IMG/VR virus record: IMGVR_UViG_3300027741_000020
From: a virus
Strand: one strand, 5' to 3'
Length of the DNA: 64,000 bases
Within the stretch, counting starts at the first letter, position 1, and the number at the start of each line of letters is the position of its first letter. The notes beneath the pieces are model-generated. The model ran no database searches. It had not been told where the DNA came from and saw only the letters and a list, made by a program, of their open reading frames with translations. A program made the translations under genes and the position numbers. Positions 1 through 64,000 of the stretch are shown here, piece by piece.

Positions 1-167
1 AAAAATATAAATCAGAATACGATATTAAAGAAATCTACTGTCATAATAGTAAAAATAAAACGGCAATAATTGAAAACTATGAGCCTCCTATTTCATTCTT
101 TGTTGATTTGGATACAACAAATTCAATAGATGAAACGTTTAAAAAACTCTTAAAGGTTTTAATTTAA

Positions 168-199
168 TTTGGAATATTCGGATTTTATTCGTATATTTG
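168..199 (+). promoter_or_regulatory. Bacteroidota-type promoter (-33/-7)
   Basis: TTTG-N20-TATATTTG; ATG only 6 nt downstream. Confidence 0.75.
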
Positions 200-205
200 T
201 TAATT

Positions 206-802
206 ATGGCATTACAAGGTTATTGGGTTGAGGAAACTACATTCAATCATACAGTTAGAAAATTTCTCAAAAAATGGCATTATTCTGATTATGTCAACAT
301 CCAATCAAAACATACATTCTGTCTTTTTAAAGTAGGCAATTTTGGAATACCAGAAATGGTAGGTGTGTGTATTTACACAAGACCAGCTGGACCAACGGCA
401 GCGCAGAGTTATTATCCCGAAGCACCTGATAGGGTATTGGAACTTCGTAGATTGTGTCTAATAGATGCAACGCCCAAAAACGCAGAATCATTTTTTGTAT
501 CACGAACAATTAAATGGTTGAAGAAAAATTCCAAATGGGAGTTTATACTATCCTATGCAGATATGGAACAAGGACATAGTGGAGTTATATATAGAGCATC
601 AAATTTTGAATATCTCGGTGTGACTGGAGTTGGAAAGACTTTAGAAGTTGATGGCAAACGTTTTCATATAAGAACTTTATCAATGTTAGACCGACCTTAT
701 GGCGTAGAAATCAATCGTAGATATAAACAAAAAGACCCAAATGTCAAAGTATTGGAAACGTTGCCAAAAAATATTTTTATTTATAAATTAAAGAAAAAAT
801 AA
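206..802 (+). CDS. Mom-like DNA modification protein (GNAT fold)
   Basis: ELRRL..ESFFVS..SYADMEQGHSGVIYRASNFEYLG resembles Mu Mom family; ATG 206 preferred to TTG 197, which lies in the promoter. Confidence 0.75.
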   Translation: MALQGYWVEETTFNHTVRKFLKKWHYSDYVNIQSKHTFCLFKVGNFGIPEMVGVCIYTRPAGPTAAQSYYPEAPDRVLELRRLCLIDATPKNAESFFVSRTIKWLKKNSKWEFILSYADMEQGHSGVIYRASNFEYLGVTGVGKTLEVDGKRFHIRTLSMLDRPYGVEINRRYKQKDPNVKVLETLPKNIFIYKLKKK

Positions 803-844
803 AATTTGATATACTTATAAGTAACAAGATAAATAGTTATTAGT

Positions 845-1411
845 ATGGAAGAACAAAGTGAAGGATTTTTTCCGAACCTGGAAAATCGAATTACAAAACG
901 TGGATTGGGAGCTCGCCCAATTCTGCAAGAGCAAATAAAAGCAGCACAAGCTAAATCAAGATCAGCATTAGAGACAGCAAGAACATTGGGTATATCATAC
1001 AATACCTATAAGAAATATGCAAGACTTTATGGGATATTTGAAGATTTAAAAAACCCTCGAGGAATTGGTATTGATAGAAAAGTTGGTATAAGAAATAATA
1101 AGTATCATATTGAAGATTTAATTGATGGTAAGCATTTACGTTATCCTTTGCATAAATTTAAAAACAAACTATTCGATAGTGGATATATACCAAAGGCATG
1201 TGGAAGCTGTGGATTTGGCGAAGAAAGAATCACAGATGGCAAGATGCCTTTATTGATAGACTTTTTGGATGGAAACTTAAATAATAGAAAATTAGATAAT
1301 ATCAGACCACTCTGTTACAATTGCTTCTTCTTATTAGTTGGAGAACGTAATGTAAAAAATTGGTATGAAGAAAATGGAATACCAGATGAAGAAGAACTCT
1401 CCGATAGATAA
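845..1411 (+). CDS. HTH + degenerate HNH/Zn-finger protein
   Basis: HTH-like TARTLGISYNTYKKYA; CGSC..LIDFLDGNLNN..LDNIRPLCYNC (first catalytic His replaced). Confidence 0.6.
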   Translation: MEEQSEGFFPNLENRITKRGLGARPILQEQIKAAQAKSRSALETARTLGISYNTYKKYARLYGIFEDLKNPRGIGIDRKVGIRNNKYHIEDLIDGKHLRYPLHKFKNKLFDSGYIPKACGSCGFGEERITDGKMPLLIDFLDGNLNNRKLDNIRPLCYNCFFLLVGERNVKNWYEENGIPDEEELSDR

Positions 1412-1568
1412 GCCAACAAAATTTGAACGAATATTTGAAGATGAAGATTGTAAGTCGATTTGGAAATATGACCTTGCAAAGCAACCAAACGGACCAATAT
1501 CAGTAGAATACTCATACAAAGCCCATATGTATAAAGCATGGGAGTTATATAGAAAGCGTGGAAGATAA
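1365..1568 (+). CDS. hypothetical protein
   Basis: ORF overlapping upstream gene; start uncertain. Confidence 0.5.
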   Translation: MKKMEYQMKKNSPIDKPTKFERIFEDEDCKSIWKYDLAKQPNGPISVEYSYKAHMYKAWELYRKRGR

Positions 1569-1600
1569 CTACATATAGAAAAAAGAAGAATCTAAATAAA

Positions 1601-1632
1601 TTTGGTAGCTTCAAAAATTATCATTATATTTA
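1601..1632 (+). promoter_or_regulatory. Bacteroidota-type promoter
   Basis: TTTG-N20-TATATTTA. Confidence 0.65.
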
Positions 1633-1691
1633 CATAGTAAACGAAATAAAAGTAGTTTAACAAACAATTTTTTAACAAAACAAAAACAAAA

Positions 1692-2225
1692 ATGAAAAGA
1701 GGATTTAAAGTAGGTATTTTAGCAATAACAATGTTATTGGCTGTAATAACCGGAGTGAACGCTCAGAAAGGTTCAAAAATCGTAAGTGGTACGGTATCGT
1801 ATTCAAAAGCAACTGATGTAAAAGCATCTTATAGTATCAACCCGTTGGTTGGATATTTTGTAACTGATAAAGTTTCAGTAGGTGTATTGGGTTCTTTTGG
1901 CGAAACCGCAACTGAAACAACTACAAATGTAGGTGTATTTGCAAGATGCGTATTCTTAAACATTGGACAACACTGTCACGTGTTTTCGCAAGTAGATTTG
2001 ACTAGTAATTCATCAAAAGTAGCAGGTGTTAAATCAACATCAACATCAGCTAATTTAGGATTGGTAGCAAATTATTCAGTTACCAAACATTTAGGACTTA
2101 CAATGCATGTAGCCGATTTAATCAGTTATAAAAGCGCTGAAGGTAGCTCAGTAACAACTATTGGATTTACCGGAGTAACAAACCCATTTGCAACAGCAAA
2201 ATTCGGTGTTATCTATAAGTTTTAA
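1692..2225 (+). CDS. outer membrane beta-barrel protein
   Basis: Signal peptide ending VNA-Q, alternating amphipathic strands, C-terminal beta-signal GVIYKF. Confidence 0.8.
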   Translation: MKRGFKVGILAITMLLAVITGVNAQKGSKIVSGTVSYSKATDVKASYSINPLVGYFVTDKVSVGVLGSFGETATETTTNVGVFARCVFLNIGQHCHVFSQVDLTSNSSKVAGVKSTSTSANLGLVANYSVTKHLGLTMHVADLISYKSAEGSSVTTIGFTGVTNPFATAKFGVIYKF

Positions 2226-2248
2226 TTATTACACATATTAAGAAAATT

Positions 2249-2275
2249 TGGGAGAACGTAAGTTTTCCCATTTTT
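2249..2275 (+). terminator. intrinsic terminator
   Basis: TGGGAGAAC-GTAA-GTTTTCCCA + T5. Confidence 0.75.
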
Positions 2276-2276
2276 G

Positions 2277-2308
2277 TTTGGTAAATTCAAAAATTATCAT
2301 TATTTTTA
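2277..2308 (+). promoter_or_regulatory. Bacteroidota-type promoter (groEL)
   Basis: TTTG-N20-TATTTTTA. Confidence 0.6.
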
Positions 2309-2330
2309 AAAACAAAGCAAAATAAAATAA

Positions 2331-3950
<1,620 letters not shown>

Positions 3951-3978
3951 TAAATTTTAAACAATAAAACAACAAAAT

Positions 3979-4185
3979 ATGGCAAAGTATTACGCAGTTA
4001 CTGTAGCAGTAGAAATAGAAGATGCTAAAGGTAAGATTAAAAAACAAAAAGAACAATATTTGGTAGATGCTATGTCCTGTACCGAAGCTGAAGCAAAGTT
4101 GGTAAAAAAATTCACAAAAGAGGCAGTCCAGCTGGAGTATCAAGTTGAGAAAGTTTCAGAAACAAAAATCATAGAAATAATCTAA
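3979..4185 (+). CDS. DUF4494-like protein
   Basis: GKIKKQKEQYLVDAMSCTEAEA resembles Bacteroidota DUF4494. Confidence 0.65.
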   Translation: MAKYYAVTVAVEIEDAKGKIKKQKEQYLVDAMSCTEAEAKLVKKFTKEAVQLEYQVEKVSETKIIEII

Positions 4186-4186
4186 T

Positions 4187-4435
4187 ATGGAAACGGAAAT
4201 CAAAGAGCAAAAAGAAATTGTACTTAAACGAGTTCCTCCAGGAGATAAATGGGTCTTCGCAGCAGAGAGGGGTGGGATAGTTTTCCCATCCCTAACTGAT
4301 GCTTTGGAGGGTTGGTATCAAACAAATGGTGATACTAGATTCTATATAGATGCACGTAGTGGAACTGTAGAAATTATTACAGAGCAAGAAGTTGAAAAGC
4401 CTTTAAAAAGATTTTCGCTATATGGTGAGGATTAA
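4187..4435 (+). CDS. hypothetical protein
   Basis: Tightly coupled ORF. Confidence 0.7.
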   Translation: METEIKEQKEIVLKRVPPGDKWVFAAERGGIVFPSLTDALEGWYQTNGDTRFYIDARSGTVEIITEQEVEKPLKRFSLYGED

Positions 4436-4488
4436 AGATAAAACTTTATATTTATATAAAAATATTTGTAAAGTAAAACATCTTAAAA

Positions 4489-4620
4489 ATGGCAAAGGCA
4501 AAAGTTTCTAACGGATCATCTAATAAAGTTAGTTTTGGCAAAAGAAAAACAGGTAGTGCACAAAAAAGCTATAACAAACATACATCAAAACCAAAAGACT
4601 ATAGAGGTCAAGGTAGATAA
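4489..4620 (+). CDS. 43-aa basic peptide ending YRGQGR
   Basis: Translated by hand: MAKAKVSNGSSNKVSFGKRKTGSAQKSYNKHTSKPKDYRGQGR; not in ORF track. Confidence 0.75.
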   Translation: MAKAKVSNGSSNKVSFGKRKTGSAQKSYNKHTSKPKDYRGQGR

Positions 4621-4622
4621 TT

Positions 4623-5675
4623 ATGAATACAATAGAAAGAAAATTATATAACTTTATTAATGAAGATGATGTTGTTAAAAACAAAAAGACAGGTAATGTC
4701 TATAAAGTTAAACAATTCGACCCTTCAAAGCACGATAAACCAACACCAGCGGAAGTAGAAAAAACAAAAGCTGCAAATGGTGGTAAATTGCCAGTAGGAG
4801 ATAAGCCAAAACCAAAGCAACCGGCACCAAACGCTAAACCAAGTAACAAACCAGAACCTACTAAAATTGGAGCTGCAGATTTTAAAACATCTGCTGAAAC
4901 GGATAAAAGTGGTAATGCAGAAACTTCAAAGTTAAAAGCATTAATGCCTGGAATGGATACAACCAAAAAGGGATTGGCTGATATTTCACCGATTGAACGT
5001 CAAAAGATTTCAGCAAAGATTGATGAATTGGCCAAATTGGGTGCAGAAGCAAAAGCAAAGGGTGAGAAGGCTCCCAATTATAATTTGTGTAAGGTAACTA
5101 TACCTGGAACAAACCTCTATTGTGAGGGAAATAAAGGTATTGATAGAGCGGATATGCCACAATTCAAAGGTACACCTCGACCAGGCTCACCAGCGGATAA
5201 ACTTCCAAAGGATGAAAACGGTGAAGCAGATACAGAAGAGTTTTTCAAAAAAATGTTAAACGATAAAGGTATCAAAGTATCAGAACCAGCAGCAGTACCG
5301 GCCGACCGTTTAAAAGCAACTCAATCTGAATTAGTTGGAGTTAAAGTTGCCGGAATGAGTAAGGTATTGGATAACCCAGACCATCCGGCATATAAGAAAA
5401 TAACAGCTCCTATCTATGTAAGTAACGATGGGTATGTATTAGATGGGCACCATCGTTGGGCAGCAGTAGTTGCGCATAACGCAGCAAACCCTGATAAGCA
5501 AATTGATATGAATGTAAGAGTTATCGACCAACCAATTAAACCGCTTGTAAAAACTTCAAATGATTTCGCTGAGCACATTGGTATTCGGGCCAAAGCAGCT
5601 GATACCGGAGCCGGAGGCGGACCTGCTCCAATTGCGGAAAAAAGATATTTTAAATTATCTTCTTTTTTGAAATAG
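4623..5675 (+). CDS. ParB/Srx-like domain protein
   Basis: LKATQSEL..PIYVSNDGYVLDGHHRWAA; Pro/Lys-rich linker. Confidence 0.7.
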   Translation: MNTIERKLYNFINEDDVVKNKKTGNVYKVKQFDPSKHDKPTPAEVEKTKAANGGKLPVGDKPKPKQPAPNAKPSNKPEPTKIGAADFKTSAETDKSGNAETSKLKALMPGMDTTKKGLADISPIERQKISAKIDELAKLGAEAKAKGEKAPNYNLCKVTIPGTNLYCEGNKGIDRADMPQFKGTPRPGSPADKLPKDENGEADTEEFFKKMLNDKGIKVSEPAAVPADRLKATQSELVGVKVAGMSKVLDNPDHPAYKKITAPIYVSNDGYVLDGHHRWAAVVAHNAANPDKQIDMNVRVIDQPIKPLVKTSNDFAEHIGIRAKAADTGAGGGPAPIAEKRYFKLSSFLK

Positions 5676-5705
5676 ATTTTATATTTATATTAAACAACTT
5701 AATTT

Positions 5706-5740
5706 GGTTATATTTGCGAAAGCAGGTATAACCATTTTTT
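5706..5740 (+). terminator. intrinsic terminator
   Basis: 12-bp stem GGTTATATTTGC-GAAA-GCAGGTATAACC + A,T6. Confidence 0.8.
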
Positions 5741-5761
5741 ATTTATACTAATAGCAATATT

Positions 5762-6328
5762 ATGGAAAACAATAAACCGACTGGATTTAGAGATTTATTA
5801 AGCGCAATGATGAAACGTAGGTGGTACATTACCGCTATGGTTTTGGGTGGGTTTATATTAATCATTGGTGGCATATTTGCGGCAATCACATCGCAAACTC
5901 CAATGGCAGCAGCTTGGAAAGAGTTGTTAATGTTATTGCTAGGTGCATTTATTGGTTCTTATGGTAAAATTATAGATTACTGGTTTAGCGATACTGATAA
6001 AGATAAAATGTTAGTACAAAAAATGGATGAAGAAGATGGTGTATCATTATCTCATACAAACGATATGAAGGAAACTAACAAACCATTTGCCCCACTTATG
6101 CCAGATGCATTTGTAGTAGGAGCTCAAGCAGCAAGGGAGTTAGCAGTAGTAGAAAATAGACAAGAGTTTGAATTAGTAAAAGACCAACAAGAGCACAAAC
6201 AAAAAATGGAAGAGTTGGAATTTGAATATCATACGCATAGACAATGTGAACACGAATGGGCCGATGAAGACCACGATGGGCATGAAGAATGTATTAAATG
6301 TGGACTTTTTAGACCATCTGAAAAATAA
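5762..6328 (+). CDS. membrane protein (2 TM) with His/Cys-rich tail
   Basis: Two hydrophobic segments; C-terminal CEHEW..HEECIKC. Confidence 0.7.
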   Translation: MENNKPTGFRDLLSAMMKRRWYITAMVLGGFILIIGGIFAAITSQTPMAAAWKELLMLLLGAFIGSYGKIIDYWFSDTDKDKMLVQKMDEEDGVSLSHTNDMKETNKPFAPLMPDAFVVGAQAARELAVVENRQEFELVKDQQEHKQKMEELEFEYHTHRQCEHEWADEDHDGHEECIKCGLFRPSEK

Positions 6329-6353
6329 TTTATAATAAAATAAATATAAACCT

Positions 6354-6608
6354 ATGGATTTCAAACAATGGATAATTGACCTTTTCAAAGATGAACGGGG
6401 TTCAACATCAATAAAACCGGTAGTTGCATTTGTTGGCGCATTATTTCTATGTGGAACAATGTTGGCTAATAGTTTTACAGAAGAACATTTTAAACCAGCT
6501 GATAATTTAGTAAACGCAGTTATGGTTATCACAGCAATCGGAATGGGAGCAGATAGCTTGGACAAGTTTACTCATAAAAAGGTTAAAGAAGAAAAAACGG
6601 AAGAATAA
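6354..6608 (+). CDS. small 2-TM membrane protein (holin candidate)
   Basis: Two TM segments, charged tail, upstream of endolysin. Confidence 0.55.
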   Translation: MDFKQWIIDLFKDERGSTSIKPVVAFVGALFLCGTMLANSFTEEHFKPADNLVNAVMVITAIGMGADSLDKFTHKKVKEEKTEE

Positions 6609-6651
6609 TAGGTTAATATAAGGGTTACTATAACTTTTAAATTGACTTGAA

Positions 6652-7041
6652 ATGGATGATTTAAGTAAATTCATTCCTCTATTTTTTGGAGGTGGATGGA
6701 TTGTATTACTTATTGGAGCAGCCGGAATGATAGCTAGACTTGCGACAAGTAAAAACCCAGAGGATAAAACCCCTGGACATATTGTTGGCAATATTGCTGC
6801 GGCAATGATTGCTTCACTAATTGCTTGGTTTATATTAGAGCAATTTGAAGTAGCATCTATGTATAAGGCTATTATTTATGGTATGGTGGGATTGAACTCA
6901 CCCGAAATATTAACAGGCATAATAAAAATATCAACTAATTTTGCTAATAATCCAGCGGAGTTTCTTAAAAATATAAAAACAGGTGGTGCACCTCCTACTA
7001 AAAAAGTAACTAAAAAGACAACAAGAACAAAACACGGTTAA
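6652..7041 (+). CDS. 3-TM membrane protein (holin candidate)
   Basis: Three hydrophobic segments, basic C-terminus. Confidence 0.55.
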   Translation: MDDLSKFIPLFFGGGWIVLLIGAAGMIARLATSKNPEDKTPGHIVGNIAAAMIASLIAWFILEQFEVASMYKAIIYGMVGLNSPEILTGIIKISTNFANNPAEFLKNIKTGGAPPTKKVTKKTTRTKHG

Positions 7042-7042
7042 T

Positions 7043-7771
7043 ATGAAAAGTTCTACAATAATGATTATTCTTACGGCAATCATAGTTGCTGTAGCATCTT
7101 TTGGTAAATATGTTGATGGTAAAATACACGCATCGGCAACTACAATACTTGAAGACCGATTAAAACCCGGCCCACTCCTATCGCATAGATTTGATTATTA
7201 TGGCACATATATTGATGATGCGTTCTCAGCCAATATAAGTAATATAGATACTTTACTTGCTCATAAAGCTGATATACTAAAAGCAAGAGAAAGTACGGGA
7301 AAAGATTGGAAATCATATCTTGCTACATATTTGGTACCGGAAGAAGATTCGGTTGCGCATTTGGCCGATAAAGAAATGCAAGAACTTGATAAGAAAATTG
7401 ATGCACTATTCGATTTAGCAGTATCAGATAAAATCGCAGCACAAAAACTATTAGATGAAAGTCACATTAAAGAATCAATACCATCGATTACAAATAAAGT
7501 AAACTGGTTAACTGATTTGCAAACTAGAGTTGGACAAGAAGAGACTGTAAAAATGTTATCACTAATAGCAACATTTGATAATTTTATGGTTGGAGCATTG
7601 GCATTAGCAGTAATGTTAGCCGGTTCAATCATATACTCAATTATTAGAGATAGGAGGGAAAAACAACCAGTAAAGAAAGCAACCAAAAAGACGGTTACAA
7701 AAAAGAAAACAGCAACTAAAAACCCAGTTACTAATAAAAAACCTATTAAAAAACCAACAAATAAAAAGTAA
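7043..7771 (+). CDS. 2-TM protein with periplasmic four-helix-bundle-like domain
   Basis: TM-160 aa helical region (WKSYLATYLVPEE)-TM, then Lys-rich tail. Confidence 0.5.
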   Translation: MKSSTIMIILTAIIVAVASFGKYVDGKIHASATTILEDRLKPGPLLSHRFDYYGTYIDDAFSANISNIDTLLAHKADILKARESTGKDWKSYLATYLVPEEDSVAHLADKEMQELDKKIDALFDLAVSDKIAAQKLLDESHIKESIPSITNKVNWLTDLQTRVGQEETVKMLSLIATFDNFMVGALALAVMLAGSIIYSIIRDRREKQPVKKATKKTVTKKKTATKNPVTNKKPIKKPTNKK

Positions 7772-7772
7772 C

Positions 7773-8171
7773 ATGTCAGCAACAAAGCACGAAGAAAAAA
7801 CATTAGAATTAGAAAAAACAATCGCTATTGATAAAGGTAAATCGGAATTAGTAGAAAAATTAGTATTTATTTTATTTCCGGTATGCGTATCAGCAATAGG
7901 TTGGCTACTTACTCAAGTAAATGAATTAAGTGATAAGGTAACAGTACTACAAAATAAAGTTAATATCGTTGTTAATGCTGAGAATAAAGCAATTCCACCT
8001 CAAGGAACTACTATTGAATTGGAAACTCTTAGAGCAGCTGCGGCACAAGCAAGGGCGGACATGAAAATGGAGATTTCTGACAAGATTACATCAGTTCAAA
8101 TCAATGCAATGCAAGAAAGGGCAGATATTAAAGCACGTTTAAGTGTTCTTGAATCACATCAAAAAAAATAA
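7773..8171 (+). CDS. TM-anchored coiled-coil protein
   Basis: Single TM followed by heptad-rich helix. Confidence 0.6.
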   Translation: MSATKHEEKTLELEKTIAIDKGKSELVEKLVFILFPVCVSAIGWLLTQVNELSDKVTVLQNKVNIVVNAENKAIPPQGTTIELETLRAAAAQARADMKMEISDKITSVQINAMQERADIKARLSVLESHQKK

Positions 8172-8177
8172 TTAAAA

Positions 8178-8615
8178 ATGAAAAAATTAATATTAGCAAT
8201 ATTTTTATTAATAAGTTCAGTAGCTTACTCACAAAAATATTATACTTATATTGGACCAAGTATAGCATTTGATACGCAATTATCAGATACTAAAAACCTA
8301 ATAGGTGGATGTGTTGAAGTTGGAAAGTATTTGAATAAAGATGTATCAATCGGACTTAGAACGGGAATATATTCTTTAAATGTAGATAATATATATACGG
8401 ACTTTGTAGTTGGATTGCCAATACCAAATTCAAACTTTTCAATTACATTGTGTGCCGGATATTTTTACAACTATAATGATATTACATTGGAATATGATTT
8501 TAATTATAGTATTAAATTACCAAAGAATAAATCAATAGTGATAACTTACGGAGCTCAAAGTGCATTTGGACTTACAACGAATAGTTTTTCATTTGGAATT
8601 AATAAAGACTTTTAA
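8178..8615 (+). CDS. outer membrane beta-barrel protein
   Basis: Signal peptide AYS-Q, amphipathic strands, ends FGINKDF. Confidence 0.65.
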   Translation: MKKLILAIFLLISSVAYSQKYYTYIGPSIAFDTQLSDTKNLIGGCVEVGKYLNKDVSIGLRTGIYSLNVDNIYTDFVVGLPIPNSNFSITLCAGYFYNYNDITLEYDFNYSIKLPKNKSIVITYGAQSAFGLTTNSFSFGINKDF

Positions 8616-8636
8616 TAAATACAAAACCAATAAAAT

Positions 8637-9227
8637 ATGGACTTACAAAAACTCAAAGGACACATTCCTGACAGTGTTATAGCTCAGATACCTGAAGTTA
8701 TGACCAAATTCAAAATTGACACTGCATTAAAATTAGCACATTTCTTATCACAATGTGGACACGAAAGTGGTGGTTTTAAATTAACACAAGAAAATCTTAA
8801 CTATGGTGCAAAGGGATTGTTAGGATTATTTAAAAAGTATTTTCCAAATGAAGCATTAGCCAAGCAATATGAAAGACAACCACAAAAAATCGCTAATAGA
8901 ATTTATGGTGGTAGAATGGGTAATGGTGTAGAAGCAACGGGTGATGGATGGAAGTTTCATGGTAGAGGATATATACAATTAACCGGCAAACAAAACTACG
9001 AAGCTTTTTCAAAATCAATCGGAGAAGATTGTATTGCTAATCCAGATTTAGTAGCAACTAAATACCCATTAGCATCAGCAGCTTGGTTTTTCACACGATG
9101 TTTACCTAAATGCACCGATGCATCGGATGCGGCTGTAACAGCAGTAACTAAATGTGTAAATGGTGGTACAATCGGATTACCAGACAGATTAAAACATTTC
9201 AAAGAATATCATGCTTTATTAGCATAA
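8637..9227 (+). CDS. GH19 family endolysin
   Basis: AHFLSQCGHESGGF, ENLNY, GRGYIQLTG..NY, VNGGTIGLPDR. Confidence 0.92.
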   Translation: MDLQKLKGHIPDSVIAQIPEVMTKFKIDTALKLAHFLSQCGHESGGFKLTQENLNYGAKGLLGLFKKYFPNEALAKQYERQPQKIANRIYGGRMGNGVEATGDGWKFHGRGYIQLTGKQNYEAFSKSIGEDCIANPDLVATKYPLASAAWFFTRCLPKCTDASDAAVTAVTKCVNGGTIGLPDRLKHFKEYHALLA

Positions 9228-9264
9228 AAATACTAAAGTGCTACCTTTAGGACAATAGACCATA

Positions 9265-9292
9265 GCCCAATCCCGTAAGGTTGGGTTTTTTT
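9265..9292 (+). terminator. intrinsic terminator after lysin
   Basis: GCCCAATCC..GGTTGGGT hairpin + T run. Confidence 0.7.
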
Positions 9293-9293
9293 A

Positions 9294-9325
9294 TTTGGTA
9301 TATTCAAAAAGTTTTTGTATATTCG
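9294..9325 (+). promoter_or_regulatory. Bacteroidota-type promoter
   Basis: TTTG-N20-TATATTCG; ATG 4 nt downstream. Confidence 0.6.
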
Positions 9326-9329
9326 TAAT

Positions 9330-9812
9330 ATGGAAAATGATAAGCCATTTGAATTAATATTTGAATTTTTTAATGATGGTGAAAAATATTTTGGGTGTGA
9401 TATATACCGATTCGGATTAGCAGGTTATACCTATAATGCTGAAATTAATTATAGAGTAGATGAAACTAATGGTGGATATGAAATTCAGTTGTTGTATAAG
9501 ACAGAAGAATATCAGTATGAGCAGGTATCTATAAAGAATGCATTTACTTTATATAATATACTTTCTCAATGCTATTTGGCATCATTATATAAATTAGTTC
9601 CAAAAGTAAATGGCGAAGTTCCACACATTAAATTGTTTGGTGGAAAGCCTGCAAATGATGGAATGTTTGTAAACGATGAGCGAAAGAATAAAATAGCAAT
9701 AAAATACATACATAGGGTTTTACCTATTAAAGAAGTATTTTTGGACTCAAATGGCAATAGTATACTTATAATAGATAAAGATGAATTATGTCAAAAACAA
9801 TACATAAAATAA
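9330..9812 (+). CDS. hypothetical protein
   Basis: ATG 9330 preferred; track start lies inside promoter. Confidence 0.65.
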   Translation: MENDKPFELIFEFFNDGEKYFGCDIYRFGLAGYTYNAEINYRVDETNGGYEIQLLYKTEEYQYEQVSIKNAFTLYNILSQCYLASLYKLVPKVNGEVPHIKLFGGKPANDGMFVNDERKNKIAIKYIHRVLPIKEVFLDSNGNSILIIDKDELCQKQYIK

Positions 9813-10180
9813 ATTGGAATACTGCACACTATCTTTGGAGTGATTTTAAGTTAGGAGATGCATATAAGAAATATTTGTTAGACGAGTATGGTATAACAGT
9901 ATCAATTGGTGGTAGTGTATTGTGGAATAATGTATTTACTGTTGATGTTGTAATAGAACCAGTATCTAATGGTGGTGGTGGTATTGTTGAAGACTACGAG
10001 AAGAAAAAAGTAAAAAGAAAAATAAAATTGATATTTATTTGTGGAGATAACAAGAGTATGATTGAAAAGGAAGTCAATGATGATATATCTACTCAATTAC
10101 TTTCCGATATTCGTAATAAAATAGAAGAATCATTAAAAACACAAATAATATTAAGCGATGTACAAATTATTAAAGGATAA
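9788..10180 (+). CDS. hypothetical protein
   Basis: Coupled ORF. Confidence 0.7.
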   Translation: MSKTIHKINWNTAHYLWSDFKLGDAYKKYLLDEYGITVSIGGSVLWNNVFTVDVVIEPVSNGGGGIVEDYEKKKVKRKIKLIFICGDNKSMIEKEVNDDISTQLLSDIRNKIEESLKTQIILSDVQIIKG

Positions 10181-10721
10181 AAATAACGAATTTCAATGTG
10201 AGATTAAACTCGTTGGAGCTAGTGAAAAAACGGCAAAAGTTAGACTATTTTTAGAAGGAACTGGATGCGAATATTCATTTAAAGGGAATATAGAAGGAAC
10301 TCGTTGTAGAGTAAATTTGGGAAAGTTAAAAACTTTTAGTAACTTAATGGAAAGTGGTAAGATTAGATTAGAGGTCATTGCAGATGATACACTATTTGTA
10401 CCATACGAAAGTACATATGAGTTAGAAGAATCGAAAGGTGTGACTGTCGAAGTAATACAGAACGATTCAACTACTAAAAAAACAATGGTGGAAGTAGTTG
10501 TGGATATTCCAAAACAACAATTAAAACCCGTAAAGAAGATAGAAAAAAAATCTTCAATAAGTGAAATAAAAAATTATCTTGAAGATAACACATTATACAA
10601 TGGAAGCGCAGAAAGTTTAAAGATGGCTATGTCAAGCGAAAGGAATAGAAGGGTTTTTAACGAATTTTGTGATAAAAGTGGTTTACAAAGGACAAATGTT
10701 CTTAAGCAATTATTAAAATAA
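10158..10721 (+). CDS. hypothetical protein
   Basis: Coupled ORF; beta-rich N-half. Confidence 0.7.
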   Translation: MYKLLKDKNNEFQCEIKLVGASEKTAKVRLFLEGTGCEYSFKGNIEGTRCRVNLGKLKTFSNLMESGKIRLEVIADDTLFVPYESTYELEESKGVTVEVIQNDSTTKKTMVEVVVDIPKQQLKPVKKIEKKSSISEIKNYLEDNTLYNGSAESLKMAMSSERNRRVFNEFCDKSGLQRTNVLKQLLK

Positions 10722-10735
10722 GTTATGATTAAATT

Positions 10736-11287
10736 ATGGCAATACCAACATTATCAGGCTCATACATAGATGAAACATACGGAAGACTCGTACAAGTTAG
10801 TGGGTCAGAATTTGCGGATGGTTTAGGTAATCCTATATCAATTGTACTTGGCTCATACACCAGCCAGCAGACAATTATAGGTGATTACAATCAAAATTAT
10901 AACGGAACTAAACTAACAGTCGATGATAATAATCAAAAAGTTAAAATAAATAAACATTTAGAAGTTGAATTGGGAAGTATAGTACCATACTATACAACAA
11001 CACTAAATTTAAGCGATATTGTATATTATGATATACCATATAGCGGGATATTTGAGATAGTAAACCCAAATGGACGAATTGCATTTCCAAACCCAGAGAC
11101 TAATAATGGCGGAACAATAATCATAGTTAATACTACTGAGCAACCTGTTAGTATAAATAATGAAAATGGATGGGCACCACTGCGTAGTGGAACTGGTAAT
11201 TCGTTAGATACAATAAATGCTAACGAAATGTGGAATTGTATCTCAATAGGAGCTAAGTGGAGAGGAATGCTTGGGGTTTTACCATAA
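10736..11287 (+). CDS. hypothetical protein, possibly virion/tail-associated
   Basis: Beta-rich, Gly/Ser/Thr-rich composition. Confidence 0.5.
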   Translation: MAIPTLSGSYIDETYGRLVQVSGSEFADGLGNPISIVLGSYTSQQTIIGDYNQNYNGTKLTVDDNNQKVKINKHLEVELGSIVPYYTTTLNLSDIVYYDIPYSGIFEIVNPNGRIAFPNPETNNGGTIIIVNTTEQPVSINNENGWAPLRSGTGNSLDTINANEMWNCISIGAKWRGMLGVLP

Positions 11288-11288
11288 A

Positions 11289-11320
11289 TTTGGAAAATCC
11301 AAAAACTTTTCGTATATTTG
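11289..11320 (+). promoter_or_regulatory. Bacteroidota-type promoter
   Basis: TTTG-N20-TATATTTG. Confidence 0.8.
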
Positions 11321-11343
11321 ATATATAATAAAACAAAATAGTT

Positions 11344-11523
11344 ATGAAAAAATTTAAGTTAATACTTAATATAACAATAGTAAGTTGCATAATTGGATTA
11401 CTAATATCATATTTGACAACGTTATTTTCTAATATATTACCACATTTAACCTTTTTGGAAGGTGTTGGGGTATATTGTTTGTGGACTCCTATACATCATG
11501 CATTTCTTGGAGATAATAATTAG
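11344..11523 (+). CDS. small membrane protein (59 aa)
   Basis: Hand-translated MKKFKLILNITIVSCIIGLLISY... Confidence 0.6.
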   Translation: MKKFKLILNITIVSCIIGLLISYLTTLFSNILPHLTFLEGVGVYCLWTPIHHAFLGDNN

Positions 11524-11561
11524 AACTAATAACAAAGGTATAATAAAGAAATCAACAAATT

Positions 11562-11741
11562 ATGAGATTACTACTAAGATTTATATGGGGCATGTTGCAA
11601 ATAACATTGGGTTCATTTACCGTGATACATGCTATGGATAAACCAGTAACGTTTCTTAGAGTACTATTTATAATAACCGGTATTATAACACTAGCAAAGG
11701 GATACCTTAAAGTAGATGAAATATAATAACGAAGAGGTATA
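11562..11741 (+). CDS. small membrane protein (59 aa)
   Basis: Hand-translated MRLLLRFIWGMLQITLGSF... Confidence 0.6.
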
Positions 11742-11812
11742 AAACAAAGGGCAGGGCACAAAGATACTGAACTTAGGGAGAGGTCGAGGAACTTCCATTA
11801 CCTTTTAAGGAT

Positions 11813-11941
11813 AGTCAGTTGGCGGAATTGGTAGACGCAAACGATGGTGACCTTCCATCATTAAATAAGAAGAGAACTTTTTGAGTTAAAGTCATGTAGG
11901 CGCAAGCAAAACTCATACAGGTTCAAATCCTGTACTGACTA
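11813..11941 (+). ncRNA. tRNA-Leu-like scaffold, non-canonical anticodon arm, expanded variable region (129 nt)
   Basis: Acceptor AGTCAGT/ACTGACT + A73; D-arm GCGGAATTGGTAGACGC; T-arm ACAGG-TTCAAAT-CCTGT. Confidence 0.75.
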
Positions 11942-11953
11942 CTGAAATAATAT

Positions 11954-12503
11954 GGGGATGTCCTGGCATTTGATTGGTATGCAGAAGGGTAGCACCACAC
12001 GCGGACAAAGCATGAATGTCCTTAAATACTTGTAAAACAATAAACGCAGAAAAAACATCTCGTCAAGAAATCGGTGCATCTATCATCAACATGGCTTTCG
12101 AGTCATTTGCTGTAGCAGCGTAGTCTTCAGGTTGGTAACTGACCTTGGAACAGAATAGTTACAAAAGTGCATATCCAACTACCGTAAAGTGGTCACAATG
12201 TTGGAATGATCCCCGTCAAGAATGTGTGTAATCGGGGCGGTTGAGTTAATCATTTACCTTTGGTAGGCGATCTCTAAAGGTTTTCTTGGTTGAACCCGAA
12301 TCAACTAAGTGGTGGATCTACTGTATTTAACCAATATAGTCCCATTACTAATCAAGGGAACGTTTAGTACGTTTGCTGCTGTGATAAGCATTCCACCCTA
12401 GATTTACCTCCTGCTTCTGTGTAGAACAGAGTAGCTAAGCGTGTGAGACGTTGGTGTTGCAATTCCATATCAAGACACGGGTTCGAGTCCCGTCATCTCC
12501 ACC
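11954..12503 (+). ncRNA. ssrA: tmRNA
   Basis: GGGGATG/CATCTCC acceptor with G3.U70, ACC end, T-arm ACGGG-TTCGAGT-CCCGT, helix CACACGC/GCGTGTG, tag ORF 12046-12123 ending AVAA. Confidence 0.93.
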
Positions 12504-12516
12504 GTCAACTTTTTTG

Positions 12517-12555
12517 AGTTTGTCATATGTATAATAGCATATACTATGACAAACT
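12517..12555 (+). other. long hairpin 3' of tmRNA
   Basis: AGTTTGTCATA/TATGACAAACT perfect 11-bp arms. Confidence 0.6.
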
Positions 12556-12581
12556 TAATTAAGTTAAAAAAATAAAAAAGA

Positions 12582-12613
12582 TTTGGTAGAATGAAAAATT
12601 TATCGTATCTTTA
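12582..12613 (+). promoter_or_regulatory. promoter, copy 1 of ~41-bp triplicated unit
   Basis: TTTG-N20-TATCTTTA. Confidence 0.8.
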
Positions 12614-12635
12614 ATATATCAAAGAAATAATAAGT

Positions 12636-12851
12636 ATGACATCAAAAGATTTTACAAATTGGTTAAGAGGTTATATAGCTGGTAGTAATGAGTTACCTTT
12701 AAAAGTTAAAAATGAACTTACGAAGGTATTAGATGATATTGTTGAGGATGGTATAAAGCCTACAATGTTTACATATACAGGTACAGGCAATAGAACAATA
12801 GCTGGCGGATCTACATATACTACGGATATACCGAATACAAAAACAATTTAA
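12636..12851 (+). CDS. hypothetical protein
   Basis: ORF between repeated promoters. Confidence 0.7.
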   Translation: MTSKDFTNWLRGYIAGSNELPLKVKNELTKVLDDIVEDGIKPTMFTYTGTGNRTIAGGSTYTTDIPNTKTI

Positions 12852-12858
12852 AAAAAGA

Positions 12859-12890
12859 TTTGGTAGATTAAAAAATTTATCGTATCTTTA
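12859..12890 (+). promoter_or_regulatory. promoter, copy 2
   Basis: TTTG-N20-TATCTTTA. Confidence 0.8.
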
Positions 12891-12896
12891 ACAAAC

Positions 12897-13009
12897 AAAC
12901 TGATGAATGGTTGAAGCCAACATCTAATAAAACCGAATGTGTGACTCTATAAACATTAGTATCTTGAGAGTGAAACGATACTATAAAGCCGGTTATCATT
13001 AATCAGTTT
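12897..13009 (+). ncRNA. unassigned structured small RNA
   Basis: Ends pair (AAACTGAT/ATCAGTTT); AACCG/CGGTT encloses two hairpins with complementary loops ACTCT/AGAGT; own promoter. Confidence 0.6.
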
Positions 13010-13030
13010 AAAAAAAAAGATTAAAAAAGA

Positions 13031-13062
13031 TTTGGTAGAATGAAAAATTTATCGTATCTTTA
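13031..13062 (+). promoter_or_regulatory. promoter, copy 3
   Basis: TTTG-N20-TATCTTTA; boxA-like GTTCTTTGA at 13077. Confidence 0.8.
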
Positions 13063-13090
13063 ATTAAACAAAGAAAGTTCTTTGATTATA

Positions 13091-13950
13091 AAGATATTGT
13101 TAATATAGTAAGTTCGTCTTACACAATTAACGACGGGTGTCTATGCTCGGTTTTAGATAAACTACGAAAGTAGGATAAAGTGGAATGTTTGGTTAAGCAT
13201 TCTGCAGTTTCAACCCTGTAAGGTTGGAACGCATGTAGACAAGTGAGATACTGTTTGAGCTCTGTATGTGAGGGTGACACTGTAACAGAAAAGTTTGAAT
13301 GATTAGGGTAAGTAGATACTCTAATTGAGCTCGGAAGAGCAATAGGAATAACTCATAGAGTATATGTGAGAAATACGAACTTAATCCCTTCGTATCATTT
13401 CGTTACTCAATATCAGAGTGGTCTTAACATCAATCTATCCGAAAGGACGCTAGATAAGACTGTGTACAGGTGGTGCTGTTACTATCCTTACATTTTATGT
13501 ACCAACATATTTGTATGAAGATGACTCAAAATATGGCAATAGGGATATTGCATCGGGTAGTTTAGTATTCTCTGACTCAAAAGGTGAGAGAGCTAGTGGC
13601 AGACCGCTACCTGAATCAATCTACAAACCACAACAACTTTTTTTTATTCAAAAAATAATCATAAAGCAAAAGTGTTTGCCAGTTATAGACGAAAGGTGTC
13701 TACATAGTAACGAGTTGTTCGTTGCCACGATACCACCGCAAGTGGTCTGTGATTCTAATGAAAAACTTCTAACGCCGCAAGTGTTAATCAGGTCGGCAGA
13801 CTTGAAGAAGCAGATTAGTTAGAGAGTAGTTTATGACTTTATGAGTGGTTCGCATTACGGACCGACACTGTACTGATACTTCTCAAAAGGAAGTGGATAC
13901 GAAGGAAAACAATAACCCTTCCAAAGATGGTACACCCAAACCAATAATCT
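13091..13950 (+). ncRNA. large ornate ncRNA, GOLLD-like
   Basis: ~860 nt, GC-richer than flanks, many GNRA hairpins (CTAC-GAAA-GTAG, TCC-GAAA-GGA, ACCAC-CGCAA-GTGGT), ends can pair, adjacent to tRNA; family not verified. Confidence 0.6.
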
Positions 13951-13962
13951 CATGGTTTATAA

Positions 13963-14033
13963 GCGGAATTAGTGTAATGGTAGCACAGCAGCCCTCCAGG
14001 CTGCAGGATGAAGTTCGATTCTTTGGTCCCGCT
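13963..14033 (+). tRNA. tRNA-Gly(TCC), degenerate
   Basis: Cloverleaf; GCAGC-CCTCCAG-GCTGC; C33 instead of U, acceptor mismatch, weak T-stem, U73. Confidence 0.6.
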
Positions 14034-14049
14034 CATAATATGAAGAACC

Positions 14050-14075
14050 CCCCGAACATGAGTTTGGGGTTTTTT
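14050..14075 (+). terminator. intrinsic terminator
   Basis: CCCCGAAC-ATGA-GTTTGGGG + T6. Confidence 0.75.
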
Positions 14076-14095
14076 GTTACTTAAAATTACATACT

Positions 14096-14494
14096 ATGTT
14101 AGCATTAGAAGATTTAAAAGCAATGACTGAATTACAAATCAAGCAGCATTTGGAATTAAAATACTCCGGTGAAGGTGTGGATGTTGATGAAATAACAAAG
14201 GCTTTGCAAGATTTAGAAATTTTAGTGGCATACGAATCAGTAGGGTCGTGGGGATGTGATTCCACTTCATTCTTTTTATTCAAAGATAATAAAGGTAAAT
14301 TATATGAAATGCATGGCTCACATTGTTCGTGCTATGGATTTGAAGGCCAGTTTAGGTTGGAAAAATCTGAAAGACAAGCATTGTGGTATAGAATGTACGA
14401 GGGTAAAGGCAAACTATTTAGTACGGGTGGATATGATTATGAGTGTGATAAGAATATGGCAAAGGTACATAAATACATTAAAGAGAATTTATAA
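14096..14494 (+). CDS. hypothetical protein
   Basis: GSWGCD..HGSHCSCYGFE motif typical of phage proteins. Confidence 0.75.
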   Translation: MLALEDLKAMTELQIKQHLELKYSGEGVDVDEITKALQDLEILVAYESVGSWGCDSTSFFLFKDNKGKLYEMHGSHCSCYGFEGQFRLEKSERQALWYRMYEGKGKLFSTGGYDYECDKNMAKVHKYIKENL

Positions 14495-14498
14495 CAAT

Positions 14499-14570
14499 GC
14501 CGCCGTCGTCTAACGGTTAGGACGGAAGATTTTCATTCTTCAAACGGGAGTTCGATTCTCCTCGGTGGTA
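14499..14570 (+). tRNA. tRNA-Glu(TTC)
   Basis: Full cloverleaf; GAAGA-TTTTCAT-TCTTC; GGGAG-TTCGATT-CTCCT; CCA not encoded. Confidence 0.9.
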
Positions 14571-14575
14571 CGATG

Positions 14576-14690
14576 TACCTTGCAGGCCACAAGGTCGTAG
14601 TTCCTCCTCGCCTCTCAACTGATGCACACTATGGAGCCAGATCGTAAGCTGGATATGTTGGCAACTCATACTGACCTGTTAAAAGTTGCA
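14576..14690 (+). ncRNA. unassigned structured RNA between tRNA elements
   Basis: Hairpins ACCTTG/CAAGGT, AGTT/AACT with pyrimidine loop, CCAG/CTGG, GCAACT/AGTTGC; no ORF. Confidence 0.45.
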
Positions 14691-14694
14691 AAAT

Positions 14695-14777
14695 AGTCAG
14701 GTGGCGGTATGGTGTTGTCGTAAATAGAATAGCCGAGGTCGTAAGCCCTCAAGCAGGTTCGAATCCTGTCCTGACTA
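14695..14777 (+). ncRNA. tRNA-Leu-like scaffold lacking anticodon arm
   Basis: Acceptor AGTCAGG/CCTGACT + A73; D-stem GCG/CGT; T-arm GCAGG-TTCGAAT-CCTGT; 13-nt A-rich linker in place of anticodon arm. Confidence 0.7.
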
Positions 14778-14785
14778 CAATAGGT

Positions 14786-14901
14786 TGAACGGGGAAAGAT
14801 AGACCGCTAAAACGAGTTAGTGAAAATCTACATTCTATCGGAGGTGTAAGCAAGTAAAGCCGTTCATAAAAGTAGATGTCCACTCGCCCATCTTCTACTT
14901 T
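14786..14901 (+). ncRNA. unassigned structured RNA with possible loop-loop pseudoknot
   Basis: TGAACGG/CCGTTCA, GATAGA/TCTATC, CGCTAA/TTAGTG, AAAGTAGA/TCTACTTT; loops CGAG(T)/ACTCG complementary. Confidence 0.55.
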
Positions 14902-14909
14902 CCTAACAT

Positions 14910-15025
14910 ACAGCAGTGGCGGAAACGGATAATGTCGACATAAATCCGTAAGTTAGACGTAGGGCTCTTCGGAGGTCAGTTAAATAGGTAACTAAACTAT
15001 ATAGGTGCAAATCCTATCTGCTGTA
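14910..15025 (+). ncRNA. tRNA-like scaffold with D-loop hairpin insert and UUCG-capped anticodon arm
   Basis: Acceptor ACAGCAG/CTGCTGT + A73; T-arm ATAGG-TGCAAAT-CCTAT; ACGGAT/ATCCGT in D-loop; CTC-TTCG-GAG; variable arm AGTTA/TAACT. Confidence 0.7.
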
Positions 15026-15028
15026 CTA

Positions 15029-15409
15029 TACATTATCGTTCTTTGATATATAGGAGAAAACAAAATATGAATACACAATTAGCATTTGCTTTTGGTATGC
15101 TTGCGATGGTTGCTATCACAATGTTGGTAGTAATTGTTGTAGGTATGGTAAAGGTGATTAGATTAGCAAACAAATTAGAAAATTTAGAGCAGACAGTCGG
15201 ACGTGAAGTTGAACTTATACATAGACAGACATCGGATGTTGAGAGAAATATGTATAGTGAAATACACAATGTCCGTAACAATATTGACAAGTATACGGAA
15301 GATTTAAGACGTGAATGTATGGCTTATACGGACTCCAGAGTTGATAAAGTACAAAACAAAAAACAATTACTAAACGATTAAAATAAAATAATCAAAGAAC
15401 GATAATGTA
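15029..15409. repeat. perfect 19-bp inverted repeat (15029-15047 / 15391-15409) bracketing one ORF
   Basis: TACATTATCGTTCTTTGAT vs ATCAAAGAACGATAATGTA. Confidence 0.9.
15067..15381 (+). CDS. TM-anchored coiled-coil protein
   Basis: N-terminal TM then heptads; ATG 15067 preferred. Confidence 0.7.
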   Translation: MNTQLAFAFGMLAMVAITMLVVIVVGMVKVIRLANKLENLEQTVGREVELIHRQTSDVERNMYSEIHNVRNNIDKYTEDLRRECMAYTDSRVDKVQNKKQLLND

Positions 15410-15433
15410 ATTTTAAAAAAAAACTCCTATAAA

Positions 15434-15913
15434 ATGATACAAAGAAAAATATGGTTATATTTAGATGATGTTCGTATCCCAAAAGATAATCAATGGGAAG
15501 TGGTTACGAATTATGATGAATTTGTAAAGCATGTAAATTTACACGGATTGGAAAATTATGAGTGTATATCTCTTGACCACGATTTAGGTGAAGAAGCAAT
15601 GCAGGAGTATTATCGTAATGTAAAAACCAATGGTTATTTGGAATATAACAATATAACCGAAAAAACCGGATTGGATTGTGCAAGATACATTGTGAATTTA
15701 TCTATGGATAATCATATACCTTTACCAAAAGTATATTGTCATTCAGCAAATCCGGTAGGAGCTATTAATATAATGAACCACATAAACGGCTATTTAAAAA
15801 GTTGTGAATTGAAAGAAAGTTGTGTAATGGTTAAGATAGAACACACATACCGAGTACTTTCTAGCGAAGTGAAAACGACACGATTGGCAATTAAAAATGG
15901 AGACTTAAAATAA
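15434..15913 (+). CDS. cyclic-phosphate-processing receiver domain protein
   Basis: LYLDDVR, ISLDHDLG, TGLDCA, HSANPVG. Confidence 0.75.
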   Translation: MIQRKIWLYLDDVRIPKDNQWEVVTNYDEFVKHVNLHGLENYECISLDHDLGEEAMQEYYRNVKTNGYLEYNNITEKTGLDCARYIVNLSMDNHIPLPKVYCHSANPVGAINIMNHINGYLKSCELKESCVMVKIEHTYRVLSSEVKTTRLAIKNGDLK

Positions 15914-15918
15914 AAATT

Positions 15919-16470
15919 ATGAGTATAAAATACAAAATTAGAAAAGCATTGTATATGGTTAGATACGATCTACCAAATTTCTTAAAAAACATATGGCGCT
16001 TCCGTAAGGGGCTATGGCAGTTTCGTTCATATGACCCGTATGGCATCTATGTAATGAATAATATCGGTCTTACTATTATCGCCGATGCAATTGAAAAGTA
16101 TGGATATGAAGTTGAAGAATCTCGTCTTAAAAAAGTCCAAAAGATGCGTAGAGCAGCTGAACTATATAACAACTTTATGGTAGATAATTTCATAGATCAA
16201 GCCGAAGCAGAGCTAGGTGAGTTAGTTATGCGTTCAATGGAGTTTGTTCCATCGGAAGATAATCCGAATTTATCTGTTTTGGTAGATAATGATACACCCG
16301 AAGAGAAAGAACATAACAGAGCAATCTTTAAAAGATCTTCAGAGATTGAAGAAGAGCAATGGGCTGAACTATATACAATACTCAAAGGACAAGATTATTC
16401 AAAATTCAGTAAGAAAAAAGATTTCAATCAGCAATTTGATGGCTCCGGTCTTCGTGGTTGGTGGGACTAA
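15919..16470 (+). CDS. conserved phage hypothetical protein
   Basis: Ends GLRGWWD. Confidence 0.7.
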   Translation: MSIKYKIRKALYMVRYDLPNFLKNIWRFRKGLWQFRSYDPYGIYVMNNIGLTIIADAIEKYGYEVEESRLKKVQKMRRAAELYNNFMVDNFIDQAEAELGELVMRSMEFVPSEDNPNLSVLVDNDTPEEKEHNRAIFKRSSEIEEEQWAELYTILKGQDYSKFSKKKDFNQQFDGSGLRGWWD

Positions 16471-16490
16471 TCCACTCATAACTTAAAATT

Positions 16491-16688
16491 ATGATAATAC
16501 AATTGAATCCTATGATACCAATTAAACGCATATCCGACCAAATGGAAGGATATGCTTTTCTTGTTATAGATTATTCACAAGAGCATGACTTATTATTTAC
16601 GTGTGCTATGGATGATGGCGAAATATGGACATTGAATAATAAAGAAATAAGGTTTTGTAAAAATATTACATTAGAAAGAAAAGCATAA
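16491..16688 (+). CDS. hypothetical protein
   Basis: QLNPMIP..IDYSQEHDL..GEIWT. Confidence 0.7.
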   Translation: MIIQLNPMIPIKRISDQMEGYAFLVIDYSQEHDLLFTCAMDDGEIWTLNNKEIRFCKNITLERKA

Positions 16689-16693
16689 AATAT

Positions 16694-16876
16694 ATGACAC
16701 CAGAACAAAGTTATAGTATAATCTCATTATTGAATGATATTAAGAAGCTATTAGAGAATCAAAACGTATTGCTAGAAGCACAACAAACAAATCCACAAAC
16801 AAAAATTACCGTTGTAGGTAATAAAGCAACAACAAATAACATAAAATTAGATAATAGCGAAGATTTTATTTTATAA
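16694..16876 (+). CDS. hypothetical protein
   Basis: Coupled ORF. Confidence 0.6.
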   Translation: MTPEQSYSIISLLNDIKKLLENQNVLLEAQQTNPQTKITVVGNKATTNNIKLDNSEDFIL

Positions 16877-16905
16877 AATTGTAATTTATTAAATTATCTA
16901 TAATA

Positions 16906-17056
16906 AAGGTTTATTGATAATCAACCAGTTATGGCAACCTAAAAATACGGGTTTTGCTAACTGGTTGATTATCAATAAACCTTCTTCTTTCCCAGTTTGG
17001 CCATGTCAAATATAAGTTGTATCTTTACAAAGTAAAGGCATCAGAGTAATGCCTCT
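16906..17056 (+). promoter_or_regulatory. inverted-repeat/promoter cassette 1
   Basis: Perfect 26-bp IR (16906-31/16958-83), TTTG-N20-TATCTTTA at 16996-17027, AGGCAT/ATGCCT hairpin. Confidence 0.85.
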
Positions 17057-17099
17057 ATGGTTCAAATTTTATTAAGTAAAATATAAATAAATACACATT

Positions 17100-19412
17100 A
17101 TGAGTAAAAGTAGTAAAAACGTTAGTAAGTATAGTAGTGGTAATACCGGCTATACAGGCAGTAAAAAATCAGTATCTTCATTTTGGTATGATGATTATGA
17201 TACTAAGTATGAATATCTTGATAAGTATAGTTCATATAATACCGATGAATTGAATGCGTATAAACGTTCTAATGATTTATATAAAATGGCATCAGTTCGT
17301 AGAGCAATCGCCAATTTCGTACAAATCGTAACAACTAAATCGGTTCCGGTTACCTTTGCTACAAAAAGTGATAGTAAAACCGATGGTGAGAAAGTGATAT
17401 TATCAGCCGATGTTGACGATAACTTTGATGTATCGGTTGGATTGGCATTGCATGAGGGCTCGCATATTATCTTATCAGATTTTAAATTATTATACGCAAT
17501 GTCTAATTGTAGTGATTCGTATAAATGGGATGTTTCGAGGTTTGAGCATACAAACGCTCAGGACATTGAAAATAACCTACCACCAACATACCCTAATATT
17601 CCATATTCGTTAGATGCTTCTATACTAGAGGTTATTAAGCAATATCCGGCGTATCGTAATCAATTAAATGAGATATTCCTTTCCAATGGTAAGATTGGTA
17701 GTAAGGGTATTTTAACGGAACAAATTACTAATACTATTAGTGGTTTAACAAATTGGATTGAGGATAGACGTATTGATATGTATATATTCAAATCGGCTCC
17801 TGGTTATAGAGATTACTATACTTCGATGTATGATTACTACTTTAACGATAAGAGTGTAACAAAAGGTATAGCTTCTGATGATTTCACCGATGAAACGATA
17901 GATTCGTATATGTTTCGTATCATTAACCTAATGAATGAAAATACCGACTTATCAAAATTGAAAGGATTGAGAGCCATTTATCGTTTATTAGATTTGAAAA
18001 ATATCGGCCGATTAAATAGTTCAACTGATTCTTTGAATTTAGCGATTGATATTATGGAAATCATCCTTACAAATGTAATGGATAAAAACGGAGGTCAGAT
18101 GCCACAATCGGCGCAGGGTAATGGGGCTAATGGTGGAAATGATGAAGCTGAGGAAAATACAGCCGGTAATGGTAAGGCACCAGACGGTATGAGTGGTGAT
18201 ATGGATAATGAGGCAGGTGGTAGTGGTATGGATGCCGATGCTACTTCTACTGACGGTAAGAAATCAAACTCATCGGATAATGCACTAAGTAAGAAAGTAT
18301 CAGATATTCTAAGTAAGAAATTCCAAAAACAAAAGGACTTCCTTAATGGTAACATAAAGAAAAAAACTTTGAGTACCGCAGATTCTAACAAACTTAAAGA
18401 TATTGCTGAAAGTGAAACTGAATTGGTTCGTGTAGGTAGTGGTATGGAAACCGGCTATGGTAGAATATCGCAAGGTGTTGATTGTATCGTAGTTAAAAAG
18501 TTGACTAATAATCTAATTCAATCCAAAGACTTTCCATTCTCACATACTAGCGGATGGGGAAAGGATGCGGTAGTTAAAGCATGGGCAGAAGAAGAAGTTA
18601 ATCGTGGTATAACATTGGGTAAATTGTTAGGTAAGAAATTACAAATAAGAAGTGAGAGTCGTGAAACGGTATTCAGCCGCTTGAAAAAAGGTAGAATTGA
18701 TAAGAGAATGATTGCTTCGCTTGGGTATGATAATGACGGTGTATTCTATACAAACGAAATCGACCAGTATAAGAAAGCAAACCTACATATATCTCTTGAT
18801 TATTCGGGCTCAATGGGTGGTAGCAAGTTAAGAAAAACAATTACCTCTGTAGTAGCAATAGTTAAGGCGTGTGAGATGGCTCGTAACTTAAATGTTCAGG
18901 TTTCAATACGTTCAACTGATTGTAGTAGTAGTGGTGGTAAATCGTTACCTTATATTTGTTTGATACACGACTCTCGTAGAGATTCATTCAAACAATTCGC
19001 TAAGTATATGACTATATTGGATTGTAGTAATACAACACCGGAAGGTTTATGTTTTGAAGCAATCCAAAAGTATTTGATACCGGCTGATAATTCAGTTGAC
19101 TCTTATTTCTTAAACTTCTCAGATGGGCAACCTTGTTATAGTATCATATCAAAAACTGATAATATTACTTATGGTGGTGAATCGGCCGCCCTTCATACAA
19201 ATAAGCAAGTGAAAAAAATGCGTGAGAGTGGTATAAATGTGTTATCCTACTTCATTACTGAAAAAAGTGAATCTAGTTTTGAAAATACACAAGACTGGCG
19301 AACATTCCAAAAATCGTATGATAAAAGTGCTAAGTATGTAAATGTTGAAAATATAATGCAAGTTGCTAAATCAATGAATGACCTATTTTTACAAAAAAGT
19401 AATAGGGACTAA
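17100..19412 (+). CDS. VWA (MIDAS) protein with N-terminal HExxH domain, CobT-like
   Basis: LALHEGSH; WIEDRRID; LDYSGSMG; TPEG; FSDGQP. Confidence 0.8.
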   Translation: MSKSSKNVSKYSSGNTGYTGSKKSVSSFWYDDYDTKYEYLDKYSSYNTDELNAYKRSNDLYKMASVRRAIANFVQIVTTKSVPVTFATKSDSKTDGEKVILSADVDDNFDVSVGLALHEGSHIILSDFKLLYAMSNCSDSYKWDVSRFEHTNAQDIENNLPPTYPNIPYSLDASILEVIKQYPAYRNQLNEIFLSNGKIGSKGILTEQITNTISGLTNWIEDRRIDMYIFKSAPGYRDYYTSMYDYYFNDKSVTKGIASDDFTDETIDSYMFRIINLMNENTDLSKLKGLRAIYRLLDLKNIGRLNSSTDSLNLAIDIMEIILTNVMDKNGGQMPQSAQGNGANGGNDEAEENTAGNGKAPDGMSGDMDNEAGGSGMDADATSTDGKKSNSSDNALSKKVSDILSKKFQKQKDFLNGNIKKKTLSTADSNKLKDIAESETELVRVGSGMETGYGRISQGVDCIVVKKLTNNLIQSKDFPFSHTSGWGKDAVVKAWAEEEVNRGITLGKLLGKKLQIRSESRETVFSRLKKGRIDKRMIASLGYDNDGVFYTNEIDQYKKANLHISLDYSGSMGGSKLRKTITSVVAIVKACEMARNLNVQVSIRSTDCSSSGGKSLPYICLIHDSRRDSFKQFAKYMTILDCSNTTPEGLCFEAIQKYLIPADNSVDSYFLNFSDGQPCYSIISKTDNITYGGESAALHTNKQVKKMRESGINVLSYFITEKSESSFENTQDWRTFQKSYDKSAKYVNVENIMQVAKSMNDLFLQKSNRD

Positions 19413-19439
19413 CCAAAAATACTAGATACTGAAAAGAAT

Positions 19440-19570
19440 GTTTATTAGTAATCAATCAGTTATGGCAACCTAAAAATAGGGGTCTTGCTAACTGATTGAT
19501 TATCAATAAACCAATTTATCCTATAATTTGGCCATGTCCAAGATAAGTTGTATCTTTACAAAGTAAAGGT
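19440..19570 (+). promoter_or_regulatory. inverted-repeat/promoter cassette 2
   Basis: 23-bp IR, 2 mismatches (19440-62/19489-511); TTTG-N20-TATCTTTA at 19527-58. Confidence 0.85.
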
Positions 19571-19713
19571 AATCAAATAGTATGGTAGTAAGTAAAAAGT
19601 ATATATGTGTATTGGTTGTGTTTCTATGTTTATTAGTTAAACGTACCTTCGTATATGAAGTGGAAACCACAAAGTATTATTCAGTAAAAATTATAAAAAA
19701 AATAAAATAAAAT

Positions 19714-21138
19714 ATGGCTATTAAGAAAGTAACAAACAAAGTAAATAAATCTTCAACACTAAAATCTAAAACAAAAAGTATGAGTAAAGTATCAGCGACG
19801 GCTAAACGTACACCAGTAGCTAAGAAAAAAGTAGTAGCTAAGAAAAACACAACCGTAAAGAGAACGGTAGTAGCTAAGAAAGTAGCAACAAAAAAACCTA
19901 CGGTAAAAAGAGTAACAACAAAAAAATCCGATATTGTTGTAGGGTTTACGAATGAAATTTACAAACCAATATTAGTAGGTAAAACATTCGCTCTTATGAC
20001 TACTGATAATAAGCCAGTAACTTCGGTAAATGGTATCAGCCGTAGCCGTATCAAACAGGCGGAGGCTGAAAACAAAGCAATCCGTGGGTATGTAGGTAAG
20101 ACTGGTAGTGTTACTTACAAATTGGTTGAAATGGACGAGTTCAAAAAGATTGCTAACATTATTGAAGAAAATGCTTGTGACTCGGTAAGTGAAGCATTTG
20201 AAACGCACGATGCACTTAAAGCATTTATACATGATAATGGTGTATCGCTTAAACCGACTGGGTTATTCATTGAAGATTTGAAATGGAAGTATTTGTTACG
20301 TTCAGCGGTACGTGGTAAAAATATAATGATGACCGGACCGACTGGTTGTGGTAAGACACTTGCCGCTCAATCGCTTGTTCGTTCATTGAAACGTCCTGAC
20401 TTCTATTTCAACTTAGGTGCAACGCAAGACCCCCGAGCAACCCTAATAGGTAATACGCACTTTAATAAAGAGAGTGGTACATTCTTTAGTGAATCGGCTT
20501 TCGTTAAGGCTATCAAAACGCCAAACGCTATTATCTTATTGGATGAAATTTCTCGTTCTCACCCAGAAGCTTGGAATATCTTAATGACTGTGTTAGATGC
20601 TGGTCAAAGATACCTAAGATTAGATGAGGCCGAAGGTTCACCAATCGTAAAAGTTGCCAGTGGTGTTACCTTTATCGCTACGGCTAATATCGGTAATGAG
20701 TACACATCGACTCGTATAATGGATAGGGCTATTATGGACAGATTTGTTCAAATTGAAATGGATTTATTAGATAAGCAAAGTGAATACGAATTGTTGAAAT
20801 ACAAATTCGCTGAAGCTGATGATTATTCATTGAACGCTTTGGCTGAAATCGCCGATACTACTCGTCAGTTAATCAAAACGGACGCTAGTAAAATTTCAAC
20901 AATCGTTTCAACGCGTGTGAATGTTGAAGCAGCCGGACTTATCTATGATGGGTTTACCTTAATGGAGGCGGCCGAAATAGCAATCCTACCATATTTCAGT
21001 AATGATGGTGGACTGGATAGTGAAAGAGTGTTTATGAAGCAGTTGATACAAAAGTTCAACAAATCAACCGAAGATGAAAGTAAGTTATTCAATGAAGTTA
21101 CTGATGATTCAGTTGATAGCACCACTATTACTTGGTAG
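19714..21138 (+). CDS. MoxR/CbbQ/CobS-like AAA+ ATPase with Lys-rich N-terminus
   Basis: GPTGCGKT, LLDEISR, ATANIG, DRAIMDRF, STR. Confidence 0.88.
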   Translation: MAIKKVTNKVNKSSTLKSKTKSMSKVSATAKRTPVAKKKVVAKKNTTVKRTVVAKKVATKKPTVKRVTTKKSDIVVGFTNEIYKPILVGKTFALMTTDNKPVTSVNGISRSRIKQAEAENKAIRGYVGKTGSVTYKLVEMDEFKKIANIIEENACDSVSEAFETHDALKAFIHDNGVSLKPTGLFIEDLKWKYLLRSAVRGKNIMMTGPTGCGKTLAAQSLVRSLKRPDFYFNLGATQDPRATLIGNTHFNKESGTFFSESAFVKAIKTPNAIILLDEISRSHPEAWNILMTVLDAGQRYLRLDEAEGSPIVKVASGVTFIATANIGNEYTSTRIMDRAIMDRFVQIEMDLLDKQSEYELLKYKFAEADDYSLNALAEIADTTRQLIKTDASKISTIVSTRVNVEAAGLIYDGFTLMEAAEIAILPYFSNDGGLDSERVFMKQLIQKFNKSTEDESKLFNEVTDDSVDSTTITW

Positions 21139-21165
21139 TAGTTTTTAATGGTGGATTGGAATTAA

Positions 21166-21191
21166 AGGGGAGCAGATAATACTGTTCCCCT
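21166..21191 (+). terminator. GC-rich hairpin, possible terminator
   Basis: AGGGGAGCAG-ATAATA-CTGTTCCCCT; weak U-tract. Confidence 0.55.
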
Positions 21192-21234
21192 AATTCTATA
21201 AAATATTTTTTCATATCTTTACAAAAAAAACATT

Positions 21235-21432
21235 ATGGGACATTCAATTTTATTAGCGTTGTTTTTGATACTTTATAGTAACTTAATCATATTCAAAACG
21301 CTTCGACAAACAACAACAGTTAGGACGATTAAAGATTACTTTAATTATGATGAGAACTCATTAGTTTTCATTAATTTATTAATGTTCATATTAAGTGGGT
21401 TAATCATCTTAATTAGCCATCTATTACAATAA
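21235..21432 (+). CDS. small membrane protein
   Basis: Two hydrophobic segments. Confidence 0.6.
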   Translation: MGHSILLALFLILYSNLIIFKTLRQTTTVRTIKDYFNYDENSLVFINLLMFILSGLIILISHLLQ

Positions 21433-21449
21433 CAATCTAAATTAAAAAC

Positions 21450-21575
21450 ATGACAAAAGAATTAACTCCAGGACAAATCTTCTTAATTATGTTATTAATT
21501 ATTGGTATGTGTAGCTGTAGTAGAACAAGCTGCCCTTCACATGACAGTAAATACTTCTATCATAATAGAATGTAA
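21450..21575 (+). CDS. small putative lipoprotein (41 aa)
   Basis: Hand-translated; hydrophobic stretch + GMCSC lipobox-like. Confidence 0.5.
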   Translation: MTKELTPGQIFLIMLLIIGMCSCSRTSCPSHDSKYFYHNRM

Positions 21576-21596
21576 ACAAATAAATTATAAAATTAG

Positions 21597-21798
21597 TGTG
21601 TTTTTCCCTTGAGAAAGGAATGCCGTAAATAGTGAACCAAGTAACCACTAAAACACAGATGAGTTCTCAACATTAAAATAGTATAAACATTTGGTTTAAT
21701 TGATTAAAGGTTTAACAGTCACAGTAATATGTGGTATTTTAACACCTAAAAGAAGTAAGAATAATTAATCAATGTCTGTCAATTCAGACTACTATTTT
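21597..21798 (+). ncRNA. unassigned two-domain structured RNA
   Basis: TGTGTTTT/AAAACACA with 7-bp pseudoknot TTGAGAA/TTCTCAA; AAAATAGTA/TACTATTTT, ATTGATTAA/TTAATCAAT, GTCTG/CAGAC. Confidence 0.55.
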
Positions 21799-21829
21799 CT
21801 ATTTTTAAACAACAAAAAATAAAACAACA

Positions 21830-22555
21830 ATGAATACTATAAAAAACTTAGCCTTAAATTGGTTCAATGATTTAGATATTAAAGAATATCACAGATTATC
21901 ACCTCATAATAATTTATCAGATGAAGAAATAGAAAACATATTCTATAATGAGGTAATTCTTAAATGGGCAGCAAATAACCCAGCATCAGTATTTGATTCA
22001 ACCGAAGAAAGAATAAAAGAAAGATACCTTAAAGAACATTCTAAAGAAGAACCAACAGAAAATTATCGTAGAATAGCTTTAGATTGGTGGGAAACATTGC
22101 CATTTGATAGTTCAAATACTATTATTAGTAAACGACATTATTTTGAGGAATATAAATCAAAAGTATTTACTCCAGCATTAAATTATACTCAATTAACAGG
22201 TAGAGAGGTTCAAAATATTTGGGCTGTAAAAACAGAAACCAAAGAAGCTGAAATGATACCTGAACAACCATTATCAGTAAATAAAGATGTTGAAATGGAT
22301 GAAGAAACAGAAGAACAAGAAAATGAAAGAATATTAAATGAGGCATTTTTGCAATTTAATATACATTGTAAACAACCATCTTCTTGCAGAAATTCATTAA
22401 GTCAAAAATGTATTTGCCCACAACCTAAAGTAGAAGATAATAGTTGGGATGAAGTATGGAATGTTTTTATTAATTCAGATATTAATAATGGTAGTAGTAG
22501 TTCTTTTTTAATGTTTTTGAAACAAAACAATTACACATTAATTAAAAAACAATAA
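21830..22555 (+). CDS. hypothetical mosaic protein
   Basis: Repeated LNWF/LDWW modules. Confidence 0.7.
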   Translation: MNTIKNLALNWFNDLDIKEYHRLSPHNNLSDEEIENIFYNEVILKWAANNPASVFDSTEERIKERYLKEHSKEEPTENYRRIALDWWETLPFDSSNTIISKRHYFEEYKSKVFTPALNYTQLTGREVQNIWAVKTETKEAEMIPEQPLSVNKDVEMDEETEEQENERILNEAFLQFNIHCKQPSSCRNSLSQKCICPQPKVEDNSWDEVWNVFINSDINNGSSSSFLMFLKQNNYTLIKKQ

Positions 22556-22634
22556 CAATGATGTATACTATAAATGGTATTAGATGCTATACCTTAGAAC
22601 AAATTAAAAAAGCACTTAAAACTAAATAACAAAT

Positions 22635-22841
22635 ATGAATAACAATAAATTTACAGGGTATTACGATGATAATAAACAACCAATTTTTGTTGGAGATAAA
22701 TTAAAAAGTGAATGGAATTATGATGTTATTGTTTATAAAAGTGGAACTGAATATTTAGGTAAACTTGTTTGTGAAGATAATCATAGTTGTAAAAACATTC
22801 CTTATTCTTTAAATAAAGGCAAAGGTCATATTAAAATTTAA
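22635..22841 (+). CDS. hypothetical (YopX C-terminal-like)
   Basis: FTGYYDDNKQPIFVGDKL. Confidence 0.55.
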   Translation: MNNNKFTGYYDDNKQPIFVGDKLKSEWNYDVIVYKSGTEYLGKLVCEDNHSCKNIPYSLNKGKGHIKI

Positions 22842-22845
22842 TCTA

Positions 22846-23331
22846 ATGAATAACAATACATTTTATTATAAAACAGATTTGGGAATTATTGTTAAGTTTA
22901 ATAATACTTATAGATTAAAATCTACTTATGAATTGAAAAAAGAAATTAGTAAAGAAGATTTTGATAATTCCAATCCTATTAAACTAAAAAAGAACAAATA
23001 TCTTGAAGAATTGAATATTTGGTTTAAAAACAATAAACACGAATGGAAGTTTGAACATTCTTATTTTAAGAAATTAGATAATTTTGAGATTGATAAACAC
23101 GGAACATTACTAAATTACAAATGGTCTGATTTCCCTAAACATAAATTAAAGTCTTATGGATATGGTACAATAGTTTTATTTCATTCAAGATTATATTATG
23201 CTTTTTTTGATGGAAATGCTTATCCTCAAATGCTATTATGTGATTTTTTAACTAAAGAATTTACTGGCAAATACACTAATATTCGCAATTTATCTCCAGT
23301 ATTTAATATTGGTACAAAACAAATAATTTAA
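22846..23331 (+). CDS. hypothetical protein
   Basis: Coupled ORF in AT-rich island. Confidence 0.7.
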   Translation: MNNNTFYYKTDLGIIVKFNNTYRLKSTYELKKEISKEDFDNSNPIKLKKNKYLEELNIWFKNNKHEWKFEHSYFKKLDNFEIDKHGTLLNYKWSDFPKHKLKSYGYGTIVLFHSRLYYAFFDGNAYPQMLLCDFLTKEFTGKYTNIRNLSPVFNIGTKQII

Positions 23332-23403
23332 CAATGAATACACCAATAGAGATTTATAATGATGTTATGAACCCAAGCAAACAAAGATTATTAGAACTTA
23401 AAA

Positions 23404-23823
23404 ATGCTGTTAAACAAATTAAAAACAATGACTAAAGAATTTATTCCATATCAGCAAGCATTAGAACTTAAAGAATTAGGTTTTGATGAAGAATGTTTTG
23501 CAATGTTTATGAAAGATTCATTTAAAAGTAGATGCTGGTGTAAGAACTCAGAATTTGAAGATAAAGTTTTATTTACATCTGCACCAACATTCTCACAAGC
23601 ATTTAGATGGTTTAGAGAGAGGTATAGATTATGTTGTCAATTTTCTTATTATCATATTTCTAAATGGGGATTTGAAATTTTAGAATTTACTGATTTGAAA
23701 ATTACACCAAACAAAGAAGTTACAGATTTTAATAAACCAAGAACCTACGAAGAAGCAGAACTTGAATGTTTAATTAAATTAATTGAAATTGTTAAAGATG
23801 GAAAGGGTAAAAGTAATAGCTAA
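23404..23823 (+). CDS. hypothetical protein
   Basis: ALELKELGFDEEC..APTFSQAFRWFRE..TYEEAELECL, common Bacteroidota-phage module. Confidence 0.7.
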   Translation: MLLNKLKTMTKEFIPYQQALELKELGFDEECFAMFMKDSFKSRCWCKNSEFEDKVLFTSAPTFSQAFRWFRERYRLCCQFSYYHISKWGFEILEFTDLKITPNKEVTDFNKPRTYEEAELECLIKLIEIVKDGKGKSNS

Positions 23824-23977
23824 AGAATATCCTAAATGGCATGATAAGGAAATGTATATTTGGTATACAAGAGAAACTCATCAAGGTACATGGTATTACT
23901 TAGTTGATAGTGAAAACCTAAAAGGAAGATTATTTCCAGATTTATATGTTGGAGAACATCAAATACAAAAATTATGA
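23798..23977 (+). CDS. hypothetical protein
   Basis: ATG 23798 preferred. Confidence 0.55.
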   Translation: MERVKVIAKEYPKWHDKEMYIWYTRETHQGTWYYLVDSENLKGRLFPDLYVGEHQIQKL

Positions 23978-24282
23978 AAGTACTAAACAATAACTATAAG
24001 GTTATAAAGATTAAAAGCGGTCACGTGGTAATACCTATCATACCACCACCCAAATACTATATTGGAGAAGTAGAATTAACAGAATATGACGTTAGAAATA
24101 TTCAACTCGAAGTAGCATTAGGTAATCTATCTCATACGACTGCTAATGATTTAGGGATAGTTGATGATCTAGGCGTGGTATTTAATTTTAGAGAGGATGG
24201 GAAATTAATCAATAAGGTTAAAGGGTACGATACTATATCTAATATGGTATTAACTATGATAAGAGAAGACAGAAAAAAATAA
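23974..24282 (+). CDS. hypothetical protein
   Basis: ATGA overlap. Confidence 0.65.
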   Translation: MKVLNNNYKVIKIKSGHVVIPIIPPPKYYIGEVELTEYDVRNIQLEVALGNLSHTTANDLGIVDDLGVVFNFREDGKLINKVKGYDTISNMVLTMIREDRKK

Positions 24283-24288
24283 ACAACA

Positions 24289-24573
24289 ATGAATATTCAA
24301 TTAGAAACAAATAATTCTTTAATTCCTTTTGGTAAATACAAAGATAAAACAGTGGGAGAAGTTTTAAAGATTAATCCTAATTATTTAAAATGGATGAAGG
24401 AAAAATGTGGAAATGTTACTTTATCAAGACATATTTTAATAGAATTAAAACATAGGTTATATACTATGAATGACCATAAACCTTCCAATACATATAGAAG
24501 TAGATTTAATAACGATTATCTTGTAACAGGAGACCCTCAAATAGACTTTGATTTAAGTTTATGTGGTCAATAA
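24289..24573 (+). CDS. ExoX C-terminal/DUF3820-like domain protein
   Basis: IPFGKYKDKTVGEV..PNYLKWM. Confidence 0.65.
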   Translation: MNIQLETNNSLIPFGKYKDKTVGEVLKINPNYLKWMKEKCGNVTLSRHILIELKHRLYTMNDHKPSNTYRSRFNNDYLVTGDPQIDFDLSLCGQ

Positions 24574-24584
24574 AATAAACAACA

Positions 24585-25370
24585 ATGAAAAATATACATT
24601 TAATACCAACAGATAAACCAAGTAGGATAATTTATAATGATGCAAATCAATTATGCTACCAATCTAATAAGTCATTTAAAAATGACAGAAAAAATAGAAA
24701 AAAGTTTAACATCTACATCACTAATGATGAAGAAATTAAAGAAGGGGATTGGTTTATACAAACTACTTATGAGGGTGTTTTTAAATGCTCTGATGCTAAA
24801 ATAGAGTACATTTATTTTGATAGAGATAGTTATGAACCCATTGCATATTGTAAAAAAATCATCCTAACAACAGACCAAGACTTAATTAATGATGGTGTAC
24901 AGAGTATTGATGACGATTTCTTAGAATGGTTTGTTAAGAACCCAAGTTGTGAGAAAGTTGATTTAGATACTTTTTCAATGGGAGATAAAATTTTGTATAA
25001 TGTAGTTTTTCCAAAAGAAGAACCTAAAGATGTAATATTAGGATATAAAACTTCTTTAGATGCTCAAATGCTTGATAAGGTAGAACCTAAAAAAGAAACA
25101 CTTGAAGAAGTTGAATTAGCTATTTTATTTCATAATACTTATGAGAAGTTAGCACCAAGTTTTGGTTATGAAACAAGAGTAGATACAAAATCATTTGAAA
25201 CTACAACTCCAAACGGAATGTTAATGATTGCTGTTTGTAAAGAAATAATTAAATGGCAGAAAGAAAGAATGTATAGTGAGAAAGAAGTTATTGCAATAGT
25301 AGAAAAAAGCAAGACAACAGGATTAACTGCTGAGTATTTACTTTTAACTAAACAATTAAAAAAGAAATAA
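24585..25370 (+). CDS. hypothetical modular protein
   Basis: KKIILTTDQDLI..FLEWFVKNPSCE..ETLEEV modules. Confidence 0.75.
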   Translation: MKNIHLIPTDKPSRIIYNDANQLCYQSNKSFKNDRKNRKKFNIYITNDEEIKEGDWFIQTTYEGVFKCSDAKIEYIYFDRDSYEPIAYCKKIILTTDQDLINDGVQSIDDDFLEWFVKNPSCEKVDLDTFSMGDKILYNVVFPKEEPKDVILGYKTSLDAQMLDKVEPKKETLEEVELAILFHNTYEKLAPSFGYETRVDTKSFETTTPNGMLMIAVCKEIIKWQKERMYSEKEVIAIVEKSKTTGLTAEYLLLTKQLKKK

Positions 25371-25372
25371 CA

Positions 25373-25621
25373 ATGACAGAAGAAACACTTGAAGAAGTTT
25401 GTGATAAAGTACTAAATTATCTTTACCCTAATTGTAAAATAGAAATGAATGCTTTACAGTATGGTAATTCTATTAATGCTTTAAAATCTATTAGTAGATG
25501 GAAGTCTGAAAGAATGTATAGTGATATGGAAGAATACTCTGCTTTTGTTTTAAAAAGCTACAAAGAAAGATTACCGTTATTACTTGCAAAAGATTGGTTT
25601 AAACAATTTAAAAAGAAATAA
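25373..25621 (+). CDS. hypothetical, shares ETLEEV/ERMYS modules with upstream gene
   Basis: 17-19 bp exact repeats. Confidence 0.7.
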   Translation: MTEETLEEVCDKVLNYLYPNCKIEMNALQYGNSINALKSISRWKSERMYSDMEEYSAFVLKSYKERLPLLLAKDWFKQFKKK

Positions 25622-25623
25622 CA

Positions 25624-26010
25624 ATGAAAAAATTAATATTATTGCGTGGTTTGCCTGGAAGTGGTAAATCAACATTAGCAACCGAACTAGGTGGTGTACA
25701 CTATGAGGCAGATATGTACTTTGTAGATGATAACGGAAACTATAACTTTGACCCATCTCGTATAAAAGATGCGCATGCTTGGTGTCAAAACAAAGTGAAA
25801 TTATCTATGGAAAATGGAGTTGAAAAAATTGTGGTATCTAATACCTTTACAATGGAATGGGAAATGGAGCACTACAATATGTTAGCCGAAGCAAACGGGT
25901 ATCGTGTTCATTCGGTTATAGTTGAAACTACACACAATGGTAAAAACATACATAATGTACCCGCTGATAAAATTAATCAAATGAAAGCAAGATTTGTGGT
26001 GAAATTGTAA
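25624..26010 (+). CDS. P-loop polynucleotide kinase-like (AAA_33)
   Basis: LLRGLPGSGKST, VVSNTF, HNVP. Confidence 0.85.
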   Translation: MKKLILLRGLPGSGKSTLATELGGVHYEADMYFVDDNGNYNFDPSRIKDAHAWCQNKVKLSMENGVEKIVVSNTFTMEWEMEHYNMLAEANGYRVHSVIVETTHNGKNIHNVPADKINQMKARFVVKL

Positions 26011-26033
26011 AAAACCTTAGAATAGACTAATAG

Positions 26034-26155
26034 AAAGTTTATTGATAATCAAACAGTTATGATTACCTAAAAATATGGGTTTTGCTAATTAGTTGATTAT
26101 CAATAAACTTTTATTGTATAATATTAGGCCATTACGCAAAAATGTAGTATCTTTG
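26034..26155 (+). promoter_or_regulatory. inverted-repeat/promoter cassette 3
   Basis: Imperfect IR with TTGATWATCAA cores; TTAG-N20-TATCTTTG at 26124-55. Confidence 0.8.
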
Positions 26156-26200
26156 TATTGTCCGGCAGGTAGTAGGGCATTATACGATAAATTTTAATAT

Positions 26201-27289
26201 ATGAAATACGACTTAGATAGAATAAACAAATACATAGCAGATGGCTTGATAGTGAAGCAAGACCACCCTGAATATCCAATATCAATTTACAATTATTCTC
26301 GTACGTGCCAGTACGAATCTAAATGGGATGATTTGACTATTGAATGTAGGGGACTGGTATTAGACAGAGAAGGTAATGTAATGGCTAAATCGTTTCCTAA
26401 ATTCTTTAACTACGAAGAATTGGAAGGTATGACATTTAGAACATCAAAGATACCAAATGAATCTTTTGAAGTGTTTGAAAAAATGGATGGCTCTTTGGGT
26501 ATTGTGTTTTATTACGAAGGTAAATGGAGAGTAGCAACCAGAGGCTCATTCACATCGGAACAATCAATAATGGGAGCAGAGATATTAAAGAAGTATGATA
26601 CCGATTTACTATCGCCCGGCTATACCTATTTGTTTGAGATAATATACACTGGAAATAGAATAGTGGTTGATTATGGTAACTCCGAAAGAATGGTTATGTT
26701 GGCTTGTATAGATAGTTCAGCGGATGGAATTGAATCAGATATACACATTCCTTACTATATGGATAATTTTGACGTAGTGAAAAAGTACGATGGTATAACT
26801 GATTTTAAGGAATTGAAAGAAAATATATCAAAGGATGCCGAAGGTTATGTAATCAGGTTCAAAGGTGGAATGAGAATGAAAATAAAAGGTACTGAATACA
26901 TACGCTTACATAAAATACTAACTAACTTTTCATCCGTTGATATATGGGAGTTACTACGTGACGGTAAACCTTTGGATGAATTTTTAGATAGGGTGCCAGA
27001 TGAATTTGATGCATGGGTAAAGCAAACCATAGGTAACTTACGATACGCTAAATTCTCTATTGGTGAAAGGTATGGTAAGATATACGACCACTTCCGATAT
27101 GGTAAGTATGGCGATGTATATCCGGAACCTACCAAAAAGCAATTCGCTGAGTATCTTAAAAATACCGAACCTGCTTTGAGAGCAGTATGTTTCGCAATGT
27201 GGGATAAGAAACCATATGACCACATCATATGGAAACTAATCAAACCAAAATACGATAAACCATTTTTAAAAAACTTTAAAGAAATATAA
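26201..27289 (+). CDS. RNA ligase, T4 Rnl1-like
   Basis: KFFNYEE, EKMDGSLG, ATRGSF, FEIIY, EGYV, KIK..EY.RLH. Confidence 0.88.
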   Translation: MKYDLDRINKYIADGLIVKQDHPEYPISIYNYSRTCQYESKWDDLTIECRGLVLDREGNVMAKSFPKFFNYEELEGMTFRTSKIPNESFEVFEKMDGSLGIVFYYEGKWRVATRGSFTSEQSIMGAEILKKYDTDLLSPGYTYLFEIIYTGNRIVVDYGNSERMVMLACIDSSADGIESDIHIPYYMDNFDVVKKYDGITDFKELKENISKDAEGYVIRFKGGMRMKIKGTEYIRLHKILTNFSSVDIWELLRDGKPLDEFLDRVPDEFDAWVKQTIGNLRYAKFSIGERYGKIYDHFRYGKYGDVYPEPTKKQFAEYLKNTEPALRAVCFAMWDKKPYDHIIWKLIKPKYDKPFLKNFKEI

Positions 27290-27291
27290 AT

Positions 27292-28404
27292 ATGAAATTA
27301 GCAACTATCTACAAAAGAACAGAGACAGGTAAAACGCAAGAGTGGACTATTGAAGTAGTGGGTAATAAGTATCGCACCATATCAGGTCAGACTGACGGTA
27401 AGAAAGTTATCAATGAATGGACTGTAGTGTTCGGTAAGAACGCCGGTAGAGCAAATGAAACTACCGATAAAGAGCAAGCAATGAAAGAGGCTGAAGCAAA
27501 ACGCAAGTTGAAGTTGGAGCGTGGTTACTATGAAACGATTAGTAACATTGATGAAACACAATACTTTAAACCGATGTTGGCTAAAGATTGGAATGATGAA
27601 AAACACAAAGTGGAGTTTCCAATACATTCTCAACCAAAGCTTGATGGTATTCGTTGTATCGTTAAAGAGGACGGAATGTGGACTCGTAATGGCAAACCAA
27701 TCTTATCAGCGCCACATATATTTGAAGGGCTTAAGCCGTTGTTTGAAGCAAATCCTGAATTGATATTTGATGGGGAATTGTATTGTGATAAGTTGGCTAA
27801 TGATTTCAACAAAATTGTTTCATTGGTAAAGAAAAGCAAACCAACGGCTGATGAACTTAAAGAGAGTGCAGACGTTATTGAGTATCATATTTACGATTTA
27901 CCAAGTTACAAAACGAATTTCTTCGGCAGACAGAATCAGTTGGCAATTATGGAAAAGCATGATAAGGTATTCCGTAATACGAAGTGTGTGGTTGTAGATA
28001 CTAGATTAGCAACTAATGAAACTATGTTAATGAAGTTGTACGAAATGTATATGGAGCAGGGCTATGAGGGACAGATGTTAAGAGTGAATGATATGTACGA
28101 AAACAAACGTAGTAAGTTTCTGCTGAAACACAAATCATTTCAGGACGATGAATACGAAATTATTGATGTAGTGGAAGGCGAAGGTAATCGGACTGGTACG
28201 TGTGGATATATGGTATTCCAAACGGAAGATGGCCAAACTTTCAAATCAAATGTAAAGGGTACGTTTGAAGAAACCGCACAAATGTTGAAAGACCGTAAGA
28301 AGCTAATTGGTAAATCGGCAACTATAAAATATTTTAACTTAACACCAGCAGGTATACCCCGTTTTCCTTATGTAATCAAAATAAATCGTGAAGAATATGA
28401 ATAA
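27292..28404 (+). CDS. ATP-dependent DNA ligase
   Basis: QPKLDGIR, FDGELY, EGQMLR, LLKHK, OB-fold PRFP. Confidence 0.92.
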   Translation: MKLATIYKRTETGKTQEWTIEVVGNKYRTISGQTDGKKVINEWTVVFGKNAGRANETTDKEQAMKEAEAKRKLKLERGYYETISNIDETQYFKPMLAKDWNDEKHKVEFPIHSQPKLDGIRCIVKEDGMWTRNGKPILSAPHIFEGLKPLFEANPELIFDGELYCDKLANDFNKIVSLVKKSKPTADELKESADVIEYHIYDLPSYKTNFFGRQNQLAIMEKHDKVFRNTKCVVVDTRLATNETMLMKLYEMYMEQGYEGQMLRVNDMYENKRSKFLLKHKSFQDDEYEIIDVVEGEGNRTGTCGYMVFQTEDGQTFKSNVKGTFEETAQMLKDRKKLIGKSATIKYFNLTPAGIPRFPYVIKINREEYE

Positions 28405-28657
28405 GCAAATGCCAACAGTAGAATGGCTTAATGATAAAATAATTGGACTTGATGTAGAGTTTGATATGACTTTAATTAGTAGAGAAACTTATTGGGTTAG
28501 GAGAAAAGAAATTTTAGAACAAGCTAATAAAATGTTTGAGCAGCAGATAATTGATGCTTACGACAAAGGTTTCAGTTTTGGAGTTGCGATGCTCAAAGAG
28601 AAACAAGAAGAATACATAAGTGGTGAAAAATATTACAATCAAAATTTTAATAAATAA
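28397..28657 (+). CDS. hypothetical protein
   Basis: EQQIIDAY..KYYNQNF module. Confidence 0.65.
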   Translation: MNKQMPTVEWLNDKIIGLDVEFDMTLISRETYWVRRKEILEQANKMFEQQIIDAYDKGFSFGVAMLKEKQEEYISGEKYYNQNFNK

Positions 28658-28660
28658 ACA

Positions 28661-28885
28661 ATGACATATCAAGAGGCTTATAAACAAGCATTAGAAGTAG
28701 AATGGAAAGTAGAACCTTGCTTTTCGGGAGAACAATGTTGGTGTAGATTGATTGTTCCAAAAGTTCCTATTAAATTTGATAAAGATGATATAGAAGAAGT
28801 ATGTATAGTTTCATCGGCATCAATTAATAAAGCTATGGCAGAATATATAGTAGAATTACATAATAATAAAATAAATAAACAATGA
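28661..28885 (+). CDS. hypothetical protein
   Basis: CFSGEQCWC; AEYIVELHN. Confidence 0.7.
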   Translation: MTYQEAYKQALEVEWKVEPCFSGEQCWCRLIVPKVPIKFDKDDIEEVCIVSSASINKAMAEYIVELHNNKINKQ

Positions 28886-29109
28886 TACCAAAACAAAAAG
28901 CAGAAGAATTAGTACATAGATATAGAATGTTATTTATGAATGATGGCGAAGATTATGGAAACGAAATTATAGTAAGTCTACTTTCAAAACAATCTGCTTT
29001 AATATCAGTTGATGTAGTATTGGAAGGATTGAATACAGTAAATGAAAAATATAATAAATTTGGAATTGAATATTATCAACAAGTTAAGCAAGAAATAATA
29101 AAGCTATGA
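28882..29109 (+). CDS. hypothetical protein
   Basis: PKQKAEELV..YYQQVKQEI. Confidence 0.7.
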   Translation: MIPKQKAEELVHRYRMLFMNDGEDYGNEIIVSLLSKQSALISVDVVLEGLNTVNEKYNKFGIEYYQQVKQEIIKL

Positions 29110-29253
29110 ACAATACTATAACGAAACATTCGGAGGGGCTGGGGAGACCAGTCGTTAAATAGGAAAATTTCTTGATAGTTTAAATAAAATGCTTTTAAGG
29201 TACTACCAGTGCCTAATAAATTAATAAATTAATAAATAAATAAACCAAACAAA

Positions 29254-29493
29254 ATGAAAAAGTTATTAGGGGTAGCAATTATTGCGGCAATGGGGATTAC
29301 GGGATGTTACAAAGAACCACAAACCACAAATATAGAAGGCAATGGAATTAAGGTAGACCTCCTATTCGAGCACGATGGTATAAAGGTGTACCGATTCTAC
29401 GATGGGAGCATTCCTCATTACTTTACGAATAAGGGCGAGACCAGTACAACTCAACAGGTAGGAAAGACCGGTTACGAAGAAACCATTAAATAA
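29254..29493 (+). CDS. lipoprotein, DUF4884-like
   Basis: ITGC lipobox; LFEHDGIKVYRFYD. Confidence 0.65.
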   Translation: MKKLLGVAIIAAMGITGCYKEPQTTNIEGNGIKVDLLFEHDGIKVYRFYDGSIPHYFTNKGETSTTQQVGKTGYEETIK

Positions 29494-29507
29494 AAAAACA
29501 AAACGTT

Positions 29508-29816
29508 ATGAGTAGTGAATTGTATATAACAAATCTAACAAAGATAATCGGCCGGCGGATACCCTATACGGATTGGTACATCTATTTTGCAGATGTAATC
29601 CTTGATAAATACATCTTTGGGTGCCAGAATGGAGTGGGTGACTCAGTACTGGTTCGATTAGATAGAAGTCCAACCCTTAATGAATACGGCTTCGTTTGCT
29701 ACCGTTTTGGTAGTGGTAGTCAGGTAGCAGGGGATTGGTTTGCTGATATAGATAATGCAGTAGATGCGATTGGAGGAGAAATACTACATGATAGTTACCT
29801 GCAGGTACCTTTTTAG
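29508..29816 (+). CDS. hypothetical protein
   Basis: Co-oriented ORF. Confidence 0.65.
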   Translation: MSSELYITNLTKIIGRRIPYTDWYIYFADVILDKYIFGCQNGVGDSVLVRLDRSPTLNEYGFVCYRFGSGSQVAGDWFADIDNAVDAIGGEILHDSYLQVPF

Positions 29817-29847
29817 AGATGGCCTGTAAAAATAAAAAATAAAAATT

Positions 29848-30009
29848 ATGAAGCGAATAATAAGAATACCATTTGGAATTATCTTATGTCCCATCACGGT
29901 ATTAATGGGAAGTATAATGTGGTTGTTTGAAGAACGTATGTGTTACTCCGAAGTATTGGAATTGACTTGGTACTTAGTAACCGGCCAATGGAATAAATTA
30001 CCTGATTAA
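29848..30009 (+). CDS. small membrane protein (53 aa)
   Basis: Hand-translated. Confidence 0.5.
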   Translation: MKRIIRIPFGIILCPITVLMGSIMWLFEERMCYSEVLELTWYLVTGQWNKLPD

Positions 30010-30022
30010 ATAAAATTAAACA

Positions 30023-30295
30023 ATGAATAAAATAGAACACGAACTTAAATGGTCAATAGAAAGTAATTATCTTGATGGATTCTTTTTTAATGGTGAAGAT
30101 GAATGTATAAGAGAATTAGATGTTGATGCGGCAACTAAAAAATGTTTTGAAAGTATAGAAAGACATTGTAAAGCATTTGCTGAATGGCTAAATATTAATG
30201 AATATATGTTAATTGATAACATTTGGTTTAATTTAGGACATGTTACTATTTTAACAACAGAACAACTTTTTAAACTTTATATTGAACAATTATGA
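30023..30295 (+). CDS. hypothetical protein
   Basis: FAEWL..TTEQLF module. Confidence 0.7.
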   Translation: MNKIEHELKWSIESNYLDGFFFNGEDECIRELDVDAATKKCFESIERHCKAFAEWLNINEYMLIDNIWFNLGHVTILTTEQLFKLYIEQL

Positions 30296-30453
30296 TACAA
30301 CCTAAACAAGAGAATAGTTATGTAGTATTTGAAATTTCTGAAAATGATGGGTTATCTCAACTTAGTAATCCTATTTCTACTTTAGAAAAAGCAAGAGAAT
30401 ATGTTAAGGCTTGGAAAACCAAAACATTATACATTTATCAATTAATAGAATAA
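30292..30453 (+). CDS. hypothetical protein (53 aa)
   Basis: Hand-translated; same 19-bp start as next gene. Confidence 0.6.
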   Translation: MIQPKQENSYVVFEISENDGLSQLSNPISTLEKAREYVKAWKTKTLYIYQLIE

Positions 30454-30455
30454 TT

Positions 30456-30779
30456 ATGATACAACCTAAAATACAAGAAGTATATGTAGAATTTACAGAC
30501 TCAGTATTTAATGAAGAATACAATGGATTTACATTATGTAATTCTAATGGAAAATATATTCAAGATTTAGTTGAAATGAATTGCTATTGTTTCACACCAG
30601 AAGAATTTGAACAATTCAAAAGAGAATTTGGTAAAGAGTTATTAGATAAAGCTGCTGATAATGCTAATATACTTACTCAAGATGAGTGCCCAACTAAATC
30701 TATTCAGGACTTTACTTGGATTGACAAAGAATCAATCACATCTGTATTAGATGATTATTTACTAAAAAATAAAATATGA
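30456..30779 (+). CDS. hypothetical protein
   Basis: ATG 30456 preferred. Confidence 0.65.
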   Translation: MIQPKIQEVYVEFTDSVFNEEYNGFTLCNSNGKYIQDLVEMNCYCFTPEEFEQFKREFGKELLDKAADNANILTQDECPTKSIQDFTWIDKESITSVLDDYLLKNKI

Positions 30780-31000
30780 AAATTAATAATAAAAAAGAAT
30801 TTGAAGAATTTTATCCATATTCAAAAGACCAAATTAAAAATTACCCAAAAGAATATCCTTGTTTATGTAAATGGACTTTAGAAGGTGGAGGATTAATGGG
30901 TGAATATAAACAAACACATGTATTATACTTTCCTAAAAATATTACAGTTGAAGAAGCATTTTTATTAGGTGTAAAAGGTCAATGGGAAGAATTGGATTAA
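30776..31000 (+). CDS. hypothetical protein
   Basis: Coupled ORF. Confidence 0.65.
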   Translation: MKINNKKEFEEFYPYSKDQIKNYPKEYPCLCKWTLEGGGLMGEYKQTHVLYFPKNITVEEAFLLGVKGQWEELD

Positions 31001-31034
31001 ATAGTTATTTAAAACAGAATAAAATATTAGAATT

Positions 31035-31340
31035 ATGAAAATAACAGCAACATTATTTGAAAAGACATATCGTGGAGAGAGAGTTTCTATACCTATTTCT
31101 GATCTACCTCCAGAGTTATTAATACCTGAGAATAACATAATGATAAATGTTGAAAGAGGAGAATTTGGTAATAGTGGTTGGGATGAAGGAGAAACCCATG
31201 TAGTTATAACTCATTATAGAGAACAAACAGAAGAAGAAAAGAAACAATTTAAACTTCATTTGGAAGCATTAAAAGCTAAACGTACAGAAGAAAGATATAC
31301 AGAGTATCTAAAACTTAAAAAAGAATTTGAAACAAAATAA
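31035..31340 (+). CDS. hypothetical protein
   Basis: Ends YLKLKKEFE. Confidence 0.7.
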   Translation: MKITATLFEKTYRGERVSIPISDLPPELLIPENNIMINVERGEFGNSGWDEGETHVVITHYREQTEEEKKQFKLHLEALKAKRTEERYTEYLKLKKEFETK

Positions 31341-31346
31341 ACAATT

Positions 31347-31586
31347 ATGACAATAGAACAATTTAACGAAAAATATAAAGATTATTTAGAAGAAGGACAT
31401 TATGGATTAAGTTTAGGAGATGATGAATTTATCAAATGGTTAGACGGACAATTTGAAAAGTTTATTACATACCCAGGCTTTAAGTTTACACAAATAAAAG
31501 AAAAGTTTGGGATGGGTAGATTTTATTGTGATGGATTACCAGGTGAATTAATTGATAAAGTAGAATATAAAATAAGTAAGTTATGA
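31347..31586 (+). CDS. hypothetical protein
   Basis: QIKEKFGMGRFY, widespread phage motif. Confidence 0.7.
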   Translation: MTIEQFNEKYKDYLEEGHYGLSLGDDEFIKWLDGQFEKFITYPGFKFTQIKEKFGMGRFYCDGLPGELIDKVEYKISKL

Positions 31587-31942
31587 AAATTAGAATAAAC
31601 AATCTTGAATTTAGAGAATACACATCTACTAAAACTAAAAAACCATTATATGAAATAGTAAAATGGTATACAAATATTTATTTTGGTAAAGAAGAAGAAT
31701 ACAGAAAAGATGGGTATGTAGATAGTTTTGGTGATAATTTTTTACAGAAAGGAGGAAGTAGTATTTCAAAGGGTTCTTTTATCTTACCAGAAACTTGTAT
31801 TGTTATTGCTTTTATAGAAAAGGGTAGTGAAGACTGGGAATTAAGAAGTGTTGGAGAAAGATTATTAGAACTAACACCTGAAGAATGGGAAGACTTTCAT
31901 CAAGTGTATACAATAGGACAATCTAAATTAAATAAATTATGA
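31583..31942 (+). CDS. hypothetical protein
   Basis: Coupled ORF. Confidence 0.7.
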   Translation: MKIRINNLEFREYTSTKTKKPLYEIVKWYTNIYFGKEEEYRKDGYVDSFGDNFLQKGGSSISKGSFILPETCIVIAFIEKGSEDWELRSVGERLLELTPEEWEDFHQVYTIGQSKLNKL

Positions 31943-32244
31943 CAGCAGACATGAGTGAAGAAGCTATTACTAAGAGAAAGCTACAGAGACATAAAGAGAA
32001 ACTACAAGCCGAACAAGCATGGGAGAATATGAACAATGAAGGAACATTAAGTGAAAGAGAATATTGGATGCATGGGTATAGGTGTGGGATGAAAAATACA
32101 TTTACCGAAGAAGATATAATTAATTTTGCTTTCGACACTTATTGTTATATTAGTGAGCTTATGAAAGTACCATTCCACCAAATATCAGAAAACAAGCTAC
32201 ATGCTATGTATAATTTTGAACAATTTAAAAAAAATAAATTATGA
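31939..32244 (+). CDS. hypothetical protein
   Basis: FTEEDIINFA module. Confidence 0.65.
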   Translation: MTADMSEEAITKRKLQRHKEKLQAEQAWENMNNEGTLSEREYWMHGYRCGMKNTFTEEDIINFAFDTYCYISELMKVPFHQISENKLHAMYNFEQFKKNKL

Positions 32245-32981
32245 AAACAATTTTTATAGGAGACGTACACGGTAGGGCAACCTGGAAACTAATGGTGCAT
32301 CAAGAAAATCCTGATAGAGTAATCTTTGTTGGAGATTATTTTGATTCGTTTGATATACCGGGTGTAGACCAAATTCATAACTTCAAAGAGATTATTGAAT
32401 ATAAGAAGACATCTGGTAAAGAAGTAGTGCTGCTAATTGGTAATCACGATCATCATTACCTCCCAGAAATAGGTTATACGGGTACTAGTGGCTATCAATA
32501 TAATCTAGCACCTTCTATCATACAGGTAGTAGACGAGAATAGAGAACACCTACAAATGGCCTATCAGTTTGAAAACATATTGTGTACACATGCTGGCGTA
32601 TCAAGTGTATTTATGGATAATACATACCGAGAATTGGAATTAGGAGAATGGTCAATAGATACACTAGCTGCAGACCTAAACGAATTGTTTAAACACAAAC
32701 CAAAGCTGTTTTGTTTTACTCCGACTCGATTTGGAGATAACTACGGAAACAGTGAAGGTCAGACACCAATATGGATTAGACCCGACTACTTAATGAAGGC
32801 AAATAAGGAGAGTGTACTAAAGAAGGACTTAATCCAAGTAGTTGGGCATACCCATCAATCACAAATTGACATCAAGGGCAAATCAACCGGAGGAAAATAC
32901 TACTTCATCGATACACAGGGTAGCAGCGGAGAATATTTAATTTATGAAAATTCTGAATTTAAAGTTGGTAAATCAAGATAA
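32241..32981 (+). CDS. calcineurin-like metallophosphoesterase
   Basis: GDVHG, VGDYFD, GNHD, THAG, VVGHT. Confidence 0.9.
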   Translation: MKTIFIGDVHGRATWKLMVHQENPDRVIFVGDYFDSFDIPGVDQIHNFKEIIEYKKTSGKEVVLLIGNHDHHYLPEIGYTGTSGYQYNLAPSIIQVVDENREHLQMAYQFENILCTHAGVSSVFMDNTYRELELGEWSIDTLAADLNELFKHKPKLFCFTPTRFGDNYGNSEGQTPIWIRPDYLMKANKESVLKKDLIQVVGHTHQSQIDIKGKSTGGKYYFIDTQGSSGEYLIYENSEFKVGKSR

Positions 32982-32995
32982 AGTCCTTATCTTTA
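32964..32995 (+). promoter_or_regulatory. Bacteroidota-type promoter
   Basis: GTTG-N20-TATCTTTA. Confidence 0.55.
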
Positions 32996-33146
32996 GTATA
33001 TAAATAAGTAATTAATGAAACACTTATATTGTAAATTTTGCCAGGAATTTAAAACATTCTATAAAATAGTATGGGGATTTAGCAACCAGTATTATTATAG
33101 ATGTGATTGCTGTAATAACGAATATGAAAATTAAAACAAACAAGTT

Positions 33147-33701
33147 ATGACATTTAAAGAACAACTTAAAGCGATTAACGCTTGTGAAGAAGCTCTAAAT
33201 TGGTTAGGGAATAAAACGTTGCAAGAAGCATTTGCAACATGTGAAAGAGCCGATTGGATGTTATGGACATATGCAAAACTCTATCCTGACAACTTACGAG
33301 AATTAACTCTTGCCAAGGGTCATTGTGTTAATACTGTTAGGAATCTTATGCGAGATGAACATAGTATAAATGCAATAGATGCAGCTATCCAGTTTGGTGA
33401 AGGTAAGATAAGTAGAGAAGAATTAGATGCTTATGCTGCTGCTGCTCATGCTGCTCATGCTACTGCTCATGCTACTGCTCGTGCTGCTCGTGCTGCTGCT
33501 ACTGATGCTTATGCTGCTGCTTATGCTGCTGCTGCTACTGCTGCTGCTGCTACTGATGCTTATGCTGCTGCTTATGCTTATGCTGCTGCTTATGCTGCTG
33601 CTACTGCTGCTGATGCTACTCGTGTTGCTACTCGTGTTGCAGCTCGAAAACAATCTTTAAAGGAACAAGCAGACATCTGTAGAAAATATTTAACACTATA
33701 A
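33147..33701 (+). CDS. protein with Ala-rich low-complexity tract
   Basis: ACEEALNW..RADWMLW then AAAAHAA/AAYAAA repeats. Confidence 0.8.
   Translation: MTFKEQLKAINACEEALNWLGNKTLQEAFATCERADWMLWTYAKLYPDNLRELTLAKGHCVNTVRNLMRDEHSINAIDAAIQFGEGKISREELDAYAAAAHAAHATAHATARAARAAATDAYAAAYAAAATAAAATDAYAAAYAYAAAYAAATAADATRVATRVAARKQSLKEQADICRKYLTL
33430..33642 (+). repeat. GCT-based tandem codon repeat
   Basis: GCT runs interspersed with CAT/ACT/CGT/GAT/TAT/GTT. Confidence 0.85.
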
Positions 33702-33712
33702 TAAAACAAGGT

Positions 33713-33940
33713 ATGAAAAGAACACTAACAACACTACTTATTGCATCTATGTTTACTATTGGGTGTGACATTCCAGATAGTACAAAAATAGAACCTTTTG
33801 AATGTAAGATAACATCAGTACAATATAAAGGAAATAATATATGTGAATATGGTTATATTATAAATAGAGGACAATATTCTTATTTTAAAGACAGTTGTAA
33901 CAAATATTCAGTAGGGGATACAATAACATTTAAAAAGTAA
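33713..33940 (+). CDS. putative lipoprotein
   Basis: TIGC lipobox; YSVGDTI. Confidence 0.6.
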   Translation: MKRTLTTLLIASMFTIGCDIPDSTKIEPFECKITSVQYKGNNICEYGYIINRGQYSYFKDSCNKYSVGDTITFKK

Positions 33941-34028
33941 ACAATGATACAAATATGGCAGCCTATTGTTATAGGTGGTAAAATAGTAGGATATATTTCA
34001 GGAGGAGTAACTAATAAATAATAAAACT

Positions 34029-34334
34029 ATGTGGCAACAATGTCCCCAATGTAAAGGAAGTGGTGTAGAACCAACAATAGGAATACATTCTAATATTCCA
34101 ATATGCACTGTATGTAATGGTAGTAAAATCATAAATCAATTAACTGGCTTACCACCAAGTAGAAGTCCTATACTTGATAGTGTAGTTTCAACAAAAGATT
34201 ATAGTCAAACTAATTTTAGTAATTCTGGTACATTAGACAATACTAATTATCTCAAAGCTAACCCTAAAGCTGTTACAGCCTTTTTTAGAACATTAAAGGA
34301 ATTAAATGATATAGACAATGGAAACAATGGATAA
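34029..34334 (+). CDS. CxxCxGxG Zn-finger protein
   Basis: CPQCKGSG..CTVCNGS. Confidence 0.65.
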   Translation: MWQQCPQCKGSGVEPTIGIHSNIPICTVCNGSKIINQLTGLPPSRSPILDSVVSTKDYSQTNFSNSGTLDNTNYLKANPKAVTAFFRTLKELNDIDNGNNG

Positions 34335-34836
34335 GTACATATTTCTTGATATAGATGGAGTAATTGCCACCCCAGAAAGTTTAACAGAGGATAGAATGTG
34401 GGGATTGGTTGATAGTAAGCAAGACCTATTAGGAAACATCTTGGAAAAAACAAATGCTAAGTTAGTTATTAGCAGCAGTTGGAGAAAACATAACGTTGAA
34501 GAAACTGTAATAAAACTAACCAATGCTAATTTTAGATTTGGTGGCAAAATAGTTGGTGTTACTATCAGAGGGTATAAACATATAGAAAAAGGATTCCCTA
34601 TGTCTATACCAAGAGGTGTAGAAATAAAACATTGGATTGATAATTACATTTGTAGAGAAAATAGTACTGGGGCTTATGTTAAAAAAAGAGTTGGTATAGA
34701 TTATACCTATGTCATATTAGATGATGATAATGATATGTTATTAACCCAACATCCATATTTTATACATACACATCCAACAGAGGGACTTAGTCAATCAGAT
34801 GCTGAAAAAGCTATTAAAATTTTAAACAATGAATAA
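34318..34836 (+). CDS. HAD-family phosphatase (HAD_SAK_2, RNA-repair type)
   Basis: FLDIDGV, ISSSWR, RGVEI, YVILDDD. Confidence 0.85.
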   Translation: METMDKYIFLDIDGVIATPESLTEDRMWGLVDSKQDLLGNILEKTNAKLVISSSWRKHNVEETVIKLTNANFRFGGKIVGVTIRGYKHIEKGFPMSIPRGVEIKHWIDNYICRENSTGAYVKKRVGIDYTYVILDDDNDMLLTQHPYFIHTHPTEGLSQSDAEKAIKILNNE

Positions 34837-34845
34837 ACTAACAAA

Positions 34846-35046
34846 ATGAGTTATATAAAATGCACGTCTTGTAAAAAACAAGTATTTAAGGACTATTCAA
34901 ATCCCAATATACATTATTCATCAAAAGAAAATGATACTAAGAATTTTAAGTGTAGCTGGTGTGAAAATTATGAATCTTTAAAAGTAGGGGATTGGTATCA
35001 AGATGAAAAAGGTGAGTATCATCAAAAGAAAAAAAGTAAACAATGA
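34846..35046 (+). CDS. Zn-ribbon hypothetical protein
   Basis: CTSC..CSWC. Confidence 0.6.
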   Translation: MSYIKCTSCKKQVFKDYSNPNIHYSSKENDTKNFKCSWCENYESLKVGDWYQDEKGEYHQKKKSKQ

Positions 35047-35267
35047 ATAACAAATTACAATGGTTATCACAACAAATAAATAGAAGTAAAGGTCAGACCG
35101 AAATGTTATTAGGACTTGTTGATAATGATTTTGAAAAACTTAAAGCATTAGAAGTTCAAATAAAGAATTGTTTTGTTATGTATTGTCCTTCTAATAAAAA
35201 AGAAGTTGAAAAAATAATGAATATGCAACCAAAATCAAATTATTTTAAACTATTAAACAATGAATAA
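35043..35267 (+). CDS. hypothetical protein
   Basis: Coupled ORF. Confidence 0.6.
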   Translation: MNNKLQWLSQQINRSKGQTEMLLGLVDNDFEKLKALEVQIKNCFVMYCPSNKKEVEKIMNMQPKSNYFKLLNNE

Positions 35268-35422
35268 AAAAGAAAAAACATTTATTGAATGTTATATTGA
35301 ATTAGATAAAAAAAATCTTACAATAGCAGAAATTGAAAGAACAAGAAAAGCTGGAGTAAAAGATTTAGTAGAAGGTGAGTTTTGGTTTAAAATAGCTAAA
35401 TTGTATAATAAAAAAATAAACA

Positions 35423-35836
35423 ATGAATAAAATAACAACACATAAAGGAGATACATTAATACTAATTGAAGTTCCTTTAGATGCTTATGATTTTAAATTA
35501 TCAGATGACTATATAAATGGATTCCAAAATGATATATGTTTAGTTTATGAACAAGAAGATGGATTTACTGACATTACTATAATGGAAGATTCTAAATATA
35601 ATGCAGATAATTTTGAAATCATTGGAACTACATCTACATTAACTGATAAAGATGTTGAGCCATTTGTTGAACAAATAATTTATGTAGTAAAACCTTATAA
35701 AAGAAATACTTACCATTCTTATACAAGTGAATATGAAACTATAAATACAGCATTAGAGAGTTGGGATTCCTTTCTAAAAGCAAACAACATAGACACTACA
35801 AAGAATTGGGTGGTATTAAAAGTAAAAAATGATTAA
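35423..35836 (+). CDS. hypothetical protein
   Basis: TAAACAATG start. Confidence 0.7.
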   Translation: MNKITTHKGDTLILIEVPLDAYDFKLSDDYINGFQNDICLVYEQEDGFTDITIMEDSKYNADNFEIIGTTSTLTDKDVEPFVEQIIYVVKPYKRNTYHSYTSEYETINTALESWDSFLKANNIDTTKNWVVLKVKND

Positions 35837-35838
35837 TT

Positions 35839-36048
35839 ATGTCTGCAAAATCAATAAGGTCGTTTGAATACAAAAACTTTAATTGTGGAATATTTAAAGA
35901 TTTTGATTGGGTTAGAAAATATATACCAAGAGTTAGGTATAAAAATAATAAAATGAGATTTAATTTATTAATTATATTTTACTTTAGAGATTATGTTTTA
36001 TGGCTTCAATATCATTTTCAGAAAAAATATAAATTGAATAAAAAATGA
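35839..36048 (+). CDS. hypothetical protein
   Basis: Coupled ORF. Confidence 0.5.
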   Translation: MSAKSIRSFEYKNFNCGIFKDFDWVRKYIPRVRYKNNKMRFNLLIIFYFRDYVLWLQYHFQKKYKLNKK

Positions 36049-36170
36049 TACAGCACTCTTTTGGGATAGTATATATCCAACCAAACGTAAATTATATACA
36101 ATATTATTTTCCAAACAATCAAAACTCCTAAATACTAATAAAATTGAGAAATAATCAAAACTATTAAACA

Positions 36171-36500
36171 ATGAAACTAACAATAACAGACAAGGTATTT
36201 GTACCTGTAACTTTGGCTGAGGAACTACCTGATTATTTAGATGAGATTTATACAATCAATCAAGGATTTACAAATAAAGGTTTAGTTAAAGAAGAAACAA
36301 ACAAATATGTTCTAAGTAGAGAAGAACTGGAACAAGTAATTAGTGATGCTTTTGTAGCAGGTGTAAGCAGAGAATATCAAGAAAGAAATTATGAAAGACG
36401 TGATTATGATGCTCCTATAAAAGAACAATACATTAACTCAATACTAACACAAGACGATTGGAAAGATTCTATCCCAACAGAAGATGAGGGACCAGAATAA
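36171..36500 (+). CDS. hypothetical protein
   Basis: TAAACAATG start. Confidence 0.7.
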   Translation: MKLTITDKVFVPVTLAEELPDYLDEIYTINQGFTNKGLVKEETNKYVLSREELEQVISDAFVAGVSREYQERNYERRDYDAPIKEQYINSILTQDDWKDSIPTEDEGPE

Positions 36501-36541
36501 ATATACTACAGTTATGTTTAATTAAATAAAACTCATATAAA

Positions 36542-36880
36542 ATGAAACTGGTTATAAAAAACTTTTGGAAATTTAATGATTATGCAAATAATTTTTTTAG
36601 AAATCACGAAAAGCAAATGGTTGAGTGTTGGGATGAAGTAGGTGGTAAATACTTTTTTAAATTTCTATATAAAGATATTGAATGGTCTGTAAAACTTGGT
36701 GGAGAGCGAGATTTTATGCCAGGCTGGCCAGTTGAAGTATGGGCAGCTGATTATAGCCTTGGTATTAATTTAAAAATATCGGAAACGAATGTTAGACATG
36801 AAGTTCTAAACGATATGCACTCATGGTGCCGATTTTTAGATGGTATTATTATCTCAAATTACGTTCATTATAGAGTTTAA
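36542..36880 (+). CDS. hypothetical protein
   Basis: Co-oriented ORF. Confidence 0.65.
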   Translation: MKLVIKNFWKFNDYANNFFRNHEKQMVECWDEVGGKYFFKFLYKDIEWSVKLGGERDFMPGWPVEVWAADYSLGINLKISETNVRHEVLNDMHSWCRFLDGIIISNYVHYRV

Positions 36881-36884
36881 AACA

Positions 36885-37241
36885 ATGAAAATAGAAAACA
36901 TAGAAAAATTAAAAGGATGGACTCCGCCTGGCAATCCTACAATCTATCCTATTGTTACCGATGTGGGTATGGATATATATAATTATACATTTTCGATACG
37001 GTATCAAGGTATAAGCTACAAAGCAATTGTAAGACGTGAGTACGAATCATCCGAATTTGGTAATAGATATAGAATAGCATTTAGTTCATATAGAGATACT
37101 AATTCAGTATCACCTCAAACGTGGAATACTTGGATAAATATTGATATAGTAAAACATATGCCTATCTTCTATGATACATTACATACAATGTTACATAGAA
37201 TAGTGTGTGGCAAATTTGAAGACCATTACGGAACAAAATAA
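36885..37241 (+). CDS. hypothetical protein
   Basis: ATG 36885 preferred. Confidence 0.65.
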   Translation: MKIENIEKLKGWTPPGNPTIYPIVTDVGMDIYNYTFSIRYQGISYKAIVRREYESSEFGNRYRIAFSSYRDTNSVSPQTWNTWINIDIVKHMPIFYDTLHTMLHRIVCGKFEDHYGTK

Positions 37242-37267
37242 ACTTTAAAACTTAAAATTTAAAAACA

Positions 37268-38461
37268 ATGAGCAAAGGTAAAACAATTAAATTAGAAATC
37301 ATTAGCGGCAAAAGATACGCCTATGTAAAGGATTTGAAAATAAACCCATTCAATCCCGTAGTCTATGCTGATACAAACGAAGAAAGAAGTAAGATTCAAG
37401 AAATAGCAGATACATACCGTAAAAGAGTTTCTAAAAAGCTATGTCCAAATCAGCAACCTGTATTGATTTGGAAAGATGGATTAGTCGAAGCCGGTAATAC
37501 ACGTCTTGCCGCTGCTCCGAGGGCCGATGTTGAGTTATTATGGGTAGAATATTCCGATGAGCCATACCCCGATCCTAATAAACCATATCAGACATATACC
37601 ACAATAACGAGTACAAATCTTTATCGTAAAATGACTTGGTCAATTAAATTGAACGAGTTTAATAAGATGAATGATGCGTATGAAATAGAGTTTGGAACAA
37701 AGCGTCCTAATTCAATTCAAAATGCACATATAAAAAGATTGGAAACAACAAGGGCTACTTTGGATAAATTAAATACAATTCTTATAGAGAAGCCATCATT
37801 GCTTAAACTTATTGATGATGATGATATTACTATAAAAGCTGCCTATGATGAGGCAACTGGTAAGACTGGTGTGAAGGTAAAAACATCTCAAAATTTAACC
37901 TATGATTGGGATGGTATATATACCGATACTTTATTTAAAAAACTAATGGCAAGGACATCTAGCTATATGAATAGAATGTATGGATTAGAAGTAAAGATTG
38001 GCGATGAAGATTATAATCCTTTATATGATTTTGAACCAGCTAGGATAGCAGGGATTGTATCTGATACTATTATGACAATAGGTGGCGCTCTGTTACGAGC
38101 CGATGGGCATGATGTTGTTACGGCGAAAGGTCACTGGTCTGATCCGGATATATTCCATAAAGATATAGATGATAGGGTTGAGATTAAAGTAGCTACTTAC
38201 AAAGGAACTCAAACACAATGGCAAGGTGGCCAAGGTATACGTGAAGGTAAATATATATTAGTAACCTACAATGAAGATATGGACAGATGGTTTGTTTGTT
38301 TTACCAATTTGATGAAGGAAGATTGGAAGAAAGTTGGAGCAGCGGGTCATACAGTTGGACTACAAACAATTTTAAAAAACCATAAAAAAGATATGAGAAT
38401 TATTTATGGTGCTTTATACGAAAATAAAAACAATATAATAATAAATTTAGATAAACTTTAA
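37268..38461 (+). CDS. ParB-N-like domain + PD-(D/E)xK nuclease-like domain
   Basis: LKINPFN..QQPVLIWKDG..AGNTRLAA; C-terminal SDPDI..VEIKV. Confidence 0.55.
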   Translation: MSKGKTIKLEIISGKRYAYVKDLKINPFNPVVYADTNEERSKIQEIADTYRKRVSKKLCPNQQPVLIWKDGLVEAGNTRLAAAPRADVELLWVEYSDEPYPDPNKPYQTYTTITSTNLYRKMTWSIKLNEFNKMNDAYEIEFGTKRPNSIQNAHIKRLETTRATLDKLNTILIEKPSLLKLIDDDDITIKAAYDEATGKTGVKVKTSQNLTYDWDGIYTDTLFKKLMARTSSYMNRMYGLEVKIGDEDYNPLYDFEPARIAGIVSDTIMTIGGALLRADGHDVVTAKGHWSDPDIFHKDIDDRVEIKVATYKGTQTQWQGGQGIREGKYILVTYNEDMDRWFVCFTNLMKEDWKKVGAAGHTVGLQTILKNHKKDMRIIYGALYENKNNIIINLDKL

Positions 38462-38472
38462 AATTAAACAAC

Positions 38473-39090
38473 ATGCCAAATTGGTGCAGTAACACATTAG
38501 ATGTACATTCAACAAACGTAGAACGATTAAAAGAATTTAAACAGGCGGTATTAATACCTAACAAAGAACACCCAGATTGGGATGCGGAGTTTACATTCAA
38601 TAACTTATTACCAACTCCGCTGGAATTATTTGAAGAAAATGTTTTTGAACAAAGTGAAAATTATGAGGCCTTAATCAAAAAATACGGGTCAAGTGATTGG
38701 TATATGTGGCGTATATCTAATTGGGGAACAAAGTGGGATGCTTCCGGAAGTGTCATCACCGTCAATGATGACCAAAATCTAATTTTGTGTTTTGATACTG
38801 CGTGGGGACCACCGGTTGCATGGTTGGATAAAATATCAGCGCAATTTCCTGAGTTATCATTTCATCTGATATACGAAGAACCGGGTGTGAGTTTTTGTGG
38901 TTTTGTTGATTATGAAAATGGCGAGTGTACCGGATCTGAAATTGGAGATTACATATATTCTGATCACGAAACTAACCGTACAGTTCTATATAATAACGAA
39001 ACTCAAAAATGGTACTTTAGCGATACAAATGAACCAGTATCAGATGATGAAGATTATTGGCCAGAGAGCATAAACCCGTACGCATGCTAG
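38473..39090 (+). CDS. YubB/DUF1281 ferredoxin-like protein
   Basis: MPNWCSN, NWGTKW, FDTAWGPP, YEEPG. Confidence 0.8.
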   Translation: MPNWCSNTLDVHSTNVERLKEFKQAVLIPNKEHPDWDAEFTFNNLLPTPLELFEENVFEQSENYEALIKKYGSSDWYMWRISNWGTKWDASGSVITVNDDQNLILCFDTAWGPPVAWLDKISAQFPELSFHLIYEEPGVSFCGFVDYENGECTGSEIGDYIYSDHETNRTVLYNNETQKWYFSDTNEPVSDDEDYWPESINPYAC

Positions 39091-39128
39091 TTTTTAGCTA
39101 AAAATACCAGGTTTTTAGGTAATTTTAA

Positions 39129-39300
39129 GTAACCCGTTGATAATCAATGATAAAATGCTTTATTGACTATCAATGGGTTACGTGTTTTTAGGGGCATCTC
39201 TAGCTAACCTGTTGATAATCAATAAACATTCTTTCAAAAACATTAGGCCATGTCCAAGATAAGTTGTATCTTTACAAAGTAAAGGCATCTAAGTAATGCC
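39129..39300 (+). promoter_or_regulatory. inverted-repeat/promoter cassette 4 (three half-sites)
   Basis: Half-sites 39129-48, 39159-81, 39205-27; TTAG-N20-TATCTTTA at 39243-74; GGCAT/ATGCC hairpin. Confidence 0.85.
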
Positions 39301-39336
39301 ATTACACTATTATCTGATAATTAAATCAATAACAAT

Positions 39337-40170
39337 ATGAGTACATTACAATTTACTACGGTTGGTAACGCCAAAAAAGTTACAGGATTATCTTATTTAG
39401 GTTCGGTTGCTTCTTCATCGAAGATAGCTAAAGGTTTAAAGTATAACGAAATGACTTATATTTTATATCTTGCGCCGGCTAATCAAAGTGGTTATGAAGT
39501 TTGCCCGATGCGTACTGCAGAATGTACCGAAGCTTGTTTGACTGAATCGGGTCATAATCGTATCGATGTAAAGAAAAACGCAATCAATAAAGCTCGTATC
39601 AAAAAAACTAAATTGTTCTTTGAAGAAAGAGCATTCTTTATGGGTTGGTTAGTGACTGAAATTGAGAAAGCTAAAGCAGATGCTGAAAGTAAAGGTTATA
39701 CGTTTTCAGTAAGGTTAAATGGTACATCGGATATTGAACCTACAACATTCAAACATAATGGTAAAGTTATATTTGACCTGTTTGATGATGTTATCTTCTA
39801 TGACTATACAAAAGTTGCCAAACGTTTCCGTATGTTAGATAAATACACTAACTACGATTTGACTTATTCATTCAGCGGATATAATATGTTTCAATGTTTA
39901 GAATTGTTGAATAGTAATAAAGGACGTGTGGCTATGGTATTTGAAGGTAAAGTGCTACCTATTGAATTTATGGGTTACAAAGTAATTGACGGTGATGCAT
40001 ATGATATGAGGCACATTGACGAGCAAGGTGTTATTGTAGGACTTAAGTTTAAGAAAGTTCGTAACAAAATTGATACGGCTAATAATAAATTTATTATTCC
40101 TATGGATAGCCAGTTTAGTGTTTACGCACCGATAGAAATAAAATCTAAAACTAAAACCAAAGTGAAATAA
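39337..40170 (+). CDS. Gp88-like phage protein
   Basis: VCPMRT..C..ACL..SG, VRLNGTSDI, FYDYTK, DGDAYD.R. Confidence 0.75.
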   Translation: MSTLQFTTVGNAKKVTGLSYLGSVASSSKIAKGLKYNEMTYILYLAPANQSGYEVCPMRTAECTEACLTESGHNRIDVKKNAINKARIKKTKLFFEERAFFMGWLVTEIEKAKADAESKGYTFSVRLNGTSDIEPTTFKHNGKVIFDLFDDVIFYDYTKVAKRFRMLDKYTNYDLTYSFSGYNMFQCLELLNSNKGRVAMVFEGKVLPIEFMGYKVIDGDAYDMRHIDEQGVIVGLKFKKVRNKIDTANNKFIIPMDSQFSVYAPIEIKSKTKTKVK

Positions 40171-40171
40171 T

Positions 40172-40384
40172 ATGAATAAGATTAATGAATTGAAAAAAGA
40201 ATTGAAGCAATGGCAAGAAATGACTCCCGTAAATAATATGGGTAAGTATGCCAGACAAACTAAAATTGATTCTCTTAAAAGTAAAATCAATGAGTTGGAA
40301 GATGTAGGACCTGAATATGACTCCGCCGGTTTCACCGAAGAAGATAGAGTGGTGAACGGACAATATAAAAATGATAACCTTTAA
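40172..40384 (+). CDS. hypothetical protein
   Basis: Coupled ORF; EYDSAGFT. Confidence 0.65.
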   Translation: MNKINELKKELKQWQEMTPVNNMGKYARQTKIDSLKSKINELEDVGPEYDSAGFTEEDRVVNGQYKNDNL

Positions 40385-40649
40385 AAGTAAATATATGATA
40401 GTGAAACAAAAATTAGAAATGATTAGTTGTACAAAATGTGGTGGTGATATGCCGCTACTTCGTAAAGTAAAGTATGGTTATAGAGATTGTGTTAATTGTT
40501 CCACCGTAGAACGTGTTGGCGGAGCACCTATTACAAATCATAAAACAGGTAACACAATTCAAATACTACCAAAAGATATTGCCGATAACATTGTAAGGTT
40601 GGCACAACGACAGGGCTATGGTGTTTGTCGTGGTATGAAACATAATTAA
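40371..40649 (+). CDS. Zn-finger hypothetical protein
   Basis: CTKC..CVNCS; start uncertain. Confidence 0.65.
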   Translation: MITFKSKYMIVKQKLEMISCTKCGGDMPLLRKVKYGYRDCVNCSTVERVGGAPITNHKTGNTIQILPKDIADNIVRLAQRQGYGVCRGMKHN

Positions 40650-40824
40650 TAAACAAATCAAATGATACTACTAATTGCATGGTTATTGGTTACATTGCCG
40701 ATAATATACGAAGTGAACAAACAAATAGAAATTACATTGTGTATGTTTCCAATTGTATTGATACTTGCTACATTAAATACACCTAAATACTATTACTTAA
40801 TATTTAAACAACTAACAAAAAAAT

Positions 40825-41202
40825 ATGAATAATCAAAAAATACAAAGCAGGATTGAAAAAACAAATGAACAACGTATTTCAATGGCCGTTACTTTAGTGA
40901 AGATTTTAAAAGGGTTTGACGGGCAAGTTCCTATCAATGTGCGTACGCATGTAGCAGCGGCAATGATTAGTATGATAAATTCATCGATGATACCCGAAGA
41001 TATATATTTAATTGATTCATTTGATGCAGCTATAGATAGTGTGTGTGAGGATGCGAAATTGGAGCTTGGTATTTCCAATTTGAGAGTTCAATTAACAAAT
41101 ATTGTGAGGGGTATTGAAACTGAAATACAAAAAGAAGAAAGGATTAGTACGGGTGATAGCATACTACAATCATTAAATCTGAATAACATAAACTTAAACT
41201 AA
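40825..41202 (+). CDS. hypothetical protein
   Basis: Co-oriented ORF. Confidence 0.65.
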   Translation: MNNQKIQSRIEKTNEQRISMAVTLVKILKGFDGQVPINVRTHVAAAMISMINSSMIPEDIYLIDSFDAAIDSVCEDAKLELGISNLRVQLTNIVRGIETEIQKEERISTGDSILQSLNLNNINLN

Positions 41203-41203
41203 T

Positions 41204-41566
41204 ATGAAAGGCGATACACAAAAAGATATAGACTACTTAGATAACAATCCAATCGTAAAAGGGTTTATTGTTGAAGTGAACGAAGCAATCAAAACATACT
41301 ACGAAAAATATCTTACTAATTTAACCCCTGAATATATTAGGGCTGATATTGGTAATAAGTTTATCAGACTATGGACTGGGACTCGTTGTTGGGGTTTCAT
41401 TAGTAGAGTTGATGGCGACCACAAAGGAGTACCTATTAAGAAGGGCGACTTATTGAAACCGGCAACTTGGAAAGCACCCGCTAAACACGCCAGAGGCAAT
41501 ATCACCGATGGTACAGCAAAATGGACTTACATTGGAGTAAATTATCTTTTTGATATGCTTAGCTGA
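41204..41566 (+). CDS. conserved phage hypothetical protein
   Basis: KGDLLKPATWKAPAKHARGNI. Confidence 0.75.
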   Translation: MKGDTQKDIDYLDNNPIVKGFIVEVNEAIKTYYEKYLTNLTPEYIRADIGNKFIRLWTGTRCWGFISRVDGDHKGVPIKKGDLLKPATWKAPAKHARGNITDGTAKWTYIGVNYLFDMLS

Positions 41567-41611
41567 AACACTGAATCAATTATTAAAATTTAAAATTTAA
41601 AAACAAACATT

Positions 41612-41977
41612 ATGGGACTAGACATGTACGCTTACAGAACAAAAGTAAAGCCTGAAACTGAAACGGATTTTAAAGGGGATGATAACGATGCTCAAATACA
41701 ATATTGGCGTAAACATCCTAACTTACATGGTTGGATGGAAACCCTATACTATGCTAAAGGTGGTAGTGATTCATTTAATTGTGTTAATTTGGAATTAACC
41801 CTTCAGGATTTAAAGGATTTGTACGAAGATTTAAAAACAAATTCTCTGCCAGAAACTTCAGGATTTTTCTTTGGAGAATCTTCGCGTGAAGATATGGAAA
41901 ACGATATGAAGTTTGTTGAAGAAGCTTTAAAAGCAATCGAAGAAGGTGAGTATGTGTATTACACAAGCTGGTGGTAA
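41612..41977 (+). CDS. conserved phage hypothetical protein
   Basis: MGLDMY..YWRKHPNLHGWM..GFFFG. Confidence 0.8.
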   Translation: MGLDMYAYRTKVKPETETDFKGDDNDAQIQYWRKHPNLHGWMETLYYAKGGSDSFNCVNLELTLQDLKDLYEDLKTNSLPETSGFFFGESSREDMENDMKFVEEALKAIEEGEYVYYTSWW

Positions 41978-42041
41978 TACCATATTTGGTTTAACACAAA
42001 TTACATTTCTATTCAAAACAACACACATCTAAAAAATAATT

Positions 42042-42380
42042 ATGAAATTCAAAAGTTTATATCCACCAGTATGTGTATATGGTGATTATAGTAAATGTTG
42101 GTATATTATCGCGGGTGGTGTATGGCACAAAGTTGATAGGCCATATTCTTGGAATGAAATTAAACCAATGTGGGAAAAATTGGAAATGGTTAAAACCGAA
42201 GCTAAATCCAAATATATCAAAGTGAAGATGGAATGGAAAGTACAGGGAAGTAAGGGCAACACATATCGGGTTGTAAATGATGAAGGGTTTTGGAGTTGTA
42301 GTTGCCCGGCACATGGATTCGGTAGGGGTAAAGATTGTAAACATATAAAAACAAAAAAAGATGAAACTAACATTAAATAA
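42042..42380 (+). CDS. SWIM zinc-finger protein
   Basis: WSCSCP..DCKHI. Confidence 0.8.
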   Translation: MKFKSLYPPVCVYGDYSKCWYIIAGGVWHKVDRPYSWNEIKPMWEKLEMVKTEAKSKYIKVKMEWKVQGSKGNTYRVVNDEGFWSCSCPAHGFGRGKDCKHIKTKKDETNIK

Positions 42381-43020
42381 AGGACAAAGGTTATTCTTTA
42401 CATCTGATACACATTATAATCACGATAATATTTGTTCAGCTACTACTAAATGGATTGACCCGGTGACTTGTAGAGAGTTTAAATCATTGGAGCATATGAA
42501 CGCTACTTTGGTTGGTAACATCAATGAAGTGGTAGGGCAGAATGATATTCTATTTCATTTGGGAGATTGGTCGTTTGGTGGATTTGAAATGATTGAGGAA
42601 TTTAGAAATCGTATTGTGTGCCAGAATGTACATATCATTACAGGTAACCACGACCACCACATTGAAAATAATAGAGATGGATGTCAATCCTTATTCGCAT
42701 CGGTTAGTAAATACCAAAACCTCGTAGTGAAAACTAATGTAGGTACTTTGGCAGCTAAGGAATACCGATTTGCTTTGATGCACTTTCCAATAGCATCGTG
42801 GGATAATATGGCTAGAGGGGCTATCCACTTACACGGACACGTACACTTTACGGCTGATAAACGAATTGGTACGGGTAAGATGATGGATGTTGGAGTTGAC
42901 GGTAATAAATTGTATCCAATTGATATGAGCGAAGTGGTTTCGATTATGAAAGACCAGCCTATTAAATCAATGTTTAAATTTGATCATCACGAAATAACTG
43001 AAAATTATGCTAAGCATTAA
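42361..43020 (+). CDS. calcineurin-like phosphoesterase
   Basis: FTSDTHYNH, LGDWSF, GNHD, HLHGHVH, DVGVD. Confidence 0.9.
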   Translation: MKLTLNKGQRLFFTSDTHYNHDNICSATTKWIDPVTCREFKSLEHMNATLVGNINEVVGQNDILFHLGDWSFGGFEMIEEFRNRIVCQNVHIITGNHDHHIENNRDGCQSLFASVSKYQNLVVKTNVGTLAAKEYRFALMHFPIASWDNMARGAIHLHGHVHFTADKRIGTGKMMDVGVDGNKLYPIDMSEVVSIMKDQPIKSMFKFDHHEITENYAKH

Positions 43021-43357
43021 GAATATAAACAAGATAATACGAATGGATGGGTATAAGGCAAACGTATTAGCAATACACACACCAAATTATAGCTATCCAC
43101 ACACAGCACATACATACGATATTGTCTTTACACATACGGATAGGCCTGGTAGAGAGTTTTTCCTAAAGATTAATAGAAAAGGCGAGTATAAACGTTGGCA
43201 ATCCTTTATGGCATATCCAATATGTTTTTGGGAAAATACAGGCCCTGATGATGTTTGTAAAGATTCTACGATTTGGGAACTCAATCTACAATCACCCCAT
43301 ATATTTTTAGAATTTCTTGATCTTATAATAAAGCATTATACAAAAATAAAAACTTAA
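43007..43357 (+). CDS. hypothetical protein
   Basis: Coupled ORF. Confidence 0.65.
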   Translation: MLSIKNINKIIRMDGYKANVLAIHTPNYSYPHTAHTYDIVFTHTDRPGREFFLKINRKGEYKRWQSFMAYPICFWENTGPDDVCKDSTIWELNLQSPHIFLEFLDLIIKHYTKIKT

Positions 43358-43370
43358 AACAAAAATAAAA

Positions 43371-43556
43371 ATGAAAGATTTGAACTTGACAAGTAATGAT
43401 TTGATAACCGAAGCAATTGACATCTTTGGTAGTAATTTAGTAAGTGAAGTTAGAACAGTAGTTGATATATCGGATGCTGATGGAGCATATTCACACTTTC
43501 AGGATATTGGTAAATACAACCACGCAGACTGTGTAGAATTTTTATACTTTAATTAA
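43371..43556 (+). CDS. hypothetical protein
   Basis: Co-oriented ORF. Confidence 0.65.
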   Translation: MKDLNLTSNDLITEAIDIFGSNLVSEVRTVVDISDADGAYSHFQDIGKYNHADCVEFLYFN

Positions 43557-43577
43557 TCAAACTTAAAACAAAATAAT

Positions 43578-44000
43578 ATGGGATTTTTTAGTTGGAAAAC
43601 GCAAGACACTGATGTTAGTATAGCTAACCAGTATTCAACACATAGTACCTTTCGTGTTCAAATGTTAGATGATAAAGGTAATGTATGGACTGAAGATGAT
43701 TACGAAGGCTATGGTGTATTTATGGGTAAGGACTACTACGAACTATTGGCTGAAATGAATGGGTACACATCCGATATTAGTTACGAAACGCATGGTGAAC
43801 AATACACCGATCAAGCTAGAGCGTATGGAATTAATTTGGCGTTTAAAGACTCGCCGAATGGTGATAATACCGAAGTGAAGTTTCCGAATTTAGTTGAGAT
43901 GGCTGAGGGTTGGCAATATGACCCGAAAGGACCTGAGAATTGTGAATTTCAGGGCTTCTTTTACGATGATGATACGGAAGAAGATGAAGAAGAATATTAA
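43578..44000 (+). CDS. conserved phage hypothetical protein
   Basis: MGFFSW..YEGYGVF.GKDYYELLA..QG.F. Confidence 0.75.
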   Translation: MGFFSWKTQDTDVSIANQYSTHSTFRVQMLDDKGNVWTEDDYEGYGVFMGKDYYELLAEMNGYTSDISYETHGEQYTDQARAYGINLAFKDSPNGDNTEVKFPNLVEMAEGWQYDPKGPENCEFQGFFYDDDTEEDEEEY

Positions 44001-44017
44001 TAACTAAAACTCATACA

Positions 44018-44344
44018 ATGAATATACCAATAAACTTTAATAAAATAGATGGTGTTAAATTTAAAATTAATGAAAATGATTTTTATATCGAAGTAGACTC
44101 TACTGAACTAGGCGATATGTGGATTTATAGTGATAACCGTAAATATAATCCATTACTTTTTGATATTGATTGGCGAAAAGAAACATACGCATTGATAAAG
44201 TGTCTACCTGGTAATGGTAGAAGTGGTACTGTATTAGCAACCGATGCGGTACTAATACCGCATCTAATGAAAGATTTGGATTTATTCATTAATCATTTCA
44301 TAAAAGATATTCTAAAAACACTAATTAAAACCAACTTAATATAA
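44018..44344 (+). CDS. hypothetical protein
   Basis: Co-oriented ORF. Confidence 0.65.
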   Translation: MNIPINFNKIDGVKFKINENDFYIEVDSTELGDMWIYSDNRKYNPLLFDIDWRKETYALIKCLPGNGRSGTVLATDAVLIPHLMKDLDLFINHFIKDILKTLIKTNLI

Positions 44345-44348
44345 AACT

Positions 44349-44627
44349 ATGGATTTTCAAAAACAAAGAGAGCAGTATATAGATGCTGCTAAAAAACATC
44401 TACACAATTGCGGAACTTACACATATACCGACCATATTGTTGATGTAATCGCATCAGTAATGTTGACTAGGGATGGTATTATGCAGGGTGGTTCGTTTGT
44501 TCAAGCAATTTGTAACAATGATTTAAGAGGGGCTATTAGTAGTGCAGATGGCGACTGTATATCGCATTTAAGAGTGATTGCTTTAGCACATCCTTTCGCA
44601 TTTATTGAAAAATTAGATAACAAATAA
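44349..44627 (+). CDS. hypothetical protein
   Basis: GGSFVQAICNNDL..A...AD. Confidence 0.7.
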   Translation: MDFQKQREQYIDAAKKHLHNCGTYTYTDHIVDVIASVMLTRDGIMQGGSFVQAICNNDLRGAISSADGDCISHLRVIALAHPFAFIEKLDNK

Positions 44628-44639
44628 AAACAAAACAAT

Positions 44640-45047
44640 ATGGCAATTTACGGAGATGGTAAACACAACGAGAATATGGAGCACATTGATAAACAAGATT
44701 TCAGTTTCTATGTTGATAAAAAAGTAACGGTATGGATTAGGGAAACGCACAACATTCAGGCTGAAAGTTATGAAGCGGCTCGTAAGGAAATGATTGAGGC
44801 ATTTCATGATAATTTATGTAGTGAAACATTTTCGGAGCAAGAGCATCTTTACGAAACCGAAGATATTATGGAGCCCGGTGATAATGGTGGCGATTCAACT
44901 ATTGAATTGATTAGTGATACCGAACCCGGTACAATAACATCAAATACCGATGTATGTTTCGGTTGTGATTGGGTAGCAATCAATAATGACTCTTCATATT
45001 CCGGTGAGGAAGAATGTAGGAAGTGTGGACTAAAAAGAACAATTTAA
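44640..45047 (+). CDS. hypothetical protein
   Basis: Acidic; C-terminal CxxC. Confidence 0.7.
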   Translation: MAIYGDGKHNENMEHIDKQDFSFYVDKKVTVWIRETHNIQAESYEAARKEMIEAFHDNLCSETFSEQEHLYETEDIMEPGDNGGDSTIELISDTEPGTITSNTDVCFGCDWVAINNDSSYSGEEECRKCGLKRTI

Positions 45048-45087
45048 AAATAAATCAATTATAAACAATAAAACAAAAAGTAAAGTT

Positions 45088-45270
45088 ATGGAATTAAAAT
45101 CATTTAAAAGATTATCAGAGTACAAAGTATCATTGGACGGAATTATTTGGGATAGTAGACCCGAAAAAGCAAACGAAATTAATAACAACGAAACCGGTGG
45201 TAAACTTCTTTCTATAAAGATAGAAGATACATTTTATTACCCGAGTGTAATTGATGGAATTAAAAACTAA
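45088..45270 (+). CDS. hypothetical protein
   Basis: Co-oriented ORF. Confidence 0.55.
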   Translation: MELKSFKRLSEYKVSLDGIIWDSRPEKANEINNNETGGKLLSIKIEDTFYYPSVIDGIKN

Positions 45271-45590
45271 ATTAAATAACAAACATAAAAACAAGTAAAA
45301 TGCCAAGCTTTGACAAATTAGCACCATTAGGCTGGGAAGGACCAATGCCCGAACCAGTGCCGGTAGAAGAACGCTACCCAGATAAAAAAGAGTATAGACC
45401 AAGTAAACAACAAGTATTACAGGAGTATGAAATTACACTAAGATTCCTTAGTAGAGGATGTGTGGTTAATGTGGGCTGTAAAAGTATAGCTTTTGAAACT
45501 GTAGAGTCAGCTATGAAAGAAGTAAATGAGTATGTAAGCAATCCATGGGAAGCTCAGAAGATATGGAGAAATTTATTAGATAATTAAATA
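45269..45590 (+). repeat. ~322-bp direct repeat, copy 1 (copy 2 at 57953-58274)
   Basis: 16 substitutions over the 288-nt CDS. Confidence 0.95.
45300..45587 (+). CDS. hypothetical protein, paralog A
   Basis: Near-identical to 57984-58271. Confidence 0.8.
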   Translation: MPSFDKLAPLGWEGPMPEPVPVEERYPDKKEYRPSKQQVLQEYEITLRFLSRGCVVNVGCKSIAFETVESAMKEVNEYVSNPWEAQKIWRNLLDN

Positions 45591-45603
45591 AAAACAAATA
45601 AAA

Positions 45604-45993
45604 ATGAGAAAATTTGGGACAGTTATGTTAGTAGTATTAATCCTTATAGGGGTTACAGTAGTATCGTTCGCATTTAGGTCGTGTGACATCTTTCGGAATC
45701 ATGTGTATAATAGTATGGAAAACGCAGTGATTAGTTATGATGAGTATCAAGACATCTATGCGACATGTAATAAAATAAATACCGATTTGGGTATCATTCA
45801 ATCCACACCTGGTAATGATAAACAATTCGACCAATTTAGTAAAGCACAACGTATCAATTCGACTAAGCAAAATCTTAATAGATGGGTCGAAGAATACAAC
45901 GCTAAGAGTAAGCACATTGATAAAAAGGTTTGGAAGAGTAGCGCTCTACCATATCAATTAGACGTAAATCAATTTTCAAATTATAATAAATAA
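45604..45993 (+). CDS. TM-anchored hypothetical protein
   Basis: N-terminal TM; YNAKS. Confidence 0.7.
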   Translation: MRKFGTVMLVVLILIGVTVVSFAFRSCDIFRNHVYNSMENAVISYDEYQDIYATCNKINTDLGIIQSTPGNDKQFDQFSKAQRINSTKQNLNRWVEEYNAKSKHIDKKVWKSSALPYQLDVNQFSNYNK

Positions 45994-46008
45994 AATAAAA
46001 ACAACAAA

Positions 46009-46602
46009 ATGAAAAAATTATTATCAATTGTATTAGTAGTATCAATCGTATTAGTATCGTGTGACCGTATAAATACACCCGATAATACATCGGCAATTAA
46101 GGAACAATCGCATACTGAATTTAATCAGCAAAACTTAAATAAGATACAACCACCACCAACGATTACATGGAGTTTGGAACGTGATAATCTTACTAAAAGA
46201 TTTAAGTTACAAAATGACCGCTCCGTAATGTTTTATATGTATGTGTTTATTGAAGGAGTTGCGCAACCAATAGGATATTACCAAGTAAATAAAGTAAGTT
46301 CAGTTAATTCTCAATTAACAAATACAATGCAAATTATATCAGGTTCAAGAAGTGGAAACGATTTACCAGTTGGACAACTTGCAGTTCTTCCAAGTCCGGC
46401 AGAAGATGGTTCTTATGGTACTAATGGTGAAGGTATTTTTGGATTCACACCTGAGGATATATACATTGAAACAAATATGAAATATATAACATCGACTGTT
46501 CCTTTACATTTTAATCAGCCGGTTACTAAGTTGGCTGTAATAAGTGGGGATGAAGCCAATAAAATGTTAGGTATATCCCGAAAAGCAATGGGAATTAATT
46601 AA
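46009..46602 (+). CDS. lipoprotein
   Basis: LVSC lipobox; PAEDGSYG.N..GIF. Confidence 0.75.
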   Translation: MKKLLSIVLVVSIVLVSCDRINTPDNTSAIKEQSHTEFNQQNLNKIQPPPTITWSLERDNLTKRFKLQNDRSVMFYMYVFIEGVAQPIGYYQVNKVSSVNSQLTNTMQIISGSRSGNDLPVGQLAVLPSPAEDGSYGTNGEGIFGFTPEDIYIETNMKYITSTVPLHFNQPVTKLAVISGDEANKMLGISRKAMGIN

Positions 46603-46622
46603 AACTTAAAACTTAAAACAAA

Positions 46623-46976
46623 ATGAAAGCAATTTTTATTGACTCAAAAAACAAAGAAGTAAAGGAAGTAGACATCAACGGTGACCTGGAAAGTTGGTAT
46701 GAAACTATTGGTTGTGGTATGGTTGAATGTGCATTATACTTCGATGAGCAAGACTCGATTATGGTAGATGAAGAAGGACTCTTTAATAGTGAATGTAATG
46801 AGTTCTTTTTTGTAAAGGGTGGGCACCAACCATTCGCCGGTAATGGACTTATAGTTGGTACTAATGTAAATGGCGAGGCTTGTGATACCAAAATCAGTTT
46901 AGATGAAGTAAAATCTAAAGTGAATTTTATGGATAGATTTCAAGCGTATTTGTGGGCCAAAGCTCAAAACAATTAG
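46623..46976 (+). CDS. DUF3846-like protein
   Basis: VDEEGL..PFAGNGLIVG. Confidence 0.7.
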   Translation: MKAIFIDSKNKEVKEVDINGDLESWYETIGCGMVECALYFDEQDSIMVDEEGLFNSECNEFFFVKGGHQPFAGNGLIVGTNVNGEACDTKISLDEVKSKVNFMDRFQAYLWAKAQNN

Positions 46977-47021
46977 TATTGATTGGTATAATGTTATTTT
47001 TCAAAAGTTAAAATTTAAAAA

Positions 47022-47450
47022 ATGGGAAGTGTAATAGATTATATAGATTGCCCGAATTGCGGCCATGAAGCACATAGTGATTTTTATTATAAAACGGGTG
47101 AGGAATATGTAATGTGTAATAATTGTGGTTATCGCCGTAGTGCTCAATTAAGACGTGATGGAGATGGTGAATTGGTTACAAAAGATGGTACTGACCGATA
47201 TGACCTTGATAATGTAATTATGGATTATAGTGAGACACCAAACCCGTATTGTGCTTATAGATTAAAAATGATAGGAGAAATAGGAACTACTTGCGGAAGT
47301 TGTGAAAATGAAGAAGGACTGGATTCAGTAAAAGAAGCAGTTGAGAAAATGACCGGAGTTGAATTTTTCTCATTCAGTAGAAAAGTAGATGAAGGTGTAA
47401 GAGAAACAATATTAATTAACAAATTAAACAACGAAGATGTCCCCGTTTAA
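47022..47450 (+). CDS. Zn-ribbon hypothetical protein
   Basis: CPNCG..CNNCGY. Confidence 0.7.
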   Translation: MGSVIDYIDCPNCGHEAHSDFYYKTGEEYVMCNNCGYRRSAQLRRDGDGELVTKDGTDRYDLDNVIMDYSETPNPYCAYRLKMIGEIGTTCGSCENEEGLDSVKEAVEKMTGVEFFSFSRKVDEGVRETILINKLNNEDVPV

Positions 47451-47521
47451 AGGGCATATATTTTATCGGACAATATTATAAAATTATAAACGTAAAAAAA
47501 CGTGAATACATCAATCCGCAT

Positions 47522-48130
47522 ATGTTTAATGACGGGATGAAGTTAATGGAATTTGGTATGAGTGCCGGCGGTACACTAACCGCATTGGCTGTACTATTGG
47601 CAGATGGTAATGGTCGTGGTGGTGGCGACCTCAATTCCGAAAATTCTATTATAGGAAGTTGGGCAGGCGACCCGATTGTAGTAGCAGGCGACTATGCAGA
47701 TACTGGTAAATTCCTACCGGCTGATAAGCAAGATACAAACTTATATATCGTTGCTGATAATGAAGGTAAAGATATTTCGCATTTGGTATTGGATGCCCTT
47801 ATGGAAGACCGTTGGTTCCGTGAGGACTTCATTAAGAATTGGGGACATGCTAATATCCACGATGATTACTATGGTGAGCAAACCAAAATTGTAGAAAAAT
47901 GGAAAAGAATAGATGGTATTGAAGCTACCAATCCACATTTAACAACACCAGTACCAACAGCAAATCATCATTCGGTAAAAGGTAGTACGGGCAATACATA
48001 CGATATTGTGGAATTAAACGATGGTACGGATATTTGGACTTGTACTTGTCCGGCTTATACATATCACAAAGTTCCGGGTACCGATTGTAAGCACATTAAA
48101 GAGGTCAAAACTAAATTAGCAACTATATGA
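47522..48130 (+). CDS. hypothetical protein with C-terminal SWIM finger
   Basis: WTCTCP..DCKHI; frame open upstream to ATC at 47465 (IGQYYK...). Confidence 0.75.
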   Translation: MFNDGMKLMEFGMSAGGTLTALAVLLADGNGRGGGDLNSENSIIGSWAGDPIVVAGDYADTGKFLPADKQDTNLYIVADNEGKDISHLVLDALMEDRWFREDFIKNWGHANIHDDYYGEQTKIVEKWKRIDGIEATNPHLTTPVPTANHHSVKGSTGNTYDIVELNDGTDIWTCTCPAYTYHKVPGTDCKHIKEVKTKLATI

Positions 48131-48284
48131 TGAAAACCTACTACGATATAACAATTACAACCAATTCGGATGAAATGATTAAAATAAAAGGAATTGGTAA
48201 TACATCGCTAAACGGCATTACTTATAATGAATGTATAAAATCAATAGTTATTGATAGGCAATACGAAAAAAAGACCAGATAGAA

Positions 48285-48316
48285 TTTGGTAAAACGAAAT
48301 AATTTTATTATATTTG
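48285..48316 (+). promoter_or_regulatory. Bacteroidota-type promoter
   Basis: TTTG-N20-TATATTTG; ATG 4 nt downstream. Confidence 0.8.
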
Positions 48317-48320
48317 ATAT

Positions 48321-49265
48321 ATGGCAATAAGAAATGAAAATCATTATAGAGCAATAAGTAAGTTACTACCTTTACGAGAAGATATAAATGTAAAAGACCA
48401 GTTTGGATTTTTACCTCTATCAATAATCAAACCAACTAAGCAAAGTAAAGAAAAATGGAATGAGGCATACTTTGATGATGGTGAAGTTGATATTAGGCAG
48501 GTAAATGGTGGTTATATTAAATCTAAAGGAGGAGGACCACAAAAAATGTCAGAGTTCCACGCCGGTGTGGCTGAGAACATAGTACGATATTGGTCTTTAC
48601 CTGGCGCTAAGGTAGTTGACCCGTTTGCAGGACGTGCGACTAGAGCAGTTGTAACAACCAGATTAGGACGTGAATATCACGGATATGAAATAACTCCTAA
48701 TACACATAAAAGGGCATTAGAGCACTTTAATAAGTTGGGCATATCGCCTAATCTTTATTTAGATGATGGAACTAAACTGAGTCATACGGCTGATGATTTT
48801 TCTGATTTGATATTAACTTGTCCACCTTACTACAACATTGAAAAATATGAAAGTGTAGATGGGCAGTTGAGTGATAGCAAAACGTATGGTGAATTTATGG
48901 AGATGGTTGATGTATGTGCTGAGAATTGTTATAGAGTAGCTAGACCTGGTTCATTTTGTGTATGGGTTGTTGCTGATTTTAGAGATAAAGAACTGAATAC
49001 TGAACGTGGAAACCTAATGGATTTTCACGGAGATGTAACTCAATCATTTAAAAAAGCAGGTTGGCTATACCACGACATTATCATTATGGAAAATATATCA
49101 CCATTTGCAGCACTAACATCATACCAGTCCGCATGTAAACGATATGCACCTAAAACGCATGAATACATTTTGGTATTTCGTAAGCCCGGTGATTATATTG
49201 TACCCGATTATTGTAGTGAAAATATAATAGAAAAGGAAACGAAACTTAAACAATTTTTTGAATAA
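48321..49265 (+). CDS. amino-DNA methyltransferase (N4C/N6A)
   Basis: VVDPFAG (motif I), TCPPY (motif IV), HEYILVF. Confidence 0.85.
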   Translation: MAIRNENHYRAISKLLPLREDINVKDQFGFLPLSIIKPTKQSKEKWNEAYFDDGEVDIRQVNGGYIKSKGGGPQKMSEFHAGVAENIVRYWSLPGAKVVDPFAGRATRAVVTTRLGREYHGYEITPNTHKRALEHFNKLGISPNLYLDDGTKLSHTADDFSDLILTCPPYYNIEKYESVDGQLSDSKTYGEFMEMVDVCAENCYRVARPGSFCVWVVADFRDKELNTERGNLMDFHGDVTQSFKKAGWLYHDIIIMENISPFAALTSYQSACKRYAPKTHEYILVFRKPGDYIVPDYCSENIIEKETKLKQFFE

Positions 49266-49281
49266 ACTTAAACTTTAAAAC

Positions 49282-49536
49282 ATGGGTAAGATGAAAGAGC
49301 TCTACATTGAGCAAATAAACGCAGGTATGTACGAACATTGTGATACTAATAACGAACAAGAATACGAGGAGCAATATGTTCAAGAATTGTTTGATTCATT
49401 ACGGCTAAAATATTCCGATAGTGATGTACAATCTATATTAGATCGTGTATTAGGCGAGGATATGCATCGGTTTACAAATGAAATAATGATAGAATTAAAT
49501 AATCTAAATAATTTAAGAAATGGATATACTGACTGA
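49282..49536 (+). CDS. hypothetical protein
   Basis: MGKMKELY start motif. Confidence 0.65.
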   Translation: MGKMKELYIEQINAGMYEHCDTNNEQEYEEQYVQELFDSLRLKYSDSDVQSILDRVLGEDMHRFTNEIMIELNNLNNLRNGYTD

Positions 49537-49849
49537 AATAATTGAGGTATCAGAACAGATGATTGGTATCCTATTAGAAGAAGGTTTCTTTGATGATTCT
49601 ATTTTTTTAAATCCTGAAAATTTACAATATGAATTACAAATTGCTATGCAAAGAAAATGGGAGCAACAAAATAAAATAGTATTAACCGATACTGAATTTA
49701 TAGAAGTATGTAATAAGGTATCTAATGAAATGATTGGCGAAACTCTTAGTGGGCTTGTAGAGAAAGGAGCAGTTAATATGGCAGTTACGGATAAGGGCGA
49801 GCTAGCTTATAAAGCAAACCCAAATTTTGACATTAATAATCTAAAATAA
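49520..49849 (+). CDS. hypothetical protein
   Basis: Coupled ORF. Confidence 0.7.
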   Translation: MDILTEIIEVSEQMIGILLEEGFFDDSIFLNPENLQYELQIAMQRKWEQQNKIVLTDTEFIEVCNKVSNEMIGETLSGLVEKGAVNMAVTDKGELAYKANPNFDINNLK

Positions 49850-49853
49850 AAAT

Positions 49854-50315
49854 ATGAATAATAAAATGAATGAGCCTACAAAATTTATTGGCGAAATGTA
49901 TGGTACAAAAGTATCTGTTGAGTATAACCATTCTGACGTATCAATTGATAAAGTTATGGATGCGTTTCAAACCCTATTGACCGGATTAGGGTATCACCCC
50001 GATGGATTTAAGGATTGGGTAATTGATAGGGCAGACGAGTATAAAGAGGAAGATAATGAGAGTGAAGATTTTAGTGATTGGGATACTACATTGGAAGATG
50101 GACTTGAAGATGAGTTAGCGGATACTATGAATGGTGACCCAATTATCGTCACGATAATTGATGTTCTAAAAGAAATGGAGGTCGATGGCGAATTGATGCA
50201 ATACATACTTGAGAAAGTGGGAATGGACGAGCAGATGGCTATTCAACTAGCTACAACGTATCCTGATATGGTTGAGGAACACCTTGCCGAACTTAAAGAG
50301 GAAAGTTATGAATAA
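49854..50315 (+). CDS. acidic hypothetical protein
   Basis: Co-oriented ORF. Confidence 0.7.
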   Translation: MNNKMNEPTKFIGEMYGTKVSVEYNHSDVSIDKVMDAFQTLLTGLGYHPDGFKDWVIDRADEYKEEDNESEDFSDWDTTLEDGLEDELADTMNGDPIIVTIIDVLKEMEVDGELMQYILEKVGMDEQMAIQLATTYPDMVEEHLAELKEESYE

Positions 50316-50426
50316 TCCAATGCAAGGAGATCCTTTAGAAGATGTAGGTAAAATAATTATAGCTAGCCTTGCTATAATAGCAATATTGGTAGTAATAATC
50401 ATAGTCAAAGTAATCAGTAATTTAAT

Positions 50427-51725
50427 ATGAACACCTTAGATAAACAATACACAGACCTACTCCAAGACATTTTAGACAATGGGGTAACTAAACAAACTCG
50501 TAATGGAGGTACTATATCAGTATTTGGACGACAAATCCGTCACAAAATGTCAGAAGGATTTCCGTTGATTACTACCAAAAAAATGGCGTTTAAAACTATG
50601 GTAACCGAGCTACTATGGTTCTTACGTGGAGATACCAATATCAAGTTCCTTGTTGATAATAATTGTCATATCTGGGATGGCGATTGCTATCAAGCATACG
50701 TGAAAAAACACAAACACGCTATTAGAACTGAAGGTAATAGAAGTGAGATTGCTATAGAGTCGTTAGAAAAACAACTAATATACACACAAGAAGAATTCAT
50801 CAACAAAATCAAAACAGATGATGAGTTTGCTAAGAAGTGGGGGTCACTCGGAAAAATTTATGGACATCAATGGAGAGGATGGAAAACTTATAGAAAATTA
50901 CCAAAAGATGAGTATACTACAGATTACCGAGAAAGTGAACCAATAGACCAAATCGCAAACCTAATCAACGACCTTAAAACAAATCCAGATTCTAGGCGTA
51001 TGGTTGTAAGTGCGTGGGCTGTACACGATTTACCAAATATGGTGCTTCCACCTTGTCACTATGGATTTCAAGTTTATACAAGAGAGTTGAGTTTAAATGA
51101 AAGAGGTGAAGTTTTTAAAAAAACATATCCTGATAAATCTGTATCTGATTTTAGACCAGGTGGAATGGAAGTTCAATCTATTAGACACCAATTAACTACG
51201 AGATATAATAACGCTAAAATTCCAACCAGAGCAATCTCTCTAATGTGGAATCAACGCAGCGTAGATACGTTCTTGGGTTTACCCTTTAATATTGCTTCTT
51301 ATGGTTTACTACTTGAAATCATAGCCAAAGAAGTTAATATGGTTCCAGACGAGCTAATAGGAAATTTAGGTGATGTACATCTTTATTCAAACCACATTGA
51401 ACAAGCTAAGGAGCAGATAGGTAGAGAAATGACTTTAGACGAACGAATTGATTTAGCATCGGCCGATATTCATTTTGACCCTTTTGAGTTTGGGATTGGT
51501 TTAATTGTAACCGCTGAGCATTCGCATAAGATATGTGATGGATATGGAATACCTAGAAGAACTAGAGAACCTTTTCCATTACCAACACTAAAACATATGA
51601 AAACTGAGGCGTTTTATAAATCGTTATCTGAAGAACAATCGTTATACGGTCACCTAGACCCAAAGGATTTTCAGATAGAAAACTATCAATCACACCCAGC
51701 AATTAAAGCCAAACTTTCCAATTAA
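50427..51725 (+). CDS. thyA: thymidylate synthase
   Basis: ELLWFLRG, IYGHQW, SRR, LPPCH, QRSVD..LGLPFNIASY, GDVHLYSNH. Confidence 0.96.
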   Translation: MNTLDKQYTDLLQDILDNGVTKQTRNGGTISVFGRQIRHKMSEGFPLITTKKMAFKTMVTELLWFLRGDTNIKFLVDNNCHIWDGDCYQAYVKKHKHAIRTEGNRSEIAIESLEKQLIYTQEEFINKIKTDDEFAKKWGSLGKIYGHQWRGWKTYRKLPKDEYTTDYRESEPIDQIANLINDLKTNPDSRRMVVSAWAVHDLPNMVLPPCHYGFQVYTRELSLNERGEVFKKTYPDKSVSDFRPGGMEVQSIRHQLTTRYNNAKIPTRAISLMWNQRSVDTFLGLPFNIASYGLLLEIIAKEVNMVPDELIGNLGDVHLYSNHIEQAKEQIGREMTLDERIDLASADIHFDPFEFGIGLIVTAEHSHKICDGYGIPRRTREPFPLPTLKHMKTEAFYKSLSEEQSLYGHLDPKDFQIENYQSHPAIKAKLSN

Positions 51726-51744
51726 ATTAATAAAACAAAACAAA

Positions 51745-52017
51745 ATGAAAAAATACATTAATGGATTTCTAAGATTAGGAACGGCAGCAGCACTCCTATT
51801 TGTAATTTATAGTAAGGATACTCAAATTAAGAAATTGAGTGCTACTAACAAAGTAAATATTGAACTTATAGAAAATAAGTGTGATTCATTGAAGGACGAA
51901 ATTTTTGCAAGGGATGTAGAAGTCGGAAGATATGAATTAACTCTGGACCATTTGAAAGAAGTGAATCCAAAAGCGGGAACAGAATTTGAAAATTACATGT
52001 CACACGAAACTGAATAA
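51745..52017 (+). CDS. TM-anchored hypothetical protein
   Basis: N-terminal hydrophobic segment. Confidence 0.65.
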   Translation: MKKYINGFLRLGTAAALLFVIYSKDTQIKKLSATNKVNIELIENKCDSLKDEIFARDVEVGRYELTLDHLKEVNPKAGTEFENYMSHETE

Positions 52018-52196
52018 TGGGATACCATCATTGTCACATGCCTGATTTGGAAACCTTAAAGAAGCAATATGATTCTTTGGGACTCGAAGGATTTGTAGCA
52101 CGCTATAAAAAGTGCCAATCTTTAATTGGCGATATTGAATGCATACGATACATTGAGTATATGTTTAAAATACTGAAAGAAATAAATAGCAAATAG
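52017..52196 (+). CDS. hypothetical protein (59 aa)
   Basis: Hand-translated; TAATG overlap. Confidence 0.55.
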   Translation: MGYHHCHMPDLETLKKQYDSLGLEGFVARYKKCQSLIGDIECIRYIEYMFKILKEINSK

Positions 52197-52269
52197 ATAT
52201 TTATATTAAAGTTATTTATTGTTCACGCACTTTATATCATATATTTTATTGAAAAATACGCGTAAATAA

Positions 52270-52638
52270 ATGGAGCAACAACCTATTATATTACATATAG
52301 ATTTGGGTAATCAGTCTTTGACAAATTGGATACGAGATAACAAATATATAATTTATTCGGAATTAATACGGTTTACCGAAAAGTTATATACTGATAGTTT
52401 GGATATTATTCAGGCCATAATGGTTTCAAATTTGGCTGATAATATAGTGTTCGTAGTTAAGCGTGATGGTACTGATATTACTATTCAAAAAGCAATGGAT
52501 TATTTTTTATCCATCGAAGATTACGAAAAATGTGCTAAAATTCGTGACTTACAAATACTTATTGAAAAAAGTAATAATGAAACAAACGATACTAAAGATA
52601 GTAAACGAAATGAAGGAAACACTAAAAAGCGTAGATAG
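52270..52638 (+). CDS. UVR-motif-containing protein
   Basis: AMDYF..EDYEKCAKIRD. Confidence 0.65.
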   Translation: MEQQPIILHIDLGNQSLTNWIRDNKYIIYSELIRFTEKLYTDSLDIIQAIMVSNLADNIVFVVKRDGTDITIQKAMDYFLSIEDYEKCAKIRDLQILIEKSNNETNDTKDSKRNEGNTKKRR

Positions 52639-52753
52639 TGCATTTTCAACTTCTGTAATTGATGAACTGTATGAATCATTAAATCAAATTGAAGATGAAA
52701 TATATACAGATGATATGAATGACGCGTTTTCTGACGAGGATGAAGACTATTAA
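52577..52753 (+). CDS. small acidic protein
   Basis: ATG 52577 within track ORF 52463. Confidence 0.5.
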   Translation: MKQTILKIVNEMKETLKSVDSAFSTSVIDELYESLNQIEDEIYTDDMNDAFSDEDEDY

Positions 52754-52766
52754 AAAAAAATAAAAT

Positions 52767-53492
52767 ATGAAACATTGTGGTCCTTTTATAATGGATGAGG
52801 CTTCATTGACAAGAGCTTACCAACACGTCGTAGATAAGAAATCGCCTTCGTGGGGAATGCTGACCGCACATAGGTCAGCTAATAGTAAACAACAAAACAA
52901 AAAGCTAAATAAAGAATTGGAATCCGACCTACGTGGTATGGGTTATGGTTTTTTCAAAGTTGAGGGTCATTGGCGTGAATGTCAAAACAAAAAAGTTGAT
53001 TACAAAAATTGTCCAGAAGACCAATTGGTTGATGCGACTGAAGAAAGCTTTTTCGTCCCAAACATTAAGAAGGACCAAGTAGAGGGTTTAAGAAAAAAAT
53101 ACGATCAGGATTCGGTTATCTATGGTGATAAAGATAATGATGCACATTTAATGTACCGAGATGGTAGTACCGAAAATATTGGTAAATTTAATGTAAACAA
53201 AATCAATCAGGCATATTCTAGAATGAAGGGCAATCGCACTTTTATTTTTGCTAAACCTGGAGATAAGATTATTGATTTACCAAAAGAAGAGCCGAAAAAA
53301 AATATATTCGGTAAGGTTATTGATACCAAAGCAGATATAAATAAATTGACATCCCTATTACCAAAGAATGTATTAAATAAAACTGTAAAAAATCCCAAAA
53401 CAGGTAATACAATCAAAGTGAAATCTGCTTTGAGTTATGATAAAAAATCGCCAGTATTTCAGGCGGCAAAGCAATTAATCACAAAAAAATAA
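52767..53492 (+). CDS. DUF3293-like protein
   Basis: GMLTAHR..N..LN.EL..L..MGY..VEG.W.E..EESFFV..QDSV. Confidence 0.6.
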   Translation: MKHCGPFIMDEASLTRAYQHVVDKKSPSWGMLTAHRSANSKQQNKKLNKELESDLRGMGYGFFKVEGHWRECQNKKVDYKNCPEDQLVDATEESFFVPNIKKDQVEGLRKKYDQDSVIYGDKDNDAHLMYRDGSTENIGKFNVNKINQAYSRMKGNRTFIFAKPGDKIIDLPKEEPKKNIFGKVIDTKADINKLTSLLPKNVLNKTVKNPKTGNTIKVKSALSYDKKSPVFQAAKQLITKK

Positions 53493-53502
53493 GTTACAAA
53501 CT

Positions 53503-53844
53503 ATGAATAAGTTACTGATAGGATTGCTATACGCAATTATAGCACACGTGCTTACCTTCTTACAATTGCAGGGAAATATAAAGTATGGATGGTTTCAAAA
53601 GTACCCAGTAATTGTATTAGTGTGTTCGATACCAATATCATATTTATTTATTAAGTCTGTAGAAAATTTTGTGTTAGGATTTAATGGCGAGATTTGGGCC
53701 CCACGTCTAGTAGGATTTGGTGTAGGTACGATAGTATTTACAATAATGAGCTGGGGACTATTCAAAGAGCCTTTCACAATTAAGACAGGAGTGTCTACAA
53801 TATTGGCACTAACAATATTATTAATTCAAATATACTGGAAATGA
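53503..53844 (+). CDS. 4-TM small membrane protein (SMR/DMT-like size)
   Basis: 113 aa, four hydrophobic segments. Confidence 0.6.
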   Translation: MNKLLIGLLYAIIAHVLTFLQLQGNIKYGWFQKYPVIVLVCSIPISYLFIKSVENFVLGFNGEIWAPRLVGFGVGTIVFTIMSWGLFKEPFTIKTGVSTILALTILLIQIYWK

Positions 53845-54083
53845 TAAAAAATGAATTTGTAAGGTTTAATGATAACCTTTATTTAGTAAAGCAAAAGTAT
53901 CGTGAAAATACTATAAGGATTGACAAGGTACAGTACCTAAGAGAAGTATTAAAATGTGATATTGTACTTAAGCAAAATAATTACTTATTTTATTGTGAGC
54001 AGATACCCGAAGCAGAAGTTATTACTACCGATGATAGTATAACTGATATAGTAAATGATGTACAATTGACTGGCAACGAATAA
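53841..54083 (+). CDS. hypothetical protein
   Basis: Coupled ORF. Confidence 0.7.
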   Translation: MIKNEFVRFNDNLYLVKQKYRENTIRIDKVQYLREVLKCDIVLKQNNYLFYCEQIPEAEVITTDDSITDIVNDVQLTGNE

Positions 54084-54104
54084 ATAAATTTTATATTTAT
54101 AACT

Positions 54105-55232
54105 ATGATAAAACTAAAACATTTAATAAGAGAAATTAATTTAATGAGTGGCGATGCCGGATATAGAAATAGTCTAGAAGATTTTTTCGGTAATATAATT
54201 AATGATTTTAAAATATTGCCAACAAAATATAAAATAGTCTATGATTGGCTATTGATAAACCGTGGTTTACCAATTGATTCAATTGAAATGGGTGCTGACA
54301 CAGAAAACAAAGTAAACAAATTGATTATAGTTAATAACGAGTTCAAATCTATCATTGATTCAAAAACAAAGCTTGTGGCAAGTAGTGGTGGGTATCAACT
54401 TCGTATGCAAAAATATGCAAATCAAATTGTATTTCATCTGGTTGATACGAAAGCAAAATACATATACGAATATTTTGTAGGGATTATCAAAACTGAATTT
54501 GGTAATCATAATTATCGTTTTGATTCAAGAAAAGCATTCAACTTAAAATGTTATCAAATACATTGGTCGAATGTGGCAGAGGAAAAAATGGGACAGGGAT
54601 TGGGTAAGCTAATGTACACAATGGTTTATGAATATGTAAACGGATTAGGCGCAGCACTTGTTAGTGATCGTATGTTATTTCAGGGCTCACAAAAAATGTG
54701 GTTTGATTACATACCAACAATAGCAAAATTCTTTGGAGTGGTTCTTGAAGATATATTTTTTCCAATTGATAAGAGTGAAATTAATCGTGATGTAATGAGA
54801 TCAACAGTTGATACGGTAGTAGCAATGGAAAATCCACCAAAAGAAATTCGCAAGTTGGCATATAATGTTCAGGGATTATCTTTCAAAAAAGGCCAATATG
54901 GAATGATGCCAATCAGAGCCGGTATCAATGATAAAATAGCATTAAAGGCTGGTGAAGCTAGTAGGACATTTGATTATGATAGTAAGGCAGAAAAATGGAT
55001 AGCAAAACCAAATAAGAATTTTCAATACACAATGTTTAGTAATTTGGTAGATGAGTCGCCTACAATTATTATGCTACTTAAAAAAATGGAAGGATTGGAT
55101 ATGTGTGATAGGTATGATTTGACAAGCCGTACAGCAGAACCATCCGACTTAAAAGCTTGCGTATTTTCTTTTACAAACGCAAATGTTATTGTAAAGGAAA
55201 CGGGTGGCAGATTAGTAATGGTAGCAATATAA
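54105..55232 (+). CDS. protein with GNAT-like motif A
   Basis: SNVAEEKMGQGLGKLMY..LVSD..QGSQKMW; N-terminal IKLKHLIRE. Confidence 0.55.
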   Translation: MIKLKHLIREINLMSGDAGYRNSLEDFFGNIINDFKILPTKYKIVYDWLLINRGLPIDSIEMGADTENKVNKLIIVNNEFKSIIDSKTKLVASSGGYQLRMQKYANQIVFHLVDTKAKYIYEYFVGIIKTEFGNHNYRFDSRKAFNLKCYQIHWSNVAEEKMGQGLGKLMYTMVYEYVNGLGAALVSDRMLFQGSQKMWFDYIPTIAKFFGVVLEDIFFPIDKSEINRDVMRSTVDTVVAMENPPKEIRKLAYNVQGLSFKKGQYGMMPIRAGINDKIALKAGEASRTFDYDSKAEKWIAKPNKNFQYTMFSNLVDESPTIIMLLKKMEGLDMCDRYDLTSRTAEPSDLKACVFSFTNANVIVKETGGRLVMVAI

Positions 55233-55265
55233 AGATAATACATTACAATACATAATTAAAATGTA

Positions 55266-55297
55266 TTTGGTAAAATAAAAAAGTTTTCGTATATTTG
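55266..55297 (+). promoter_or_regulatory. Bacteroidota-type promoter
   Basis: TTTG-N20-TATATTTG. Confidence 0.8.
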
Positions 55298-55320
55298 ATA
55301 TACAAAAGTATAAATAAGTT

Positions 55321-55635
55321 ATGAAATACACATATGATATATGGCAATTTACTTGGGATAAATATGAACGTGCATTTTACGCAGATGCATGGGACTTAAT
55401 TGCTTTATTGAACGACGGTAATGCTTGCGCGGAAACATTCCCTAGTATGCGAGGTGAATTTTACATTAAGAATTATAATACGGGAAACGAAAGACGTTTT
55501 AGATTTGTTAAAGAAATTAAAAAAATACATCAAGACACGCATGTAGATATAATTTGGCAATTCAGAAGTGAAGATAATATATTATGTTATGTGCAAATAA
55601 TTACAGATTTAGAATTAGATAAAATAAGATTATAA
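55321..55635 (+). CDS. hypothetical protein
   Basis: Follows promoter. Confidence 0.7.
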   Translation: MKYTYDIWQFTWDKYERAFYADAWDLIALLNDGNACAETFPSMRGEFYIKNYNTGNERRFRFVKEIKKIHQDTHVDIIWQFRSEDNILCYVQIITDLELDKIRL

Positions 55636-55638
55636 GTT

Positions 55639-55965
55639 ATGAGCAAATCAAGTTACAAAGAATTTAACTTAGACCAAAATTCAGGTCAACATTCAATTTC
55701 AATAAAGACAAGTACAATAGTAAAACTTAACGAAAATTTTACTGTATATACTATGGAAGGTCCGGTGGACTTCAATACACAAATAACTTGCGATTTTGCA
55801 GATATACCCGATAAGTATCACGAGACTTGCATAAATGTATTAACATCGAAATATACAAATAAAGTATCGTTTGGACGTAATCCATTTTCAGAATGTAAAC
55901 CACTTGTAAAAAGAAAATGGTATCAATTCTGGAAATCAAAATACTTTGAAGCAAATTTAAAATAA
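55639..55965 (+). CDS. hypothetical protein
   Basis: Ends KRKWYQFWK. Confidence 0.7.
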   Translation: MSKSSYKEFNLDQNSGQHSISIKTSTIVKLNENFTVYTMEGPVDFNTQITCDFADIPDKYHETCINVLTSKYTNKVSFGRNPFSECKPLVKRKWYQFWKSKYFEANLK

Positions 55966-55977
55966 AATTAAAATAAT

Positions 55978-57021
55978 ATGAGACAAGCACTGACATATGA
56001 TGATATACAACTAGTACCTTCGTTTTCGGATGTAATCAGTCGTAAAGATATTTCATTAATTACGAATGTTACACGCAATTACAAATTACAAATGCCAATT
56101 ATTGCGTCACCAATGAATACGGTATGTGATCACAAAATGGCACTAGCATTGGCTGAACTTGGTGGTGTTGGATGTATTCATAGATTCATGTCTATTGCTG
56201 AACAATCAATTGAAGTGGCAAAACTTATAATTGAAATTAATCATAGAAACATACACAAGCTTTGGTTGGATTGCGAAATAGTAAACATACCTATTATGGC
56301 GGCAGTTGGTGCCACCGGCGATTATATTGAAAGGGCTACTTCTTTAATAAAAGCAGGAGCAAATATTATTCTTATTGATGTGGCACATGGACACCACGAA
56401 AATGTAAAGATAGCTATCCAAAATATAAAAGCAATAAATTCGGAAGTGGATGTAATCGCAGGAAACATAGCAACCGCAGAAGCCGCAGAAGATTTATGTG
56501 CATGGGGAGCAGATGCACTACGTGTTGGAATAGGCGGTGGTAGTTTATGTACTACAAGAATTAAGACAGGGTTTGGCGTACCAAATGTAACTTGCTTACA
56601 AGATATTATTGCCGTATCAAAAGTACCCGTTATTGCCGATGGTGGCATAAGGACATCTGGTGATATATCAAAGGCACTAGGATTGGGAGCAAATACCGTT
56701 ATGTTGGGCTCATTAATAGCAGCGACCGAAGAGGCGCCTGGTAGTTTAATTAATAAGGGCGACGTATTATATAAAAGATATAGAGGTTCTGCATCGTTAG
56801 AAACTAAAGTGCTACACGGGCAAGAAGCAAGGAATGTTGAAGGTGAAAGTACAGTGATATTATACAAAGGCGCCGTAAGATATATTGTAAACGATTTATT
56901 GGACGGAGTTCGATCGGCACTATCGTATGGCGGAGCAAGTAATTTGGAAAATTTCTACCCGAAAATCGTACAAGTAACAAATTCAGGTATCAATGAAGCA
57001 AGGCCGCATCTAATAAAATAA
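55978..57021 (+). CDS. IMP dehydrogenase / GMP reductase (no CBS domains)
   Basis: LTYDD.L.P, SPMNTV, IDVAHGH, GIGGGSLCTTR, ADGGI, VMLGS, YRGSAS. Confidence 0.92.
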   Translation: MRQALTYDDIQLVPSFSDVISRKDISLITNVTRNYKLQMPIIASPMNTVCDHKMALALAELGGVGCIHRFMSIAEQSIEVAKLIIEINHRNIHKLWLDCEIVNIPIMAAVGATGDYIERATSLIKAGANIILIDVAHGHHENVKIAIQNIKAINSEVDVIAGNIATAEAAEDLCAWGADALRVGIGGGSLCTTRIKTGFGVPNVTCLQDIIAVSKVPVIADGGIRTSGDISKALGLGANTVMLGSLIAATEEAPGSLINKGDVLYKRYRGSASLETKVLHGQEARNVEGESTVILYKGAVRYIVNDLLDGVRSALSYGGASNLENFYPKIVQVTNSGINEARPHLIK

Positions 57022-57344
57022 TGCGTAAAACAAAAGCACAATACAAACAAATAGTAAAGGAATGGCGTGAAGCCAACCCTAAAGAAATTTGGGAAGCAAT
57101 TCGTGATAATTTTATATTTGGATTTGTAGCAGCTACCTTAGTCGTATTCATAGCAACTAAAACAGATATAGCAGTATTGATTGGTTATATGACTTATTAT
57201 TTATTATTGGGCAAAGTTGTGAATAGACCAAAGTATGTAACTGAATTAGGTAAAAAGATAATGTTTCCAGTACCGTCTACATTAGGAGCATTTACAGGTT
57301 ATAAGCTAAGTTATCTATTACTACAATACATAACTAATTTATAA
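57021..57344 (+). CDS. membrane protein
   Basis: Three hydrophobic segments. Confidence 0.7.
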   Translation: MRKTKAQYKQIVKEWREANPKEIWEAIRDNFIFGFVAATLVVFIATKTDIAVLIGYMTYYLLLGKVVNRPKYVTELGKKIMFPVPSTLGAFTGYKLSYLLLQYITNL

Positions 57345-57346
57345 GA

Positions 57347-57378
57347 TTTGGCAAATTCAAAAATTTTATGTATATTTG
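57347..57378 (+). promoter_or_regulatory. Bacteroidota-type promoter
   Basis: TTTG-N20-TATATTTG. Confidence 0.8.
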
Positions 57379-57403
57379 ATTTATTAAACATTAAACATAC
57401 AAT

Positions 57404-57625
57404 ATGAATAAACTAACAAATAATTACGCAGGAGAATCGGATAGCAGTACTATTCAAGAAAAAAACATTACTTTCTGTAACACGTTCGTGCCAACACCTG
57501 ATTATGTAGGATGCTACGCTCTTGGAGGAAACATCGGATTGAAAATCCATTTTGTAAAGAAACCAAAATGGCTACACAGGAAAATGATGAAGTTGTGCTT
57601 AGGATGGGAATGGATTGATAATTAA
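57404..57625 (+). CDS. hypothetical protein
   Basis: KPKWLHRKMM..LGWEW. Confidence 0.7.
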   Translation: MNKLTNNYAGESDSSTIQEKNITFCNTFVPTPDYVGCYALGGNIGLKIHFVKKPKWLHRKMMKLCLGWEWIDN

Positions 57626-57642
57626 AACATTAAACGTATAGT

Positions 57643-57846
57643 ATGAAAAAGACTAGTAATAAGTGGAAAACAGATAACTGCGGTAGATGCGGAAAAACAC
57701 ATCAAAACTACACTGGTAAACTAGACTCAAAGGGCATCGAATATGTTGTATGTGAAAATACCAATAAAAGAATGAATATTTCGGGAAAGGGAAAAGAGGG
57801 AAACACATTTGTATTCAGTACAATATGGGATAAAACATTAAACTAA
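57643..57846 (+). CDS. hypothetical protein
   Basis: CGRCG. Confidence 0.65.
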   Translation: MKKTSNKWKTDNCGRCGKTHQNYTGKLDSKGIEYVVCENTNKRMNISGKGKEGNTFVFSTIWDKTLN

Positions 57847-57952
57847 ATAGTATGACACAGAGAACAAAAGATACCTTACTTGAAATAGGTATAATAGTAG
57901 TAAGTAGTATACTAGGTTTACTATTTGCACACGTAGTCTTTGGACTAGGATA

Positions 57953-58274
57953 AAATTAAATAACAAACATAAAAATAAGTAAAATGCCAAGCTTTGACAA
58001 ATTAGCACCATTAGGTTGGGAAGGACCAATACCCGAACCAATGCCAGTAGAAGAATGCTACCCAGATACAAAAGAGTATAGACCAAGCAACCAACAAGTA
58101 TTACAGGAGTACGAAATTACACTAAGATTCCTTAGTAGAGGATGTGTTGTTAATGTGGGCTGTAAAAGTATAGCTTTTGGAACTGCAGAGTCAGCTATGA
58201 AAGAAGTAAATGAGTATGTAACCAATCCATGGGAAACTCAGAAGAGATGGAGAGATTTATTAGATAATTAAATA
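57953..58274 (+). repeat. ~322-bp direct repeat, copy 2
   Basis: Matches 45269-45590. Confidence 0.95.
57984..58271 (+). CDS. hypothetical protein, paralog B
   Basis: Near-identical to 45300-45587. Confidence 0.8.
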   Translation: MPSFDKLAPLGWEGPIPEPMPVEECYPDTKEYRPSNQQVLQEYEITLRFLSRGCVVNVGCKSIAFGTAESAMKEVNEYVTNPWETQKRWRDLLDN

Positions 58275-58281
58275 GATAACA

Positions 58282-58656
58282 ATGAATACATCAACAACCG
58301 GACCAGCTCTAACTTCATTAGGTACATATGTAACAAATGGAGAAGCTCTTACAGCAACATATCTAGATATGACTACAAAGTGGTTCGATACTAGCAGTTT
58401 TCAAGGATATGTAATATCAGGAACAACATTAAATTTAAACACAAACAAAATGACAGTAACACAAACAAAAGTAGCGGTATTTGAATTAATCCGTAACGAG
58501 AAAAATGAAATTACAGATACTAAATTCATTAAAGAATTATGGGTACAAACCAAAAACGGTTCTTCTTTAGATTTCCAAGTAGCTAAAGATGCTGAGATAT
58601 CAAAATACGACCCTCAATCAATTTCAATCAGAATTATTTACACCTTAAGTTTCTAA
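58282..58656 (+). CDS. hypothetical protein
   Basis: Co-oriented ORF. Confidence 0.65.
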   Translation: MNTSTTGPALTSLGTYVTNGEALTATYLDMTTKWFDTSSFQGYVISGTTLNLNTNKMTVTQTKVAVFELIRNEKNEITDTKFIKELWVQTKNGSSLDFQVAKDAEISKYDPQSISIRIIYTLSF

Positions 58657-58849
58657 TCTATGACAACAACAGTATTAACAATCGTGGTATTAATTATAGC
58701 TATCTGTATAGGTAGTTTAGTGTACGGAGTACAAAAAGCAAAAAAGAAGAGAAACGGGCTACCGCCTGAATCACAGTTTAATTGGGAACCTTCTCAAGAA
58801 GAATTACAAGCAGTTGGAGAACAGCAATAAAGTCCATATATTATAGATT

Positions 58850-59557
58850 ATGAATAAACACACAGAAATAAAAATCGATGAGCTAAATAGAGCTCAACCC
58901 GGTCATGCTAATGGCATCTCTCTGCAATTAGCTCATAACCTAAAAGAGGGAAAGAGTGAATTAACAGAAGGAGATAAAGAGGCTATCATCGAAGAAGCTG
59001 CTCTACATTTTGGTAATTTCCTAACCGCTCTAGGAGTGGATTGGAAGAATGATCCAAATAGTTCTAATACACCCAAGAGAGTGGCTAAGGCCTATGTCAA
59101 AGATTTATGGAGAGGTAGATACGAAGTACTATCTTCGGTAGTATCATTTCCATCCGATGGTTATACAGGATTAGTATTTGAAGGTAATATACCAGTTACT
59201 TCGATGTGCTCACATCATCACCAGCAAATCTCAGGTAGAGTACATATTGCGTATATACCAACAGCTGAAGGTAAGGTTATCGGCCTATCTAAACTAAACC
59301 GTATTGTAGAGCACTTCGGAAGAAGAGGAGCTATACAAGAGCAGTTAACCGTAGCCATACATAGTGCGGTATCGAAGATTTGTGAAGGTAACCAAGGAGT
59401 AGCAGTGATGATAGAGCCCGGTCATAGCTGTGTATCGTGTAGGGGTGTTAAGCATCAAGGAGCGAGTATGATTACTTCCAAACTAGATGGTGCTTTTATG
59501 GACGAAGATGCTTGTAGAAGTGAATTTTATGAATTCGTAAAGAATAGTAAAAACTAA
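58850..59557 (+). CDS. folE: GTP cyclohydrolase I
   Basis: TPKRVAK, SMCSHHH, GLSKLNR, QEQLT, HSCVSCRGV. Confidence 0.95.
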   Translation: MNKHTEIKIDELNRAQPGHANGISLQLAHNLKEGKSELTEGDKEAIIEEAALHFGNFLTALGVDWKNDPNSSNTPKRVAKAYVKDLWRGRYEVLSSVVSFPSDGYTGLVFEGNIPVTSMCSHHHQQISGRVHIAYIPTAEGKVIGLSKLNRIVEHFGRRGAIQEQLTVAIHSAVSKICEGNQGVAVMIEPGHSCVSCRGVKHQGASMITSKLDGAFMDEDACRSEFYEFVKNSKN

Positions 59558-59946
59558 TGAAGACATCGAAGTCTATAGGACTAGGAGATAGTGTAGCTAA
59601 GTTTACCAAGTTTTTTGGCCTGGATAAACTAGCTACGTTTATCGCCAGATTGAGAGGTAAGGAGGATTGTGGTTGTGATAGAAGACGAAGGAAACTAAAC
59701 AATATAGTCCCTTATAAACACCTATCTCAAGACCTATACGTCTTTACAGGTACCCGTAAGTTTACTTTCTTAGAAGATGCCCGAATACTCCGTCAAGGAG
59801 TACCTGTATTGTATAAAGCAGGAGAGGTAATTTATATCGATCCAAGCATGGACATATACTACGAATTGAGAGACTTACTAATAACAAACATACTAATATG
59901 CAACGAAAAGAAAGTAAAACAAATTGGCACTTCTATATTAGCTTAA
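59557..59946 (+). CDS. hypothetical protein
   Basis: GLGDSVAKFT..CGCDRRR.KLN. Confidence 0.7.
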   Translation: MKTSKSIGLGDSVAKFTKFFGLDKLATFIARLRGKEDCGCDRRRRKLNNIVPYKHLSQDLYVFTGTRKFTFLEDARILRQGVPVLYKAGEVIYIDPSMDIYYELRDLLITNILICNEKKVKQIGTSILA

Positions 59947-60059
59947 TTAAATCTGGATTTAGATTCGGAGCAGGATTCGCTCTCATATTAGGGAGTCTAC
60001 CGACAGCCGGTGCTTTATTGATTGTAGCCGAGATATTAGGAATTGCCGAAGAATTATAA
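59898..60059 (+). CDS. small membrane protein (53 aa)
   Basis: Hand-translated. Confidence 0.55.
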   Translation: MQRKESKTNWHFYISLIKSGFRFGAGFALILGSLPTAGALLIVAEILGIAEEL

Positions 60060-60070
60060 AATATAAAAAC

Positions 60071-60613
60071 ATGCTCAACGCAAAACAAATCATAGACGAA
60101 GGTCTATTACTATTAGAACACACACAAGGCAAACCTGCTCAGGTTGGTTATGACCTTACCTTAAAACAGGTAAACAAAATAGGTATACCAAATGAAACTA
60201 ATACCCCTCACGAAGTAGTGTTAAGAAAGATTGGCAAGGTATTAAAAGATAAGACTCATCTCACTACCTATGCCCCTCAAGGCTTAACCACTCTAGACGG
60301 TACAATAGGATGGATCTTATATCCAGGTGTATACGATCTAACCTTTAACGAAGGATGTAGGATACCCGATAATAGAGTAGCATTTATTAAGCAGCGTTCC
60401 TCTCTATACCGCAATGGTTCGATCATCAATAGCCCGGTATTTGATCCAGGCTTTGAAACTCAGTTCATGGGTACACTAATGTATGTTCACGAGACAATTT
60501 TTATCGAGGAGAATGCAAGAGTGGCTCAGATTTATTTCCACGAATGTCAACCCGCTGAACTCTACGATGGTCAATGGGCTTTTGATAAGCAGAGGTTAGA
60601 GCAAAATAAATAA
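60071..60613 (+). CDS. trimeric dUTPase / dCTP deaminase family
   Basis: GYDLTL, QRSSLYR.G, FDPGF, RVAQIYF. Confidence 0.85.
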   Translation: MLNAKQIIDEGLLLLEHTQGKPAQVGYDLTLKQVNKIGIPNETNTPHEVVLRKIGKVLKDKTHLTTYAPQGLTTLDGTIGWILYPGVYDLTFNEGCRIPDNRVAFIKQRSSLYRNGSIINSPVFDPGFETQFMGTLMYVHETIFIEENARVAQIYFHECQPAELYDGQWAFDKQRLEQNK

Positions 60614-60665
60614 GACGGACAATGGCAATAAAGTTATTATCAAGCTATTTATTATAAAGTATATA

Positions 60666-61331
60666 ATGATAATTTACAAAGCAACAAACTGTATTAATGG
60701 AAAAGCTTATATAGGCCAAACAAAAAATCTAGATCAAAGAATACAAGAGCATTGTTATAACGCTAAGTATGCGAAGTATGCATTTCATAAAGCGCTGAAG
60801 AAGTACGGATTTGAAAATTTTAAATGGGAGGTTTTAGCAGATTGTGAAAGTAGAGAAGAAGCTAACTTACTTGAGGTTAAGTTTATAGAGGAATATGGAG
60901 GAGTAGAAAGTACGATGCTCTACAACGAGACAGCCGGGGGTCACACGTTTAAGTATAGATCATTTACAGAAGCAGATAGGAAAGAGCTTTCCGAAAGAGC
61001 AAAAAAACAAGAGCTCTGGAAATTAGGAACTACTCCTGAAAGTATAGCTAAAAATGTAGAGACTAGAAAGCGCACAGGAGTCTATAATCGATTGAAAGAA
61101 AGACAGCAAGGTAGCGGTAATGTATCTAAAAAGCAAGAAGTACGATCTAAAATAGCAAGCAGCGTTTCAAGCTTATGGAAAGATCCGGAGTATAGAGCAA
61201 ATCAATTAGCAAAAAGAGATAAAGCAAATCCTATTGTGAAATGTCCGCATTGTGGTAAGGAAGGTAAAAAGCAGATAATGACAAGATGGCACTTTGATAG
61301 ATGTAGAACAAAGACAGGCATAAGTTGTTAG
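60666..61331 (+). CDS. GIY-YIG homing endonuclease
   Basis: IIYKATN.INGKAYIGQT, YNETAGG; C-terminal CPHCGK. Confidence 0.88.
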   Translation: MIIYKATNCINGKAYIGQTKNLDQRIQEHCYNAKYAKYAFHKALKKYGFENFKWEVLADCESREEANLLEVKFIEEYGGVESTMLYNETAGGHTFKYRSFTEADRKELSERAKKQELWKLGTTPESIAKNVETRKRTGVYNRLKERQQGSGNVSKKQEVRSKIASSVSSLWKDPEYRANQLAKRDKANPIVKCPHCGKEGKKQIMTRWHFDRCRTKTGISC

Positions 61332-61355
61332 TTTGAACAGTATTTCATATCTTTA
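61324..61355 (+). promoter_or_regulatory. probable promoter for DNA polymerase
   Basis: GTTG-N20-TATCTTTA; ATG 6 nt downstream. Confidence 0.5.
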
Positions 61356-61361
61356 CTATAT

Positions 61362-63671
61362 ATGCTAATACAAAAGAAATATACAACCGTAGATAGTCAA
61401 GAGACTCTAAAAGCCTTAATCGAACATATCCGTACCTACGAGTTATTAACTCTAGACATAGAAACCGATTCACTTAATCCCCGTAAGGGTCAGGTGATCG
61501 GTTTTTCTATCTGCGGTAAAGAAGGAGAGAGCTTTTATATGCCAACGATGGCCTATCAGAATAGTAAACTCGAAGAATTGACCATCAGTGGTAGAGGCTG
61601 TCATGAACTAGCTTTTAAAGTCCTAAACCTACTGATAGGTAAAAAGATCGTTTGTCATAATGCTGCCTTTGATTTGAGGTTTATTAAGAACTTTTACAAG
61701 CTAGATCTCATACCTCATCTACATGCCGATACGATGTTACTAGTACATACAGTAAACGAAGAAGGAGCATTTGGAATGGGGAGTGCATTTGGTTTAAAAC
61801 CTATTGCTAAATTAATCCAGCAGCATATTGGCTTAGACGTTGAAGGAGATGCTAACGAAGAACAGATAGAGTTGAAGGAGAGTATTAAAAGAAATGGTGG
61901 GAGTACGACTAAGGATAATTACGAGATCTATAAAGCTGACCTGGATGTATTAGCTAAGTATGGTGCAGCAGATACCGATCTAACTCTACGTATCTATAAC
62001 CATTTCATCGTTAAGTTAGAGGAAGAGAAACTAGAGAAGTTTTTCTTTGAAGAAGAGGTGATGCCGATTTATAGAGAGGTTACGATCCCGATGGAGGAGT
62101 ATGGTGTTGAATTAGACTTGGAATTAATTAAGGATACTAAAGAGAAGATTGAAATAGATCTAGCCGAACATGCTAGGTTGGTGATGGAAGAGCTATTGAA
62201 AGAGACCAAGGTCAAGCAATGGGTCATAGACATGGCTACCAAAGCCTATCCACCTTCTGCTAAAGGAACTTATGCTCAAGAGTTGATCGAACAGGCAGGT
62301 ATTGAATTACCAAGATCGGAGAAGACAGGTAAATTTACCTTGAATAAAGCCACTGTTTTGACATTACCAGAGGGTGAGTTAAAACAATTTTTATTAACGG
62401 GAGACGTTAAGCTATTACCTGCAGAGCAGGTGTTAAAGGTAAGCCTCAAACTATGGAAAGAAGATAACGAAGGTAAATACTTTAATATACAGTCCAAAGA
62501 CCAATTAGGGCAGATTGCTTTCAATGTCTTGGGTAGAAAACCTCTATCTACGACAGCTAGCGGTAAGCCTCAATTCGACGATGATGTTATTGAGCAGATA
62601 GCTAAGACCGAAAAGTGGGCAGAGAATATCAGGGTATACAATAAACTACTCAAGATTAAATCCACCTACGTAGATAGGTTTCATGACAACCACGAAGATG
62701 GCCGTTACTACTTCTACTTCAAACAACACGGCACAGTTTCAGGTCGATACGGTTCGGATCTACAGCAGTTACCCAAGCCTAAAGAAGATGGAGAGGCAGC
62801 ACCTATAATCGTACACTATAATAATCTAGTGAGAGCGTTCCTGGTAGCCGAAGAAGGTAGGATGTTCATCGATACAGATTACGCTTCTTTAGAGCCTAGA
62901 GTATTCGCAACTGTAGCAGGAGACGATGAGTTAAAACGTATCTTTAGAGAAGATCTAGATTTTTATTCGCATATTGCTATTCAAACTGAAAAGCTAGAAG
63001 GAGTGAGTGCACATACAAAAGCACCTAACTATTTAAAAAAGGTAAATCCTGTTAAAAGACAGACCGCTAAAGCCTACTCTCTAGGAGTGCCGTATGGAAT
63101 GTCAGGTTACGCTCTCGCAATGTCTCTAAACATAGATAAAAAAGAAGGAGAAAAACTTGTCGAAGGTTATTTAAACGGATTCCCAGAGCTTAAAAAGTGG
63201 AGAGAAGAGTCTAGAGAGTTTGTAAAAACTCACGGGTACATTAAGAATAAAGTAGGTAGAATAAGACACCTACCTAAAGTAAAAGCAATCTATAGTAAGA
63301 TACAGGATGGTATACTTGATTGGAAGGTTAGAAAAGATCTAGAAAGAATTTACGGTAAAGAAAAGGTGCTTAGCTTATATAGAGACTACAAAAACGGTCT
63401 AAACAATGTACTTAATTTTCAGATCCAAAGTTTAGCAGCTTCTATTGTAAATCGAGCAGCACTTCAGATTAGTAGGAGATTTAGACAAGAAGGTATCGAC
63501 GGAGTAGTTATAGCACAGATACACGATCAATTAGTCTGTTCTGTTAAGAAAGAGGATGTAGAGAGAGCAGTACCTATAGTTCAAGACTGTATGGAAAATA
63601 CAACTCCGCTAGACGGGGTTAAACTTATTGCAGAACCAGCTGTTGCAAAAAATATGAAAGAAGGTCACTAG
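61362..63671 (+). CDS. DNA polymerase family A with 3'-5' exonuclease
   Basis: LDIET, HNAAFD; motif A DYASLEPR, motif B RQTAKAYSLGVPYG, motif C QIHDQ. Confidence 0.96.
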   Translation: MLIQKKYTTVDSQETLKALIEHIRTYELLTLDIETDSLNPRKGQVIGFSICGKEGESFYMPTMAYQNSKLEELTISGRGCHELAFKVLNLLIGKKIVCHNAAFDLRFIKNFYKLDLIPHLHADTMLLVHTVNEEGAFGMGSAFGLKPIAKLIQQHIGLDVEGDANEEQIELKESIKRNGGSTTKDNYEIYKADLDVLAKYGAADTDLTLRIYNHFIVKLEEEKLEKFFFEEEVMPIYREVTIPMEEYGVELDLELIKDTKEKIEIDLAEHARLVMEELLKETKVKQWVIDMATKAYPPSAKGTYAQELIEQAGIELPRSEKTGKFTLNKATVLTLPEGELKQFLLTGDVKLLPAEQVLKVSLKLWKEDNEGKYFNIQSKDQLGQIAFNVLGRKPLSTTASGKPQFDDDVIEQIAKTEKWAENIRVYNKLLKIKSTYVDRFHDNHEDGRYYFYFKQHGTVSGRYGSDLQQLPKPKEDGEAAPIIVHYNNLVRAFLVAEEGRMFIDTDYASLEPRVFATVAGDDELKRIFREDLDFYSHIAIQTEKLEGVSAHTKAPNYLKKVNPVKRQTAKAYSLGVPYGMSGYALAMSLNIDKKEGEKLVEGYLNGFPELKKWREESREFVKTHGYIKNKVGRIRHLPKVKAIYSKIQDGILDWKVRKDLERIYGKEKVLSLYRDYKNGLNNVLNFQIQSLAASIVNRAALQISRRFRQEGIDGVVIAQIHDQLVCSVKKEDVERAVPIVQDCMENTTPLDGVKLIAEPAVAKNMKEGH

Positions 63672-63706
63672 AACCACATAGTTTGCCTATTTATAATAAA
63701 GACAGT

Positions 63707-64000
63707 ATGAACTACAGTACATTGTACGACAGTCTAATATCAAGAGCAAAGAGTAGGCAATTAGAAGGTTATGTAGAAAAACATCATGTAGTACCTAAAT
63801 GTTTAGGAGGTGATAATAGTAAGGAAAACATAGTAGCTTTGACAGCTAAAGAACACTTTATCGCTCATTTATTGCTATGTGAAATACATCGAGGAAATAG
63901 CAAATTACTCTATGCTGCTTACGCAATGTGTCAACAAAATAAAACTAAAAAAAGATATATCCCAAGCAGTAGAGTATACCAGAGACTAAAACAAGAGGTT
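63707..64000 (+). CDS. HNH homing endonuclease (partial, runs off window)
   Basis: Hand-translated EKHHVVPKCLGGDNSKENIVALTAKEHFIAH. Confidence 0.88.
   Translation, partial: MNYSTLYDSLISRAKSRQLEGYVEKHHVVPKCLGGDNSKENIVALTAKEHFIAHLLLCEIHRGNSKLLYAAYAMCQQNKTKKRYIPSSRVYQRLKQEV

Follow-up and report, generated by a model that had tools for sequence, protein, structure and literature searches.

Results

Organization of the RNA island

The DNA analyzed was a 64,000-nt stretch (the window) of IMG/VR virus record IMGVR_UViG_3300027741_000020, and the RNA island studied lies at positions 11813 to 15025. Three tRNA-like elements are located there, together with a phage tmRNA, part of a GOLLD RNA, two ordinary tRNAs and two spacers, referred to here as RNA A and RNA B (Table 1). 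The tag reading frame of the tmRNA, read off the Rfam alignment, has ...AVAA at its end, followed by a stop codon. A promoter motif was detected at positions 13031 to 13062, ahead of GOLLD, and the complete GOLLD RNA probably starts near position 13069, after this motif.

A preliminary description of this DNA had placed element 1 at 12 nt before the tmRNA and had described two RNAs bracketed by tRNA-Glu and elements 2 and 3. Both placements were borne out, as the Rfam tmRNA match begins after a gap of 12 nt and the ORF-free RNA A and RNA B (123 and 132 nt) are abutted by tRNA-Glu, element 2 and element 3 with no spare bases. A search with the whole island detected matches in only two uncultured huge phages, and these were confined to GOLLD.

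Table 1. Features of the RNA island and of neighboring regions of the window
Feature	Position	Strand	Evidence or remark
65-nt G-rich RNA module, conserved	11737..11803	+	10 nt 5' of element 1; its would-be 5' leader
Element 1, tRNA-Leu-type frame with 78-nt three-hairpin insert	11813..11941	+	R1, 55.6 bits, E 4e-11; fold
Phage tmRNA	11954..12504	+	Rfam RF00023, 64.7 bits (cut-off, 47)
GOLLD RNA, conserved 3' half	13553..13956	+	Rfam RF02032, 299.8 bits
tRNA-Gly(UCC), 6 nt past GOLLD	13963..14034	+	ARAGORN and Rfam
tRNA-Glu(UUC), start of punctuated run	14499..14571	+	ARAGORN and Rfam
RNA A, 123-nt ORF-free spacer between tRNA-Glu and element 2	14572..14694	+	Sequence
Element 2, 83-nt minimal frame without anticodon arm	14695..14777	+	R1, 66.5 bits
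RNA B, 132-nt ORF-free spacer; conserved 3' hairpin at 14868-14901	14778..14909	+	Sequence, homologues
Element 3, divergent tRNA-like RNA	14910..15025	+	Rfam tRNA, 27.0 bits; R1, 21.5 bits
112-aa ORF recurring downstream of frame genes	15043..15381	+	Homologues in 13 loci
cREC_REC (cyclic-phosphate processing receiver) protein; RNA-repair context	15434..15913	+	Pfam PF20274, E 1.6e-18
T4 Rnl1-type RNA ligase	26201-27289

Structure of elements 1 to 3

A perfect 7-bp acceptor stem, U8, the start of a Leu-type D arm, a T arm and A73 were common to all three elements, and none of the three had a usable anticodon loop. In element 1, the acceptor stem (AGUCAGU/ACUGACU) is followed by U8-G9 and by a D arm with a GCG/CGC stem and a loop that we take to be the E. 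coli tRNA-Leu D loop. A GAUGG/CCAUC stem is then capped by the loop UGACCUU, with a G at position 33 and a U at position 37, and about 55 nt more, in two hairpins, precede the T arm and A73. Element 2 (acceptor, AGUCAGG/CCUGACU) has no anticodon arm and contains instead 13 A-rich nt and a 4-bp hairpin. In element 3 (acceptor, ACAGCAG/CUGCUGU), the D loop contains an added 6-bp hairpin, the anticodon position is occupied by a stem with a C(UUCG)G cap, and the extra arm is capped by GUAA. The acceptor stems, U8-G9, D-stem starts, T arms and A73 of the preliminary description were all seen in the sequence of the three elements, and their three differently broken decoding arms were confirmed from the sequence and from MFE folds. 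These folds gave cloverleaf-like shapes, with z scores of only -1.2 to -2.1, which are usual for tRNAs; being unremarkable, the scores were set aside as evidence.

ARAGORN called tRNA-Gly and tRNA-Glu only in the window and none of the elements. Using the Rfam tRNA model (RF00005), scores of 27.0 bits for element 3 and 25.5 bits for element 2 were obtained, both below the gathering cut-off of 29, and no match to element 1 was found at E values of up to 10. None of the elements has an anticodon stem of 5 bp that closes a 7-nt loop with U33 and a purine at position 37. Neither element 1 nor element 2 allows such a loop to be drawn. Element 3 allows one, CUUCGGA, but only if the stem is limited to 4 bp, of which two are G-U, and its relative in locus L162 has another loop at this place. 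Group I introns gave no Rfam match in the elements at E values of up to 10, and the inserts are 32 to 78 nt in length. The Rfam tmRNA model (RF00023) did not match the elements, in which position 3-70 is U-A or A-U, not G-U.

A large family of tRNA-like frames in IMG/VR phages

A 24-nt T-arm and 3'-acceptor pattern of elements 1 and 2 was used as a family probe to scan IMG/VR and was detected in at least 120 contigs; among the matches listed, single loci held as many as six copies. Upstream of the pattern, the matching 5' acceptor strand was nearly always present, as was a D arm of the Leu type, presumably that of E. coli tRNA-Leu, and 20 to 110 nt of unrelated sequence lay between the D arm and the T arm. 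ARAGORN called 35 of the 184 pattern matches listed, with inconsistent anticodons. U8, A14, A15, G18, U48, the T loop and A73 were each ∼85 to 100% conserved among 210 unique members. The inserts were highly diverse (194 clusters from 226 frames), although each insert subfamily was conserved, with covariation.

Analysis of the stems indicated that base pairing has been maintained. In the D stem, CAC was the partner of GUG in 14 of 23 cases, and CGC was that of GCG in 111 of 150. The acceptor stem exhibited at least nine variants with double compensatory changes among elements not picked by any scan pattern, and T-stem variants were also compensated. The covariation of acceptor and T stems in related phages, together with compensatory changes in D and insert stems of homologues, upheld the earlier contention that the elements are not products of random decay. 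These results supported the conclusion, drawn at the level of sequence, that elements 1 to 3 are selected, non-decoding tRNA-Leu-like scaffolds and not decay products.

A covariance model, R1, was built from 54 family members, all on other contigs. The three highest scores in the 64 kb were those of element 2 (66.5 bits, inflated by the presence of four members of the element 2 subfamily in the training set), element 1 (55.6 bits) and element 3 (21.5 bits, which is within the 12- to 27-bit range of ordinary T4 and T5 tRNAs). The next-best score in the window was 16.3 bits, and the tRNA-Glu of the window scored 8.7 bits. Element 3 has the UGGCGGAA start and the overall design in common with the AGUCAGG frame and differs in acceptor sequence. 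Elements 1 and 2 are members of a large AGUCAGG-frame family of uncultured freshwater phages, of which element 3 is, judged by these sequence features, probably a divergent relative.

The AGUCAGG-frame family is apparently undescribed so far, as a literature search outside the subscription journals found no description of it. A blastn search of 50,697 cultured-phage records with a 34-nt T-arm/acceptor segment detected no frame member; the matches obtained covered only part of the T arm and lay in ordinary tRNAs and in T5 rna2. Since the A1-U72 acceptor sequence was present in only 23 MAG contigs (185,579 species, one genome each), the frame is not a host tRNA. The nucleotide sequence of the acceptor was near invariant across the family. 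This is more than processing by itself would be expected to need and points to either a sequence-specific reader or homogenization by recombination.

No shared partner protein was found when 3,045 ORFs of ∼160 loci were clustered all against all, the commonest family being present in 15 loci. The top neighbor families were DUF932, terminase, sigma factor, GIY-YIG and T5orf172 endonucleases and phosphoesterase. The 112-aa ORF has a hydrophobic stretch at its N terminus, as read from the sequence, and several of its homologues lie 150 to 450 nt 3' of a frame. Palindromic (kissing) loops were considered as a family trait and rejected, because palindromes of at least 8 nt were rarer than in shuffled sequences (29 versus 48); the kissing-loop idea survives for the element 3 lineage only.

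Conservation of inserts, modules and spacer RNAs

The element 2 subfamily comprised 10 distinct homologues in 16 contigs. Its insert was nearly invariant, and a compensatory change from UAGG/CCUA to GAGG/CCUC was detected in addition to D-stem covariation. Homologues of element 3 in loci L001, L162 and L164 exhibited compensatory changes in the T stem and extra arm, and the L164 relative has a protein gene on either side and no ncRNA next to it.

The 65-nt module, to which Rfam gave no match at 11737 to 11803, was detected in several contexts. Copies with 98 to 100% identity lie inside the tRNA-like frames of L087, L098 and L154; in L014, a copy with 80% identity closely follows a frame; and the copy in the window is 5' of element 1. 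RNA A carries a UC-GUAA-GC loop in common with element 2 and has one relative with 76% identity, immediately 5' of a frame gene in L032; its fold was no better than those of shuffled sequences (z = +0.97). The 3' hairpin of RNA B was detected in at least 11 contigs, with compensatory changes in the stem, and was positioned 2 to 5 nt before a frame gene in four cases (the window, L001, L094 and L017).

Possible punctuation of neighboring transcripts

The preliminary description had proposed that the elements are processing marks that release neighboring RNAs. The flanks of the frames were consistent with tRNA-like processing: U(-1) was present in 80% of frames versus 70% of ordinary tRNAs of the same loci, and C74 was present in 97% versus 92%. 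The layout fits as well, with RNA A and RNA B directly abutted by tRNA-like units and element 1 separated by only 10 nt from the conserved module on its 5' side and by 12 nt from the tmRNA on its 3' side. Across the family, the gaps between successive frames were never less than 30 nt, 60 of the 74 frame-adjoining gaps of 60 to 300 nt had no internal ORF of at least 30 aa, and the RNA B hairpin recurred 2 to 5 nt before a frame in four contigs.

In its pure form, in which the elements are RNase P/Z cleavage signals for the freeing of neighbor RNAs and the inserts are filler, we consider this proposal unlikely. The near-invariant insert of element 2 across 16 contigs, with its compensatory change, is not filler, and hence punctuation is not the whole function. 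The same follows from the ordinary tRNAs of these islands, which could punctuate equally well, and from the lone relative of element 3 in L164. The unremarkable fold of RNA A is a further point against it. The layout and flanks thus fit punctuation, which did not hold as the whole function of the elements.

Leucine identity nucleotides in the elements

The E. coli LeuRS requires A73, A15-U48, G18G19 and D/T-loop contacts and charges tRNA-Leu variants without anticodon and variable arms (PMC9976931). The identity set scored was A73, A15-U48, G18G19 and T-loop U54/U55/C56/A58; these are E. coli rules, and the host is likely to be one of the Bacteroidota. Element 1 had the complete E. coli-type set, and its charging by LeuRS is plausible on this basis. 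Element 2 had A73, the GG and the T loop but carried U15/A48 and a rebuilt D arm, and in element 3 A73 was accompanied by a D loop without G18G19 and by G55.

The frame could have been kept by LeuRS charging, with the elements acting as chargeable, non-decoding leucine acceptors that titrate LeuRS or EF-Tu, donate leucine outside translation or serve in protection, as anticodon nucleases could not cut an element without an anticodon loop. In addition to the charging of armless variants by the E. coli enzyme, this possibility is favored by the retention in element 1 and most family members of all features needed by LeuRS, and by the RNA-repair genes (cREC_REC and the Rnl1-type ligase), which suggest a conflict over tRNA. 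The departures of elements 2 and 3 from the identity set argue against it, as does the likely difference in host from the species in which the rules were derived. Moreover, the conserved core is needed for L-shape folding anyway and so does not single out LeuRS, and a decoy for anticodon nucleases would be expected to retain the anticodon loop. On balance, a role as leucine acceptors seems improbable.

Possible DNA-level elements, pseudogenes or introns

The constant ends could also be targets of recombination or homing endonucleases, or cassette-exchange junctions, with the RNA shape being a tRNA relic. The ends keep their nucleotide sequence in contigs that otherwise differ greatly, with unrelated middles between them, and the 65-nt module occurs in different frames and outside frames. 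Homing-endonuclease genes are common neighbors (a GIY-YIG family is present in 9 loci), and in L001 an ORF for a putative homing endonuclease is inserted after tRNA-Glu. We nevertheless regard an explanation at the DNA level as very unlikely: compensatory changes preserve the pairing of acceptor, D and T stems, and the conservation of unpaired U8, A14, A15, G18, U48 and the T loop is explained only by constraint at the RNA level. An RNA function could, moreover, well be compatible with exchange at the constant ends.

Decaying tRNA pseudogenes, or true tRNAs with an anticodon restored by splicing (the preliminary description had named a spliced intron as one finding that would overturn it), would suit the tRNA-island location and the scores just under the Rfam tRNA cut-off but are hardly credible and were rejected, as the stems are perfect and covary among conserved homologues, no anticodon loop can be restored, and the 32- to 78-nt inserts match no intron family and are far below the size of a group I intron (about 200 nt or more).

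Discussion

The AGUCAGG-frame family exists, is conserved, covaries and has pre-tRNA-like flanks. We consider it probable that its genes specify non-decoding, tRNA-processed small RNAs in which the insert is the working part and the release of neighbors is secondary; the processing, stability and insert role are what we infer. These genes would have originated from a class II tRNA-Leu, in which the anticodon and variable arms were exchanged for a folded insert of unrelated sequence, whereas the acceptor stem, D arm, T arm, discriminator and core tertiary nucleotides were kept. As the frame resembles a pre-tRNA, flanks included, the host tRNA machinery should mature the elements, with RNase P cutting at the 5' end before the 3' end is trimmed and CCA is added. 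This would yield stable small RNAs, L-shaped and unable to decode, that display the insert. Punctuation would be real but secondary, because the same maturation cuts would free the co-transcribed neighbors, namely, the 5' module, the tmRNA 5' end, RNA A and RNA B. Several observations count against this explanation: the R1 score of element 3 was no better than those of ordinary T4 and T5 tRNAs, neighborhoods gave no partner protein (commonest family, 15 of ∼160 loci), the acceptor is near invariant, and the fold energies are unremarkable.

A more speculative and rather doubtful extension is that, in freshwater Bacteroidota phages, the Leu-tRNA frame is a natural means of displaying and expressing a large library of small RNA domains that are swapped rapidly; the RNAs may be aminoacylated and shielded, and their inserts would bind host factors or dock onto GOLLD. 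A Leu-type frame would have been used because LeuRS ignores the anticodon region. The host targets might be, for example, defense proteins, and docking onto co-encoded giant RNAs might occur via GNRA or kissing loops.

If small RNAs with a working insert are indeed produced, phages would contain a large pool of unannotated small RNAs, missed by tRNA finders and Rfam. As the RNAs adjoin the tmRNA, GOLLD and RNA-repair genes, the island is a compact site at which joint action could be tested.

Comparison with known systems

The closest published analogues of the elements are RNAC (species 1) and RNAD (species 2) of T4 and rna2 of T5. These are also small stable RNAs within phage tRNA clusters; inspected by eye, they lack an anticodon and end in an acceptor and T arm like those of a tRNA. 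What they do has been an open question for decades (PMC3014915; PMC9697503), and the present family, if correctly interpreted, would offer a concrete way into it. In contrast to the elements, these RNAs have no Leu-type D arm and no constant AGUCAGG frame, and R1 gave 23.0 and 26.1 bits, not above ordinary T4 and T5 tRNAs. They are, furthermore, single genes, whereas the AGUCAGG-frame family has many members with interchangeable inserts.

In tmRNA, as in the elements, an acceptor/T-arm domain closes a large insert that takes the place of the anticodon arm, and the cognate synthetase of tmRNA ignores the anticodon. The elements differ in having a Leu-type frame with a full D arm, whereas tmRNA is of the Ala type, and in having no G-U at 3-70; their inserts are short and hypervariable, with neither a tag reading frame nor tmRNA pseudoknots. 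Bacterial class II tRNA-Leu (RF00005) has the acceptor/T minihelix, U8, A15-U48 and A73 in common with the frame, but the elements have no anticodon stem-loop and either score below the Rfam cut-off or give no match.

A 'tRNA scaffold' for the expression of recombinant RNA was reportedly engineered by Ponchon and Dardel in 2007; there, the anticodon arm gives way to an RNA of interest, which the cell processes and stabilizes like a tRNA, as is predicted for the elements. In mitochondrial tRNA punctuation, as is proposed for the island, tRNA-shaped units set the ends of neighboring transcripts. If the RNAs are made as predicted, nature had the 'tRNA scaffold' trick long before engineers, and with hundreds of inserts. 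The scaffold is a laboratory design and mitochondrial punctuation belongs to an organelle, whereas the frames described here, with their predicted processing, are natural, phage encoded and diversified.

Three tRNA-Leu-shaped elements with replaced decoding arms

The preliminary description had reported three tRNA-Leu-like scaffolds with differently broken decoding arms, and both features were confirmed. In elements 1 to 3, all 7 bp of the acceptor stem were perfect, and U8-G9, a D stem beginning with GCG, a T arm with a 5-bp stem and its loop, and A73 were present. Element 1 contained a 5-bp stem with the noncanonical loop UGACCUU, followed by two further hairpins, and a D loop of the E. coli tRNA-Leu type. 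Element 2 was missing the anticodon arm, and element 3 combined a hairpin within the D loop with a stem capped by UUCG and an extra arm capped by GUAA. These shapes were recovered by MFE folding, and no intron can restore an anticodon in them. ARAGORN called none of the three in the window, and Rfam tRNA scores were 27.0 bits for element 3 and 25.5 bits for element 2 (cutoff, 29), with no match for element 1.

An identical UC-GUAA-GC loop capped hairpins in RNA A, the spacer between tRNA-Glu and element 2 (14646-14653), and in element 2 (14739-14746); GNRA-capped arms were also present in element 1 (GCAA) and element 3. The GNRA loops of RNA A and the three elements could be docking loops. The loop of the D-loop hairpin of element 3 (14925-14950) contained a palindrome of 10 nt (of 8 nt in L001, one of about 160 phage loci fetched for comparison), and a relative in L162 (3874-3903) had a different hairpin with another 8-nt palindrome. 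These loop sequences suggested a kissing-loop homodimer in the element 3 lineage; palindromes were not enriched across the whole frame family.

A family of frames under selection at the RNA level

The 24-nt T-arm and 3'-acceptor sequence common to elements 1 and 2 was used as a query and detected in at least 120 IMG/VR contigs, as many as six times within 5 kb. Almost every match was preceded by a 5' acceptor strand complementary to its 3' strand and by a D arm of the Leu type, after which came an insert of 20 to 110 nt that varied between copies. ARAGORN called only 35 of 184 matches of this frame, with scattered and mutually inconsistent anticodons. The pattern was absent from 50,697 cultured-phage records and, among 185,579 prokaryote species (one genome each), was limited to 23 MAG contigs, most of them from freshwater Bacteroidota bins, indicating that it is not a host tRNA. 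A search of the literature outside subscription journals found no description of this tRNA-Leu-frame family. The AGUCAGG acceptor and T arm were also seen in L047, L012, L078 and L016, on genes of ~70 nt whose anticodon arms looked canonical (Lys UUU, Lys CUU, Ile UAU and Val CAC), and hence this module is common to genes of different decoding identity.

A covariance model of the family (R1; 54 members, all from other contigs) was run unfiltered over the full window. Element 2 scored 66.5 bits, a value inflated by four members of its subfamily in the training set, element 1 scored 55.6 bits and element 3 scored 21.5 bits; the next match scored 16.3 bits and the window tRNA-Glu 8.7 bits. As ordinary tRNAs, T5 rna2 and T4 RNAC in T4 and T5 control regions scored 12 to 27 bits, elements 1 and 2 were clear family members by this model. 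Element 3 appeared to be a tRNA-like relative, which R1 does not separate from generic tRNA likeness.

The argument that these elements are not products of random decay was borne out by compensatory changes in the D, T, acceptor and insert stems of homologues. U8, A14, A15, G18, U48, the T loop and A73, which build the tRNA core and elbow, were each kept in about 85 to 100% of 210 unique members. GUG in the D stem was matched by CAC in 14 of 23 instances and GCG by CGC in 111 of 150. Among 122 Leu-D-arm elements from the fetched loci, selected by no search pattern, all seven acceptor pairs were formed in 60, and nine or more acceptor variants among these carried double compensatory changes; T-stem variants were likewise compensated. 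The element 3 copy in L001 carried A-U to G-C swaps in the T stem and extra arm, and copies in L162 and L164 had another D-loop hairpin and stem cap in the same design. Ten distinct homologues of element 2, across 16 contigs, had a nearly invariant insert, one compensated hairpin pair and D-stem covariation. These patterns indicated that constraint on the frame elements acts at the RNA level. The three elements are real, selected, nondecoding tRNA-Leu-shaped RNA genes.

Inserts and the RNA island

The 226 unique frames fell into 194 insert clusters (175 singletons). A G-rich 65-nt module just 5' of element 1, which matched no Rfam family, was 98 to 100% identical to frame inserts in L087, L098 and L154, and an 80% copy lay directly 3' of a frame in L014. 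Inserts thus behave as modules, and this one was seen within a frame, behind a frame and, in the window, ahead of one. Its purine-rich 3' part (11778-11796) could form 8 + 6 bp, interrupted by small bulges, with a pyrimidine-rich segment of RNA A (14598-14615). RNA B, the spacer between elements 2 and 3, has near its 3' end a hairpin that was shared by at least 11 phage contigs and showed compensatory changes in its stem; in four of these contigs it stopped 2 to 5 nt short of a frame gene. In L001 (1700-2350), the closest relative, frames at matching positions had inserts different from those of the window, and an ORF inserted between tRNA-Glu and the frame genes may encode a homing endonuclease.

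Features of the RNA island (+ strand, 11.7-15.0 kb) and its surroundings
Feature	Coordinates	Strand	Remarks
65-nt module	11737-11803		
Element 1	11813-11941	+	
tmRNA	11954-12504	+	Rfam, 64.7 bits
Promoter-motif copies	12582-12613, 12859-12890, 13031-13062		
113-nt structured RNA	12897-13009		z = -1.8
GOLLD RNA, conserved half	13553-13956	+	Rfam, 299.8 bits
tRNA-Gly(UCC), tRNA-Glu(UUC)	inside island	+	Rfam/ARAGORN
RNA A	14572-14694		
Element 2	14695-14777	+	
RNA B	14778-14909		
RNA B 3' hairpin	14868-14901		conserved C-rich loop UCCACNCNCCC; also L001, L017, L042, L052, L094, L110, L157, L158, L164
Element 3	14910-15025	+	
112-aa protein	15043-15381		homologues in 13 loci, several of them shortly downstream of a frame gene
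cREC_REC (cyclic-phosphate processing) protein	15434-15913		directly after island
T4 Rnl1-type RNA ligase	26201-27289		10 kb beyond island

The tmRNA had long insertions and was detected by Rfam but missed by ARAGORN; its tag frame of ~25 residues ended in ...FAVAA, followed by a UAG stop. The motif TTTG, 20 nt, TAnnTTTR, of the Bacteroidota promoter type (-33/-7), occurred 14 times in the window versus 2.07 expected, a count reached in 0 of 100 shuffles. Three near-identical copies preceded, in turn, a 71-aa ORF, the 113-nt structured RNA and GOLLD, an RNA reported close to tRNA islands (bioRxiv 10.1101/2024.12.08.627333). This large phage also encodes a chaperonin, a family A DNA polymerase and thymidylate synthase, and its cREC_REC protein and Rnl1-type ligase together look like an RNA/tRNA repair set. 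The N-terminal stretch of the 112-aa protein reads as hydrophobic.

Processing, punctuation and charging

The elements had been proposed to act as punctuation marks releasing neighboring RNAs. Position -1 was U in 80% of frame genes and in 70% of the ordinary tRNAs of these loci, and position 74 was C in 97% and 92%, respectively, which placed frame genes in the same pre-tRNA context as ordinary tRNAs. Frame-to-frame gaps were never <30 nt, and tRNA-tRNA gaps were <10 nt in 53 of 153 cases; 60 of 74 frame-adjacent gaps of 60 to 300 nt were without an internal ORF of ≥30 aa. The tight bracketing described for the window was upheld: tRNA-Glu, RNA A, element 2, RNA B and element 3 were contiguous with no spare bases, and the motif scan found no strict promoter motif within this run, an arrangement in which RNase P and 3' processing at the frames would free RNA A and RNA B. 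The same processing would also free the upstream 65-nt module and expose the tmRNA precursor. Layout and flanks were in keeping with punctuation, but as the whole function it was not enough: the element 2 insert was kept almost base for base in 16 contigs, ordinary tRNAs could do the same job, and the L164 relative of element 3 stood alone between two protein genes. These observations indicated that inserts are under selection in their own right.

E. coli LeuRS requires A73, A15-U48, G18G19 and D/T-loop contacts and still charges tRNA-Leu without anticodon and variable arms (PMC9976931). This identity set was complete in element 1 and the family consensus and mostly kept in element 2, and element 3 had no D-loop GG and a G at position 55. 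Charging of element 1 by LeuRS is plausible. Since the L shape itself cannot fold without these nucleotides, their presence does not prove charging. As for the proposed decoys, a conflict over tRNAs would fit the nearby repair genes, but nothing ties these to the frame RNAs and the cREC family was present in only 7 loci.

Overall, the original observation was confirmed and its first interpretation partly supported. Judged from sequence, the elements most likely act by maturing, as tRNAs do, into stable RNAs that carry an insert, and in this island they would punctuate their neighbors as a side effect. T4 RNAC and RNAD, to which the literature assigns no role (PMC3014915, PMC9697503), and T5 rna2 are the nearest published analogues of the frame RNAs.
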